Shown: one piece after another, positions 1 through 34,896 of the stretch
How positions within the stretch are numbered: position 1 is the stretch's first letter
Layout of the letters: each line of letters begins with the position of its first letter
NCBI GenBank assembly: GCA_937901165.1
Contig: CALCGS010000031.1
Coordinates: 1 to 34,896 of the forward strand
Length of the DNA stretch: 34,896 nucleotides
Reading direction: 5' to 3'
Origin: an uncultured Alphaproteobacteria bacterium
GTDB taxonomy: Bacteria > Pseudomonadota > Alphaproteobacteria > Rs-D84
Notes under the pieces: generated by a model
The model's input: the letters and a program-made list of their open reading frames with translations, nothing else
Database searches by the model: none
What the model was told of the DNA's origin: nothing
Position numbers and translations under genes: made by a program

Positions 1-103
1 ATTGCCCCGCAATATCGTCATTATAAACGTCATCAGCAATTGCAGACAATGTTGTAATCGCCATTATCATTCCCGATGTCAGGAATATTTTTTTATAAAA
101 CAT
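1..103 (-). CDS. partial CDS (N-terminus only, continues past window start); putative exported protein
   Basis: ATG at 103..101 sits 8 nt downstream of a GGGGG Shine-Dalgarno-like run (revcomp of 112-116). Translation MFYKKIFLTSGMIMAITTLSAIADDVYNDDIAGQ resembles a signal peptide. The frame is open to the window edge. It is absent from the ORF track because it is truncated. Confidence 0.45.
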   Translation of the reverse strand, partial: MFYKKIFLTSGMIMAITTLSAIADDVYNDDIAGQ

Positions 104-369
104 TGATTTTTCCCCCTTTCCTTGGTGCTTTTTTTTCCTATGTAAATAGTGTAGCAAAAACCTTAGTTTTTGTCCAACCCTTTTTTTGATAAATTTTCAT
201 TTTTATAAAATTGTTATTTTATCCTGGATTTCTGCACTATCTGGCGATTTTTATAAACTTATCAAAATTGCCCCAGGGGGTACAAAAAAACCAAGTTTTT
301 TTATATATTAAATCGTTGAAACCATTGTATTTTTTGGTGCTTTTTTATAATAAAATAAATTATAATATA

Positions 370-394
370 AAAAATCCGCCATTTTGGCGGAAAT
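370..394 (-). terminator. rho-independent terminator downstream of the antiporter gene
   Basis: Hairpin TCCGCC(375-380)/GGCGGA(386-391) with a 5-nt loop, flanked by A-run and T-run. It lies immediately after the stop codon at 396-398. Confidence 0.6.
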
Positions 395-395
395 T

Positions 396-2108
396 TTATT
401 TTCTGTCTTCGTGGGAAATGTCGTTATTCAAACCCCGATAATTATCAGAACGCATTTCGCCCAATAGATTTTCTATTTGAGAATCACTGATTCCTAAATA
501 TTCCAGTAATCCGTACGACAAGAAAAATGATGATTCTATTGTTTCAGGGAAAACCTTAGTCGCACCGAATTTCATCAATTCTGTGGAATCTGATAAATTA
601 CGCGCACGGGCAAATATTTTCATACGCGGACTTACTATTTTTATTGTTTGTATCGCACGCGTTGCAGTATCAACATTATCCAATGCAATAACCGCCGCAC
701 GTGTTTTCGATGAACCCAATCCAAATTCATGCAAGACTTCTAAATTTGTAACATCCCCATATACTGTGTTATATCCACGTTCACGTCCCAACATAACAGA
801 ACTGACACTGCTGTCAATGGCGATATACGGTATGTTTTTTGCGCGCAATAATTTTGCAACAATTTGTCCAACCCGACCAAAACCACATATCAAAACAACA
901 GGTGCATCACCATTTGATTTTTTCAAGTTAGATGTGTTTGTAAATCTAGATAAATAACCATTGCGTTGCAACGCATCATATATCGCAATCAATATTGGTG
1001 TCAGCATAATGGATAATACAATTACAGCAATCAATATTTCTTGGTCAATTACTGGGATTGCATCAATTCCATTTGTTCGCATCATTTGCAACATCAATAG
1101 TCCAAATTCACCACCCTGGGCCAATAATAATGATATAAAAAATGAATCAGATACAGATGTATGACGCACGCGACAAACCATAAATATCGCAAAAAACTTT
1201 ATAGCAACCAAAACCAGTACGCCAGCCAATACAAAATACCATTTATCCAGTAATAATGGTAAGTTTATTCCCATTCCTAAAACAATAAAGAAAAATGCCA
1301 AGAATAATGTTGCATACGGACTTATTTCCGCAGATATTTGATGACGGTATATTGTTTCAGACATCAGCATACCCGCCAAAAATGCCCCAAGTCCAGTTGG
1401 CAAACCCAACCAATTCATTACAACCGACCATAATACTATGTTTAATAATATGGTAAGTAAAAATGCTTCTTTGGATTTTAATTTAGAAACCTGACGTAAT
1501 AAAGGATTCAATATAAAACGTCCAACAATTACAATGCCAACAATCAACACCAACGACAAAACCAAAACATCAACCAATGTCGCCCCCAGATTAAATGATT
1601 TTCCAGCAAATACAGGCAACATCGCAAGTAATGGAACAGATAATAAATCTTGGAATAACAAAACAGAAAAACTTTGACGACCAACACAAGTATTTAACTG
1701 ATTCCGGGATGTCAATAATTGTAAATCTTCGGATGTACTGGACATTGCAAGCAACAATGAAACCATTACCGCCCCCATTACCCCCCACGATGTAAATTCA
1801 AATAAAAACGGAAACAACATTACAGCAACCATTAAAACCTGAGCCGCACCAAATCCAACAACCGTCTTACGCATTGTCCACAGACGCGATAAACTTATTC
1901 CCAAACCAATACTGAACCACAAAAATAAAATTCCCAAATCACCCAACATTTGCCACGCACTATTCAATTCAAATAAATTTAGTACATACGGTCCAGATAA
2001 TAATCCAGCCAATAAAAACGCAACCAGCGCACCAATTTTGGCAATTCTAAACAAAAAAACCAATGCAAATATAATTGCTAAAAATAATAATACAGATAGT
2101 GTTGTCAT
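396..2108 (-). CDS. CPA2-family monovalent cation:proton antiporter with C-terminal RCK/TrkA-N domain (KefB/KefC-like K+ efflux protein)
   Basis: 570-aa ORF with a long polytopic hydrophobic N-terminal part, followed by the Rossmann motif VVLICGFGRVGQIVAKLL typical of RCK/TrkA-N domains. Confidence 0.85.
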   Translation of the reverse strand: MTTLSVLLFLAIIFALVFLFRIAKIGALVAFLLAGLLSGPYVLNLFELNSAWQMLGDLGILFLWFSIGLGISLSRLWTMRKTVVGFGAAQVLMVAVMLFPFLFEFTSWGVMGAVMVSLLLAMSSTSEDLQLLTSRNQLNTCVGRQSFSVLLFQDLLSVPLLAMLPVFAGKSFNLGATLVDVLVLSLVLIVGIVIVGRFILNPLLRQVSKLKSKEAFLLTILLNIVLWSVVMNWLGLPTGLGAFLAGMLMSETIYRHQISAEISPYATLFLAFFFIVLGMGINLPLLLDKWYFVLAGVLVLVAIKFFAIFMVCRVRHTSVSDSFFISLLLAQGGEFGLLMLQMMRTNGIDAIPVIDQEILIAVIVLSIMLTPILIAIYDALQRNGYLSRFTNTSNLKKSNGDAPVVLICGFGRVGQIVAKLLRAKNIPYIAIDSSVSSVMLGRERGYNTVYGDVTNLEVLHEFGLGSSKTRAAVIALDNVDTATRAIQTIKIVSPRMKIFARARNLSDSTELMKFGATKVFPETIESSFFLSYGLLEYLGISDSQIENLLGEMRSDNYRGLNNDISHEDRK

Positions 2109-2162
2109 GATGTGGGCCCTCTCTCTCCTCTGTTCAAAAATAGTATAGTAAATTTATAAAAC

Positions 2163-2990
2163 CTATATCAACAATTTTTTTGCAAGTTCTATAAATTTGT
2201 CAGGCGATAAATTTTCAGCACGTTCTGTTCCGCTTAAACCAAATTCAGTCCAATCAACATTTGGTATTATTCCGCGTATCATTTTACGACGCGTGCCAAA
2301 TAATTTAGATGTTATTTTTTCTATGTTTGAAATGTCAGATATGCGGTTTATTTTTTCCTGGTTCGGTATCAACTGAACAACCGCAGATTGAACCTTGGGC
2401 ATTGGCGAAAATGCAGTGTTTGGAACATTAAATAAAATCCGCGCATCTGTTAGCAAAGATGCCAATACAGATAACCGTCCATAACTGGGCGAATTTTCAG
2501 TTGCAACGATTCTATCTGCAACCTCGCGCTGAAACATTAATGTTAACGATTTTATTTTTTCGCCATTTGCAATTTTATGCAACCAATTTATCAATAATTC
2601 CGTACCAACATTATATGGTAAATTTGAACATATTGAATATTCATTTATACCAAATTTCGAAAAATCAACACGCAACGCATCATCGTATATTACCGTCAAC
2701 CTGTTATTTGATGCATCTATTATTTGTGATAAAATTTTATTGGCATCAGTATCTTTTTCTATGGCAACAACACGACATGCCCCAGACATCAATAATGCCC
2801 GTGTAAGCCCACCAGGACCGGGTCCAACCTCTATCACTGGAACACTATCAATATCAGGAACACTGCGAGCAATACGACATGTTAAATTCAAATCAAATAA
2901 AAAATTTTGACCGAATTTTTTCTTGGCACACATTCCAGATTCATGCAACATCACAGATACAGGTGGTAAATTTTTTACATCATCAATCAT
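2163..2990 (-). CDS. rsmA: 16S rRNA (adenine1518/1519-N6)-dimethyltransferase RsmA/KsgA
   Basis: FGQNFL motif, SAM-binding VIEVGPGPGGLT and NLPYNVGT motif. It overlaps the recR stop by 4 nt, indicating an operon. Confidence 0.92.
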   Translation of the reverse strand: MIDDVKNLPPVSVMLHESGMCAKKKFGQNFLFDLNLTCRIARSVPDIDSVPVIEVGPGPGGLTRALLMSGACRVVAIEKDTDANKILSQIIDASNNRLTVIYDDALRVDFSKFGINEYSICSNLPYNVGTELLINWLHKIANGEKIKSLTLMFQREVADRIVATENSPSYGRLSVLASLLTDARILFNVPNTAFSPMPKVQSAVVQLIPNQEKINRISDISNIEKITSKLFGTRRKMIRGIIPNVDWTEFGLSGTERAENLSPDKFIELAKKLLI

Positions 2991-3580
2991 AATTTTTTAC
3001 GCCCCCCAAACGCCAAACTTAAAGTGCCATCGTCCAAATAATCCAAATCACCACCCAAAGGTACCCCAGATGCCAATTCAGTAAATGTTATGCCCCTATC
3101 ATCACCAATACACGCAATAACATAATTTGCAGTTGTTTTTCCTTCGATGGTGTTCGGTAGTGCAAATATTATTTCAGATATTTTTTCTGTATCAATACGA
3201 TTTATCAATTCTGATATATTCAAATCATCCGGCGTTATTCCATTTGTACCCGACAAAAGCCCACCAATAATATGATAACGACCACGAAAAACATTTGATT
3301 TTTCTAAAGTCCAAACGTCCGACATATCACGCACAACGCATAATACGCCAATATTGCGCGATTCATCCGAACAAAATTCACACACATCACCGTCAGTCAA
3401 AACACCACATATACCACAAGGATGAATTGTTTGCGATGTTGTAAGCAATGCATTCGCCAATAATTCTGCACGACCTGTTTTATCCTGTAATAATGCAAGA
3501 ACTATTCTGCTGGCCGCACGAGAACCGACACGTGGCAATTTTGCAAATAACTTTACTAATTTTTCTATCTGTGAATTCAT
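2987..3580 (-). CDS. recR: recombination protein RecR
   Basis: N-terminal helix-hairpin-helix LPRVGSRAASRI, a Cys4 zinc finger (CGICGVL...CEFC) and a Toprim-like C-terminal part. Length of 197 aa is typical. Confidence 0.92.
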   Translation of the reverse strand: MNSQIEKLVKLFAKLPRVGSRAASRIVLALLQDKTGRAELLANALLTTSQTIHPCGICGVLTDGDVCEFCSDESRNIGVLCVVRDMSDVWTLEKSNVFRGRYHIIGGLLSGTNGITPDDLNISELINRIDTEKISEIIFALPNTIEGKTTANYVIACIGDDRGITFTELASGVPLGGDLDYLDDGTLSLAFGGRKKL

Positions 3581-3593
3581 AAAAATTTACCGT

Positions 3594-4727
3594 TTAATGA
3601 AATATAAAACTATCTATGCCAACATTTCCAGCATTTATTTTTAATTTATTTGCCTGTTCTGATGATATACCGTACAACCGTACACGATATAAAGAATTCG
3701 CCTGTTCTATGGTTGGAGTAACACCCAAAGATTTTTTTACATTATCAACCTGACGCAAAGCAGCATCATAAGATGAAAATGCACCAAACTGAATTCCAGT
3801 CCCCCCAGTTGTTTTTTGGGCAGTTTTTATTTCAACTGTTTGTTTCATACCAGGTGTTTCAGTATGTTTTACCATCGGCTTGTTTTCATTTATACCAACC
3901 GGCGTTTTTACCACAATAGAATCCGAACCATCCGCAAGTATTTTGAAACCACGATTTAACATATTTGTTGCAACAGACGCACGCACATCCTTGTCCTGGG
4001 CACCCATAACAACCGCAACCAAGTGATGATTATCACGAATTGCCGTTGCCACCAAAGAATATTTTGATTTATTTGTAAAACCTGTCTTCATACCGTCGCA
4101 TCCCGCATACGAAGACAGCAAACGATTCCCATTTGTATATGTTTTTCCATCGTATGTCCAAGACTTTATACCAAAATATTTCCAATATTGCGGAAAGTGT
4201 TTATACACCGCCATTGACATCAATGCAATATCACGTGCGGTTGATAAATGGTCATCATTAGGCAACCCAGACGAATTTTCAAAATTCGTATTCGACAGAC
4301 CAATTTCTGACGCGACACGTGTCATTAACTCTGCAAAGTTTCCCTCTTTACCGCCCTTTAAATTTTCAGCCAACACACGTGCAACATCATTTGCACTATG
4401 CACCGCAACCGCCTTGATTGCATCTTCAACCTTTATTTTACTGCCAGCCTTTAAGCCAAGTTTTACAGGCTCAGCATTTGCAGCACTTTGCGAAACAATT
4501 AAATAATCGTCCAAGTGCAACCTGTTATGTTCCAGTGCATCAAATGTTAAATACAATGTCATTATTTTTGTTAAACTGGCCGGATAATTTGATACATTAG
4601 AATTTTCAGAATATAAAACACGACCACTATCCATATCGGCAACCAGCGCAGCACGATAAGGTGCACCGTACGCAAATGCACATACAAAAAAAAACGGCAA
4701 AATAAATAATATTTTTCTCACTTTCAT
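3594..4727 (-). CDS. serine-type D-alanyl-D-alanine carboxypeptidase (PBP5/6-like, peptidase S11) with C-terminal SPOR-like domain
   Basis: Signal peptide present. The SxxK (ASLTK), SxN (SAND) and KTG (KTGFT) motifs are in the correct order. The C-terminal IQFGAFSSYDAA...YRVRLYG region resembles a SPOR domain. Confidence 0.85.
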   Translation of the reverse strand: MKVRKILFILPFFFVCAFAYGAPYRAALVADMDSGRVLYSENSNVSNYPASLTKIMTLYLTFDALEHNRLHLDDYLIVSQSAANAEPVKLGLKAGSKIKVEDAIKAVAVHSANDVARVLAENLKGGKEGNFAELMTRVASEIGLSNTNFENSSGLPNDDHLSTARDIALMSMAVYKHFPQYWKYFGIKSWTYDGKTYTNGNRLLSSYAGCDGMKTGFTNKSKYSLVATAIRDNHHLVAVVMGAQDKDVRASVATNMLNRGFKILADGSDSIVVKTPVGINENKPMVKHTETPGMKQTVEIKTAQKTTGGTGIQFGAFSSYDAALRQVDNVKKSLGVTPTIEQANSLYRVRLYGISSEQANKLKINAGNVGIDSFIFH

Positions 4728-4774
4728 AACGTATTTTATGTTAGCGAAAAAATCATTTGCCGGTCAATATATTT

Positions 4775-6154
4775 TTAACAACAAGAACGCAAACTTATTT
4801 TTCCATCATCAACTATGACAACCAACCCCATATTGATTCCAAACCTATGTGCCGCGCCAAAACCATCACGCATACCAAATAATTCAGGGTCATATATCGT
4901 TGTCACCCCGCGAACCAAACACAACTGATTCGCAACAGTCGAATCACGACAAACCGATATTATTGGAATATCAGGACGACGACACGCAATTTCTGTGGTT
5001 GCAATACCATCCTTGTCAAAAACAACAATCGCAGACGCCTTGTTCAAATATGCCATAGACGAAACAGAACGCGACCAATTATTTTCAGGCACATTTTCCA
5101 TACGCGACCAATCATACGGATTTGCAATCGTGTCCGCGTCAGCATAAGATAAAATTTTTGCCATTGTATCTATAACATGAACAGGATTTACACCAATTGT
5201 TGTTTCTTCGGATGTCATTGTTGAATCAGCACGCAAATAAGCCGCATTTGCAACATCTGATATTTCTGCACGTGTTGGAAATTCACCGTCAACCATAGAT
5301 GCCAACATTTGTGTTGCCATTATAACAGGTTTGTTTAATTGTCTGCACACACGTATTATATTACGCGATATCGCAGGCACTTGTTCAAACGGCATTTCAA
5401 CCGCCAAATCACCACGCGCAATCATTATACCATCAGCCACAGATGCAATTTCAGCAATATGTTCAACAGCATGCGGACGTTCTATTTTTGCAATTATTTT
5501 AATTGGATGCGATGTACGTGCATTTATAAAATCACGAACATACGATATATCATCCGCAGACTGAACAAATGACACCGCAACCCAATCAGGATTTTTTGTT
5601 ATTGCATATTCTAAATCTTGCCTATCTTTGTCAGTTAAAACAGGTGCATCAACAAATGTATCAGGCAAATTAAATCCACGACGCGACCATATTTCAGTAC
5701 CACGAACAACAGTTGCAACTATTTTATTTGGATGCGCATCTATCACCTGCATTTCTATTTTGCCATCATTTAACAATATTCTATCACCAGATTTTAGAGA
5801 TTGTATAACATCAGGATGTGGTAATTGAACACGCGTCGAATCACCAGGTGTTTCATCGTTATCAAAAGTAAAAGTTTGACCAATTACAAGTTTATATTTA
5901 TCTTCGGTTCTGAAATTACCGATACGATGTTTTGGCCCCTGCAAATCAATAATTATTGATACAGGCATTTGTAATTTTTGTGATACAGAACGAATTAAAT
6001 CAATCTTGGCACCTTGAACATCACCGGTATCATGACTAAAATTCAAACGAAATGCGTTTACACCCCCCATTATCATTTTTGTGATTGTTTCTTTGTTTTC
6101 TGATTTTGGCCCAATAGATGCCGTTATTTTTGTGTATTTATACATTTCTTTCAC
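4775..6154 (-). CDS. pyk: pyruvate kinase
   Basis: TKITASIGP, RLNFSHDTG and MIARGDLAVEMP motifs. The exact start is uncertain (MKEMYKY offers two Met codons). Confidence 0.92.
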   Translation of the reverse strand: MKEMYKYTKITASIGPKSENKETITKMIMGGVNAFRLNFSHDTGDVQGAKIDLIRSVSQKLQMPVSIIIDLQGPKHRIGNFRTEDKYKLVIGQTFTFDNDETPGDSTRVQLPHPDVIQSLKSGDRILLNDGKIEMQVIDAHPNKIVATVVRGTEIWSRRGFNLPDTFVDAPVLTDKDRQDLEYAITKNPDWVAVSFVQSADDISYVRDFINARTSHPIKIIAKIERPHAVEHIAEIASVADGIMIARGDLAVEMPFEQVPAISRNIIRVCRQLNKPVIMATQMLASMVDGEFPTRAEISDVANAAYLRADSTMTSEETTIGVNPVHVIDTMAKILSYADADTIANPYDWSRMENVPENNWSRSVSSMAYLNKASAIVVFDKDGIATTEIACRRPDIPIISVCRDSTVANQLCLVRGVTTIYDPELFGMRDGFGAAHRFGINMGLVVIVDDGKISLRSCC

Positions 6155-6220
6155 TTTTGGTTGATTTTTCCTTTTTATGGTATATCATATTATCAAAGGT
6201 TTAACAAGGGGAAATAATAT

Positions 6221-6469
6221 ATGAAAAACGCAAATCATGGTGCTATTGACAACCAACAATTAATTTCTATTATTGAACGTATTGAAAAATTAAACGAAGA
6301 AACCGCTAATATTGCTGCCGATATCAAGGAAATTTATAGCGAAGCAAAATCTGCCGGATATGACCCAAAGTATATCAGACAAATGATACGTTTAAGAAAG
6401 TTGGACCCAGATGAATTAGACGAAGCGGACGAATTAACAAAAATGTATCGTGATGCTTTGGGTATATAA
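6221..6469 (+). CDS. gapR: DUF2312/UPF0335 family protein (GapR-like nucleoid-associated protein)
   Basis: 82 aa with LISIIERIEKLNEE...IKEIYSEAKSAGYDPKYIRQMIRLRK, matching the DUF2312 pattern. A strong AAGGGGA RBS lies upstream. Confidence 0.8.
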   Translation: MKNANHGAIDNQQLISIIERIEKLNEETANIAADIKEIYSEAKSAGYDPKYIRQMIRLRKLDPDELDEADELTKMYRDALGI

Positions 6470-6474
6470 TTTTT

Positions 6475-6789
6475 ATGAAAAAATTCACAAAAAACATTGA
6501 AGATTTTAACTGCGCCAATTGTGGCGCAGTTGTTCATGGCAACGGTTATACAAACCATTGTCCAAAATGCCTATGGTCAAAGCATGTTGATAATAATCCT
6601 GGGGATAGGATGTCCGAATGTTGTGGTATGATGAAGCCAATATCCGCCATGCCTGATGGTGATAGGTATATAATTATTCACAAATGTACAAAATGTGGCA
6701 AAACAATTCGCCAACATACCAGCCCAGACGATAACATTGATGAAATTATAAAAATAAGTGCAGATTCTGGCTTTATTTTTGGGAAATAA
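6475..6789 (+). CDS. RNHCP domain-containing protein
   Basis: FNCANCG...TNHCPKCLWSKHVD...GDR...CCGMMKP matches the RNHCP-domain signature. It starts 5 nt after the gapR stop. Confidence 0.75.
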   Translation: MKKFTKNIEDFNCANCGAVVHGNGYTNHCPKCLWSKHVDNNPGDRMSECCGMMKPISAMPDGDRYIIIHKCTKCGKTIRQHTSPDDNIDEIIKISADSGFIFGK

Positions 6790-6806
6790 ATTTCTATACT
6801 TTTTAT

Positions 6807-8768
6807 ATGATAAAGTTCCTTAAACAGCAATTTGATAATTTTTTATTGTGGTTGCCTTTGTTGTTTTCTTTTGGTGCAACGATTTATTTTGTATTACCAA
6901 CAGAACCCACAATACCATATCCTATTTTACTGTCTTGTATTTTTGGAATTCTGTTATTTATCAAACACGTAAATATATTTTTCAAAGTGCCAATCGCGGT
7001 TTTATTTGGATTTGTTTATACAATCGCTTTTACACACTGTGTTCAAACCCCAATGCTTAAACACGATTTACGTGACATAAATTTTACAGGAAATATCAAA
7101 AATATCGAATTTCATAATGATAAAGTTAGATATATTGTGGAAATTGCCCCTGACGAACTGGATATGGATACCACAAAACCAGTAAAAGTAAGAATTAGTG
7201 GCGATGCTAAATCTGAAATAAATGTTGGTGATACTGTAAATTTCAATGCCGCACTGTTTCAAATATCTGGCCCAGAAACAGTTGGTGCTTTTGATTTTGC
7301 ACGTTGGGCTTACTTTCACAAAATAACCGCTACAGGTTATGTCAAAGATTACAATATTGTAAATGAATCAACGAATACATCTTTTGAAAAAATACGCGAA
7401 AATGTGCATAACAAATCAAAATCTTTTTTAACAGATGGTTTAGTGTTGGGGTATAAAAACAGCCTGAGCCCGCAAGACCAACAAATTTGGACAACCGCAG
7501 GTGTTGGACACGTTTGGTCAATCAGCGGATTTCATATGACGTTGGTTGGCGGATGGCTGATTATATTATTTTATTCTATTTTTAGATGCATTCCATACAT
7601 AACAAAACGAATACCTGCAAAAATTCCAGCAATGATTTGTGCGTGGATTGGATTACTGGTTTATGTTTTATTATCAGGTATTGGTGTTGCAACAATCAGA
7701 GCATTTATTATGACGAGTTTAGTGTTTGTCGCACTATTTATCGGCAGAAAATCTTTTTCTTTACGGAATATTTCTATTGCTTTTCTTGTGCTATTTTTAT
7801 TTAACCCAAGTTTTATTTCACAGGCAGGTTTCCAATTATCTTTTGCGGCTATTTTTGGAATTGTTTGGTTTTGGAACAATAAAAATAATATGGGAAAAAG
7901 TTTCTTAAATACAATTTACAAAACTTTGATGACAACTTTGATTGCGACATTATTTACAATGCCATTTATAATTTCTAATTTTAATAGTTTGCCAATTTAT
8001 GGGATTGTTGGAAATTTAATTTTATTACCTATATTTTCAATTCTTATTATGCCGATTGTTATTATCGGAACTATTTTTGCGTTATTATTTAATCAAAACT
8101 TTTTACTAAATATTGCAGAATATGTTTACAATTTTTCTTTTGATATTGCTAAATTTATTTCTGGGTTGCCGTCCGCAAATTTAACATTTCCATACATAAA
8201 TAATAGTGCAATATTTTTCTTTGTTTTTGCTTTGGCATGTTTGATTTTTATTATCCCAATCAAAGATTCTAAATCTTTTATTTATAAAAACGCAAATTTA
8301 TACGCTTGTATTATATTTTCTGTTATTGGAATCGGTATAATTGTAGCAACAGACAAACCTGTATTTTATGCAACACCAGACCACGAATTAGTTGGTTTCG
8401 TTTTTAACGGAAAATTAGAATTTAATAAAGCAAAGGCATCTAATCATTATTTTGCTTTTGATGCTTTTAGAAAATTAAACAATGAAAAACCCAGCGAAAC
8501 AAATATTCGACATAAATGTAAAAAAGGTGTTTGTATTTATAAATCTGATAATTTTACTTTGGCGTATATTCAAAAATTTGTTCCATTACAAAATAATATT
8601 GTTGAATTATGTAATGACGATAATATAAATTACATAGTTTCTTATTTTGATATTCAATCTGAAAAATGCAACCACAAAATATTACGCGATGGATTTGTAA
8701 TCTATAAAAATAAACATATTAAATACGTACAAAAAAATCGAATTTGGTTTAGTAATCAGCCCGAATAA
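6807..8768 (+). CDS. comEC: ComEC/Rec2 family competence (DNA internalisation) membrane protein
   Basis: 653-aa polytopic membrane protein with an N-terminal OB-like insert (DUF4131-like). The central region AGVGHVWSISGFHMTLV is typical of the Competence domain. No C-terminal metallo-beta-lactamase part is seen. Confidence 0.8.
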   Translation: MIKFLKQQFDNFLLWLPLLFSFGATIYFVLPTEPTIPYPILLSCIFGILLFIKHVNIFFKVPIAVLFGFVYTIAFTHCVQTPMLKHDLRDINFTGNIKNIEFHNDKVRYIVEIAPDELDMDTTKPVKVRISGDAKSEINVGDTVNFNAALFQISGPETVGAFDFARWAYFHKITATGYVKDYNIVNESTNTSFEKIRENVHNKSKSFLTDGLVLGYKNSLSPQDQQIWTTAGVGHVWSISGFHMTLVGGWLIILFYSIFRCIPYITKRIPAKIPAMICAWIGLLVYVLLSGIGVATIRAFIMTSLVFVALFIGRKSFSLRNISIAFLVLFLFNPSFISQAGFQLSFAAIFGIVWFWNNKNNMGKSFLNTIYKTLMTTLIATLFTMPFIISNFNSLPIYGIVGNLILLPIFSILIMPIVIIGTIFALLFNQNFLLNIAEYVYNFSFDIAKFISGLPSANLTFPYINNSAIFFFVFALACLIFIIPIKDSKSFIYKNANLYACIIFSVIGIGIIVATDKPVFYATPDHELVGFVFNGKLEFNKAKASNHYFAFDAFRKLNNEKPSETNIRHKCKKGVCIYKSDNFTLAYIQKFVPLQNNIVELCNDDNINYIVSYFDIQSEKCNHKILRDGFVIYKNKHIKYVQKNRIWFSNQPE

Positions 8769-9480
8769 AATAAAGTCCATCCGCAGGTGCAGTAACACCG
8801 GCAGAACTACGGTTTTTATCATTTAATATTTTTTCTATATTTAAATCTTTGCCCAAACCTATTTCTACCAAAGTACCGACCATATTTCTTACCTGGTGAT
8901 GCAAAAAGGAACGTGCAGAAAAATAAAATACTATGTAATCACCATCGCAAACAATTTCACATTTATCCAATGTTTTTATTGGACTTTTTGCCTGGCACTG
9001 GCTGGCACGAAAACTTGTAAAATCGTGTTTACCAAGCAATTTATTTGCAGACGTACGCATTTTTTCAATATCTAAACTTTGCGGAACCCACCATACGCGT
9101 TTGTTTTCCAACACAGGACGTGCAGAACGATTTAAAACAACATATTTATAATGACGTGCAACACATGAAAAACGTGCGTTAAAATCATCATCCACTATAT
9201 CACAAGACAAAACTGCAACGGGTTTATTTATTAAATAAAAATTTAATGCACGTTTTACGGTTTCGGCATCATGATTTGATATTAAATCAAAATGTGCACA
9301 CATACCAAGCGCATGAACACCGGCATCCGTACGTCCAGCACCAACAACATCAACCGTTTCAGAACAAAAACTATGTATCGCTTCTTTTAACAATGATTGT
9401 ACTGATGGACCTTGGTGATTTTCCTGCCACCCTATTAAATCAGAACCATCATATTCTAAAATCACGCGATATCTGGACAT
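8749..9480 (-). CDS. truA: tRNA pseudouridine(38-40) synthase TruA
   Basis: GAGRTDAGVHA catalytic motif. At 243 aa it is typical length. It is convergent with comEC and overlaps its end by 20 nt. Confidence 0.92.
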   Translation of the reverse strand: MSRYRVILEYDGSDLIGWQENHQGPSVQSLLKEAIHSFCSETVDVVGAGRTDAGVHALGMCAHFDLISNHDAETVKRALNFYLINKPVAVLSCDIVDDDFNARFSCVARHYKYVVLNRSARPVLENKRVWWVPQSLDIEKMRTSANKLLGKHDFTSFRASQCQAKSPIKTLDKCEIVCDGDYIVFYFSARSFLHHQVRNMVGTLVEIGLGKDLNIEKILNDKNRSSAGVTAPADGLYFIRADY

Positions 9481-9484
9481 TGGA

Positions 9485-9682
9485 TTATCTGACCTTTACT
9501 TCTTTACAATAATTACATCTTCTTTTTTTCATATTTTCAAATACGTGCATACATGGAAATTCGCATTTTCTATTATTTGAATCACACCCATCACAATGCA
9601 AACATAAACAATTATTATTTTGTGCATTTACATATACTTCTTTGTTTTTTAATCCACATTGCCTTTTTTCTTTATCTTCCAT
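9485..9682 (-). CDS. small cysteine-rich protein of unknown function (65 aa, 9 Cys)
   Basis: It fits exactly between the fmt stop (9686-9688) and the truA start (9480). A GGGGA RBS lies 7 nt upstream of the ATG. Cys patterns are CxCxxCxxC, CxxxC and CxxC. Confidence 0.5.
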   Translation of the reverse strand: MEDKEKRQCGLKNKEVYVNAQNNNCLCLHCDGCDSNNRKCEFPCMHVFENMKKRRCNYCKEVKVR

Positions 9683-9685
9683 TTT

Positions 9686-10510
9686 TTATTCCCCATATTT
9701 TATTTCAGCACCATGCAAACCATTTACAAAACTTTTCCAGTCCATAACCGTTTTGCCAGCAGGCTGTATTTTTATTATTTCTAAACCACTATTTTTTATA
9801 GCAGTTTCAACTATTTTGACGTCAACGCCGTTTATTTTGGTTCGTCCACAACCCAATGCACGCACTAAATTATGAATTTCATATGGCGTTTTTGTCCAAT
9901 CTATTATTTCATCAGAACCTGTAAATTTTCGTGTATATGTTGGTTCACCAATTTGCGGTTCTGGGAAAAATTTATCATCATCAGCAAAAAATTCTTGTAA
10001 TATTTCTATGGATGTTTGTGATACTTTCTTTTCCAATGTTTTGTTTGTATCATTTTCGTCTATGTTTATATTTTTACGCAAATAAACACCACCCGCATCC
10101 ATTTCACTTACAATCTGCATCAAACATACATCCATATCCGTATCACCATTTAATAATGCCGTTCTTATTGGTGACGCACCACGATATTTTGGTAAAGAAC
10201 TGGGGTGAATGTTTATAAATTTTCCAGTTGATAATATATTATCAGATAATAAAACACCATACGACATTATAAATACATAATCGGCATCACCAATATTAAA
10301 TTCACGTATAGTCGTGTGTACAGAAATACCATTTTCAACCGCCCAATCATGAACAGGTGAACGTGTTAATATGTGTTTACGTCCAACAGGTTTTGGCGCA
10401 CGTGTGAATACAGATATTATATCGTGATTCTTGGATAAAAAATCAAAAACAGGAACAACAAAATCATTTGTTCCCATTAAAATCAATTTTTTACGTGTTT
10501 GCTGTGGCAT
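9686..10510 (-). CDS. fmt: methionyl-tRNA formyltransferase
   Basis: NIHPSSLPKYRGASPI motif. I prefer the start at Met26 of the track ORF (ATG 10510..10508, MPQQTRKKLILMGT). This abuts the def stop at 10512-10514 and removes a hydrophobic extension that would overlap def. Confidence 0.9.
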   Translation of the reverse strand: MPQQTRKKLILMGTNDFVVPVFDFLSKNHDIISVFTRAPKPVGRKHILTRSPVHDWAVENGISVHTTIREFNIGDADYVFIMSYGVLLSDNILSTGKFINIHPSSLPKYRGASPIRTALLNGDTDMDVCLMQIVSEMDAGGVYLRKNINIDENDTNKTLEKKVSQTSIEILQEFFADDDKFFPEPQIGEPTYTRKFTGSDEIIDWTKTPYEIHNLVRALGCGRTKINGVDVKIVETAIKNSGLEIIKIQPAGKTVMDWKSFVNGLHGAEIKYGE

Positions 10511-10511
10511 T

Positions 10512-11018
10512 TTACTTACGTCTCCGTACTTTACGCATAACCATTTCGCGACGCACGCCAGACAAATAATCAACAAACAAAACACCGTTCAAATGGTCTG
10601 TTTCATGTTGTACAATACGCGCAGGAACCCCATGCATTTCAGCCTGTAATTTTTTACCATTTTCATCTGTCCATGACACAATCACAGATTCAGGACGACT
10701 TACACGTGCATATACCGGTAAATTATCGGAACCAAGAACGGACAAACAACCTTCTTCTAAATTTACCTTGTTTTCACTGAATGAAATTATTTCAGGGTTT
10801 ATCATTTTGAAAATTTGTTCAGTGTCAGGGTCCATCATTACCAAAAAACGTTTTAATATCCCAACCTGAGGTGCTGCAAGTCCAACCCCATTTTGCACAC
10901 GCATCATTTGAACCATTTCGTCCATTATAGACAGTAATTCTGTATCTATATCTTCAACAGGTTCACATTTACTGCGTAATGCCAAATCACCACATAGTTT
11001 CATTTCCAATTTATTCAT
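10512..11018 (-). CDS. def: peptide deformylase
   Basis: GLAAPQVG, EGCLS and HETDHLNG motifs. The start is uncertain (ATGs at 11024, 11018 and 11003). I chose 11018 because an AGGGG run lies 6 nt upstream. Confidence 0.9.
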   Translation of the reverse strand: MNKLEMKLCGDLALRSKCEPVEDIDTELLSIMDEMVQMMRVQNGVGLAAPQVGILKRFLVMMDPDTEQIFKMINPEIISFSENKVNLEEGCLSVLGSDNLPVYARVSRPESVIVSWTDENGKKLQAEMHGVPARIVQHETDHLNGVLFVDYLSGVRREMVMRKVRRRK

Positions 11019-12252
11019 CTTCATCCCCTGTTTCATCTTTATACGGTAAAGCAATATTTTTTGATACAGATAAACCACCCTGCTTTTTTATTTTATCAAA
11101 CCAACTACTTATAGAACCACGTCCATCAGATAATTTATTTAATCCACCATTATAAGCATTTTGTATTGTATCCAATGCAGTACCTATTTTTTTATAATCT
11201 TCGGTAAAACCGGCATATTTTTCATATAATTTTTCAGCATATTCCACAATTTTTTCAACGTTCTTGCTCTGTTTTTCTACACGCATTAATGTATCAATTG
11301 TTCGCAACATAGGAAGTAATAAAGACGGTGTTGCGATGACCACCCCCCTATCATACGCATATTTATAAATATCTTCTTTGTCACGATTCATCAACTCTAT
11401 GTACGCGTGTTCCAATGGCATAAACATACAAACATAGTCAAATTTTTTATCAACAACACGATTGTAATTTTTATCACCCAATTCTGTAATATGTTTTTTA
11501 GTCGCGTCAACAAAACATTTCCACAAACGATTTTTTTCAATCAAATCTTCACAAGACAAATAATCCATATAACTATTCAAAGACATTTTTGCATCAACAA
11601 CAAAATGTTTATCCCCAGGCATATGGACAATATAATCAGGTATATCGTGATTGTCAGATAAATGTTTTTGTGCCTCGTACTGGACACCAGGTTCCCAACC
11701 AAGTATTTCAAATAAACGTTCAACCTGAATTTCACCCCAATTACCCTGTACTTTTTTATTACCACGCAATGCAGTTGTTAAATCAGATGCTTCTTTCTTT
11801 AACGCACCACTGGATTCCATCATATTTTTTATTTGTTCTTCGAGGGATGCACGATTTTCTGTGGAATTTTTTAACATGTCTTTTATCTGGGCATCAAAAT
11901 CTGTTTTCATTTTTTCCAATTGTTCCCGAAAAGGCGTTATTGTAATACCCATATTTTTTTGTTGTTCTTCCAATGCACTTTTACGAGTAGCGTCCAACAA
12001 TTCAGATGACACGTTTTTGAATTCACGCAACATTTCACCACGGACATTTTCCAATGTTGATATTTTTTCCCGCGCCCCAGCACATTCACCAATTAAACGC
12101 ACATTTTCACGACGCAAATTTGACAATTCTGTTTTTAACATATCAATAACAACACCGCCATCGTTTCCGCCACGATGATACATAAAATACCCGATAATAA
12201 CACCAAGTATTATTCCAATTGTCAAACTTATAAATACCGTTGTCATATTCAT
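11011..12252 (-). CDS. rmuC: DNA recombination protein RmuC
   Basis: N-terminal TM helix, a long coiled-coil region and a C-terminal RmuC nuclease-like region (PDYIVHMPGDKHFVVDAK, CMFMPLE). Confidence 0.85.
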   Translation of the reverse strand: MNMTTVFISLTIGIILGVIIGYFMYHRGGNDGGVVIDMLKTELSNLRRENVRLIGECAGAREKISTLENVRGEMLREFKNVSSELLDATRKSALEEQQKNMGITITPFREQLEKMKTDFDAQIKDMLKNSTENRASLEEQIKNMMESSGALKKEASDLTTALRGNKKVQGNWGEIQVERLFEILGWEPGVQYEAQKHLSDNHDIPDYIVHMPGDKHFVVDAKMSLNSYMDYLSCEDLIEKNRLWKCFVDATKKHITELGDKNYNRVVDKKFDYVCMFMPLEHAYIELMNRDKEDIYKYAYDRGVVIATPSLLLPMLRTIDTLMRVEKQSKNVEKIVEYAEKLYEKYAGFTEDYKKIGTALDTIQNAYNGGLNKLSDGRGSISSWFDKIKKQGGLSVSKNIALPYKDETGDEDE

Positions 12253-12300
12253 GCCTTGGATTATACTATATTTTTTACACTTTGCAATTATTATAAAGAC

Positions 12301-12897
12301 CTATACCCTGGTTCCTGTTTTTGGATTTATCCATACCTGTTCATCCGCAATTTCCATCAATGGCAAATCTGTTTTACTATCAGAATAGCAACGAACAACA
12401 TGCGGAATATATTTATTTTCTGTTGCCCATTTATCCAACGCAACAACCTTGTTTTTATCCCAACATAAAAATTCGTATTTATACGGTTTATTTGCGTGCA
12501 TTTTTGATGTCAAAACCGCATCAAATTTTATATCACCAACCAAAGGTTTTATTAAATAATCAGGCGATGCACTGATTAAAACAACCTTGTTACCAGCACT
12601 GCGTTCTTTATCAATTTGTTCGCGTGCCCAACCAAAGCGATTTAATTTGTGCAATTTTGCAAAACCCTTGATATTTTCCGAAATCATTTTATTGGTTACA
12701 AAACCACGTGATAATTCACGCCAAAAAATGCCCTTGCGATAAAAATAACGCAGTAAAAACGCAAAGCCAATAACAGGAATATATAAACGTGCACGCCAAG
12801 AACGTCCAATACAATATTTTCCAAATGCCAAATTAGAATCAGGCCAAGACAAAGTTCCATCAAAATCAAAAACAACAACATTTATTTTCTGTAACAT
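12301..12897 (-). CDS. HAD-superfamily (subfamily IB-like) hydrolase
   Basis: Motif I VVVFDFDGTLS, a downstream VLISASP (motif II-like) and a C-terminal YSDSKTDLPL (motif III/IV-like). Confidence 0.7.
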   Translation of the reverse strand: MLQKINVVVFDFDGTLSWPDSNLAFGKYCIGRSWRARLYIPVIGFAFLLRYFYRKGIFWRELSRGFVTNKMISENIKGFAKLHKLNRFGWAREQIDKERSAGNKVVLISASPDYLIKPLVGDIKFDAVLTSKMHANKPYKYEFLCWDKNKVVALDKWATENKYIPHVVRCYSDSKTDLPLMEIADEQVWINPKTGTRV

Positions 12898-12960
12898 AAA
12901 AAAATCCTTTTACAAAATTTAACAATTTTTATATTAAACATATTTTTTGTATTCGCAATA

Positions 12961-12988
12961 AAAATGCGTTTCAACAGAAACGCATTTT
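12961..12988 (-). terminator. rho-independent terminator after the RND pump gene (palindromic, could act bidirectionally)
   Basis: Perfect 12-bp stem AAAATGCGTTTC / GAAACGCATTTT with a 4-nt loop, 5 nt downstream of the stop codon at 12993. Confidence 0.65.
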
Positions 12989-12992
12989 ATCA

Positions 12993-15900
12993 TTATTTTT
13001 TTCTTTTTAATTTTGTACGCAAATTTTCTAATGCAAAGAATAATGCAGGTGTCAATGTAAATGTCCACACCAAACTTGCAAACATCCCACCAATCATTAC
13101 AGATGCCATCGCAGATTTCATACCATCCGCAGACCATAATTGTGGCAACATACCCGCCATAACAGCGATTGATGTCATTAAAATCATACTCTTTTTAGAT
13201 AATAGTTCTTCCCATAGTACATTATATGCTTTTTCACCTTGACGTATTCTCTTGATTGTTGGTTCCAAAACCAAAATATTATTGTTCACAACCAATCCAA
13301 CCAACATCACAAATGCCAACATAGCCCCAACATTCATTGATGCACCAGACAAGAATAACAATATAAACACACCTGCAAAACTGGTTACGATTGATGTAGC
13401 AATCGTAAACGGATGCGTTAAAGAATTCATAATCGCCGCCAATAACATAAATGTCAAAACAGTCGCCAATAAAAATGCCATACCAATTTCACTGGTCGTT
13501 TCACTTTGTGTTTCAGACATACCACCAAAACTGACCCCGTATCCAGGTTCCCAATCCATATCTGCAATTTCTAATTCTATTTTAGATTGTACAGGACCCA
13601 TTGTAGACTTTCCAATATTTACATCAATTTCTGTGATTCTATTTTTATCCAATCTGGATATATTTGGTGTTGCAGGAACTTTTTGTATTTCGCCCAATTC
13701 AGATAACGCAACCATTCCCTTGGGTGAATTCACATAAACATTTTCAAACATAGAATTTGTTTTAAATGGACGTGCAAATTCCAAAACAATTGGATATTCT
13801 TTGCCATTTTCTTTGTATTTATATGTATCGTTTCCATATAATGCTGTACGCAAAACAGTACCAGCATAAGAATTTTGAATTCCCCAAGCACTCATTTGTT
13901 CTTGGTCTGGAACAAAACGAATTTCATTATTTGGTGTCTGTTGTGCCAACACAGCACTTTGTACTTCGGGTATATTATTTATACGATTTAATAATTCATT
14001 TGCATAGGCATTACGTTTTTCATCGCTTTCACCAGATATATTCAAAACCAAATCAGATGATACACTGCCAATTGCCTCACCTGCATGAATTTGAATTTCA
14101 ACATCTGGTATTTTTGCCAATTCTGGTAAAATTTTTTGTGCCAGTTTTTTATCAGATAGTTTTCTATCTTCCCTATCTACTAATTTTACTTTTACTGCAA
14201 TATTCTGCAAACCGCGTTCCCCAATTTTTACGGTTGTTGAAGATACTTCTGGGAAAGAACGCAGGGTTTCATCTATCTGATTGGCAATCATTGAAGATTT
14301 TTCGTATGTCGCCCCCATAGGTGCGCGTGCGGTTATATTTATTTCGTTTGCATCAGTTGATGGTTGGAATTCATTTCCAACAAACCGCATTAAACTTGCC
14401 GCACCAAACAAAATAACAACCGCCATCAATATAATACGTCCAGGATGTGCAAATTGAATATCATACCATTTACGCAAACGTGGCATATCTGTATTTTGTT
14501 TTGTTTCATGCGTCTCTTGTTTTTTACGCGACTTTACCAAACGTAAAATTTTCGAAATCATCATAGGTGTCAATGTGAACGAGAATAATAAAGACAACAG
14601 TGTTAAATACACAACCGTCATACCAAATTGAACCATAAATTCACCGACAATACCGCCCATAAATGCCAACGGTAAAAACACCACCACATTTGTACCAACA
14701 CCAGCCAACACAGATACGGCAACTTTTTTAGTTCCATCAATTGCGGCATCTTCGGGCTTTTTACCATTACGCATTTCTTGTAATGATGCCTCTATCAAAA
14801 TAATCGCGTTTGATACCAATGTTCCAAGTGCAGAAGAATACGCCAACAAAGTCATTGCGTTTATTGTAAAACCACTGAGGTCTGCAAAAAAGAATCCAGC
14901 AACCAAAGACGCAGGTATCACAACACCAGCAATAATAGTTGAACGCCAATTACGTGTAAATATCAACAAAATTAATACAGTCAGTGCAATTCCCAAAACA
15001 ATTCCATTTATGGTATCATATGTATCATCAGCCACTGTAATTGAAGAATCAGCAACAATTTCCATGGTCGCATTTGGAAAACGCGATTTCAAATCAGATT
15101 CAAATTCAGGCATTTGTTTTCTTAATGCATTGGATATTTTTATTGCATTACCATCAGATGCCTTTATCACAGATGCAATCACAACGTCATTACCATTATA
15201 TTTTGCACCATTTTCTATATCGCGTGCCGCATCGTAAACATTTGCAACATCAGACAATTTGAAATTTTGACCTTCGGCAGTGACAATTTGCAAATTTTCA
15301 ATTTCTGATACACTTGCAAATTCACCGACAAATCTAACATTTGAAGAATCCGAACCTGTTTCTATTTTTCCACCAGGAACATTTAAGTTTTTATTTCCCA
15401 GCGCAGATACAATATCAATTATCGTTACACCACGTGCAGACATTTCATCTGGCGACATTTCTATACGCACAGCACGTTTTTCACCACCAAAGATTGAAAC
15501 ACTCGCCACGCCGGACACACCAGTAATTTTATTCGATAAAGTATCATCAACATATTCATATAAATCACGAGATGACGCACCAGATAATGCAATATCAATC
15601 ACAGATTGTTGCAACGGATTTAATTTTTCTATGATAGGTTGTTTCAAATCATCTGGAAATTCAGATGACATTGCATCTATCTTGGATTTTACTTCAGACG
15701 CTTTATCATTTACATTTACACCCAAATTAAATTCAGCCATAACATAACCACCATTTTCATATGCCTGGGATGTCAATTTTTTTAATCCCGCAACCTGGGA
15801 CATTGCGTCTTCGGCCTTTTTTAATACTTGTGATTCTATTTCAGCGGGTGCCGCACCAGGATAAACAAAAGATGCCGTCACATACGGAAAATCAAGCGAT

Positions 15901-16007
15901 GGCGTTCTTTCTATATTCATTCTGGGAAAAGAATATATACCAAGAACAACCCAAAATAAAACAAACATTATTGTAGTAATTGGTCTGCGAACAAAAAATT
16001 TTAACAT
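12993..16007 (-). CDS. RND efflux transporter permease subunit (AcrB/AcrD/AcrF family)
   Basis: 1004 aa with the typical organisation of two large periplasmic loops and 12 TM segments. It is the last gene of the marR-tolC-adaptor-RND operon. Confidence 0.9.
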   Translation of the reverse strand: MLKFFVRRPITTIMFVLFWVVLGIYSFPRMNIERTPSLDFPYVTASFVYPGAAPAEIESQVLKKAEDAMSQVAGLKKLTSQAYENGGYVMAEFNLGVNVNDKASEVKSKIDAMSSEFPDDLKQPIIEKLNPLQQSVIDIALSGASSRDLYEYVDDTLSNKITGVSGVASVSIFGGEKRAVRIEMSPDEMSARGVTIIDIVSALGNKNLNVPGGKIETGSDSSNVRFVGEFASVSEIENLQIVTAEGQNFKLSDVANVYDAARDIENGAKYNGNDVVIASVIKASDGNAIKISNALRKQMPEFESDLKSRFPNATMEIVADSSITVADDTYDTINGIVLGIALTVLILLIFTRNWRSTIIAGVVIPASLVAGFFFADLSGFTINAMTLLAYSSALGTLVSNAIILIEASLQEMRNGKKPEDAAIDGTKKVAVSVLAGVGTNVVVFLPLAFMGGIVGEFMVQFGMTVVYLTLLSLLFSFTLTPMMISKILRLVKSRKKQETHETKQNTDMPRLRKWYDIQFAHPGRIILMAVVILFGAASLMRFVGNEFQPSTDANEINITARAPMGATYEKSSMIANQIDETLRSFPEVSSTTVKIGERGLQNIAVKVKLVDREDRKLSDKKLAQKILPELAKIPDVEIQIHAGEAIGSVSSDLVLNISGESDEKRNAYANELLNRINNIPEVQSAVLAQQTPNNEIRFVPDQEQMSAWGIQNSYAGTVLRTALYGNDTYKYKENGKEYPIVLEFARPFKTNSMFENVYVNSPKGMVALSELGEIQKVPATPNISRLDKNRITEIDVNIGKSTMGPVQSKIELEIADMDWEPGYGVSFGGMSETQSETTSEIGMAFLLATVLTFMLLAAIMNSLTHPFTIATSIVTSFAGVFILLFLSGASMNVGAMLAFVMLVGLVVNNNILVLEPTIKRIRQGEKAYNVLWEELLSKKSMILMTSIAVMAGMLPQLWSADGMKSAMASVMIGGMFASLVWTFTLTPALFFALENLRTKLKRKK

Positions 16008-16019
16008 ATCTGTACACCT

Positions 16020-16616
16020 TTATTTTTGAAATTGTTCTTGAACTTTTTCACCATCTTGGACATCTGATAATATAACAATATCACCATCATCCAAACCTTG
16101 GGTTATCAATGCATTATCAGCATCTTGACGTGCAACAACCACATCGCGTGCTATCGCAAGTCCGTTTTGTAAAATAAAAACCTTGCCATTATTTACAGAA
16201 TAAGACGGGACAAAATAACCATTGCGACGATATTCCGCATATTGTAAACCATCTTGAACATTTTTGGTCTTTATAACATACATGCCTGTATCTATGTCTA
16301 TTTTTGCAGATACAGATACAATTTCACCGTTACCTATCTTTTCGCCGGCACGAAATAACCCAACACGACCCCCAGAAACCAAAGCACGATTATCTTTGAT
16401 TGTTATAGGTTCACGCAATATGTCAGATTCATTTTTAACATGCATAACCCAAACAGGCCGACCAGATTCTGCAACATCACGCGAAACATTAAAAACCTGT
16501 TGTCTATTTTGGGCAACCAATACAGATACGCGAAATAAAACCCATAACAACAGCCCCAGCCCACACAATATGTAAATAAACTTTTTTATTTTGTTCTTGT
16601 TTTTCATATTATTCAC
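16020..16616 (-). CDS. short periplasmic adaptor (membrane-fusion-protein-like) subunit of the RND system
   Basis: N-terminal TM anchor followed by a beta-rich region. Its position between the TolC-like and RND genes, and its 8-nt overlap with the tolC-like stop, support the call. At 198 aa it is much shorter than usual adaptors. Confidence 0.6.
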   Translation of the reverse strand: MNNMKNKNKIKKFIYILCGLGLLLWVLFRVSVLVAQNRQQVFNVSRDVAESGRPVWVMHVKNESDILREPITIKDNRALVSGGRVGLFRAGEKIGNGEIVSVSAKIDIDTGMYVIKTKNVQDGLQYAEYRRNGYFVPSYSVNNGKVFILQNGLAIARDVVVARQDADNALITQGLDDGDIVILSDVQDGEKVQEQFQK

Positions 16617-17934
16617 CTAATTTTTTTACAGATTCAGCAGACATTAAAATTTTATATTTTGCATTTAATAACGCCATATCCAGTTGGTATAAACCAGATG
16701 CAACCTCTGATAATTCAACCGCAGATGTTTGTCCGGAACTGAATCTTTGTTGCGAATATTCAAATGCCTTGGCCGCCAAATCACGCGCATTTTCTAAATT
16801 TTTCAAATTATCACGCAAATGATTATATTGCTTTATCGCATTATTGTATTGTTCTGATACAATCTTTTTTGATTTTTCTAAATCTTGACGGGCAGCCTCT
16901 GCATTCATGGCATCTACTGTCGCATTTGCTTTATTTAACCCACCTGAAAACAATGGAACCTGTAAAGCCAATCCCCAATACGCGTTTTGTCCACCCTTGG
17001 AATCAAACATATGGCGTGCTTCATTGGCCATTGATGAATAACTATAACTGCCCGTGGCGGCAAGTGTAGGATACGCATTTGCACGTTTTGACGAAGCCTG
17101 GGATTCATACATCATAACCTGTTGATTCAAAACGTCCCATTGTGGTGTTTTTTCCAATTTCTTTATTTCCATAGTTGAAAAAGTTTTTGGAAAATCATCA
17201 ACTAAATTTATTTCTTCATCAACATCAATACCGGCAAATATCTTTAACATTCTGTGTGCAGTATCGCGATTAAAACGTGCATCAGATAGATTTATTTCTT
17301 TGGTTGCAATATCTGATTCTATTTTAACCAAATTACTGCGGTTTGCACGACCGGCACTGGTCAACTGTTCACGTGATGCAATCGCATTGTTCAAATCTTT
17401 CTTGGCAAGTTTAACAATTTCATCCGTCATTTTTGCAGTCCAATACATATCGGTTGCACTATACACAATTTCACGACGCGTCATTTCACGTGATGTTTCA
17501 GACATTTTTATAGCACTGCGTACACTATCAACCGCGTTACCTATTTTGCCAAATGTATAAATAGGTTGTGTGATTGAAACACCAGCCGTAAAAATATTAT
17601 CTGGAATTTCTAAATTGCTCATATCTGCATCCAATGCATTGCCCAAAATTCCACCAAGTTCAGGTGGTAATTCAATACCTTGGGAACTGCCCAAATGTTC
17701 AACATTTAACATATTCATATATGTTGCATTTGCATCAATCTTGAACCAACGATTTGCATTCGCAGCATCCAATGATGCCTGGGCCTTTTTAACATTTGCA
17801 TCTGCCTTTTTCAAATCATTAGATTCAGAAACAATACGTGCCACAGTGTCATCTAGTGTCAAATCCAAAGCATAACCATTTGCACACAAACAAAATAAAG
17901 ACATTAAACCAAATATTATTTTTTTATTTCGCAT
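16609..17934 (-). CDS. TolC-family outer membrane efflux protein
   Basis: Signal peptide, 441 aa, and two tandem helical/beta repeat halves typical of the OEP family. Operon context is consistent. Confidence 0.8.
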   Translation of the reverse strand: MRNKKIIFGLMSLFCLCANGYALDLTLDDTVARIVSESNDLKKADANVKKAQASLDAANANRWFKIDANATYMNMLNVEHLGSSQGIELPPELGGILGNALDADMSNLEIPDNIFTAGVSITQPIYTFGKIGNAVDSVRSAIKMSETSREMTRREIVYSATDMYWTAKMTDEIVKLAKKDLNNAIASREQLTSAGRANRSNLVKIESDIATKEINLSDARFNRDTAHRMLKIFAGIDVDEEINLVDDFPKTFSTMEIKKLEKTPQWDVLNQQVMMYESQASSKRANAYPTLAATGSYSYSSMANEARHMFDSKGGQNAYWGLALQVPLFSGGLNKANATVDAMNAEAARQDLEKSKKIVSEQYNNAIKQYNHLRDNLKNLENARDLAAKAFEYSQQRFSSGQTSAVELSEVASGLYQLDMALLNAKYKILMSAESVKKLGE

Positions 17935-18376
17935 TTTTTTCCTCCATCTTGCGTAACACAGAATTCATGGTTTTCAAACTCTGTATTAAATCACGTTCGT
18001 CATCACGCGACATTGTTGAAAATATACCCTCTATTGCATTGTACATACTATCCTTGGCGGCAATGGCAACATCACGCCCATGCGGACTTAAATCGTACCA
18101 TGTATTTCTGCGATCATTTTCATCAATATCACGAACAACCAAACCATCTTTTTCCAACTTTCTAAACAGCATACATAAATTTGGGGTTGGAACCTGTTCC
18201 CGACGCGCAATATCCTTTAATAATGCACGCCCACCAACATATAACCGAATCAATATCGTCAACTGTTGACGCGTATAACCGATCGTACGTGATGGGTCAC
18301 GCTTTATCCTATCCGCCAAACAGTCCAGTATACGGATGTTTTCTTCCATAAGTTTTATAAATTCTTTACGTGCCAT
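17924..18376 (-). CDS. MarR family transcriptional regulator
   Basis: Winged-helix region LTILIRLYVGGRALLKDIARREQVPTPNLCMLFRKLEKDGLVVR. I prefer ATG 18376..18374 (MARKEF), which has a GGGG RBS 5-6 nt upstream, over the TTG at 18394 in the track. Confidence 0.85.
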   Translation of the reverse strand: MARKEFIKLMEENIRILDCLADRIKRDPSRTIGYTRQQLTILIRLYVGGRALLKDIARREQVPTPNLCMLFRKLEKDGLVVRDIDENDRRNTWYDLSPHGRDVAIAAKDSMYNAIEGIFSTMSRDDERDLIQSLKTMNSVLRKMEEKNAK

Positions 18377-18392
18377 TTTTACCCCAGAACTC

Positions 18393-18415
18393 AATCATTA
18401 AACTGTTTAATGATT
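18393..18415. promoter_or_regulatory. perfect 23-bp palindrome, candidate MarR operator
   Basis: AATCATTAAAC-T-GTTTAATGATT lies 17 nt upstream of the marR ATG. It is directly downstream (on the minus strand) of a TATAAT hexamer. Confidence 0.5.
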
Positions 18416-18527
18416 ATTATACTATAATATTTTATTAGGATTTCAAGCAATATTTTTTTATATTTTTACATAAAAAAATTTGCAATCTAAAAAACGACCC
18501 GATTCGCAAATAAAAAATATAAAAATT

Positions 18528-18603
18528 TGGCACCCCCAATGGGAATCGAACCCATGTTGCCAGAATGAGAATCTGATGTCCTGGACCGCTAGACGATGGG
18601 GGC
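18528..18603 (-). tRNA. tRNA-Glu (anticodon CUC)
   Basis: The reverse complement GCCCCCATCGTCTAGCGGTCCAGGACATCAGATTCTCATTCTGGCAACATGGGTTCGATTCCCATTGGGGGTGCCA folds as a cloverleaf. It has a 7-bp acceptor stem, T-loop GGTTCGATTCC, anticodon loop TTCTCAT and an encoded CCA. Confidence 0.9.
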
Positions 18604-18689
18604 ATTTTACGTTTGTATTATTAAAGATTTTTGAATAAATAGCAAATTTATTTTTGCAAAAAACTATTTTTTGTTTATCATAAGTATCA

Positions 18690-19412
18690 ATGTTCAATAT
18701 AAGACATTTTTTTACTAATTTGTTATGTGGTATTATTCCAGGTGCCAGGAATCGTAATACAGTTCGGGCTTTTTGCAATACTAACAACGTTTATAACTTG
18801 CATTTTATACGCAAAAACACGGGATTCAAACATATAAGGATTAAACATTTTGTTGGATATCGTGGGTTGGCACTTACCACATGCGTAAACAATAAATACG
18901 CTTATAAATTTCAAATTAGAAAAATGAATAAAGAATCTTTTGAACGTGAAAAGATTATAACCGATGAATTTAGGAAAATTTCACATCTGTATATACCCAA
19001 AATGGAAATTTTTCCATACGCTGGCAAATTTGTACGCAGATACGAATATATAAACGGCACAACTATTAGAAAAATAAAACCAAAAATTGTAAAAGAAATG
19101 ACCCCCGATTGGGCGCATAGTATTGCAAAATTTTTATTTGAAATTGGAATGTACGACCCGAAATCGTTATACAAATATAAAACCGACAAAAATGCAAAAC
19201 CTGGATACATGTACGGATGGTACCATGGGGATATTTACGATAATTTTATGATAGATAAAAAAACAAATAAAATATTGGCTGTGTTTGATTGGGAAGATGT
19301 GCGTTTTGACGATTTTAGCAATATTTTTCAATCAAAATACCCAGACCAAAACGAATTTATGCAAGCCGTACGCATTGAATACGATAAAATTTATAAAAAA
19401 TCTTGCAAATAA
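18690..19412 (+). CDS. phosphotransferase-enzyme-family (APH/choline-kinase-like) small kinase
   Basis: Catalytic-loop-like HGDIYDNFMID followed by VFDWEDV (metal-binding-like). An N-lobe-like NNKYAYKFQIRK is present. An alternative shorter start exists at ATG 18924. Confidence 0.55.
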   Translation: MFNIRHFFTNLLCGIIPGARNRNTVRAFCNTNNVYNLHFIRKNTGFKHIRIKHFVGYRGLALTTCVNNKYAYKFQIRKMNKESFEREKIITDEFRKISHLYIPKMEIFPYAGKFVRRYEYINGTTIRKIKPKIVKEMTPDWAHSIAKFLFEIGMYDPKSLYKYKTDKNAKPGYMYGWYHGDIYDNFMIDKKTNKILAVFDWEDVRFDDFSNIFQSKYPDQNEFMQAVRIEYDKIYKKSCK

Positions 19413-19449
19413 ATAATTTTTTTATATAATCATTATGTTTTTTAGTTAT

Positions 19450-19523
19450 TGGGGTGTCGTCTAATGGTAGGACAAGAGATTTTGGTTCTCTTTATCATGG
19501 TTCGAATCCGTGCGCCCCAACCA
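19450..19523 (+). tRNA. tRNA-Gln (anticodon UUG)
   Basis: TGGGGTGTCGTCTAATGGTAGGACAAGAGATTTTGGTTCTCTTTATCATGGTTCGAATCCGTGCGCCCCAACCA. The acceptor stem is TGGGGTG/CGCCCCA, the anticodon stem AGAGA/TCTCT with loop TTTTGGT, and the T-loop GGTTCGAATCC. CCA is encoded. Confidence 0.9.
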
Positions 19524-19534
19524 AAATTAAACAA

Positions 19535-19556
19535 TACCCCCAACGGGGTATTTTTT
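19535..19556 (+). terminator. rho-independent terminator of tRNA-Gln
   Basis: TACCCC-CAAC-GGGGTA hairpin followed by TTTTTT. Confidence 0.7.
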
Positions 19557-19563
19557 AATTTTC

Positions 19564-19620
19564 ATGGCGCACGGATACGCCAGAGCGAAGCGCATGGCGA
19601 ATACGCAGATGAACAATTAG
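19564..19620 (+). pseudogene. remnant of the 3' end of a GIY-YIG nuclease gene
   Basis: The 19-codon frame MAHGYARAKRMANTQMNN* shares G-Y-A-x-A-K-R (GGATACGC... at DNA level) with the C-terminus GSGYAFAKRHFWK* of the intact GIY-YIG gene at 20323-20568. About 55 nt downstream it is followed by the same ~105-bp repeat that directly follows the intact gene. The match is short, so this is tentative. Confidence 0.4.
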
Positions 19621-19676
19621 CAACCGCGCAAAAACGGATATTTTTAATTAGAGTTTTTGCCCTGCGGTTGGTTATT

Positions 19677-19780
19677 GTTTATCAAGGTCTCGTACGCATT
19701 CCAGAGAGTAAAACAAATACCCTTTCATCAGTTCGAAAGTCAAATTTCGATTTTTTATCTTTTTAAACACACTTTCGAAC
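19677..19780 (+). repeat. direct repeat A1 (~104 bp) ending in copy 1 of the 50-bp inverted-arm element (arms 19731-19740 / 19771-19780)
   Basis: GTTTATCAAGGTCTCGTACGCATTCCAGAGAGTAAAACAAATAC...GTTCGAAAGT-30 nt-ACTTTCGAAC aligns along its length with 20568-20672. Confidence 0.85.
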
Positions 19781-19801
19781 CAACTTTAAAATAAAAAATT
19801 A

Positions 19802-19829
19802 TTGTATTTACAAATAATTATATTATAAT
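19802..19829 (+). promoter_or_regulatory. candidate sigma70-type promoter for the 111-aa ORF
   Basis: TTGTAT-16 nt-TATAAT lies 22 nt downstream of the 50-bp element. An AAGGA RBS sits 6 nt before the ATG at 19851. Confidence 0.35.
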
Positions 19830-19850
19830 GCGCCCAACAAAGGAAAAATT

Positions 19851-20186
19851 ATGACAATTACAATAATAACAATATGTGGTGACCCGTTTAAGTGGGAATC
19901 AGAAATCACATATCTTGCTGAACGAATGACTTGTTCTGGGAAATATTGTGTTTTAACACCAGTTATTCCGTTTATAAAACATCCACCTGTGGGGGGTATG
20001 TTTACAGCCTCAGAAATAGGTCGTTTAGTTGATGCGCAACGTATAAAGATAAATTTATCGTCGGCAATATTAGTTATGGATACAAACGGTGTCGTTGATG
20101 AAGTAACTCAATGTGAAGTAGCCTATGCGAAAATGAAGAAAAAGCAAATAATGTATTACAGCCAGGAAATACATAATTGGAGATAA
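19851..20186 (+). CDS. hypothetical protein (111 aa); weak resemblance to small Rossmann-like nucleoside 2-deoxyribosyltransferase-like (DUF4406-type) proteins
   Basis: Good RBS. The N-terminal beta-strand-like ITIITICGD and the C-terminal SSAILVMD...DEVTQCEVAYAKMKKKQIMY pattern underlie the weak resemblance. The family assignment is a guess from pattern only. Confidence 0.6.
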   Translation: MTITIITICGDPFKWESEITYLAERMTCSGKYCVLTPVIPFIKHPPVGGMFTASEIGRLVDAQRIKINLSSAILVMDTNGVVDEVTQCEVAYAKMKKKQIMYYSQEIHNWR

Positions 20187-20215
20187 ACTCGCGTTTTGCC
20201 AGCACCCCACAACCA
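20186..20215 (+). repeat. tRNA-3'-end-like motif copy X1 (direct)
   Basis: AACTCGCGTTTTGCCAGCACCCCACAACCA begins on the last base of the ORF111 stop codon. The core matches revcomp of X3 at 18 of 22 positions, and its left part is identical to X2 (AACTCGCGTTT). Confidence 0.7.
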
Positions 20216-20310
20216 CACTTCGCGCCTGCGACGCTTCGTGTGGCGGGCCACACGGACGGAGCAGTTATCGCAAAGTAGTGTCCACCGTAGCCTTGGCGTA
20301 GGCGGACAGG
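20186..20310 (+). ncRNA. candidate structured GC-rich leader / ncRNA upstream of the GIY-YIG gene
   Basis: A strongly GC-enriched stretch of ~125 nt in an AT-rich genome. GTGTGG (20238-20243) can pair either with CCACAC at 20213-20218 or with CCACAC at 20248-20253. A further stem GTCCACC (20280-20286)/GGCGGAC (20301-20307) abuts the AGGAA RBS at 20308-20312. Confidence 0.3.
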
Positions 20311-20322
20311 AATAAAATTTAA

Positions 20323-20568
20323 ATGTTTTATGTATATCTTATAAAAAGCATTTCCCACCCTGAACAAAAATACATCGGTCAAACAGATGATTTGAAACAA
20401 CGGCTAAAGCAACATAATGCAGGATATTCAATACACACAGCAAAATATAAACCATGGGAATTGGTAAATTACTTTGCTTTTACCTCAAAAGATGCAGCAT
20501 TAAAATTTGAACAATATCTTAAAACAGGTTCCGGATACGCATTCGCAAAAAGACATTTTTGGAAATAG
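20323..20568 (+). CDS. small GIY-YIG (URI-domain only, COG2827/UPF0213-like) nuclease family protein
   Basis: 81 aa. YVYLIKS...KYIGQT forms the GIY...YIG strands, followed by LKQRLKQHN and a C-terminal GSGYAFAKRHFW, typical of the stand-alone small GIY-YIG family. Confidence 0.85.
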   Translation: MFYVYLIKSISHPEQKYIGQTDDLKQRLKQHNAGYSIHTAKYKPWELVNYFAFTSKDAALKFEQYLKTGSGYAFAKRHFWK

Positions 20569-20672
20569 TTTATCAAGGCCTCGTGCGCATTCCAGAGAGT
20601 AAAACAAATACTCTTCCGCAAAGTTCGAAAGTCAATTTTTCTATTTTTAACTACTATCTGGCACTTTCGAAC
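20568..20672 (+). repeat. direct repeat A2 (~105 bp) ending in copy 2 of the 50-bp inverted-arm element (arms 20623-20632 / 20663-20672)
   Basis: It starts on the last base of the GIY-YIG stop codon and aligns with 19677-19780. Confidence 0.85.
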
Positions 20673-20770
20673 TTTTTAATACATTGCAAATAGTAGATAT
20701 TGTTTTCGAACTGATAAAAACACTACATTCACAATAAAAACATGCTCTGAATATATTTATCGTTCATTAT

Positions 20771-20792
20771 GGTTGTGGTGTGTGGGCGAAAC
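20771..20792 (-). repeat. tRNA-3'-end-like motif copy X3 (inverted); left arm of a perfect 22-bp inverted repeat
   Basis: GGTTGTGGTGTGTGGGCGAAAC is the exact reverse complement of 21467-21488. Confidence 0.9.
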
Positions 20793-20812
20793 ATTAACAG
20801 TATAAAAATCTT

Positions 20813-21361
20813 TTATCTGGAATTATTTAAAGCAGATTGTGTATTACGAATGCGTTCTTGCAACGCTTTATATTTGAGACGTCCGTTTATTCTCCCATCA
20901 AACCCTTTTCTATGTTCATGGGTGTGCAGGCAAAACCAATCTTGTCGCAAATGAGAAGAAATCATATAAGAAAACTTTTTCAGCACGCGTTCCACAATCG
21001 TTTTATATGTATCAGAAGGCAATAACGTAATACCATTTGTAGCCCTATCACCACCATAATATTTCCATTCTAAAAAAACATCTATTTCATATGGATACGG
21101 TGGCAAACCATTATTGTAAAGTTTAGGATTATAATATTTTTCCCAATATGCACTTAATGCAGAATCTTCCTGTATTCTTTCGTGCAACCAATCTTCGTGG
21201 GATTTCCTGAAATCTGGTGATTCAAGAGTCACAATAGTTTTGTGTAAGGAATTGGAGTTCCAATGTAAAGTAAAAAAATCTGGAGTATTTACTTCTTGTA
21301 CATAATATAACAATTCATAAATGTTATGATAGAATAATTCCCAATCCGGACGTTCTGACAT
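20813..21361 (-). CDS. hypothetical protein (182 aa), His/Trp/Tyr-rich, no family recognised
   Basis: Uninterrupted ORF that fills the segment between the 22-bp inverted repeats. It contains HEDWLHE and HTHEH motifs. Confidence 0.65.
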   Translation of the reverse strand: MSERPDWELFYHNIYELLYYVQEVNTPDFFTLHWNSNSLHKTIVTLESPDFRKSHEDWLHERIQEDSALSAYWEKYYNPKLYNNGLPPYPYEIDVFLEWKYYGGDRATNGITLLPSDTYKTIVERVLKKFSYMISSHLRQDWFCLHTHEHRKGFDGRINGRLKYKALQERIRNTQSALNNSR

Positions 21362-21459
21362 AATATATACCTATATAATTGCTCTCACACTCCCTATTAT
21401 CTAAAGGAAAGTATATATATAAGTTCGATAAAAATCAACATATTATTAACATTGATAAC

Positions 21460-21497
21460 AACTCGCGTTTCGCCCACACACCACAACCAAAATTAAA
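21460..21497 (+). repeat. tRNA-3'-end-like motif copy X2 (direct); right arm of the perfect 22-bp inverted repeat
   Basis: AACTCGCGTTTCGCCCACACACCACAACCAAAATTAAA shares AACCAAAATTAAA with the tRNA-Gln 3' end and flank (19518-19531). Confidence 0.85.
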
Positions 21498-21500
21498 AAA

Positions 21501-21521
21501 ATGCCCGTTGGGGCATTTTTT
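21501..21521 (+). terminator. orphan terminator-like hairpin following X2 (mimics the tRNA-Gln terminator)
   Basis: ATGCCC-GTTG-GGGCAT followed by TTTTTT. It has the same architecture and spacing as 19535-19556, but no plus-strand gene ends here. Confidence 0.5.
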
Positions 21522-21545
21522 ATTTGAAACACAAGGATTTGGCGA

Positions 21546-21595
21546 GTTCGAAAGTCAATTTTTTAATTTTTGTATTCTTATCAGCACTTTCGAAC
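21546..21595. repeat. copy 3 of the 50-bp inverted-arm element
   Basis: GTTCGAAAGT-30 nt-ACTTTCGAAC. A TATAAT hexamer lies about 25 nt downstream. Confidence 0.85.
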
Positions 21596-21669
21596 TACGG
21601 AATTTTGTTTCTGCTGTAAAAGGCTATAATCTGCCATCATTTTTTCCACTTATCTCTTGCCCGATTTCC

Positions 21670-21718
21670 AACAACTCGGCTCGCGAATTGCACAGACAGC
21701 ACAAACAAAAATTAAAAA
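21670..21718 (+). repeat. tRNA-3'-end-like motif copy X4 (direct, degenerate)
   Basis: AACAACTCGGCTCGCGAATTGCACAGACAGCACAAACAAAAATTAAAAA aligns with X2 when a few indels are allowed. Confidence 0.45.
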
Positions 21719-21811
21719 CACCTTTCATAAAGTTCTTTTGTGTGTTTTTTTCACATGCTTTAAAAAGACTTGAAAAAGGTGTATAATCAGTCGACAAAAT
21801 GTGTGAATCAA

Positions 21812-22435
21812 TTATTTCTGTCTTGCAAATAATTTACGTAAAGCGACTGGAATTTTATTATTGTTATTCGGCCATATTTCTTTAATTTTTAAATTCACCA
21901 CAACATCCTGTTCTGGTTTCAACACATCATATCCAGGATAAGTAATCGTATACTCGTTTGAAGCCAATGGATTAACTATCAAACCAATCTTTTTTGCATT
22001 ATATACCCATGGAATAATAACAGCATCAGAACTACAATCATCCATTTTTGGGGCTTTAATACCATTTTGTTCAAAATATGCTATTGCATCTGATTTATAC
22101 GGAACCTTTGTGCATACATATAACACCACTTGACGAGTTGTTTCTTTACCGACAACACCTTTTTTGTATTTAAATGAATCATTTGTATGGTTTAAACTTT
22201 CAAACAAATGTTTTTTCTGTTCTTGTTTTGTCGCTAAAACAGGATCAATTATATAATCACACCGATAAATAGTCAATTTTGTTCCATCTTGATTCAAGGA
22301 TTTATTTTTTGCCAACCACTTTACAAACTCAGCTGCATTTTTAATATCGGATGGAACTAGATAATCTAATGTACCATCATTAATTTTATACTTTGTTTCA
22401 ATAAGATAGTTTTTGCCATTATTATCATATTTCAT
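21812..22435 (-). CDS. hypothetical protein (207 aa from the ATG), distant paralog of the next gene
   Basis: I prefer ATG 22435..22433, which has an AAGGA RBS 7 nt upstream, over the TTG at 22468 in the track. The C-terminal motif LKPEQDVVVNLKIKEIWPNNNNKIPVALRKLF is shared with the 190-aa ORF. Confidence 0.65.
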   Translation of the reverse strand: MKYDNNGKNYLIETKYKINDGTLDYLVPSDIKNAAEFVKWLAKNKSLNQDGTKLTIYRCDYIIDPVLATKQEQKKHLFESLNHTNDSFKYKKGVVGKETTRQVVLYVCTKVPYKSDAIAYFEQNGIKAPKMDDCSSDAVIIPWVYNAKKIGLIVNPLASNEYTITYPGYDVLKPEQDVVVNLKIKEIWPNNNNKIPVALRKLFARQK

Positions 22436-22595
22436 TTTTGCATCCTTATTTTTTATCCGTCCATACAAACAATATAGTATTAAAAAAAAAATAGCAACAG
22501 ATTTATATAAACATTATAATAATTATAAAGCGACGCATCTTTGTGGTGTAATTTATCAGACTCTGATAGTGTTGCACAGATTTGAAAATAATTGC

Positions 22596-22625
22596 AAAAA
22601 GAAAACCCTGTAATTCAGGGTTTTT
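22596..22625 (-). terminator. rho-independent terminator after the 190-aa ORF
   Basis: AAAACCCTG / CAGGGTTTT stem with a 5-nt loop, flanked by T-rich and A-rich runs on both sides. It lies 10 nt from the stop at 22635. Confidence 0.6.
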
Positions 22626-22634
22626 ACATTATTG

Positions 22635-23207
22635 CTATCTTAATATACAATTTTTCCCCTTTAACAACAGATTTGTTAAACCCTTTGGTATCGTACCAAA
22701 ATCAGCATTTTTAGGGTATATTTGACATATATTTGTATCAACAACAATATCTTTTTCATCTAGTGGTCTAAGGTTAAAATAGATTTCATCAGGGTACCAT
22801 TTACCAGATGATAAAATGAACACAGGTGTATTTGTATCGTAAATTTTAGAATAAGGATAAATAAACTTTTTAACATCTTGTGGGTATATTAATTTATTAG
22901 TTGTTGACATAATGAATTTAAATTTTTGTGGATCATAAAAATCGTGTGCTTGTTTTCCACCTTCTTCATAGATGCATATTTTTCTGTAACATTCAAAGCT
23001 GTATGTTTTTTTATCGCGTTGATAAAGATGTGGAATTTTATTACAAAAAATCTTTATTTCTTCTATTTGATTTTCGAGTCCTTTACTTTCTATAGTTTGG
23101 TTTTCCCCAAAACAAGTATCACTTTCTCTATATCTAATATGACCATCATTAGTGTTATGGGTATCAAATGTGCCAATCTTAAATTCAACATCGCTTTTAA
23201 ATATCAT
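22635..23207 (-). CDS. hypothetical protein (190 aa), distant paralog of the preceding gene
   Basis: The C-terminal LRPLDEKDIVVDTNICQIYPKNADFGTIPKGLTNLL aligns with the C-terminus of the 207-aa ORF. Confidence 0.65.
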   Translation of the reverse strand: MIFKSDVEFKIGTFDTHNTNDGHIRYRESDTCFGENQTIESKGLENQIEEIKIFCNKIPHLYQRDKKTYSFECYRKICIYEEGGKQAHDFYDPQKFKFIMSTTNKLIYPQDVKKFIYPYSKIYDTNTPVFILSSGKWYPDEIYFNLRPLDEKDIVVDTNICQIYPKNADFGTIPKGLTNLLLKGKNCILR

Positions 23208-23455
23208 TATTCAATCCTTTGCTAGTCTTTTCCTGAATTTATCACAATTTATTGCAAAAGCAAGTTAGTTTTCTGGTGTTTAATTTTGAACCAAGCAATG
23301 TAATATTCAAATATTTGATTGATTACTACCAATATTTAGTTCTATGAAAAAGATACGTTATTTATACTTGCACATAAATAAAATAACATATAAGACAAAA
23401 AAATACGATTTGAATCCACATGAAATTTATTGTCAATGTTTAATGGTTTCTGTAT

Positions 23456-23476
23456 GGTTCTGGGTGTGTCAGAAAC
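23456..23476 (-). repeat. tRNA-3'-end-like motif copy X6 (inverted, degenerate)
   Basis: GGTTCTGGGTGTGTCAGAAAC compared with X3 GGTTGTGGTGTGTGGGCGAAAC matches at about 16-17 of 22 positions with one indel. Both are preceded by AT. Confidence 0.45.
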
Positions 23477-23638
23477 GAAGAATAACCCAACGAACAAGCA
23501 CAGAAAATATTTCATATTTTGTTTTTCAGAATTTTTTCTTAAATCGGTATTTACATTTTGCGTTTATTTTATAAAAAACCCTGGTAAAAAATTTACTTTT
23601 TATTAAGTTTTTGTTTTAATTTGCAATACCCCAACAGA

Positions 23639-23688
23639 ATTCGAAAGTCAATTTTTCTATTTTTAACTTCTATCTTGCACTTTCGAAC
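23639..23688. repeat. copy 4 of the 50-bp inverted-arm element
   Basis: ATTCGAAAGT-30 nt-ACTTTCGAAC matches copy 2 at 47 of 50 positions. It is preceded by CAATACCCCAAC, which resembles the left half of the tRNA-Gln terminator (CAATACCCCCAAC). Confidence 0.85.
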
Positions 23689-23752
23689 CACTTATAAATG
23701 TATTGCAAGAATCTAATCTTTGTGATAATGATGCAATGAAGAGGTTTTGTGT

Positions 23753-24430
23753 ATGACTGGTATTGAATATATAAAAAACGCTGTTTCTGAATTACTTAAA
23801 AATAATTCTAATGGGCATGATGATAAACACGTATTTCGTGTTTATAATACGGCTTTGAATTTTTGTAACGATATTCCGTCTGCAAATCGTGATTTAGTTG
23901 CCACAACAGCCCTATTGCATGATTGTGATGATTACAAATTATTTGGTGAAGAATCTGAACGTTTATTAATAAACACAAGAAAAATACTAGCCAACACTGA
24001 TTTTAGCAACGATTTTTGTGAAAAATGTATAAACATTATCAAAACAATCGGTTACAGCAAAAGACTACAAGGTATTACACCAGATTGCATAGAAGGTAAA
24101 ATTGTTTCTGATGCAGATATGGCTGATGCATCCGGATTTATTGGTATAATACGTTGTATTGAATATCGCCTTGAAAGAAAAGATCCTTTCTTTGATCCAA
24201 ATTGGTTGCCATGTGAAACAGATGCAAAAACATACAGACAACCTATTTGTTGTCCGGTTGTAAATCATTTATTTGACAAAGGTTTACATTTGCGCGACAT
24301 GGCGTTAACAGAACCTGGTCGTAAATATATAAATGACAAACATCAAATATTAATAAACTTTCTTAAAACTTTTTTTGATGAAGTTGATGCACCACGAATA
24401 TGGTATGATTTATTAAAAAAATACGAATAA
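23753..24430 (+). CDS. HD-domain metal-dependent phosphohydrolase
   Basis: H...KH..RV (HDDKHVFRVYN) and LLHDCDD motifs, with a later SDADMADA. I prefer ATG 23753, which has a GAAGAGG RBS 8 nt upstream, over the TTG at 23747. Confidence 0.8.
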   Translation: MTGIEYIKNAVSELLKNNSNGHDDKHVFRVYNTALNFCNDIPSANRDLVATTALLHDCDDYKLFGEESERLLINTRKILANTDFSNDFCEKCINIIKTIGYSKRLQGITPDCIEGKIVSDADMADASGFIGIIRCIEYRLERKDPFFDPNWLPCETDAKTYRQPICCPVVNHLFDKGLHLRDMALTEPGRKYINDKHQILINFLKTFFDEVDAPRIWYDLLKKYE

Positions 24431-24461
24431 ATAAACCTGCGTTATATTAATAGTATTGTTG

Positions 24462-24512
24462 GCCGTTGCACCACAACTAAATTTTTAACCGGCGGTTTGC
24501 CGGTTGTGTTTT
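24462..24512 (+). repeat. tRNA-3'-end-like motif copy X8 (direct) plus hairpin and T-run; candidate right boundary of the island
   Basis: GCCGTTGCACCACAACTAAATTTTT resembles CCGTGCGCCCCAACCAAAATT of the tRNA. It is followed by an AACCGGC-GGTTT-GCCGGTT hairpin and GTGTTTT. The segment after the HD stop, ATAAACCTGCGTT, matches the left part of X1 and X2. Confidence 0.6.
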
Positions 24513-24514
24513 CA

Positions 24515-24949
24515 TTATTTTCTAGTTTTATCGACCTGTTGTTCACGCCTATGGTAAATATTATTAACAATTTGTATTGCAAGGCTATTCCTGTTGTGGT
24601 GATGAGAAAAACTTGGCGCAGTTTCATACAAAAAACGACCCTGAGCGTCTGATAATTTTAATATATCAGCGGCCGTAATATACAAAACTTCTTCCTCTTT
24701 ATTATCCAAATGAGATATATGTTTTTTTAAATTAATACCATTTATAGCATAAATTTCACGAACAAAATCTATATTACTAATTTTCATTAAATTATCATAC
24801 ATTCCCGGTTTAACGTAGATATACTTACATTCTGCACCATTTGCAACAGTGCTATTAACCGGTTCACTATTAACAATCAAATAACGTAAAAGATTCTTAC
24901 TTTCTTGCATTTTTTGCAATTCTTCGGTTGCTTTACCAAAATTATCCAT
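24515..24949 (-). CDS. hypothetical protein (144 aa)
   Basis: Uninterrupted ORF with GGAGTGAAAAT upstream of its ATG. It is convergent on the hairpin at 24487-24505. No family was recognised. Confidence 0.55.
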   Translation of the reverse strand: MDNFGKATEELQKMQESKNLLRYLIVNSEPVNSTVANGAECKYIYVKPGMYDNLMKISNIDFVREIYAINGINLKKHISHLDNKEEEVLYITAADILKLSDAQGRFLYETAPSFSHHHNRNSLAIQIVNNIYHRREQQVDKTRK

Positions 24950-25077
24950 ATTTTCACTCCTTGTTATATACTTGTTATTTAATTAAATTATACAATAAAT
25001 ATCATGTTTTGTCTAATTTTTTTACAAAAACACATTTTTGTTAATTCAATATTTTTAATTTCTTGCTTTACAAAAAG

Positions 25078-25105
25078 TTGACATTTAAATTTTTTCGACT
25101 ATAAT
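25078..25105 (+). promoter_or_regulatory. near-consensus sigma70 promoter of the lipoprotein gene
   Basis: TTGACA-16 nt-TATAAT. An AAGGA RBS lies 7 nt before the ATG at 25130. Confidence 0.55.
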
Positions 25106-25129
25106 TATTTATAGTTCAAGGATGTTAAA

Positions 25130-26170
25130 ATGAAAAAAAACAAAAACTTGGTCAACTTAAAAAAATATTCTTTTGCTATTTTGGTGGCTGCTGTGTTTTT
25201 TGCAACTTGTGCAAAAATCGAAAAAAACAATAAAATTATAGATAAAGATATAAACACAAAAAAAGAAATACATATAAAAGAACCTATAAAAAAAGCATCA
25301 ACAAGAAACAAATCAAAACAAAATAAAACATATACTGTTGATGCAAATGAAAATTCTCCAATGGATTTTTTACAAAAAAACGACAGTTTATATCAAAATG
25401 CTTATAATAAATATTCTGAACGAATTGGTAAAGATTTTCAATTATCCAACTTCTTTTCACAAAAAGAAATTGACGATTTAAAAAGTATGCTTGCAACAAA
25501 TTCATATAACAATTTAACTTTCTTGGATTCTTGTTCTTATGCCAGAATTATGGCCAACCAAGGTTCTTTGAATGATTTAGCGACTTTTTGGGAATATTTA
25601 GATTATGATTTTATTCAGCAAAACTTTAAAAATAAAATTTCTCCATATTATCAAAAAATAGATTTTTCCGATTCTATTGATATTGATAGTTTGGCGGATA
25701 TGATGTGGGGCGAAAGCGCATATTACGAAGCATTACAATACGATTCTAAAAACACACAAAATGCTTTCTTAAAAGAATTTGATTTAATTGAAAATGCTTG
25801 GGGTGCACGTTATGTCGAAAAACAAATCGACACTTTGAATAAACAACGTGATGAACATTTACAACAATTTAATAACGATTCTGTGCAACAAAAAATCATC
25901 ATCGACAACTATAAACAAAAACAAGATACTCTGGTTCAAAAATTTATTACCAACAATGGTGAATTAAACGCACCTAATTTTAGTATTCCAGAATTTCAAA
26001 ATATAAAAGCAGAATATGTAAAAAATAGTCAGGCAAATAACGATTTGCTTAAACAATATAATTATGAAGATTCTGTCATACATTCCAAAGATTCTATCAA
26101 CAAATGTTTGCCAACTGATTCCGTCAACAAATATTTACCAATAGATTCAATGGTTCAAAAACAAAGATAA
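25130..26170 (+). CDS. putative lipoprotein, Asn/Gln/Lys-rich, unknown function
   Basis: Signal peptide with a lipobox-like FFATC (MKKNKNLVNLKKYSFAILVAAVFFATCAK). It has C-terminal 9-aa tandem repeats. Confidence 0.7.
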   Translation: MKKNKNLVNLKKYSFAILVAAVFFATCAKIEKNNKIIDKDINTKKEIHIKEPIKKASTRNKSKQNKTYTVDANENSPMDFLQKNDSLYQNAYNKYSERIGKDFQLSNFFSQKEIDDLKSMLATNSYNNLTFLDSCSYARIMANQGSLNDLATFWEYLDYDFIQQNFKNKISPYYQKIDFSDSIDIDSLADMMWGESAYYEALQYDSKNTQNAFLKEFDLIENAWGARYVEKQIDTLNKQRDEHLQQFNNDSVQQKIIIDNYKQKQDTLVQKFITNNGELNAPNFSIPEFQNIKAEYVKNSQANNDLLKQYNYEDSVIHSKDSINKCLPTDSVNKYLPIDSMVQKQR

Positions 26171-26173
26171 AAA

Positions 26174-26197
26174 AGTGCCGTAATCGGCACTTTTTTT
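26174..26197. terminator. bidirectional rho-independent terminator between the lipoprotein gene and the MerR gene
   Basis: AGTGCCG-TAAT-CGGCACT, flanked by AAAAA on one side and TTTTTTT on the other. Confidence 0.7.
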
Positions 26198-26570
26198 AAT
26201 TCTTTAACAAACCTTTGATTTCATATAATACAGATAATGCGTCATCTATTTCTTGCAAAGAATTTTTTTGTAATGGTGCATCTGGCATATTATTTGTTCC
26301 AGTTTTATATTGTGCAAAATCACCGTTGCGTAATATCTTTTTCACACCAGCAATCGTCATTCCTTGATTATAAAGCAAATCTTTGATGGCGATTAAATTT
26401 TCAACCGTTTCTTGACGATAATAACGTCGCCCACCCGCACCAGTTGTTGGTTTTATTGCAGTTGGAAATTGCTTTTCCCAATAACGCAAGGTGTATGCAG
26501 GAACATCCAGACGTTTTGATACATCATTGATTGATATAAAATATTCTGTTTTATTTTCCATTGTATACAC
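26196..26570 (-). CDS. MerR family transcriptional regulator
   Basis: N-terminal HTH ISINDVSKRLDVPAYTLRYWEKQF and GGRRYY motif. The start may be Met4 (MENKTEY). Confidence 0.85.
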   Translation of the reverse strand: MYTMENKTEYFISINDVSKRLDVPAYTLRYWEKQFPTAIKPTTGAGGRRYYRQETVENLIAIKDLLYNQGMTIAGVKKILRNGDFAQYKTGTNNMPDAPLQKNSLQEIDDALSVLYEIKGLLKN

Positions 26571-26582
26571 CCTGTTTATTCA

Positions 26583-29321
26583 TTATTCAGCAATTTCTGT
26601 ATTTTCCGTTTCAAGGCTTTCCGCATTTTCTGAATCATCTGAAACAATAGATATTGCAGATACAACCTTTTCATTTTCAGCCGTACGGAACAATGTAACC
26701 CCGGCAGTGCTACGTCCCGCAATTCTTACATCGTTTACAGGCGTACGAATTATTTTTCCACCGTCCGTCACCATTATTATGTCGTGATTTTCAGATACAG
26801 GGAACGAACCAGCAACCGCTGTGTTTTTACCACCAAGTTTTATATTTGTAAATCCATTTCCACCACGATGTGTTGTGCGGTATTCATAAGAACTCGTTCT
26901 TTTGCCAAAACCATTTTCAGATATTGTTAAAATAAATTCTTCGTTTGCCGCCATTTTTTCCATTTGCACAGAATCCAAAACTAAATCTGTCGTTTCTTCT
27001 TCGGCACCCGCTTCTTCTTCGATTCCAGTTGCAGCACGACGCAAAGCACGCGATTGTTTTATGTATGCAGCACGAACAGCACCATCTGTTTCACCATGAT
27101 TTAACATCGCCATACCAATTATTTTATCATCCTTGGCCAATGTTAAACCACGAACACCAGTAGAATTACGTCCCGCAAAAACACGAATTTCTGGAACAGG
27201 GAAACGGATGCAACGACCACGATATGTTGTTAAAAATACATCCTGGTCTTCATTACATGGCAATACAGAAATCAATGTGTCGCCTTCATCCAATTTCATC
27301 GCAATTTTACCGTTTGCACGTATAGAATCAAAATCAGACATACGATTACGACGAACCTCTCCAGATGCAGTTGCAAACATCAAGAAATGTTCCTTGCCAG
27401 ATTCTTGAACACGTTTTACATCTTCATCAGATACCGGCAATATCGCAGTAATTGTTTCGTCTTTTTCAAGTGGTAATAAATTCACCAATGGACGGCCCTT
27501 GGACGATGCAGTTGCTTCTGGTAATTTATATGTTTTGATTTTATAGCATAAACCCTTGGAACTGAAAAACAGTAATGGCGTATGCGTATTTGCAACAAAC
27601 ACCTGAACCACATAATCATCATCCTTGGTCGTCATTGCATTTCTGCCCTTGCCACCACGTTTTTGTGCGCGATATGTATCCAGTGCAACACGTTTAATAT
27701 AACCTGTATTAGATACAGTCACAACCATATCTTCACGTGCGATTAAATCTTCAATATCAATATCAATTTCTGCATCAGATATTTCTGTACGACGCTTTGA
27801 TGACCAGTTATCACGAACAGCCGCAGTTTCTTCACGTATGATTTGAATGATACGTTCATGACTGCCCAAGATGTCAAGCAAATCTTTGATTTGCGCACCC
27901 AAATCTGTCAAATCAGCATGCAATTTTTCACGTTCCAATCCAGTCAAACGATGTAATTGCAATTCCAAGATTGCACGTGCTTGATCTTCGGACATATAAA
28001 ACATCCCATCCTTGTATTCTGTATTTGGATCAGCAATCAATTCTATGTATGATTGTATATCAGATGCCGCCCAACCACGTGATATCAAAGCCGTTCTTGC
28101 TTCATCTGGATTCGAACTGGATTTAATCAATTCAATCACTTCATCCAAATTACCAACCGCAACAGACAACCCCAACAAAGTATGCGCACGATTACGCGCC
28201 TTGTTCAAATCAAATATTGTTCTGCGTCTAATTACTTCTTCACGAAATTCTATGAATGCGTCCAAGACACCACGAATATTAAATAACATTGGACGACCAC
28301 GATTTAACGCCATCATATTCACAGGGAAATTCGTTTGCATTTCTGTATATTGAAACAAATGATTTAACACAACATCAAATATCGCATCACGTTTTAATTC
28401 AATAACAATACGCAACCCCTCCTTGGAAGATTCATCACGAATTTCCGAAATACCCTCAATCCGTTTTTCTTTGGTAAGTTCGGCAATTTTTACAATCATT
28501 TGTGCCTTGTTCACCTGGTAAGGAATTTCATCAACAACGATTGCCTGATGATCGTGTAAAGTTTCCATGTGGGTTTTTGCACGAACAATAATAGAACCAC
28601 GACCGGTTGTATGTGCCTTGTACGCCCCGGCACGCCCCATTATTATAGCCCCAGTTGGAAAATCAGGTCCAGGAATTATATTGAATAATTCATCATCAGA
28701 GATTTCACGATTATCTAAAATTGCAAGAATACCGTTGCAAACTTCACCCAAATTATATGTCGGAACATTTGTCGCCATACCAACAGCAATTCCAGAACCA
28801 CCATTTACCAAGAAATTAGGGAATTTTGTTGGCAAAACAATTGGTTCTTGTAATGTACCATCAAAGTTCGGCTGCCAATCAACAGTATCTTTTTCCATAT
28901 CTTCCATCAAAGATGCACCAAGTTTGGATAGACGTGCCTCTGTATAACGCATAGCAGCAGGTTTATCACCATCACGCGAACCAAAGTTACCCTGACCTTG
29001 GACCAAGGTTTCGCCCATTGAAAAATCCTGGGCCATACGGGCCATAGCCTCGTATATAGAGCTATCACCATGTGGATGGTATTTACCCATAACATCACCA
29101 ACAATACGTGCAGATTTTACAGTCGATTTTGTTGCAGGTGCAACATCGTTCATAACATATAAAATTCGACGATGCACCGGTTTACATCCATCCCTGACGT
29201 CAGGCAATGCACGATCAACAATTACAGACATTGCATAATCTAAAAAACTGGTCCGCATTTCATGTTCCAAAGAAGATTGCGGAACCTTGATTTCATTTAT
29301 TTCATTTGTATTTTCTGACAT
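26583..29321 (-). CDS. gyrA: DNA gyrase subunit A
   Basis: [12 protein letters not shown], the active-site region [10 protein letters not shown], and a C-terminal beta-pinwheel repeat region. Length is 912 aa. Confidence 0.95.
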
Positions 29322-29489
29322 ACTTATTTTCCCCTATTTATGACAAGTTTAGAATAGCAAATTTTTTATCAACAGGTCAATATTTTTCTATTGTTTCATC
29401 GATTTTTTTGCCGACAAAATATATCATTATTTTAGATTTGACAAAATAATTCTTTGTGGTACGATTTATAATATGAATGAGGATAGAAT

Positions 29490-29669
29490 ATGCATAACTT
29501 AAAAAAAGTTTTAGCCGACTGTATTATTTTTTATACCGAATTTATAAAAAATCATCCAGAACAAAAACTTCATGTTTTGGCAGCAAAAATATCCATTCGC
29601 AACACGAAAAATATTATTAAAATTTGTGATAAAATACAGAATTTAAAAGACAAACAAAGGAACCGATAA
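29490..29669 (+). CDS. small hypothetical protein (59 aa, basic)
   Basis: ATG with a TGAGGA RBS 6 nt upstream. A TTGACA-16 nt-TACGAT candidate promoter lies at 29438-29465. It falls below the 60-aa cut-off of the ORF track. Confidence 0.3.
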   Translation: MHNLKKVLADCIIFYTEFIKNHPEQKLHVLAAKISIRNTKNIIKICDKIQNLKDKQRNR

Positions 29670-29670
29670 A

Positions 29671-29772
29671 ATGTTTTTACCTGTTTATAAGTTATTTGTA
29701 GCATTGTTTACATACCTTTTGATTTTAGAGGCATTAAAAAAATTAGGGCTTGTTCAATCAAAATCTAAATAA
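29671..29772 (+). CDS. very small hydrophobic peptide (33 aa)
   Basis: The ATG lies 1 nt after the preceding stop, with an AAGGA 8 nt upstream. Translation is MFLPVYKLFVALFTYLLILEALKKLGLVQSKSK (one TM-like helix plus a basic tail). Confidence 0.25.
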   Translation: MFLPVYKLFVALFTYLLILEALKKLGLVQSKSK

Positions 29773-29828
29773 AGTTGTTGCGTTTTTATAAAACGTGTGG
29801 TTAAATAGTTAGGCAAAAGGATTTAATT

Positions 29829-29981
29829 ATGGCAACAAAACGTACTTATCAACCATCTAAGACCCGTCGTGTTAAGACACACGGTTTTCGTGAAAAGATG
29901 GCAACAAAAAGTGGACGCGATGTTTTGAATCGTCGTCGTGCATGCGGCCGCAAACGTTTGGCTGTATCTGCAATCAATTAA
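29829..29981 (+). CDS. rpmH: 50S ribosomal protein L34
   Basis: [50 protein letters not shown] matches the L34 signature (KRTYQPS...HGFR). It is too short for the ORF track. Confidence 0.9.
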
Positions 29982-29984
29982 AAA

Positions 29985-30004
29985 AACGCCTTTCGGCGTT
30001 TTTT
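29985..30004. terminator. bidirectional rho-independent terminator between rpmH and the convergent PTA/PTB-like gene
   Basis: AACGCC-TTTC-GGCGTT, flanked by an A-run and a T-run. Confidence 0.7.
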
Positions 30005-30019
30005 ATTTTTTTATATTTT

Positions 30020-30775
30020 TTATTTTTCCGTTGCAATTTGAATACTATACAACATAGATTCCGCACTATCGCCACGCGAATTTAACACAACAGGTATTGG
30101 TCCCCCAGTTAATATTCCAGCACATACCCAACCATTCGAAAGCGATGTCAAACATTTCCAAATACAATTTCCCATATTTATTTCAGGACAAACCACAACA
30201 TTTGCAACATCACCAGAAAGTCCTTTGAATTTACGAATATCCAAATTTAATGCTGTATCCAATTGTTCCAATCGTAAATCTATATTATCCGATACGAATT
30301 CGTCCTTATTATCACACCACCAAGAATATAATTCTGGATTTGCCTTGGCATTGGTATCCCCACCCGCACACAATAATGAAACATTACAAATTTTTTTTGA
30401 TGGATTCATTTGAAAATATAATTTTGCCGCATTACGAATAATACCCTTTCTTTGCGTATCATCTGGCTGTGTAATACACGCAGCATCTGTTAAAATAAAT
30501 TGTTTATCACCGTTTCTAAACACACCACAATGTGTCAATAATGGCTTTGACAACCCATCACGCAAACATATAGATTTTGAAATCGAAATAACAGTACGTA
30601 AAAAATCTTCACTATGAATATAACCCTTCATTAAAATATAATTGTCATCAAAATTTATATTTTTATTTTCATCGTAAATTTCATAACCAGAAATCAAACC
30701 AGATTCTGTTGCCACGTCCAATGCTTTATGACACGCATCAGACAATTCACCAATTAGTAATATTTTTTTTAGCAT
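30020..30775 (-). CDS. phosphate acetyl/butyryl-transferase (PTA_PTB) family-like protein
   Basis: 251 aa. The region VVVCPEINMGNCIWKCL resembles the PDIEAGN..K motif of the PTA/PTB family, and there is a GGP...NSRGDS C-terminal region. The assignment is from pattern only. Confidence 0.45.
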   Translation of the reverse strand: MLKKILLIGELSDACHKALDVATESGLISGYEIYDENKNINFDDNYILMKGYIHSEDFLRTVISISKSICLRDGLSKPLLTHCGVFRNGDKQFILTDAACITQPDDTQRKGIIRNAAKLYFQMNPSKKICNVSLLCAGGDTNAKANPELYSWWCDNKDEFVSDNIDLRLEQLDTALNLDIRKFKGLSGDVANVVVCPEINMGNCIWKCLTSLSNGWVCAGILTGGPIPVVLNSRGDSAESMLYSIQIATEK

Positions 30776-30793
30776 TTTTTCACCGTATAATTT

Positions 30794-31516
30794 TTAATCC
30801 CAAAAACAAACTATGTGCGCCTTGGTTTCACCATTTACACATATACGATGCATTGTTTTATGTGCATCCAATGCGACATCTATTTGAACCTCTGTCGTGT
30901 CGGCAGAAATTTCATGTTCGAAATATATTTCAATACCACGCAATTTATGCGTATTACGATATTCAAATCCAACACTTTCAGTTGCCCAAGTCACATAAAC
31001 AGCATTATTTATATGTTGATTTGCATCAATATCATCATAACGGCATTTGAATATATGTTGTTTTTCAGCCTTAAAATCTGTACATTTTGTAAACTCACGA
31101 TTCCATGCACGTTCTGGCAAATAATCCCAATTTTGTAAATTTTCCTTTAATCGTAACGGCCTGCGTGTTTGTAAATCCAACAAAACCCATTGACTGGTTG
31201 CACGAACCATTAAACGATTGTTAGAACCATGTATCGTAAAATCACGCATTGCACGAATTCCCTCTGACCCAGAGGACCAAGTTGAAAAAGTCAATTCTTC
31301 ATTTGCACGTGGCATTTCTAAAATATCAATATAATAATGTGTGACAACCCATGCAATACCACGCGATTTACAATATGTTCGACCACCACCCATTTCTTCG
31401 GCACTGCGGTCTGCAATACCTTGTAATTCATTCATCAACATAACCGGTCGAATATTATCATACCGGTCATATTGATATGTCTTTAAAACACGTTTTTCGA
31501 CTAATTTTTGTGCCAT
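30794..31516 (-). CDS. acyl-ACP thioesterase family protein
   Basis: 240 aa with a two-hot-dog-like layout (MLMNELQGIADRSAEEMG..., later DANQHINNAVYVTWATE), as in PF01643-type thioesterases. Confidence 0.6.
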   Translation of the reverse strand: MAQKLVEKRVLKTYQYDRYDNIRPVMLMNELQGIADRSAEEMGGGRTYCKSRGIAWVVTHYYIDILEMPRANEELTFSTWSSGSEGIRAMRDFTIHGSNNRLMVRATSQWVLLDLQTRRPLRLKENLQNWDYLPERAWNREFTKCTDFKAEKQHIFKCRYDDIDANQHINNAVYVTWATESVGFEYRNTHKLRGIEIYFEHEISADTTEVQIDVALDAHKTMHRICVNGETKAHIVCFWD

Positions 31517-33918
31517 TATTTGTTTTCCCCCACCACAAGTGTAAAATCTATATCTTTACCAGATATTATATTATTAGCACGTGCAGCGGATTTTATCAAG
31601 CCATGAAATGACACATCTATATCAGCAGGCAAAGTCAATGTTTCTAACTTTGCACCATTACCAACCTTGCGTTCTGTACGCAATCCACGAATTTGTTTCA
31701 AAACATCCAAAACCCTTGTCATTCCAGAAACATCAGTATCGCATTCCGGTTTAACATCAGGATATTGCGTCAAATGCAATGTTTCACCACCTTCTGTGTC
31801 TTTATAAATTTTTTGCCACAACAATTCAGTAATAAATGGTATAAACGGTGCATACAAACCAATTACATTACGCAAAACTTCGTACAATGTCCATTGGGCA
31901 GACAATTTAGATTCTGCACCATATTTTTCAGGCGACCAAAATCTATCTTTGATAAATTCAACATATTGATCACATAAAACATCCCAGAAAAATGTATCAA
32001 TCGCACTGCGTGAATTAAAGTTATCATATTTATCCATATTCTTTCTTGTTTCTGCGATAGCCTTGTTTAATTCAGACAAAACCCATCTGTCTTCTATTGG
32101 TCTATCCTTGACAGGAACTTTTTTAGATGTATTCACATCAAAATCAGACAAATTCATCAAAACATATTTTGATACATTCCATAACTTGGTTAACAATTTA
32201 CTGCCACGTTTTATTTCATCTTCACTGTATCTTAAATCTGTTCCAATTGGTGCAGTTGCAATCCAATAACGCAATGCATCAACACCAAATTTATCAATAG
32301 CGTCCATTGGGTCTGTACCATTACCCTTGGTCTTGGACATTTTTTGTCCCTTGGAATCACGAACAAGTCCATGGAAATTCACAGTTTTGAATGGAACATC
32401 GCCCATTACATAAATACCCATCATTACCATACGCGCAACCCAAAAGAATATAATGTCAGCCGCAGTGTATAACAAATCAGTTGAATAATATTTTTTTAAT
32501 TCTGGTGTTTCATCAGGCCAACCAAGTGTAGAAAATGGCCACAACGATGATGAAAACCATGTATCCAGTACATCGTTATCACGCGTCAAAGTTTTACCAC
32601 CAGATTGTTTTATTGCATCCGATTCTGTTTCAGCAACGTAAATATTTCCATCGATATCATACCATGCAGGTATTCTGTGTCCCCACCATAATTGACGAGA
32701 TATTGTCCAAGGACGAATTTCACGCATCCATGCCATAAATAAATTATATCTGTGTTCTGGCATAAATTTAATTTTACCTTCTTCGACAGCCTTGATTGCA
32801 GGTTCAGCCAACTTTTTCGCATCAACAAACCATTGATATGTTAAATATGGTTCAACAGGAACCTGGGCACGTTGTGAATATGGTGTTGGAATTATTTTAT
32901 CTTCAACCTTGGTCAATAATCCCGCAGCCTCTATATCTTCTATTATTGCCTTACGTGCAACATATCTATCCATACCACGATATTTTTCCGGTATGGTTTC
33001 TGCATTATTTAATTTTGCATCTGTTGTCAATATGCACAAAGGTTCAAGATTATGACGAAGCCCAACCTCGTAATCGTCAAAATCGTGTGCAGGTGTTATT
33101 TTTACCGCACCAGTTCCTTTTTCAGGGTCGGCATGAACATCACCAATAATTGGAATTTCTATATTTGTTAATGGTATTATAGCCTTTTTACCAATTAAAT
33201 GTTTTAATTTTTCATTTTCTGGATGAATTGCAATTGCTTTATCACCAAATAAAGTTTCAGGTCGCGTGGTTGCAATTTCAACATAACCACCCCCAACCAA
33301 TGGGTAATTAAAGTAATAAAACTTTCCATGTTCTTCACGGGTTTCAACCTCTAAATCAGAAACGGATGTTTGTTGTTTTGGGCACCAATTTACCAAACGT
33401 CTTTCACGATAAATTAAACCCTCGTTATACATTTTTACAAATAACTTTGTAACCGCCTTGGACAAACCATCATCCATTGTAAATCTTTCACGCGCCCAAA
33501 CAGGTGTAACACCCAAAGTGTGTAATTGTTCTATGATTTGACCACCCTTGTCATTTTTCCACTTCCAAGCAACATCCAACAATTCTTCTTTGGATAAACT
33601 ATGTGGATTTATTCCACGTTTGGACAAATCACGTTCAACCAATAACTGTGTCGCAATTGACGCATGGTCTGTACCAGGTTGCCACAAAACATCATAACCA
33701 CACATACGTTTATAACGACACACAATATCAGTTAAAACATTATCCAACGCATGTCCCATATGCAAACGCCCCGTCACATTTGGTGGTGGCATCATCATAC
33801 AAAAAGACTTTTTATCAGAACGAACATCATTTTCCCAAAATTTATTATTATCCCAAAAAGCCTGGGTTGCAGTTTCTGTTTCACGCGTATCTAAATTTTT
33901 ACCCAATTCTATATTCAT
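31516..33918 (-). CDS. valS: valine--tRNA ligase (short form, 800 aa)
   Basis: HIGH-type motif PPPNVTGRLHMGHA, a KMSKS-type motif KMSKTKGN, and the editing-domain region TTRPETLFGDKAIAIHP. Confidence 0.9.
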   Translation of the reverse strand: MNIELGKNLDTRETETATQAFWDNNKFWENDVRSDKKSFCMMMPPPNVTGRLHMGHALDNVLTDIVCRYKRMCGYDVLWQPGTDHASIATQLLVERDLSKRGINPHSLSKEELLDVAWKWKNDKGGQIIEQLHTLGVTPVWARERFTMDDGLSKAVTKLFVKMYNEGLIYRERRLVNWCPKQQTSVSDLEVETREEHGKFYYFNYPLVGGGYVEIATTRPETLFGDKAIAIHPENEKLKHLIGKKAIIPLTNIEIPIIGDVHADPEKGTGAVKITPAHDFDDYEVGLRHNLEPLCILTTDAKLNNAETIPEKYRGMDRYVARKAIIEDIEAAGLLTKVEDKIIPTPYSQRAQVPVEPYLTYQWFVDAKKLAEPAIKAVEEGKIKFMPEHRYNLFMAWMREIRPWTISRQLWWGHRIPAWYDIDGNIYVAETESDAIKQSGGKTLTRDNDVLDTWFSSSLWPFSTLGWPDETPELKKYYSTDLLYTAADIIFFWVARMVMMGIYVMGDVPFKTVNFHGLVRDSKGQKMSKTKGNGTDPMDAIDKFGVDALRYWIATAPIGTDLRYSEDEIKRGSKLLTKLWNVSKYVLMNLSDFDVNTSKKVPVKDRPIEDRWVLSELNKAIAETRKNMDKYDNFNSRSAIDTFFWDVLCDQYVEFIKDRFWSPEKYGAESKLSAQWTLYEVLRNVIGLYAPFIPFITELLWQKIYKDTEGGETLHLTQYPDVKPECDTDVSGMTRVLDVLKQIRGLRTERKVGNGAKLETLTLPADIDVSFHGLIKSAARANNIISGKDIDFTLVVGENK

Positions 33919-34000
33919 TGTGCACCTCGTCCAAAGTTATGTGATTTGTATTTTTATAAGTTTACAACAAATAAACTTAAAATCAAGTATAGTTAAATCT

Positions 34001-34735
34001 TTATCTCGCCCGGACAACCCTACAAAAAGTCACACCACAAACAGACCGAACACCTGATTTTAAAAGCACTTTACGCAATTCTTTAAATGTCGCACCAGAT
34101 GTCATAACATCATCAACCAATAAAATATTTTTATCACGCAATCTTTCAGGATGAACAACTGTGAAAACACCGCTAATATTTTTAGCACGCTGGACCGAAT
34201 TTTTATGTCCCATATCCGGACGATATTTCCTGTGCAACGAACCCAAATCTAGTTTTATTCCCAACGCCTTGGAAATAGGACGAGCCAACAAAACCGATTG
34301 ATTATAACCACGATGAAACAATCTGCGCCACGCCAAAGGAACAGGAATAATCAAATCTATATCAGATAAATCAACATCACGAAGTGCCCACAACATAGCA
34401 TTTGACATAAATTTATAATATTCTGTTTTTCCACAATGCTTAAATGGCAACATCACATTTTTAGACGCTTCATCATAAACACACGCAGAACGAATCCAAT
34501 CTAATTCGCATTGTCCAGACGCACAAACAGGACACATCATAGATTCTAATCTTTCGTACCCAAATAACAATGGATAACCACATTTACAACACTTTTCGCC
34601 ATCAATCCAATTAAAAGATGCCCAGCAAGTTTCACACAACAAACCGTTTTCAGAAACTTTTTCACCACACATTACACAACATGGCGGAAATAAAAAATCA
34701 ATACAATGATTTAAAATTTTACCAAAACTTACCAT
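34001..34735 (-). CDS. comF: ComF family protein (zinc-ribbon plus phosphoribosyltransferase domain)
   Basis: N-terminal Cys pairs (CCVMCG, CETC, CCKCG, CPVC) and the C-terminal PRTase motif ILLVDDVMTSGATF. Confidence 0.85.
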   Translation of the reverse strand: MVSFGKILNHCIDFLFPPCCVMCGEKVSENGLLCETCWASFNWIDGEKCCKCGYPLLFGYERLESMMCPVCASGQCELDWIRSACVYDEASKNVMLPFKHCGKTEYYKFMSNAMLWALRDVDLSDIDLIIPVPLAWRRLFHRGYNQSVLLARPISKALGIKLDLGSLHRKYRPDMGHKNSVQRAKNISGVFTVVHPERLRDKNILLVDDVMTSGATFKELRKVLLKSGVRSVCGVTFCRVVRAR

Positions 34736-34896
34736 GACATACTTTTATATGTCTTTTTCTTGACAACATCACCAAATATATTTTTCTGTTGTTCTGTAAG
34801 TGTTTCAAATTGTTCATTCGATATTATACGCAACAATAAACCATCAGAATTACGTTCAGACAAAACAGGCATTATACGACTTTCAGAAATCCCATT
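34729..34896 (-). CDS. partial CDS (C-terminus only, begins beyond window end), unknown function
   Basis: The frame is open from the window edge. Translation is ...NGISESRIMPVLSERNSDGLLLRIISNEQFETLTEQQKNIFGDVVKKKTYKSMSW*. The stop at 34731..34729 overlaps the comF ATG by 7 nt, suggesting operon coupling. Confidence 0.4.
   Translation of the reverse strand, partial: NGISESRIMPVLSERNSDGLLLRIISNEQFETLTEQQKNIFGDVVKKKTYKSMSW

Follow-up and report, generated by a model that had tools for sequence, protein, structure and literature searches.

Features downstream of the tRNA-Gln gene

The window, the whole 34,896-nt (34.9 kb) stretch of DNA analysed, derives from a gut alphaproteobacterium of the Candidatus Enterousia group. 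Downstream of a tRNA-Gln gene it carries a row of single-gene cassettes with a conserved, repeated boundary module between them. The features are listed below, where D1, D2, D4 and Sp are recurring elements, X-numbers mark motif copies and L-numbers are labels for comparison loci or contigs.

19450-19523, plus: tRNA-Gln (TTG) gene (ARAGORN; Rfam 57.7 bits)
19533-19552, no strand assigned: bidirectional terminator hairpin 3' of the tRNA, scored on both strands
19557-19667, plus: GC-rich conserved segment ('remnant'), 100% identity with L005
19668-19724, plus: D4a, a degenerate tRNA-Gln 3' half, T-loop absent; 89% repeat with 20559-20615
19727-19780, plus: D1a, arms AGTTCGAAAGT / ACTTTCGAACT (repeat and D1 matches)
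19851-20186, plus: ORF111 cargo gene, promoter-like TTGTAT-N17-TATAAT upstream at ~19800-19828
20186-20215, plus: D2a copy (X1), overlapping the ORF111 stop codon; 31.4 bits
20213-20310, plus: structured leader of the GIY-YIG gene, four helices, starting at the terminal CA of CCA
20323-20568, plus: GIY-YIG nuclease domain protein, 81 aa (Pfam PF01541, E = 2.7e-16)
20559-20615, plus: D4b pseudo-tRNA half, end of the GIY element; 89% repeat with D4a
20619-20672, plus: D1b (repeat and D1 matches)
20673-20762, minus: Sp, an inverted degenerate copy of terminator, linker and TTCGAA box (nhmmer)
20763-20792, minus: D2b (X3), inverted D2 copy; 38.9 bits
20813-21361, minus: ORF182 cargo gene, travelling with both flanking D2 sites
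21460-21595, plus: complete boundary module of D2a (X2, 21460-21489), terminator (21496-21521), linker and D1c (21542-21595) (nhmmer E = 1.8e-37; terminator scoring)
21660-21712, plus: D2 variant (X4), hairpin absent; BLAST matches to L009 (83-89%) and L001
21812-23207, minus: ORF218 and ORF190 cargo genes, terminator between them (22602-22624)
23440-23478, minus: possible decayed Sp end and D2b (X6), read by eye; not significant on the D2 matrix
23556-23688, plus: decayed D2a, terminator and linker, then intact D1d (23635-23688) (unit alignment; D1 matches)
23747-24430, plus: HD-domain phosphohydrolase cargo gene (Pfam HD, E = 1.7e-6)
24457-24506, plus: weak D2a (X8) and terminator hairpin (24486-24506)
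24515-26195, no strand assigned: rest of the variable island, ORF144 (minus) and ORF346 (plus), up to the conserved MerR-gyrA flank, where synteny returns in L007 and L040

Little of the cargo belonged to a known family. ORF111 gave no match in Pfam, PHROG, NCBIfam or PDB, ORF218 and ORF190 no family match, and for ORF182 only 11 protein clusters are known. Homologues of ORF144 and ORF346 were not found in L001-L025. Those of the HD gene lay in L015 and in L006, in the latter with D2, terminator and D1 modules on their borders. The remnant segment had 85-86% identity with L020, L023 (in two copies) and L025, and did not resemble the GIY gene significantly. The repeats of the island were genuine and restricted to it.

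The boundary module and the GIY-YIG element

The D2 motif ends in ...CAACCA, as the tRNA does, its final bases copying the tRNA-Gln 3' end (...CC[A/C]CAACCA). The pattern GTTTYGCCNNCACNCCACAACC had exactly three matches in the 34.9 kb (20193+, 21467+ and 20771-) against 0.02 expected. On a weight matrix built solely from D2 copies in other genomes, these three strong copies scored 31-39 bits, far beyond chance, the maximum over 200 random windows being 19.7 bits. By score, X8 (9.5 bits), the tRNA end (7.0 bits) and X4 (6.0 bits) were all within the range of chance. The preliminary description had claimed at least six degenerate copies; three of them (20193+, ~20770- and 21467+) stood above chance, and X8 and X4 had support from their context. 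A terminator hairpin comes immediately after X8, and in L006 the homologous HD gene directly precedes a strong motif copy. X4 is a separate variant, TCGCGAATTGCACAGAYAGCRCAAC, recovered by BLAST in L009 and L001, and is taken to be real. X6 is weak and at best a decayed copy. The match TTGTGGTGT at 22541 had no support and was regarded as noise.

D2 is one part of a boundary module of ~135 nt, in the order D2, bidirectional terminator hairpin, linker and D1. The real repeat unit is thus much larger than the motif first proposed, and often forms a large imperfect palindrome. The complete copy at 21460-21595 shared 82-88% identity with L014, L006, L015 and L017. The tRNA-Gln 3' end (...CGCCCCAACCA) takes the place of the first D2 site in the array, and the unit profile covered the tRNA end and its flank in L009, L012 and L016. 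The earlier view that the boundaries imitate the end of the tRNA together with its terminator was supported. The hairpins said to follow X2 and X8 were also recovered as terminator-like structures (21496-21521 and 24486-24506). D1, 50 bp long with inverted arms of 11 bp, occurs in four copies in the window, all on the plus strand (starting at 19727, 20619, 21542 and 23635); over 37 distinct copies its length was fixed and its arms near-invariant. Across the same genome sets the modules were 82-98% conserved, compared with 68-71% for the core genes acrB and OEP. D4a was aligned to the tRNA by eye (TTTATCAAGGTCTCGTACGCATTCCA against TTTATCATGGTTCGAATCCGTGCGCCCCAACCA), and in L027 the counterpart of D4b, which flanks the GIY unit, is intact and directly repeats 21 nt of the tRNA end. 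The pattern first noticed was therefore genuine but only a part, the D1 family, the D4 pseudo-tRNA halves (19668 and 20559), the linker and the decayed module at ~23556-23634 having been missed. That every cassette is closed by a motif copy was true only in part. Similarly, motif orientation tracked gene orientation for ORF111 (0 nt), ORF182 (20 nt) and the HD gene, but the copy at 21460 closes no plus-strand gene.

Several copies were inverted. X3 and 21467-21496 form an inverted repeat of 30 nt with 93% complementarity, D2 copies in a perfect 22-bp inverted match lie on both sides of ORF182, and units bounded by inverted D2 were seen in L008, L015 and L017. For Sp, nhmmer aligned the minus strand from 20796 to 20704 with model positions 5-95 (E = 1.3e-18). 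Such arrangements could come from a MITE-like palindromic family (a D2-bounded non-autonomous transposon of 210-260 nt between genes) or from invertible segments with a DNA invertase acting at inverted D2, and a 199-aa serine recombinase was indeed encoded in or near the arrays of L007, L002 and L027. Either origin is nevertheless very improbable. The L027 recombinase sits between adhesin genes in a locus where no modules were detected, no transposase was found and no target-site duplications were seen. D2 has no dyad symmetry, and by genome scan the copies were confined to tRNA-Gln arrays, in at most two loci per genome. The orientation of ORF182 was the same in all six contigs carrying it (the window, L022, L048, L049, L050 and L051), leaving the shufflon reading of the preliminary description unsupported.

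The absence of any recombinase gene noted in that description was confirmed over the entire window. A tyrosine recombinase was likewise detected in none of the loci; a small serine recombinase occurred in three. A regular-expression search, as distinct from a profile search, for the tyrosine recombinase motif gave no hit in ORFs of at least 150 aa in the window and 25 loci. Integrase families were likewise absent from the precomputed Pfam results for called genes of the loci fetched later. In a Pfam scan of 48 island ORFs, the best 25 of 76 families included one small serine recombinase and no integrase.

The small GIY-YIG gene forms an element of its own, situated at tRNA or tmRNA 3' ends and preceded by a conserved structured leader. 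Its homologues lay directly 3' of tRNA-Gln, tRNA-Ser and tmRNA genes, and the unit occurred at such ends across diverse bacteria. In the leader 96.9% of cells were paired and seven pairs showed compensatory changes, values matched by none of 500 shuffles; the covariance model also detected the leader in L032 and L055, both outside the seed. In L004, a CTG locus, the D4 copy was of the TTG type, indicating that the GIY unit moved as a block. This mobility, the presence/absence polymorphism of the unit and its placement in diverse lineages, precisely at the CCA end of tRNA-Gln, tRNA-Ser or D2 and close to tmRNA, raise the prospect that the nuclease itself might drive the exchange. It would cut sites resembling D2 or the tRNA-Gln end, and break repair would copy or swap the adjoining modules in a homing-like manner. 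As judged from sequence, such a role is improbable, since the protein consists of the catalytic domain only, lacking a DNA-binding domain, and the arrays of L048, L049 and L052 have cassettes but, over the stretch covered, lack an intact GIY gene.

Variation between strains and its proposed cause

More than 25 loci of Ca. Enterousia and related MAGs showed this grammar again, beside the TTG as well as the CTG tRNA-Gln gene, and the cargo differed every time; in Enterousia-group MAGs it was always co-oriented with the tRNA. The locus is hypervariable: different genes occupied the syntenic loci L005, L010, L012, L014, L016, L026 and L040, and in other species the genes at syntenic loci were wholly different. 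Among contigs of the same species, 97-99% identical, three arrangements were found. ORF111 and the GIY-YIG gene were absent from L048 and L051, and in L049 ORF111 was placed after ORF182, an arrangement present in two samples. ORF218 and ORF190 were present in L048 and missing from L049. The polymorphism anticipated for individual cassettes was thus observed.

At least three kinds of tRNA-Gln 3' fragment were recognised, namely D4 (from the variable loop onwards), a GAATCCGTGCGC piece (L007, L014 and L022) and D2, and accretion in tandem is a familiar process at tRNA genes. These fragments might mark integrase-bearing islands or prophages that each duplicated part of the tRNA end and afterwards shed the integrase along with most other genes. 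A decayed stack of this kind seems a poor prospect, however: integrase, phage or ICE genes were kept in none of more than 30 loci, no similarity to phage or plasmid records was found, the boundaries were conserved rather than decaying and recurred with single genes, and the cassette changes were recent, as seen in the 97-99% identical contigs.

Most junctions lay immediately behind CAACCA, and several of these cases were independent. At this point the GIY unit followed on at tRNA-Gln TTG (L011, L026 and L040), at tRNA-Gln CTG (L004, L027 and L034) and at D2 in the window. The X1 D2 was identical in L049, where the next element is a terminator and a different module rather than the GIY leader. 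The ORF182 unit (20754-21492) was 82% identical to L022, homology stopping at both CCA ends. The sequence common to the left side of these junctions was only ~9-11 nt, which is short for RecA-dependent exchange. D2 stayed with the ORF before it and the D1 loop type with the ORF after it, as hybrid attP-like boundaries predict; the D1a loop type, for example, travelled with ORF111 and was also upstream of it in L004 and L049.

The region from 19524 to ~26195 is best explained as a polar gene-cassette array anchored at tRNA-Gln, as first suggested. The anatomy, the recurrence in other genomes, the differences between strains and the places where the junctions fall are observed; how the array arose is more tentative. 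With a probability of roughly 45%, we favour att-flanked, integrase-less cassettes stacked at the tRNA-Gln 3' end by site-specific recombination with an enzyme supplied in trans. The earlier interpretation is supported in part. Each cassette is a self-contained transcription unit of terminator, linker, D1, own promoter, one ORF and D2 site. The internal boundary (D2, core, terminator, linker and D1; ~135 nt) would be a reconstituted attP-like site, its left arm derived from the upstream cassette and its right arm from the downstream one. Cassettes would enter and leave via the short CAACCA core common to the tRNA, through a chromosomal recombinase encoded elsewhere or a transient helper element, and one event after another would build up the tandem stack. 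Deletions and changes of order would then come from homologous recombination, with the conserved modules as partners. The GIY-YIG gene, together with its structured leader, would be one of the inserted units.

Some observations count against site-specific recombination. L040 was equally variable with D1 and D2 modules wholly absent, and tandem integration gives no simple account of the inverted D2b/Sp halves. Neither D2 nor D1 has the dyad-symmetric core that characterises the known sites of tyrosine or small serine recombinases. ORF111, found in five different contexts (the window, L004, L049, L052 and L055), had no fixed left boundary: it lay within the linker in L049, immediately behind D1 in L052 and deeper inside in L055, a pattern more like homologous or illegitimate exchange. 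The main rival dispenses with a dedicated enzyme: the modules would be portable homology and transcriptional insulators, and RecA-dependent exchange between them, within the cell or after DNA uptake, would swap, lose or duplicate cassettes. Modules of 50-135 nt that are 80-98% identical would suit this, as would the lack of a nearby recombinase gene, the variation of L040 and the comEC, recR and rmuC genes of the window. The segment absent from L048 and L051 is surrounded in the window by 113-nt direct repeats, of which the remaining single copy is a hybrid, and in L049 ORF111 has its left junction within the alignable linker. We consider homologous exchange alone rather unlikely, because it leaves unexplained the new combinations at D2 with only ~10 nt of common sequence, the polarity of the array and its tie to tRNA-Gln genes, and the identity of the 23-nt D2 and the D1 arms between species with ~70% core-gene identity. 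In addition, the L048 linker resembled neither window copy.

Comparison with known systems

Integrons and CALINs (attC clusters that lack an integrase) also form polar arrays of mostly single-gene cassettes whose content varies between strains, with a conserved co-oriented site starting at or beside the stop codon at each boundary, and they too can lack an adjacent integrase. The present array differs in several ways: a search for IntI found none, D1 and D2 lack attC architecture (no RYYYAAC...GTTRRRY ends, no extrahelical bases), site length is fixed rather than variable, the cassettes have their own promoters and terminators, and a tRNA 3' end serves as the primary site in place of attI. As had been stated, it is not a canonical integron. 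Reportedly, Cury et al. found no integrons in Alphaproteobacteria in their 2016 work.

Tandem accretion of att-flanked elements at tRNA genes is represented by cis-mobilisable elements without an integrase and by islands linked to tRNA genes, for example in Prochlorococcus. These share the tRNA 3'-end anchor, partial copies of the tRNA end between units, variable cargo and integrase-less units relying on an enzyme in trans, which for the present array is our inference. Here, however, the units are single genes of 0.4-1 kb, the boundaries are highly conserved ~135-nt composites including D1, many are doubled into large imperfect palindromes, and no helper element was seen at any of the loci. 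The Xer-dependent dif modules of Acinetobacter plasmids are likewise small gene modules with short sites in alternating orientation and no recombinase gene nearby. Their site is a 28-bp 11-6-11 XerC/XerD-type imperfect palindrome, whereas D2 is not, and the arrays described here are chromosomal and tRNA-anchored.

Free-standing GIY-YIG homing endonuclease genes, such as segB of T4 in a tRNA gene cluster, resemble the GIY unit in their insertion beside conserved RNA genes, presence/absence polymorphism and block moves between loci. The present unit is distinguished by its 81-aa catalytic domain alone, a conserved structured leader beginning at the tRNA CCA and a flanking pseudo-tRNA half.

Gene setting and boundary modules

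The window is AT-rich (GC about 35%), and housekeeping genes flank the array on both sides.

Genes and tRNAs around the array
left flank: pyruvate kinase, comEC, truA, fmt, def, rmuC, acrB-OEP-MarR efflux genes and tRNA-Glu
18690-19412: ORF240, between tRNA-Glu and tRNA-Gln, weak match to an APH-like kinase
19450-19523: tRNA-Gln(TTG)
right flank: MerR, gyrA, acyl-ACP thioesterase and leuS

ORF240 also looks like accessory cargo, because the two tRNA genes are only 106 nt apart in L005 (L-numbers denote related loci on contigs of other genomes or MAGs) and because two tandem ORF240 paralogues adjoin a copy of the GIY-YIG leader in L017. For the cargo genes ORF111, ORF182, ORF218 and ORF190, PDB sequence searches were empty. 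PADLOC, applied to the idea of a defence island, returned nothing beyond weak GIY matches. A GC-rich segment of ~110 nt (19557-19667) is kept between the tRNA terminator and the first D4 element, and was also seen in L005, L020, L023 (two copies) and L052. The idea that it is a GIY pseudogene found no support, as its matches to the GIY gene were of 7-9 nt only, with no significant similarity.

The full repeat unit is about 135 nt long and is complete at 21460-21595. It consists of D2 (a motif ending in CAACCA, as tRNA-Gln does), AAATTAA, a terminator hairpin, a linker (ATTTGAAACACAAGGATTTGGCGAG) and D1. Four copies of D1 were found, at 19727, 20619, 21542 and 23635, all on the + strand and none elsewhere in the window. 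Each is 50 bp long, with 11-bp inverted arms (AGTTCGAAAGT / ACTTTCGAACT) around an AT-rich 26-28 nt; the element reads GTTCGAAAGT...ACTTTCGAAC, giving an 11-bp stem without interruption. Directly upstream of D1 are two copies of D4 (19668 and 20559, 89% identical), which looks by eye like the 3' half of tRNA-Gln copied without its T-loop. Apart from the terminator, no long hairpin was present in the D2-terminator-linker stretch. Rfam recognised two tRNAs only in the window; D1, D2 and the GIY leader had no match.

The segment 20673-20792, from the second D1 to an inverted D2, matches the module profile in reverse, so that boundaries often form a large imperfect palindrome with D1 at its centre. 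Alignment of the units revealed a decayed further module upstream of the fourth D1, at about 23556-23634. A 30-nt inverted repeat, 93% complementary, lies at 20763-20792 and 21467-21496, and units bounded by inverted repeats were also present in L008, L015 and L017. A GC-rich insertion of ~115 nt was observed between linker and D1 in L007 (3985-4098), L014 (about 3060-3168) and L022 (reverse strand, about 3000-3130). The last part of this insertion matches a stretch of the tRNA-Gln T-arm and acceptor exactly (GAATCCGTGCGC), and there may be a duplication of TTCGA at the two ends of the insertion.

The preliminary description had reported degenerate copies of the tRNA-Gln 3'-end motif downstream of the tRNA. 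Its pattern does recur, with three exact matches (20193+, 21467+ and 20771-) where 0.02 would be expected in the window. On a position weight matrix for D2 built exclusively from copies in other genomes, these three scored 31-39 bits, compared to 19.7 bits for the best of 200 random windows. The tRNA-Gln end itself scored 7.0 bits, within chance on score alone. Two weaker copies fell within chance by score as well but were retained on other grounds: X8 (9.5 bits) because it follows the stop codon of HD, has a hairpin and has a strong counterpart after the homologous HD gene of L006, and X4 (6.0 bits) because it truly belongs to a variant subfamily present in L009 and L001. The proposed copy X6 and the weak hit at 22541 obtained no rank on the matrix. 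Each of the three sites named earlier as hairpin plus T-run had a terminator score, and for two of the sites this was so on both strands. The array is a real, ordered structure that is larger and more regular than first described, and it varies between strains.

Related loci, strain variation and junctions

A scan for the D1 pattern, covering one genome per species, gave 16 true loci, all from Candidatus Enterousia or other alphaproteobacterial gut MAGs (hosts including horse, goat, yak and buffalo). More loci came from a metagenome scan and protein-based look-ups. No genome had more than two D1 loci, and most of these loci lie directly 3' of a tRNA-Gln gene (TTG or CTG). The shared order is tRNA-Gln or D2 with its CAACCA end, terminator-linker-D1 or GIY leader, a promoter-bearing gene, D2 and the next module. 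In these loci the long form of D2, AACTCGCGTTTCGCC..., begins at the stop codon of the gene. D1 was co-oriented with the tRNA in every related locus, and D2 often alternates in orientation, since many genes lie between an inverted and a direct D2. The cargo comprised SDR, isochorismatase-like, NUDIX, NADAR, glycosyltransferase, HD, PNP_UDP and metallophosphatase genes, together with many of unknown family.

The modules are strongly conserved, being 82-98% identical between genomes whose acrB/OEP genes are 68-71% identical, and several D2 copies share a 23-nt identity across species. Among 37 distinct copies the D1 arms were near-invariant, with one compensatory double change (L009) and a few one-sided changes. 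Near-invariant arms at a fixed spacing point more to recognition by a protein than to a simple hairpin.

Presence/absence polymorphism in relatives, raised earlier as a test of the array, was found both within and between species. In the left-syntenic loci L005, L010, L012, L014, L016 and L026, the genes after the tRNA are unrelated to those of the window. The most informative comparison was with same-species contigs, which carry a 99% identical homologue of ORF182 and are themselves 97-99% identical to the window. L048 (GCA_046881925.1) and L051 are without 19761-20558, that is, ORF111, its D2 copy (D2x1), the leader and GIY. Both contigs carry a single hybrid D4-D1 copy resembling the first window copy on the left and the second on the right, with a linker of a third type. 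The order in L049, a contig present in two samples, starts with an inverted D2 (D2b), ORF182, D2, terminator, linker, D1, ORF111, D2x1, terminator, linker and D1, so ORF111 is placed after ORF182. Immediately after this ORF111 cassette follows a cassette for a 100-aa ORF111 paralogue (1428-1730, reverse strand; 38% identity, E = 5e-23) and then other genes; ORF218, ORF190 and HD are replaced. In total, ORF111 homologues occurred in five different contexts. The homologue at L004 2544-2871 is split over two reading frames and is therefore probably a pseudogene. An apparent difference in gene calls between L031 and L027 was discounted, as their DNA is identical.

The CCA junctions were precise. 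The GIY unit (leader, 81-aa GIY-YIG gene and D4 half) starts exactly after the CCA of tRNA-Gln TTG in L011, L026 and L040, of tRNA-Gln CTG in L004, L027 and L034, and of D2x1 in the window. After an identical D2x1 comes the leader in the window and a terminator in L049. Between its two CCA ends, the ORF182 unit shares 82% identity with that of L022, and the sequence outside differs. To the left of the CCA junctions only about 9-11 nt are common. Unlike the CCA junctions, the ORF111 cassette has a variable left edge. Each D2 variant goes with the ORF upstream of it, and each D1 loop type with the ORF downstream.

These data suggest that integrase-less cassettes may have been integrated site-specifically in tandem, with the boundary module as an attP-like site and the enzyme supplied in trans, a reading to which we assign a probability of roughly 45%. 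The left and right arms of a module would then co-segregate with the neighbouring cassettes. Five features fit: the array is anchored at a tRNA, it is polar, its CCA junctions are exact at very short stretches of identity, the arms co-segregate, and the modules are strongly conserved. The main rival, homologous recombination between modules as the sole mechanism, is rather unlikely. Such recombination clearly can yield some of the variants, and its case includes L040, a locus that varies without any modules: synteny holds there on both flanks, yet the genes after the tRNA are unrelated.

The GIY-YIG element and the search for a recombinase

Elements outside the module
window 20213-20310: leader; also in L004, L011, L017, L023, L026, L027, L032, L034, L040 and L055
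L027 9820-10290, L032 9802-10249, L036 5420-6246: sites of GIY-YIG homologues
L007 2688-3287, L002 2-151, L027 14710-15309: 199-aa serine recombinase

The 81-aa protein consists of a GIY-YIG catalytic domain and nothing else (PF01541, E = 2.7e-16), and its homologues gave 189 hits. In different lineages these homologues lie immediately 3' of tRNA-Gln and tRNA-Ser genes, and downstream of a tmRNA gene at a distance of about 230 nt. In L027 the unit lies between intact 21-nt direct repeats of the tRNA end, CCGTGTACCCCAACCACACTT. The D4 of the CTG locus L004 is of TTG type, and the GIY unit must therefore have moved as a block.

From CCA to start codon, the leader is a GC-rich stretch of ~95 nt with four helices. 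In the alignment 96.9% of cells were paired, seven pairs showed compensatory changes and none of 500 shuffles reached the observed values; slid controls dropped to 28-49% paired. The covariance model also matched two loci outside the seed, L055 and the tRNA-Ser-linked L032, and the Rfam scans run gave no family match. Leader copies without the GIY gene were seen in L017, L023 and L055. In L027, the GIY element is separated from the gene that follows by a GC-richer, structured-looking non-coding stretch (10340-10540) with TTGATGAGGCG inside it. L027-L031 also encode, 2 kb upstream of tRNA-Gln(CTG), an RVT_1 reverse transcriptase of 345 aa with a 134-aa partner (L027 6246-7684), which may be a retron-like system.

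Potentially, the tRNA-linked nuclease and its structured leader RNA participate in cassette capture. GIY-YIG-driven break repair as the origin of the array is improbable: homing endonuclease genes of this family combine the catalytic domain with an extra DNA-binding domain and with site-specific cleavage close to the insertion point. The catalytic domain is common to them and the element, and the DNA-binding domain is missing from the 81 aa.

The initial view that the window has no recombinase held: no such family was present in the ORFs scanned with Pfam, no tyrosine-recombinase box II motif was detected, and there was no invertase. A tyrosine integrase was likewise not detected in any locus, by box II search (ORFs of at least 150 aa, window and 25 loci) or by precomputed Pfam of the called genes. 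A conserved 199-aa serine recombinase of resolvase/invertase type lies in or near the arrays of L007, L002 and L027 (76% identity, L007 vs L027). In L027 it sits between autotransporter and YadA-type adhesin genes, and no modules were detected in that locus. The region upstream of this gene has TTTTATCGTTC in common with the junction of the inverted terminator-linker and D2 to the left of ORF182. A resolvase site at that junction was a weak lead, suggestive and unconvincing; it is based on the common 9-mer TTATCGTTC, which occurs 12 times in 379 kb.

Significance and comparison with known systems

The array represents cassette accretion at a tRNA anchor in a new form, integron-like in behaviour, with a recombination enzyme that is only postulated. 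To our knowledge, integron-type cassette capture is undescribed in Alphaproteobacteria. A further suggestion, doubtful at present, is that Ca. Enterousia has an undescribed integron-like capture system, with the tRNA-Gln 3' end as primary site, a composite site of ~135 nt (D2, core, hairpin and D1) per cassette, and a recombinase other than IntI, possibly no classical integrase. This reduced-genome gut lineage appears to gather its accessory genes at two tRNA genes, in the form of small cassettes that are expressed on their own, and to exchange them from strain to strain. Should there be a dedicated enzyme, the modules would define a family of sites new to site-specific recombination, and a compact means of inserting genes at a tRNA might follow. 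If homologous recombination acts alone, they would be conserved non-coding segments of portable homology that organise a flexible island.

Several mobile systems offered partial matches. An origin from phage or plasmid found no support, there being no BLAST match and no match to D1 in viral contigs; a shortened D2 pattern gave six hits there, all in GC-rich contigs (45-63% GC) without a flanking module. A dif module site is a 28-bp imperfect palindrome (XerC, spacer, XerD) at module boundaries. A Xer/dif-like site was rejected, since D2 has no dyad symmetry and the spacing between the D1 arms is 26-28 nt instead of 6.

MITEs and insertion sequences share terminal inverted repeats with the array. 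Transposition was rejected, as target-site duplications at unit ends and dispersed copies were missing, the elements occurring in tRNA-Gln arrays only. The shufflon proposed earlier would have the same segment in both orientations, whereas ORF182 is collinear in all six contigs that carry it (window, L022, L048, L049, L050 and L051). Models of MITEs or invertible segments are very improbable.

tRNA-targeting islands resemble the array in their insertion at a tRNA 3' end and in direct repeats of that end (D4, D2, the GAATCCGTGCGC pieces and the 21-nt repeat of L027). They differ by an integrase at one end of the element, and with no tyrosine recombinase detected in the window or loci, decayed classical islands are given only a slim chance.

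The likeness to integrons lies in co-oriented sites that divide mostly single-gene cassettes, and in content that varies between strains. As the preliminary description held, this is not a canonical integron: an adjoining IntI-type tyrosine recombinase gene was not found (window Pfam; box II, window and 25 loci), and the attC features (RYYYAAC...GTTRRRY ends, extrahelical bases and variable length) are missing from D1 and D2. The continuous stem of D1 and its fixed length exclude an attC architecture, while the division of the array into strain-variable cassettes by co-oriented sites is shared with integrons.

Follow-up and report, generated by a model that had tools for sequence, protein, structure and literature searches.

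A 50-bp palindromic element repeated behind tRNA-Gln(ttg) very probably stems from the attachment-site region of large serine recombinase-driven integrative elements

Described systems and the present locus

Among large serine integrases (Listeria A118/LI integrase, Bxb1 and phiC31; zinc-ribbon ZD-motif model in PMC3783163), attP measures about 50 bp and carries inverted motifs at its distal ends, some 16-24 positions from the centre, a layout shared by the palindromic element described here, and further likenesses are the Resolvase, Recombinase and Zn-ribbon architecture of the large serine recombinases (LSRs) involved and the 5-bp offset of the GTTC motif, which is nearer the crossover in attB (here, the tRNA T-loop) than in attP (here, the pseudo-tRNA arm). 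The palindrome differs from such an attP in being left uncut by integration, the crossover lying about 90-105 bp off, in the tRNA CCA end, in falling within the recombinase reading frame, and in having a centre that is not conserved as a site; furthermore, known LSR systems do not require an accessory DNA site, unlike the role proposed below.

Staphylococcal SCC composite islands (Ccr large serine recombinases; 3' end of rlmH) likewise stack cassettes in tandem at a single gene's 3' end, with repeated site sequences demarcating the cassettes and many units devoid of their own recombinase (ccr-less pseudo-SCC), but the target here is a tRNA end and not rlmH, the units are single-gene ones of 0.2-3 kb, and each joint holds a relic of the recombinase tail along with the palindrome. 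The resemblance to integron attC/CALIN arrays consists in single-gene cassettes lying in a row between imperfect inverted repeats with conserved ends and a variable middle, and in the possible absence of a nearby recombinase; here, however, there is no tyrosine integron integrase, L'/L'' pairing and extrahelical bases are both absent, the ends are GTTC...GAAC and not ...AAC/GTT..., the array is tRNA-anchored, and its joints also hold a pseudo-tRNA end and a terminator.

The sis recombinational enhancer, situated in the 5' portion of the small hin/gin invertase genes, is a cis-acting accessory element whose two protein-binding sites stand at a fixed spacing and are bound by the host Fis; the palindrome would similarly be a putative two-site accessory element embedded in serine recombinase coding sequence, but its arms follow the recombinase lineage in their sequence and are also found in phyla that lack Fis. 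In SSV1-type integrases and mycobacteriophage integration-dependent immunity, attP lies within a gene whose product is changed by integration, and attP here similarly falls in the 3' end of the element's own gene (LSR), so that the C-terminal tail of the LSR differs between the integrated and excised forms; those systems, however, employ tyrosine integrases and have no counterpart of the 50-bp palindrome.

Four copies of the palindrome in a cassette array

Within the window (the whole stretch of 34,896 nt analyzed), GTTCGAAAGT-N30-ACTTTCGAAC occurs on the + strand three times with zero mismatches (copies 1 to 3) and a fourth time with A replacing the first G (Table 1), as the earlier note had reported, whereas 100 dinucleotide-preserving shuffles yielded 0 matches. 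That note had called the 30-bp spacer invariant, which is true of its length in all four copies, but its sequence varies, and the arm spacing in relatives is 28-31; copies 2 and 4, described as matching at 47 of 50 positions, are indeed nearly identical and share 93% identity over 54 nt, and copies 1 and 4 do precede ORF111 and the HD-domain gene, respectively. The T-loop heptamer GTTCGAA is present in the arms, as had been noticed, and is meaningful; that remark and the one that both arms face the same side of the helix pointed in a useful direction.

Table 1. Features of the array in window coordinates
Feature	Position	Strand	Basis	Remarks
tRNA-Gln(ttg), cassette-array anchor (attB side)	19450..19523	+	ARAGORN, Rfam	LSR stop region overlaps the same tRNA-Gln antisense in relatives
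Intrinsic terminator behind tRNA	19533..19552	+	Terminator scan
D3 flank (3' flank of decayed GIY-YIG module), into copy 1	19668..19724	+	57-nt direct repeat	89% identity to 20559-20615; D3-type flank also precedes the element in G033, G007, G036, G129
Palindromic element copy 1	19731..19780	.	Pattern match	Spacer type common to G090, G157, G149, G102
Cargo ORF111, no Pfam hit	19851..20186	+
Pseudo-tRNA end 1, attP-left type arm ending CAACCA	20186..20215	+	Repeat family D2	Form as in attR arms of LSR islands
GIY-YIG gene, 81 aa	20323..20568	+	Pfam PF01541, E = 2.7e-16
D3 flank, into copy 2	20559..20615	+	Direct repeat
Palindromic element copy 2	20623..20672	.	Pattern match	98% identity to G134
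Inverted pseudo-tRNA end	20763..20792	-	Inverted repeat I1 (30 nt, 93% complementary)	Brackets ORF182 together with 21467-21496
Cargo ORF182, no Pfam hit	20813..21361	-
Pseudo-tRNA end 2	21460..21489	+	Repeat families D2 and D4
Terminator hairpin of stereotyped boundary	21496..21521	.	Terminator scan and boundary architecture	Scored on - strand; palindromic, T-flanked at both sides
Conserved ~25-nt flank, terminator to element	21522..21545	+	Boundary comparison	Form recurs in about 18 LSR-less copies across several tRNA loci and species
Palindromic element copy 3	21546..21595	.	Pattern match
Pseudo-tRNA end 3	21678..21707	+	Repeat family D2	Resembles L035:13851
Cargo ORF218 and ORF190, no Pfam hit	21812..23207	-
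Degenerate 25-nt-type flank before copy 4	23607..23638	+	Anchor motif scan
Palindromic element copy 4	23639..23688	.	Pattern match	Right 12 nt of spacer identical to those of an LSR-coding lineage
HD-domain gene	23747..24430	+	Pfam PF01966

About 12 copies, the window's four included, are present in the whole genome (Candidatus Enterousia, 0.92 Mb), others being found at C32:6395 and 7316, at C46:1239, 2241 and 3272, at C135:61 and on C84 (near 1924-1973), with a variant copy at C16:15317. Wherever a tRNA is present on the contig, every copy lies behind it (Gln-ttg, Gln-ctg, Glu-ttc or Tyr-like). No published description of such an element was found in the literature.

LSR-less units have a stereotyped boundary in common, keeping the 25-nt flank and the arms, with terminator stems differing in a compensated way. 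Their cargo genes adjoin the right arm, 15 of them on the + strand and 11 on the -, and start or end a few to 60 nt from it. The HD-domain gene lies directly behind an element in G007, G011 and G001 (in G011, the order is left flank, element and HD gene, versus left flank, copy 3, 2 kb, copy 4 and HD gene in the window), which makes the units to the left of copy 4 extra in this genome, and G036 has a single element in place of copies 1 and 2.

The element within recombinase genes and integration at tRNA ends

LSR homologues (domains Resolvase, Recombinase and Zn_ribbon_recom) are present in 75 of the 257 genomes of the genus, and at 29 of the 30 best loci in related genomes, the 50-bp element lies within the 3' end of the LSR gene, where translation has the arms encoding SSKV and LSN in frame and the spacer EQKRALLNLL. 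The best loci show a fixed distance of about 81 nt between the element and a convergent tRNA (Gln, Pro, Met or Tyr, to which more divergent LSR loci add His, Arg, Asn and Glu), the 3' end of which overlaps the LSR stop, the last ~17-20 LSR codons being the antisense of the tRNA 3' end. At 45 of 80 LSR loci across phyla in a genome-collection survey, the palindrome and a convergent tRNA are 78-85 nt apart, the arms matching at no fewer than 9 of 10 positions in 39 of those 45. In the genome studied here, the copy at C32:7316 sits in a remnant 86.5% identical to an LSR tail (E = 3.5e-21), and C16 and C84 carry remnants too; no LSR body remnant was found beside the window's four copies. The 50-bp element thus very probably originates in the attachment-site region of LSR-driven integrative elements, and, as no intact matching LSR gene was found in this assembly, the array is now probably immobile unless an LSR is supplied in trans.

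One LSR lineage (90% identical) has members at tRNA-Gln ttg as well as, in other genomes, at tRNA-Gln ctg, its homology extending through the element and 81 nt to CCCCAACCA. At least 10 islands of 4.7-15 kb have attR pseudo-tRNA arms followed by native terminators, and empty sites are seen in four genomes (G033, G129, G019 and G006), with the GIY-YIG module directly after the real tRNA-Gln CCA. Such empty sites and attL/attR pairs show, by comparison, that LSR islands of 4.7-15 kb integrate at the tRNA CCA end, the crossover falling within CAACCA and a pseudo-tRNA arm remaining at the island's far end. Metagenome and viral collections yielded no excised circle junction.

In all seven islands read, the GTTC motif lies 24 nt from the real tRNA end versus 29 nt from that of the pseudo-tRNA arm, and the ZD motif of LI integrase shows a 5-bp shift between attB and attP (PMC3783163); on sequence grounds, the former offset, T-loop versus pseudo-tRNA arm, is this very shift. 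Main-lineage islands hold exactly three AGTTCGAAA motifs, namely, the attP-left arm and both palindrome arms, the latter at positions 16-25 from the centre, and the geometry of the palindrome is that of an attP.

The window is best read, in part from what is shown and in part from what we infer, as a row of LSR-less cassette boundaries from serial tRNA-Gln insertions. The LSR gene of an intact element converges on the tRNA with the palindrome inside its reading frame, and the four copies would represent LSR-less units stacked behind tRNA-Gln(ttg), each in the order of pseudo-tRNA end, terminator, ~25-nt flank, palindrome and small cargo gene, these being either joints left by successive insertions or units mobilised through them. 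A duplicated att arm was the closest of the options offered earlier, as one palindrome copy would arrive per inserted unit, but the palindrome is not the crossover itself, since most LSR islands carry a single copy, which is intact. The LSR zinc-ribbon domain might recognise its two arms as P-type binding motifs, each set 25 bp from the centre, and the palindrome would then be a symmetric pseudo-attP to which an LSR dimer binds in cis. It would serve an extended attP in an accessory or regulatory capacity, with the crossover itself lying elsewhere. Such a cis-acting LSR-binding role is suggested only tentatively, whereas the explanation as a whole (LSR attachment-site origin, serial insertion and pseudo-attP function) seems somewhat more probable than its negation.

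Arm symmetry and competing explanations

Among 51 LSR-linked copies drawn from several phyla, 93.4% of arm cells pair, both sides change in 7 of the 11 arm pairs, and 55 double-change cells are observed versus 14 +/- 3 in shuffles (0 of 500 reaching 55), while an inner candidate helix, used as a control, displays no covariation. The outer GTTC/GAAC is invariant in 47-51 of the 51 copies, and arm symmetry is maintained despite amino-acid changes (KS to EQ or QG) and where the frame differs (LSN to FRT). In these alignments, selection is shown to act on the element as a double-stranded DNA palindrome across LSR lineages and phyla. A ZD reading mainly GTTC does not by itself explain the arm symmetry, the inner five or six arm positions covarying mutually and not with the attP-left arm or the invariant T-loop; the symmetry might alternatively be kept up by quasi-palindrome correction through template switching, or by a need for a hairpin. 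Mismatched arm states (A.A and T.T) persist across several species in an LSR-less family behind tRNA-Glu(ttc), and truncated copies exist (e.g., L194 and L196), which argues that the constraint in LSR-less copies is weak or absent.

That same covariation, strong and symmetrical at inner positions that neither the T-loop nor the attP-left arm follows, would also suit a nucleic-acid stem as the selected feature (a hairpin formed by the LSR mRNA or its antisense RNA, or a DNA hairpin/cruciform) with a role in mRNA stability/processing, LSR translation control or recognition by a structure-specific nuclease, and the arms, if single-stranded, do fold stably at -9 to -19 kcal/mol (z-scores -2.2 to -4.0), the stem growing to 12-13 bp in a lineage-specific manner. 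Such a stem is nevertheless unlikely: the non-Watson-Crick cells (17 G.U on the + strand and 11 on the -, versus 26 other) indicate no RNA-strand bias, the four central variable pairs (columns 17-20) lack + strand G.U intermediates, pairing alone does not need the GTTC/GAAC invariance, the 24-30 nt loop has no conserved structure, and LSR-less copies are often outside any transcript of fixed orientation.

The attP-like 50-bp geometry, the cargo boundaries so near the right arm and the G011 and G036 polymorphisms, which resemble element-by-element events, might instead suggest that the palindrome is itself a recombination site, at which an LSR acting in trans recombines element with element and moves cassettes in and out as at integron attC. 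We consider this distinctly improbable, as the LSR islands with their one intact copy are bounded by a tRNA end and a pseudo-tRNA arm and not by half elements, the spacer centre is unconserved, coding and without dyad symmetry, and serial tRNA-end insertion plus deletion between 50-110 bp direct repeats can give the same polymorphisms.

The earlier note also saw promoter-like hexamers after each copy and offered an operator for cassette promoters, i.e., a site for a host or cassette transcription regulator of promoters just downstream, and some + strand cargo genes (C32:6395, L015, L023) do have TATAAT 4-10 nt past the right arm and start 23-60 nt past it, and the -35 region would lie beneath a protein bound to the right arm. 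The hexamers, however, are at chance level (23 sigma-70-like sites at 19400-24000 versus 25.3 +/- 4.9 in shuffles), 11 of 26 neighbour genes are on the opposite strand and end at the element, the same element form lies inside LSR coding sequence in many phyla, the arm sequence tracks the LSR lineage within one genus in a way not accounted for by a host factor, and the -10-like box is accounted for by the hydrophobic codons after SS in the LSR, all of which leaves an operator very improbable. A miniature transposable element (MITE/REP) with 10-bp terminal inverted repeats, the remaining earlier suggestion, would fit the short inverted termini and the several copies per genome but is scarcely credible, as target-site duplications were not found at the element copies, all ~12 of which belong to arrays anchored on a tRNA and follow a fixed left flank, and as the element forms in-frame LSR coding sequence in intact elements.

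Repeat arrays behind tRNA genes

The 50-bp repeat described in the earlier note proved to be real: the pattern GTTCGAAAGT-N30-ACTTTCGAAC is found four times on the + strand of the window (the copy at 23639 having its first G replaced by A) and is absent from all 100 shuffles of the sequence, and the near-identity of copies 2 and 4 was likewise borne out by repeat comparison. The promoter-like hexamers said to follow the copies did not hold up, the 23 sigma-70-like sites found being no more than chance would supply (25.3 ± 4.9 in shuffles). The copies fall within a low-GC stretch (19.5-26.5 kb) bounded by tRNA-Gln(ttg) and gyrA, the small ORFs of which mostly lack a Pfam match, with the exception of an 81-aa GIY-YIG gene and an HD-domain gene. 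A genome-wide count gave about 12 copies in the genome to which the window belongs (0.92 Mb in 145 contigs), and exact 9+9 arms at a spacing of 26-34 were present in 116 of the 328 genomes of the order, nearly all of them from this genus.

Almost every copy shows the same left-hand context, which consists, in order, of a tRNA or pseudo-tRNA 3' end (...CCA), an intrinsic terminator, a conserved stretch of ~25 nt (tttgttttcYaataYtttcaccga) and the element itself. The copies sit behind a tRNA gene and point away from its 3' end, the arrays extending from tRNA-Gln(ttg), tRNA-Gln(ctg) or tRNA-Glu(ttc), and this tRNA-anchored architecture, with pseudo-tRNA ends as unit borders as in the window, was seen at no fewer than 20 loci.

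Coordinates of the element copies and associated features (C, other contigs of the same genome; G, related genomes; L, loci compared)
Feature	Position	Remark
tRNA-Gln(ttg)	window 19450-19523	start of the window array
Element copy 1	window 19731-19780, +
Element copy 2	window 20623-20672, +
Element copy 3	window 21546-21595, +
Element copy 4	window 23639-23688, +
Pseudo-tRNA ends	window 20186, 21460, 21678
Inverted pseudo-tRNA end	window 20763
Inverted repeat around ORF182	window 20763-20792 / 21467-21496	30 nt, 93% complementary
GIY-YIG gene and leader	window 20216-20568	also L031, L039, L187, L192
Element copies	C32:6395, C32:7316	behind tRNA-Gln(ctg)
Element copies	C46:1239, 2241, 3272	behind tRNA-Glu(ttc); arm variant GTTCGTAAGT/AyTTACGAAC
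Element copy	C135:61
Element copy	C84	behind Tyr-like tRNA
Element copy	C16:15317	variant
Element copies	G011 9416, 10300
Small serine recombinase genes	C116:6621-7202, C69:5524-6108	~195 aa
Region similar to the LSR family	C86:2027-2893
tRNA terminator overprinted on LSR codons	L035:8096-8135	equivalent places in other LSR loci
LSR with differing tails	L035:8028-9563, L035:12627-12812
Gene for HUH-like protein	L035:10855-11364, L086:5641-6156	~170 aa
AAA-type ATPase genes	L089:2483-3817, L086:2568-3758	Walker A motif

The palindrome in a recombinase gene and integration at the tRNA end

In two related genomes (G133 and G004), an opposite-strand gene of 511-548 aa crosses the first element and ends within the tRNA gene, antisense to it, and the Resolvase, Recombinase and Zn_ribbon_recom domains (Pfam) of its product identify it as a large serine recombinase (LSR). 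Homologues were found in 75 of the 257 genomes of the genus; among the 30 best loci, 29 have the element at one fixed position near the 3' end of the LSR gene (codons ~448-464), 81 nt from a convergent tRNA (Gln, Pro, Met or Tyr), the more divergent loci featuring tRNAs for His, Arg, Asn and Glu. Read in the LSR frame, the two arms translate to SSKV and LSN and the spacer to EQKRALLNLL. The tRNA terminator, too, shares its DNA with LSR codons on the opposite strand: the two halves of its hairpin stem are the NG and KPF codons, with KPF as the descending one.

No remnant of an LSR body was found beside the four copies of the window, where tblastn with 21 LSRs matched only the tRNA antisense. 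The C32:7316 copy lies within a remnant 86.5% identical to an LSR tail (E = 3.5e-21), and further LSR remnants are present on C16 and C84. Very probably the palindrome began as a piece of the recombinase tail and was carried along whenever a unit inserted at the tRNA end. The spacer of copy 4 is identical to that of an LSR lineage over its right 12 nt and not over its left 18 nt, which a mosaic breakpoint and uneven decay would fit equally well. The two small serine recombinases encoded in the same genome (C116 and C69) are 54% and 41% identical to one inside the G133 island, and the C86 region, which weakly resembles the LSR family in its N-terminal and recombinase domains (25%, E = 5e-12), may represent a further serine recombinase or else a pseudogene.

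Members of one LSR lineage, 90% identical, occupy tRNA-Gln(ttg) in two genomes (G004 and G110) and tRNA-Gln(ctg) in another four. Their homology spans the LSR body, the element and 81 nt up to CCCCAACCA and is interrupted only at the tRNA-specific GTGCG/AGCTG segment, so that the LSR takes both the element and the 81 nt along when it moves. The far ends of at least 10 islands (4.7-15 kb) are 29-nt pseudo-tRNA arms (e.g., GTTCGAAATTCGTTTGCTATCGTCAACCA), each followed by a native tRNA terminator, while at the empty site in four genomes (G033, G129, G019 and G006) the real tRNA-Gln is fused to the GIY-YIG leader that stands behind the pseudo-arm in G004 and the window, and most LSR islands hold a single intact palindrome. 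Taken together, these observations place the crossover within CAACCA(AGA), the core common to both tRNA ends, and leave the palindrome unsplit: the island junctions are made up of a tRNA end and a pseudo-tRNA arm, and a model in which LSR islands recombine at the centre of the palindrome is rejected, given their single intact copy. The excised attP junction (pseudo-tRNA arm joined to LSR tail) had no match in metagenome contigs, searched with two patterns, or in viral contigs, searched with one.

As attP lies within the LSR frame, the last ~20 residues of the LSR differ between the integrated and the excised form; the former has a tail of tRNA-antisense codons (...SWLGRTDSNHDKENQNLLSYH), the latter would end in ...SWLTIVNEFRTTYYND..., and this change of tail could let integration itself switch the recombinase. 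A protein of ~170 aa encoded by several islands carries an HUH-like motif (HMHILIKD) and weakly matches Pfam REP_ORF2-G2P (E = 1.6e-4, which falls short of the curated cutoff); excised islands may replicate. Other island cargo includes AAA-type ATPases, which bear a possible resemblance to abortive-infection or OLD-like defence genes.

Symmetry of the arms and possible binding by the recombinase

The arms differ between LSR lineages yet stay reverse complements of each other (left/right pairs GTTCGAAAGT/ACTTTCGAAC, GTTCAAAAGT/ACTTTTGAAC, GTTCGAAAAT/ATTTTCGAAC, GTTCGAACTT/AAGTTCGAAC, GTTCGAGGT/ACCTCGAAC, GTTCGGAAG/CTTCCGAAC, GTTCCCAAGT/ACTTGGGAAC and GTTCGATAA/TTATCGAAC, as well as GTTCTGAAGT/ACTTCAGAAC and GTTCGCAAA/TTTGCGAAC in Patescibacteria and Elusimicrobia). 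Across an alignment of 51 distinct LSR-linked copies, 93.4% of the cells pair and seven of the 11 pairs change on both sides, with 55 double-change cells vs. 14 ± 3 in shuffles (0 of 500 reaching 55), although these counts do not represent independent events, the 51 sequences being related; the signal is lost when the partner columns are slid. The arm changes alter the protein (SSKV to SSEV, SSQV or SSNF; LSN to LQN, LGN or LLN), a 29-nt spacer even shifts the frame, turning LSN into FRT with GAAC nonetheless kept, and the outer GTTC/GAAC is invariant or nearly so, a pattern that points to selection on the arms acting on DNA and not on protein. The non-Watson-Crick cells (17 of the G.U type on the + strand, 11 on the - strand and 26 other) lack the wobble bias of a one-strand RNA helix, which points to a double-stranded DNA feature.

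The zinc-ribbon domain (ZD) of LI integrase recognises a 9-bp motif that occupies positions 16-24 in either half of attP and is found 5 bp nearer the centre in attB (PMC3783163). The same 5-bp shift is seen here: GTTC starts 24 nt before the real tRNA ends, within the T-loop, and 29 nt before the pseudo-tRNA arm ends in each of the seven islands read (six lineages), which puts the central dinucleotide at the AA of CAACCA. The islands of the main lineage contain exactly three AGTTCGAAA motifs, namely the attP-left arm and both palindrome arms, and the palindrome has the geometry of an attP (~50 bp, inverted distal motifs, arms at positions 16-25 from the centre), its arms beginning 25 bp from the centre, in the P-type register, on both sides. 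Based on the shift, the three motifs and the register, binding of the palindrome by an LSR dimer is proposed, and we would tentatively regard it as a possible accessory or regulatory pseudo-attP.

The inner arm positions nevertheless covary only with each other, no covariation with the attP-left arm having been found, and the arms vary independently of the T-loop of the neighbouring tRNA, which also rules them out as its mimic. A ZD reading mainly GTTC fails to explain the symmetry. The main rival to an LSR-binding role, according to which a stem is required or the symmetry is upheld by template switching (template-switch correction of quasi-palindromes being a known process), could explain it; the mutual covariation and the ability of the arms to fold when single-stranded speak for a stem, the missing wobble bias against one. 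A regulator operator is disfavoured: cargo genes adjoin the right arm in both orientations (15 on the + strand, beginning 23-60 nt past it, and 11 on the - strand), and promoter-like sites are no commoner than expected by chance. The integron attC was rejected as well: its R''/L''...L'/R' pairing with extrahelical bases is absent, the outer arms alone pair, a candidate inner A/U helix of the spacer shows no covariation, and the recombinase linked to the element is a serine enzyme, whereas the hallmark of attC is a tyrosine integron integrase. A structured RNA family (no Rfam match at the element even at E <= 1 in a scan of 18000-27000, no wobble bias), an intrinsic terminator (loop of 24-30 nt, no T run after the right arm, real terminators upstream) and a MITE/REP (flanks without target duplication, every copy in tRNA-anchored arrays) can be dismissed.

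Recombinase-less cassettes and the spread of the family

LSR-less units have one stereotyped boundary, comprising a pseudo-end, core, terminator, 25-nt flank and palindrome, in which the terminator stems vary by compensated changes and the flank and arms are conserved. That cargo adjoins the right arm in both orientations suggests that the palindrome is the final part of a cis region that LSR-less cassettes must keep. Truncated copies (L194, L196) and mismatched arm states persisting in the tRNA-Glu(ttc) family indicate that many LSR-less copies are decaying. That the palindrome is an obligatory second LSR-binding site, with an attP extended to ~165 bp that includes it as a symmetric pseudo-attP of the P type, seems rather unlikely; if it were, any small segment keeping the pseudo-tRNA arm through the palindrome could be mobilised in trans, the arrays would be a serine-recombinase counterpart of the integron, that is, a gene-capture platform at tRNA gene ends common to reduced-genome Alphaproteobacteria, Patescibacteria, Elusimicrobia and others, and the end of the recombinase gene would serve at the same time to join the cassettes.

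A cross-phylum scan (one genome per species) found 354 LSR relatives, of which 80 were kept; a convergent tRNA ends 78-85 nt from the palindrome in 45 of these 80, and the arms match at nine or more of 10 positions in 39 of those 45, the hosts in the scan including Micavibrio, Rickettsiales, Saccharibacteria, other Patescibacteria, Peribacteria, Elusimicrobia and Ignavibacteria. Serine integrases are valued for their short sites and for needing no accessory DNA, and we know of no reputation of theirs for targeting tRNA genes; in the literature on tRNA-targeting serine integrases, Enterousia and Saccharibacteria, neither integrases ending inside tRNA genes nor the palindrome were found described. 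The family is unusual in targeting the universal T-loop and CCA end of tRNA genes, in keeping attP within its own reading frame, and in having an additional, attP-shaped palindrome that stays symmetric at the cost of protein sequence. Should the palindrome work as a site, it would give large serine integrases their first accessory site and would account for the pile-up of recombinase-less single-gene cassettes downstream of tRNA genes in tiny genomes. For annotation, such arrays can be recognised by GTTC-N6-N28-30-N6-GAAC following the terminator of a tRNA.

As for the history of the window, the HD gene directly follows an element in G007, G011 and G001, the left flank of copy 3 is joined via a single element to the HD gene in G011, and one element takes the place of copies 1 and 2 in G036, so that the units between tRNA-Gln and copy 4 were either added here or lost in the others. 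ORF182 is bracketed by an inverted repeat of pseudo-tRNA ends, and the same right-flank module, ending in an inverted pseudo-end, follows two different elements in G134. The GIY-YIG gene, with its GC-rich leader of ~100 nt, begins immediately behind the real tRNA-Gln's CCA in several relatives and behind a pseudo-tRNA end in the window and G004; it behaves like a small module of its own, set between tRNA end and element. The distance between successive elements is often 0.86-1.03 kb despite differing cargo (e.g., copies 1-3 of the window and those of C32, C46 and G011), which suggests a preferred minimal cassette size.

Follow-up and report, generated by a model that had tools for sequence, protein, structure and literature searches.

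Unrelated single genes lie between inverted copies of a tRNA-Gln-like 22-mer in Candidatus Enterousia

Background

The tycheposon islands of Prochlorococcus are tRNA-anchored islands made from integrative elements and their remnants (bioRxiv 10.1101/2020.12.28.424599). The locus described here, within a window of 34,896 nt (the whole stretch of DNA that was analysed), resembles them in being an array placed directly 3' of a tRNA gene (tRNA-Gln, 19450-19523) in a streamlined genome, with tandem units parted by direct partial or pseudo-tRNA 3' ends (here called A arms), unrelated accessory cargo, and many units lacking an integrase. It differs in that every minus-type unit carries a further pseudo-tRNA end in inverted orientation (the B arm), which places the cargo between the halves of a 22-bp inverted repeat. 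Moreover, the units here hold a single gene (0.5-1.8 kb), no integrase-bearing parent element with this motif was found, and the pseudo-ends make up a conserved family of their own, apart from the true tRNA end.

Chromosomal integrons with homogeneous attC sites, such as those with the Vibrio repeats, display lineage-specific repeats and arrays that are reshuffled among strains. Our array shares with them lineage-specific repeats between unrelated, mostly single-gene cassettes, inverted cores around the gene, and strain reshuffling. However, IntI, attI, and Pc are missing here, the head of the array is tRNA-Gln, and the 22-mer begins with GTTTCGC instead of a GTTRRRY / RYYYAAC core. Cassettes come with promoters and terminators of their own and in either orientation, and the arms that flank a junction are less alike (4.0/22 differing positions) than those that flank a cargo, while an attC hairpin predicts the opposite.

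The pdif (Xer) modules of Acinetobacter plasmids are gene modules bounded by inverted recombination sites. As in our array, these are discrete modules whose inverted bounding sites alternate along the array, and the same module appears in different contexts; here, however, the arms are not 28-bp XerC-spacer-XerD sites, and the array lies on the chromosome, anchored at a tRNA gene, instead of on a plasmid. In the minimal mobile elements and dRS3/NIME arrays of Neisseria, whole-gene cassettes are swapped at a conserved site with no element-encoded enzyme. One conserved site, varied whole-gene cassettes, and short repeats as exchange homology are common to both, whereas in our case the flanks end in the same inverted 22-mer, with an apparently tRNA-derived motif and exact cargo limits.

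Invertible segments and shufflons (Hin/Gin, Fim, Rci) have an inverted repeat of ~20-30 bp around a short segment, as seen here. Unlike them, the locus displayed no second orientation, hybrid arms, adjacent recombinase, or dyad-symmetric crossover site, and its content is a whole gene, not a promoter or alternative gene ends. Unlike a TIR transposon or MITE, it lacks a target-site duplication and has no copies at unrelated genomic sites. We found no match for the arrangement in the literature.

Results

The inverted repeat in the window

GGTTGTGGTGTGTGGGCGAAAC on the plus strand (20771-20792) is the exact reverse complement of GTTTCGCCCACACACCACAACC (21467-21488), with 22/22 nt matching. When the arms are lengthened outward to 30 nt (20763-20792 and 21467-21496), they still match at 93%. 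The left copy, X2, is a B-type arm (inverted 22-mer, minus strand) at the left edge of the cargo; the right copy, X3, is an A-type arm (direct 22-mer, plus strand, pseudo-tRNA-Gln 3' end) at the right edge. Both reached 42.1 bits in a PWM scan, from which all arm scores are taken, nhmmer with a 23-nt profile having returned nothing. A diverged A-type arm, X1 (GTTTTGCCAGCACCCCACAACC followed by A; 20193-20215, plus strand, 33.5 bits), forms the left end of junction J1. Its 22-mer (20193-20214) is direct and has four mismatches to the motif, and this variant is also present in the un-invaded junction of L070.

When up to three mismatches were allowed, the 22-mer matched the window twice, at X2 and X3 alone, and never matched any of 100 dinucleotide-preserving shuffles of the window. 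The 22-mer has no dyad symmetry. We found no direct target-site duplication outside X2/X3, where the left flank TTCATTAT and the right flank AAAATTAA are partly inverted. The 674 nt inside the arms consist of a 182-aa minus-strand ORF (20813-21361) and its promoter-like region.

These observations agree with an earlier note on this DNA as to the perfect 22-bp inverted repeat, the lack of a target-site duplication, the content of the 674 bp (the ORF and its upstream region), and X1 as a diverged direct copy (18/22). The alternating order that it gave also holds (X1 direct, X2 inverted, X3 direct), but it had called X3 the inverted arm, which is X2. It further held that the perfect identity of the pair stands out among the copies. 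This was not the case: both arms equal the genus consensus, hence their identity, and other perfectly matched pairs exist (3/27 in a first set, 3/33 in a later one). X2/X3 is not a private, recently homogenised repeat. As for the 22-mer elsewhere, which the note proposed to search, it is confined to this one locus in the whole 924-kb assembly, but it is widespread across the genus.

A motif family at tRNA-Gln

Across 46 loci of Ca. Enterousia, an alphaproteobacterial genus of the order Rs-D84, we retrieved 91 copies of the motif, all in cassette arrays anchored at tRNA-Gln. Its consensus is GTTTCGCCCACACACCACAACC followed by A, and 17 of the 22 positions are at least 93% conserved among these 91 arms. 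Among 18 genera of the family, only genus g1 has the motif; about a quarter of the species carry it, with identical copies in many of them. The consensus 22-mer is the commonest variant (12/54 arms in the first set of 27 pairs). In viral contigs, the five matches are about the estimated chance level, and none has A or B flanks.

Arms occur in two contexts, which we typed by the inner flank (AACTCGC vs. AT-rich) and the outer flank (terminator vs. B spacer). The A-type arm is AACTCGC, the 22-mer, and a terminator, direct with the tRNA; in the window its conserved hallmark extension is at 21460-21466 (plus strand). The B-type arm is the inverted copy of the motif and adjoins a conserved spacer and a D1 element. 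An ACTCGC inner flank is combined with a terminator-like outer flank in 36 arms and followed by a GIY leader in four, five more terminator-flanked arms have inner variants of ACTCGC, and 37 arms have an AT-rich inner flank with a B spacer. The inner flanks of the two L070 arms are both AT-rich. Orientation alternates along the arrays (+, -, + in the window; -, +, -, + in L057 and L073), and some genomes display arm decay (L028).

Terminators beside the arms differ freely, unlike the conserved arm positions. When B flanks were compared in the same register with the terminators of tRNA-Gln and A arms, 6/31 exceeded the 95th percentile of shuffles, and by such alignment the B-arm flank looks like a decayed terminator.

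Cargo

We counted 33 cassettes bounded by adjacent A and B arms in inverted orientation (inner length, 490-1820 nt). Their largest ORFs sort into 23 unrelated clusters. Cargo differs, without relation, from species to species. In all 23 cargo families its edges are the exact inner edges of both arms; 16 families read from A to B and six from B to A.

In the window, the cargo gene ORF182 (20813-21361, minus strand) is an orphan that encodes a mostly helical protein. Neither it nor ORF111, ORF218, ORF190, and ORF144 matched a family in Pfam, NCBIfam, or PADLOC, and across the ORFs of the island these databases gave no recombinase and no defence match beyond weak GIY-YIG ones. An AlphaFold2 model of ORF182 (eight homologues) had a mean pLDDT of 59.5, too poor for a fold search. 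Its promoter-like site, TTGATT-17-TATACT (21410-21438, minus strand), is ~98% conserved in L028. Being located between the arms, it would yield an ORF182 mRNA devoid of X3.

Parts of the array

The anchor is tRNA-Gln(UUG) (19450-19523, plus strand). The 22-mer is modelled on the 3' end of this gene, ...CCGTGCGCCCCAACCA, with which the common variant CGCCCGCACACCCCAACCA agrees at 13/16 positions, including all of the last 9 nt. The tRNA terminator hairpin (19533-19552, plus strand) belongs to the same terminator families that follow A-type arms. Then come, on the plus strand, the remnant of a decayed GIY-YIG module with the first copy of the D3 repeat (19560-19724), the first D1 element (19731-19780; 10-bp inverted arms GTTCGAAAGT/ACTTTCGAAC and a 30-nt spacer), and the cassette gene ORF111 (19851-20186).

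Directly 3' of the CCA of X1, a GIY-YIG module is inserted (20216-20618, plus strand), with a GC-rich structured leader (20216-20310), an 81-aa GIY-YIG gene (20323-20568), and the second D3 copy (20559-20615). It is followed on the same strand by the second D1 copy (20623-20672) and the B-side spacer (20673-20770), which has a third TTTCGAAC box at 20702-20711 and a promoter-like TTCACA-18-TATATT (20728-20757; 10/12 match) directed into X2. From box 3 through the X2 arm (20704-20793), the window is 96% identical to L070 despite the other cargo.

Beyond X3 there are a two-way terminator hairpin (21496-21521), of a family also found 3' of tRNA-Gln in other species, the third D1 copy (21546-21595, plus strand), and a degenerate A''-type pseudo-tRNA end (CTCTTGCCCGATTTCCAACAACTCGGCTCGCGAATTGCACAGACAGCACAAACA; 21652-21711, plus strand), with no gene between the last two. 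The same A'' family is present in L023 and on contig C32 after tRNA-Gln(CUG).

Many species share the layout tRNA-Gln, terminator, D1, spacer, and rcB. Insertions 3' of ...CAACCA were seen at tRNA-Gln, A arms, and B arms and comprise the GIY-YIG module, its leader alone, and a 32-nt GC-rich insert; in G006, G019, and G023 the module is directly 3' of the tRNA-Gln CCA. Rfam searches at the gathering score and at E<=5 returned two tRNAs alone, with no match for the arms, D1, or the GIY leader. Promoter-like sites were not more numerous than in shuffles (12 vs. 11.2).

Exchange tracts and strain turnover

Arms around one cargo differ at a mean of 2.30 positions, random pairs at 2.79, and arms around a junction at 4.0. 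Thus, cargo-flanking arms are more alike than junction-flanking ones (Mann-Whitney p=0.012). An attC-like hairpin formed from the junction (A ... rcB) was rejected since junction-flanking arms are the least similar class.

The exchanged tract stops at the outer arm edges in three of five comparisons (L073/L084, L076/L106, and window/L070). L073 and L084 share 98.5% identity over a tract that begins 3 nt outside A and reaches 9 nt beyond B; for L076 and L106, identity is 97.5% over a tract that begins 3 nt outside B and reaches 1 nt beyond A. Between L070 and the window, D1 (98%) and the spacer (96%) are conserved, the cargo is unrelated, and a rare arm variant is common to both L070 arms. On the B side the tract ends vary, from 9 nt past B in one comparison to ~150 nt past B, through D1, in two, which is also compatible with plain homologous recombination. 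Arms may also differ around the same cargo (L076/L106, L049/L057).

At the strain level, arrays are reshuffled. Strain L032 lacks 19781-20558 of the window, is otherwise near-identical to it, and has a single D3-D1 copy where the window has the module remnant and its repeats; it has no ORF111. In strain L033, ORF111 is placed after the ORF182 cassette, joined at the third D1 copy. The joints of both rearrangements are in D1 and D3 repeats, not in the arms. An empty slot (inner arm edges joined within 30 nt) was found in 0/257 genomes of the genus, and a search of metagenome contigs for circle junctions (outer edges joined within 30 nt, head-to-head) returned unrelated hairpins only.

Recombinases and transposases

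We found no recombinase gene in the island of the window and, in ~80 array loci, no tyrosine or large serine recombinase within the element. The tyrosine recombinases of the assembly resemble XerC and XerD only. Integrases of 390-440 aa exist in some species, none of them near arrays (34 genomes). Small serine recombinases are present in 65/80 genomes regardless of the motif and in 12/17 motif-positive genomes, with no association between the two. Among 34 genomes, none has rve-type DDE transposases and 33 have no Y1 transposase; the exception has only copies with internal stop codons.

Discussion

We consider it somewhat better than an even bet that the arms delimit a replaceable cassette slot as its boundary or recombination sites, served by an enzyme that would act in trans. 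With similar, slightly favourable confidence, we suggest that the 22-mer mimics, or derives from, the tRNA-Gln 3' end and that the slot belongs to the array of an Enterousia sub-clade. This degree of confidence applies to the reading as a whole, that is, a tRNA-end-like motif, two slot ends, and a replaceable gene. In its favour we count the conserved motif, its two contexts, the tRNA anchor, the diverse cargo, the co-varying arms, the tract ends at the outer arm edges, and the turnover between near-identical strains. Against it stand the lack of a linked recombinase, the absence of empty slots and circle junctions from the genomes and contigs searched, the variable B-side tract ends, and arms that decay or differ around the same cargo.

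The right arm, X3, would be a pseudo-tRNA-end repeat of the kind that marks unit boundaries in islands at tRNA 3' ends, and the left arm, X2, would be an inverted copy of the same motif beside the conserved spacer and D1. Genes between the arms would be swapped among genomes, usually along with the arms and with no flipping, and the trans-acting enzyme would break and join DNA at the arms or beside them. One candidate route starts with a cut immediately 3' of ...CAACCA, the position of the insertions described above, which would then be mended from a donor through gap repair or homologous recombination; another is a site-specific recombinase encoded elsewhere. A bolder version, which we regard as doubtful, is cassette exchange with no element-encoded recombinase, where inverted pseudo-tRNA-Gln ends define single-gene cassettes, RMCE-like exchange or double-cut gap repair follows breakage 3' of CAACCA, and the slot serves as a dedicated site for sampling accessory genes in reduced-genome gut Alphaproteobacteria.

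The arms could instead be passive. The A arms would be scars of old integrase insertions at tRNA-Gln, the B arm would come from one ancient inverted duplication of the 22-mer plus terminator, and neither would have activity of its own; turnover would proceed solely by RecA-type recombination in arms, D1, D3, and terminators, as in the Neisseria minimal mobile elements. We rate this as unlikely. The rearrangement joints of L032 and L033 in D1/D3 and not in arms, the variable B-side tract ends, the arm decay in some genomes, the lack of a linked recombinase, and the best B flanks aligning in register with tRNA-Gln and A terminators all point to it, as does a ComF-like gene in the window (34001-34735). 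However, illegitimate insertion should give ragged edges, and the 23 cargo families end exactly at the arm edges; moreover, 17/22 arm positions are conserved while the adjoining terminators vary freely, and the rare L070 variant is on both arms in an otherwise near-identical backbone. That same pair of L070 arms, with AT-rich inner flanks on both as if one had been copied from the other, is consistent with a non-autonomous transposon, in which the 22-mers would be TIRs for a transposase encoded elsewhere and the gene a passenger. Inverted 22-bp ends, arm co-variation around one cargo, and tracts that stop at the outer arm edges (L073/L084, L076/L106, and window/L070) fit this too. We nevertheless find it quite improbable: there is no target-site duplication, all 90 distinct arms are in array contexts with none outside tRNA-Gln arrays, and the inner and outer contexts are fixed and different at the two ends. 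Besides, rve transposases are absent from all 34 genomes and Y1 ones from 33 (internal stop codons in the exception), metagenome contigs gave no abutted-end junction, and the first left partner is a real tRNA-Gln end. The earlier note had listed a TIR-bounded passenger cassette among its options; the part that stands is that arms and cargo behave as an exchanged unit with cargo unrelated between species, and the part with little backing is transposition, the unit never being outside the tRNA-Gln array and having neither a target-site duplication nor, as far as the rve and Y1 families go, a transposase that we could find. Its other option, gene conversion (or co-inheritance) of the arms, is backed weakly to moderately (p=0.02 and p=0.012).

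What that note put forward first was recent or ongoing site-specific inversion of a shufflon-like kind. In such a reading, a DNA invertase would flip 20793-21466 between the 22-mers as in a shufflon or phase switch. The perfect inverted repeat has a length typical of recombination sites, and two small serine recombinases (205-208 aa; C69 and C116) and a large one (C86) are encoded elsewhere in the assembly. Inversion would create hybrid arms, with the inner flank of one type and the outer flank of the other, but among 90 distinct arms none was convincing; the terminator of the sole candidate (L046, 6741) belongs to the A family. When both orientations of this cassette were sought, the same one appeared in all five independent assemblies: the window, JBKSMW from NCBI, and contigs from Logan for the runs SRR21151022, SRR7948326, and SRR26714002, which carry the cassette at 97.5-99% nucleotide identity. 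The 22-mer lacks dyad symmetry, and serine recombinases are not associated with the motif and lie within 8 kb of it in one of ~80 loci. The segment holds neither a lone promoter nor alternative coding ends as in shufflons; instead, an entire gene lies inside the arms together with its promoter, so flipping would alter nothing obvious. Inversion of the X2/X3 segment is thus not supported, and we regard it as extremely improbable. Slightly less so, and still very improbable, is an RNA element: a plus-strand transcript from ~20764 to 21521 (the X3 terminator), with rcB at its 5' and A at its 3' end, would form a 22-30 bp panhandle as an RNase III site or as a stabiliser of an antisense RNA controlling the cargo. 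A length of 22 bp is about that of the minimal RNase III substrate, the promoter-like site of the spacer (10/12) is directed into X2, and a terminator directly follows X3. Yet arm mismatches have no G-U bias on either strand (G/A 14 vs. A/G 10; C/T 13 vs. T/C 12), the spacer promoter is not conserved in other spacer types, and promoter-like sites do not exceed shuffles. Cargo families read both ways, and the ORF182 mRNA would lack X3.

The uncultured Ca. Enterousia inhabit the gut of farm animals and have ~0.9 Mb genomes with almost no classical mobile elements. Their fixed tRNA-Gln slot, where no fewer than 23 unrelated gene families occur within one and the same pair of inverted 22-mers, displays a way for streamlined genomes to keep exchanging accessory genes. 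Were the arms active, the array would differ from integrons as a cassette system (no IntI/attC, a tRNA anchor, and inverted boundary sites); were they mere relics, it would still be a clean natural case of gene replacement driven by short repeats. The arm site is short and well-defined, hence directly testable in a laboratory host.

Finally, some known machineries were considered for the arms and set aside. An IS200/IS605 origin for the insertions 3' of CAACCA was rejected on the absence of Y1 transposases from 33/34 genomes. A Tn7-like nature of the arms was prompted by TGTGGGCG in their reverse complement, a sequence similar to a Tn7 end; it was rejected since rve is present in 0/34 genomes and each end has only one site. 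For Xer/dif, arms and flanks mismatch dif at 15-17 of 28 positions and do not have the XerC-spacer-XerD layout. A separate, good dif candidate is located at C29:1184.

The inverted repeat and its cargo

The motif at 20771-20792 (X2, GGTTGTGGTGTGTGGGCGAAAC) returns as a perfect reverse complement at 21467-21488 (X3), as the earlier note had claimed, and the similarity of these two arms extends outward (30 nt, 93%). They are the only matches to the 22-mer in the window at up to three mismatches (none in 100 shuffles); X1, a direct copy at 20193-20214, has four mismatches. The arms enclose the 182-aa minus-strand ORF182 (20813-21361) with its upstream region, including a promoter-like site (21438-21410, minus strand), and no direct target-site duplication is present at the arms. 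We consider it very likely that X2 and X3 are the sites that delimit a replaceable gene slot within a cassette array anchored at tRNA-Gln. The island begins at this tRNA gene (19450-19523) and reaches as far as the genes for MerR and GyrA (~26.2 kb); no recombinase genes were found in it.

The 22-mer occurs nowhere else in the whole 924-kb, 145-contig assembly. It is restricted to the genus of the window (1 of the 18 genera of the family), where about a quarter of the species carry it, often as a copy identical to that of the window. Matching loci come from Candidatus Enterousia or from Alphaproteobacteria MAGs of rumen, yak, buffalo, sheep, and horse gut. Candidatus Enterousia belongs to the order Rs-D84 and has a genome size of ~0.9 Mb (PMC12306168). 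A gene at 34001-34735 (minus strand) with double zinc ribbon and phosphoribosyltransferase domains has a ComF-like architecture, a hint of DNA uptake genes in this reduced genome.

A PWM scan retrieved 91 arms at 46 loci, with 17 of the 22 positions at least 93% conserved. By their flanks, the arms sort into two classes. A-type arms have AACTCGC inside, a terminator outside, and the orientation of tRNA-Gln; both flanks occur together in 36 arms, four further arms present ACTCGC inside with the GIY leader next, and five terminator-flanked arms have variants of ACTCGC inside. B-type arms (n = 37) are inverted, with an AT-rich inner side, often the cargo's own terminator, and a conserved outer spacer running to the D1 element. 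X1 and X3 are A-type and X2 is B-type. The perfect identity of X2 and X3 is explained by both being consensus copies of the motif. In L028 (2915-2940 and 3618-3640), a metagenome relative, the ORF182 cassette shows an overall identity of 79%; the promoter region and the 26-nt stretch ahead of the B arm are nearly unchanged, and the A arm has decayed in its middle (GGTTGGGGTTGTTAAGCGAAAC).

The inverted A/B bracket was found in 33 adjacent pairs (inner length 490-1820 nt), and the largest ORFs of these cassettes fall into 23 unrelated clusters. From reading the sequences, we putatively assigned cargoes that include a repeat protein, a methyltransferase, metallophosphoesterase-like, subtilase-like, exonuclease-like, and nucleotidyltransferase-like proteins, lipoproteins, and orphans. 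Among the latter, ORF182 has 10 homologues; no family match was found, and its predicted structure was too poor a model for use. Cargo families read from A to B in 16 cases and from B to A in 6, which argues against a fixed link between the arms and the gene's 3' end.

Origin of the arms

In many species, the array order is tRNA-Gln, terminator, D1, spacer, inverted B arm, cargo, A arm, terminator, D1, and so on. The common arm variant CGCCCGCACACCCCAACCA and the tRNA end CCGTGCGCCCCAACCA agree at 13 of 16 positions, including all of the last 9 nt, and the terminator families after A arms are those after tRNA-Gln. Moreover, the GIY-YIG module abuts the CCA of tRNA-Gln in three genomes (G006, G019, and G023), and lies directly after another tRNA-Gln in G017 and directly after X1 in the window. 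From these sequence comparisons, we read the A arms as pseudo-tRNA-Gln 3' ends. Such ends separate the units of islands built at tRNA genes (tycheposons; bioRxiv 10.1101/2020.12.28.424599), and the A arms would be the same kind of unit-separating repeat. While tRNA-anchored islands and cassette arrays are known kinds, the inverted pseudo-tRNA-end bracket is a variant feature here, and no description of it was found in the literature searched.

Similar arrays exist in the same genome at tRNA-Glu(UUC) on contig C46 and tRNA-Gln(CUG) on contig C32, each with pseudo-tRNA ends and D1-like elements of its own. Neither contains inverted motif copies; thus, the inverted B arm is special to the 22-mer family. 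B flanks align weakly to the terminators; of 31 flanks, 6 exceed the shuffle-based 95th percentile, and the best cases are in register. This suggests that the B arm and its flank are an old inverted copy of the 22-mer plus terminator.

In the C46 array (1108-3330), a pseudo-tRNA-Glu end (AGTTCGTGAATTGCACAGATGGCCCTGCCA) comes after each minus-strand gene, and then a terminator and a D1-like element. On C32 (6084-7370), a 53-nt pseudo-tRNA end (CTCTTGTCCGATTTCCAATAATTCGGCTTGCGAATTGCACAGACAGCACAACCA) precedes a ~200-nt repeat of the tRNA's downstream region. A degenerate motif of this C32 family lies at 21652-21711 of the window, with no gene between it and the third D1 copy.

Recombination at the locus

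Arms around one cargo differ at 2.30 positions on average, compared to 4.0 around a junction and 2.79 in random pairs (Mann-Whitney p = 0.012); p was 0.02 in an earlier test by shuffling, which covered 27 pairs. Locus L070 shares with the window the X1 variant, D1 (98%), and the spacer (96%, identical up to the arm); its 187-aa cargo is unrelated, and both its arms carry the same rare variant. In comparisons of a cassette shared by two species, the stretch of high identity stops 1-9 nt outside both arms (L073/L084 and L076/L106), or at the A edge, yet ~150 nt past B (L049/L057 and L066/L074). Among near-identical strains, L032 lacks 19781-20558 (ORF111, X1, and GIY-YIG) and is joined in D3-D1; in L033, the ORF111 cassette follows that of ORF182, joined in D1. 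Altogether, the locus is undergoing reshuffling: arms and cargo often move together, with D1 as a second point prone to recombination.

The earlier note had offered two readings of the repeat. That of a bounded passenger cassette stands in part: arms and cargo often travel together and unrelated cargoes are bracketed, but there is no target-site duplication, and no transposase of the rve or intact Y1 type was found. The other, a shufflon-like switch in which inversion between the arms flips the ORF182 segment, is highly improbable. Inversion would leave hybrids with AACTCGC on the B side, and no convincing one was found among 90 distinct arms, the sole candidate having a terminator of the A family. 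ORF182 keeps one orientation relative to the outer flanks in the window, the NCBI MAG JBKSMW, and Logan contigs of three runs. Besides, the 22-mer has no dyad symmetry, the bracketed segment is a complete gene, and small serine recombinases are widespread among genomes of the genus, with or without the motif.

For the replaceable slot, we hold it an even question whether the arms are themselves active sites or conserved relics used by homologous recombination. No enzyme linked to the arms was found. The tyrosine recombinases of the assembly are XerC/XerD-like only, and integrases occur in other species, none near the arrays. Neither rve transposases nor an intact Y1 transposase were found in 34 genomes, no empty slot in 257 genus genomes, and no circle junction in metagenome contigs.

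The arms are not dif-like, and identity with dif was rejected; a likely chromosomal dif site lies at C29:1184 (minus strand; AAGGCGCATAATGTATATTATGTATAGT, 6 mismatches to E. coli dif). Two closely similar XerD-like genes on separate contigs (C12:7718-8578 and C122:101-739) are compatible with heterogeneous strains or with the estimated 4% contamination of the MAG. Plus-strand X2 includes TGTGGGCG (20781-20788), the terminal octamer of Tn7 ends; since rve is absent from the 34 genomes, we regard this as coincidence.

Inserts and D1 elements

Immediately 3' of ...CAACCA in tRNA-Gln and in both arm types, GC-rich inserts of three kinds have landed: the GIY-YIG module, the module's leader on its own, and an element of 32 nt. 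From their sequence positions, this point appears repeatedly broken or targeted, a hint toward an enzyme. The module (window 20216-20618; L012, L004, L006, L005, L015, and L076) consists of a ~95-nt GC-rich leader, an 81-aa GIY-YIG gene, and a D3 repeat, and is inserted exactly after the CCA in many species, be it that of tRNA-Gln, of an A arm, or of a B arm. It may be a small mobile element targeting the tRNA-Gln 3' end. Leader hairpins co-vary (CCACAC/GTGTGG vs. CCACCC/GGGTGG), with variants GCGTC-TGC-GACGC, GCATC-TGC-GATGC, and GCCTC-TAC-GAGGC; L076 has a leader without the gene beside a B arm. Four species (L078 3561, L086 3171, L089 6086, and L120 3308) have the 32-nt insert (ATCCGTCTTCGCTTTGCTCCGCCGCGACTTCG or variant) between ...CAACC and the B-flank CATTGAAC.

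D1 elements (19731-19780, 20623-20672, 21546-21595, and 23639-23688) have 10-bp inverted arms and a 30-nt AT-rich spacer. Together with those on contigs C32, C46, C84, C92, and C135, they are located 3' of a number of tRNA genes (Gln-UUG, Gln-CUG, Glu-UUC, Tyr, and Pro). Their two arms co-vary (GTTCGTAAGT/ATTTACGAAC and others), the joints of the strain-level rearrangements fall in D1 or D3, and most B spacers have a third TTTCGAAC box after D1.
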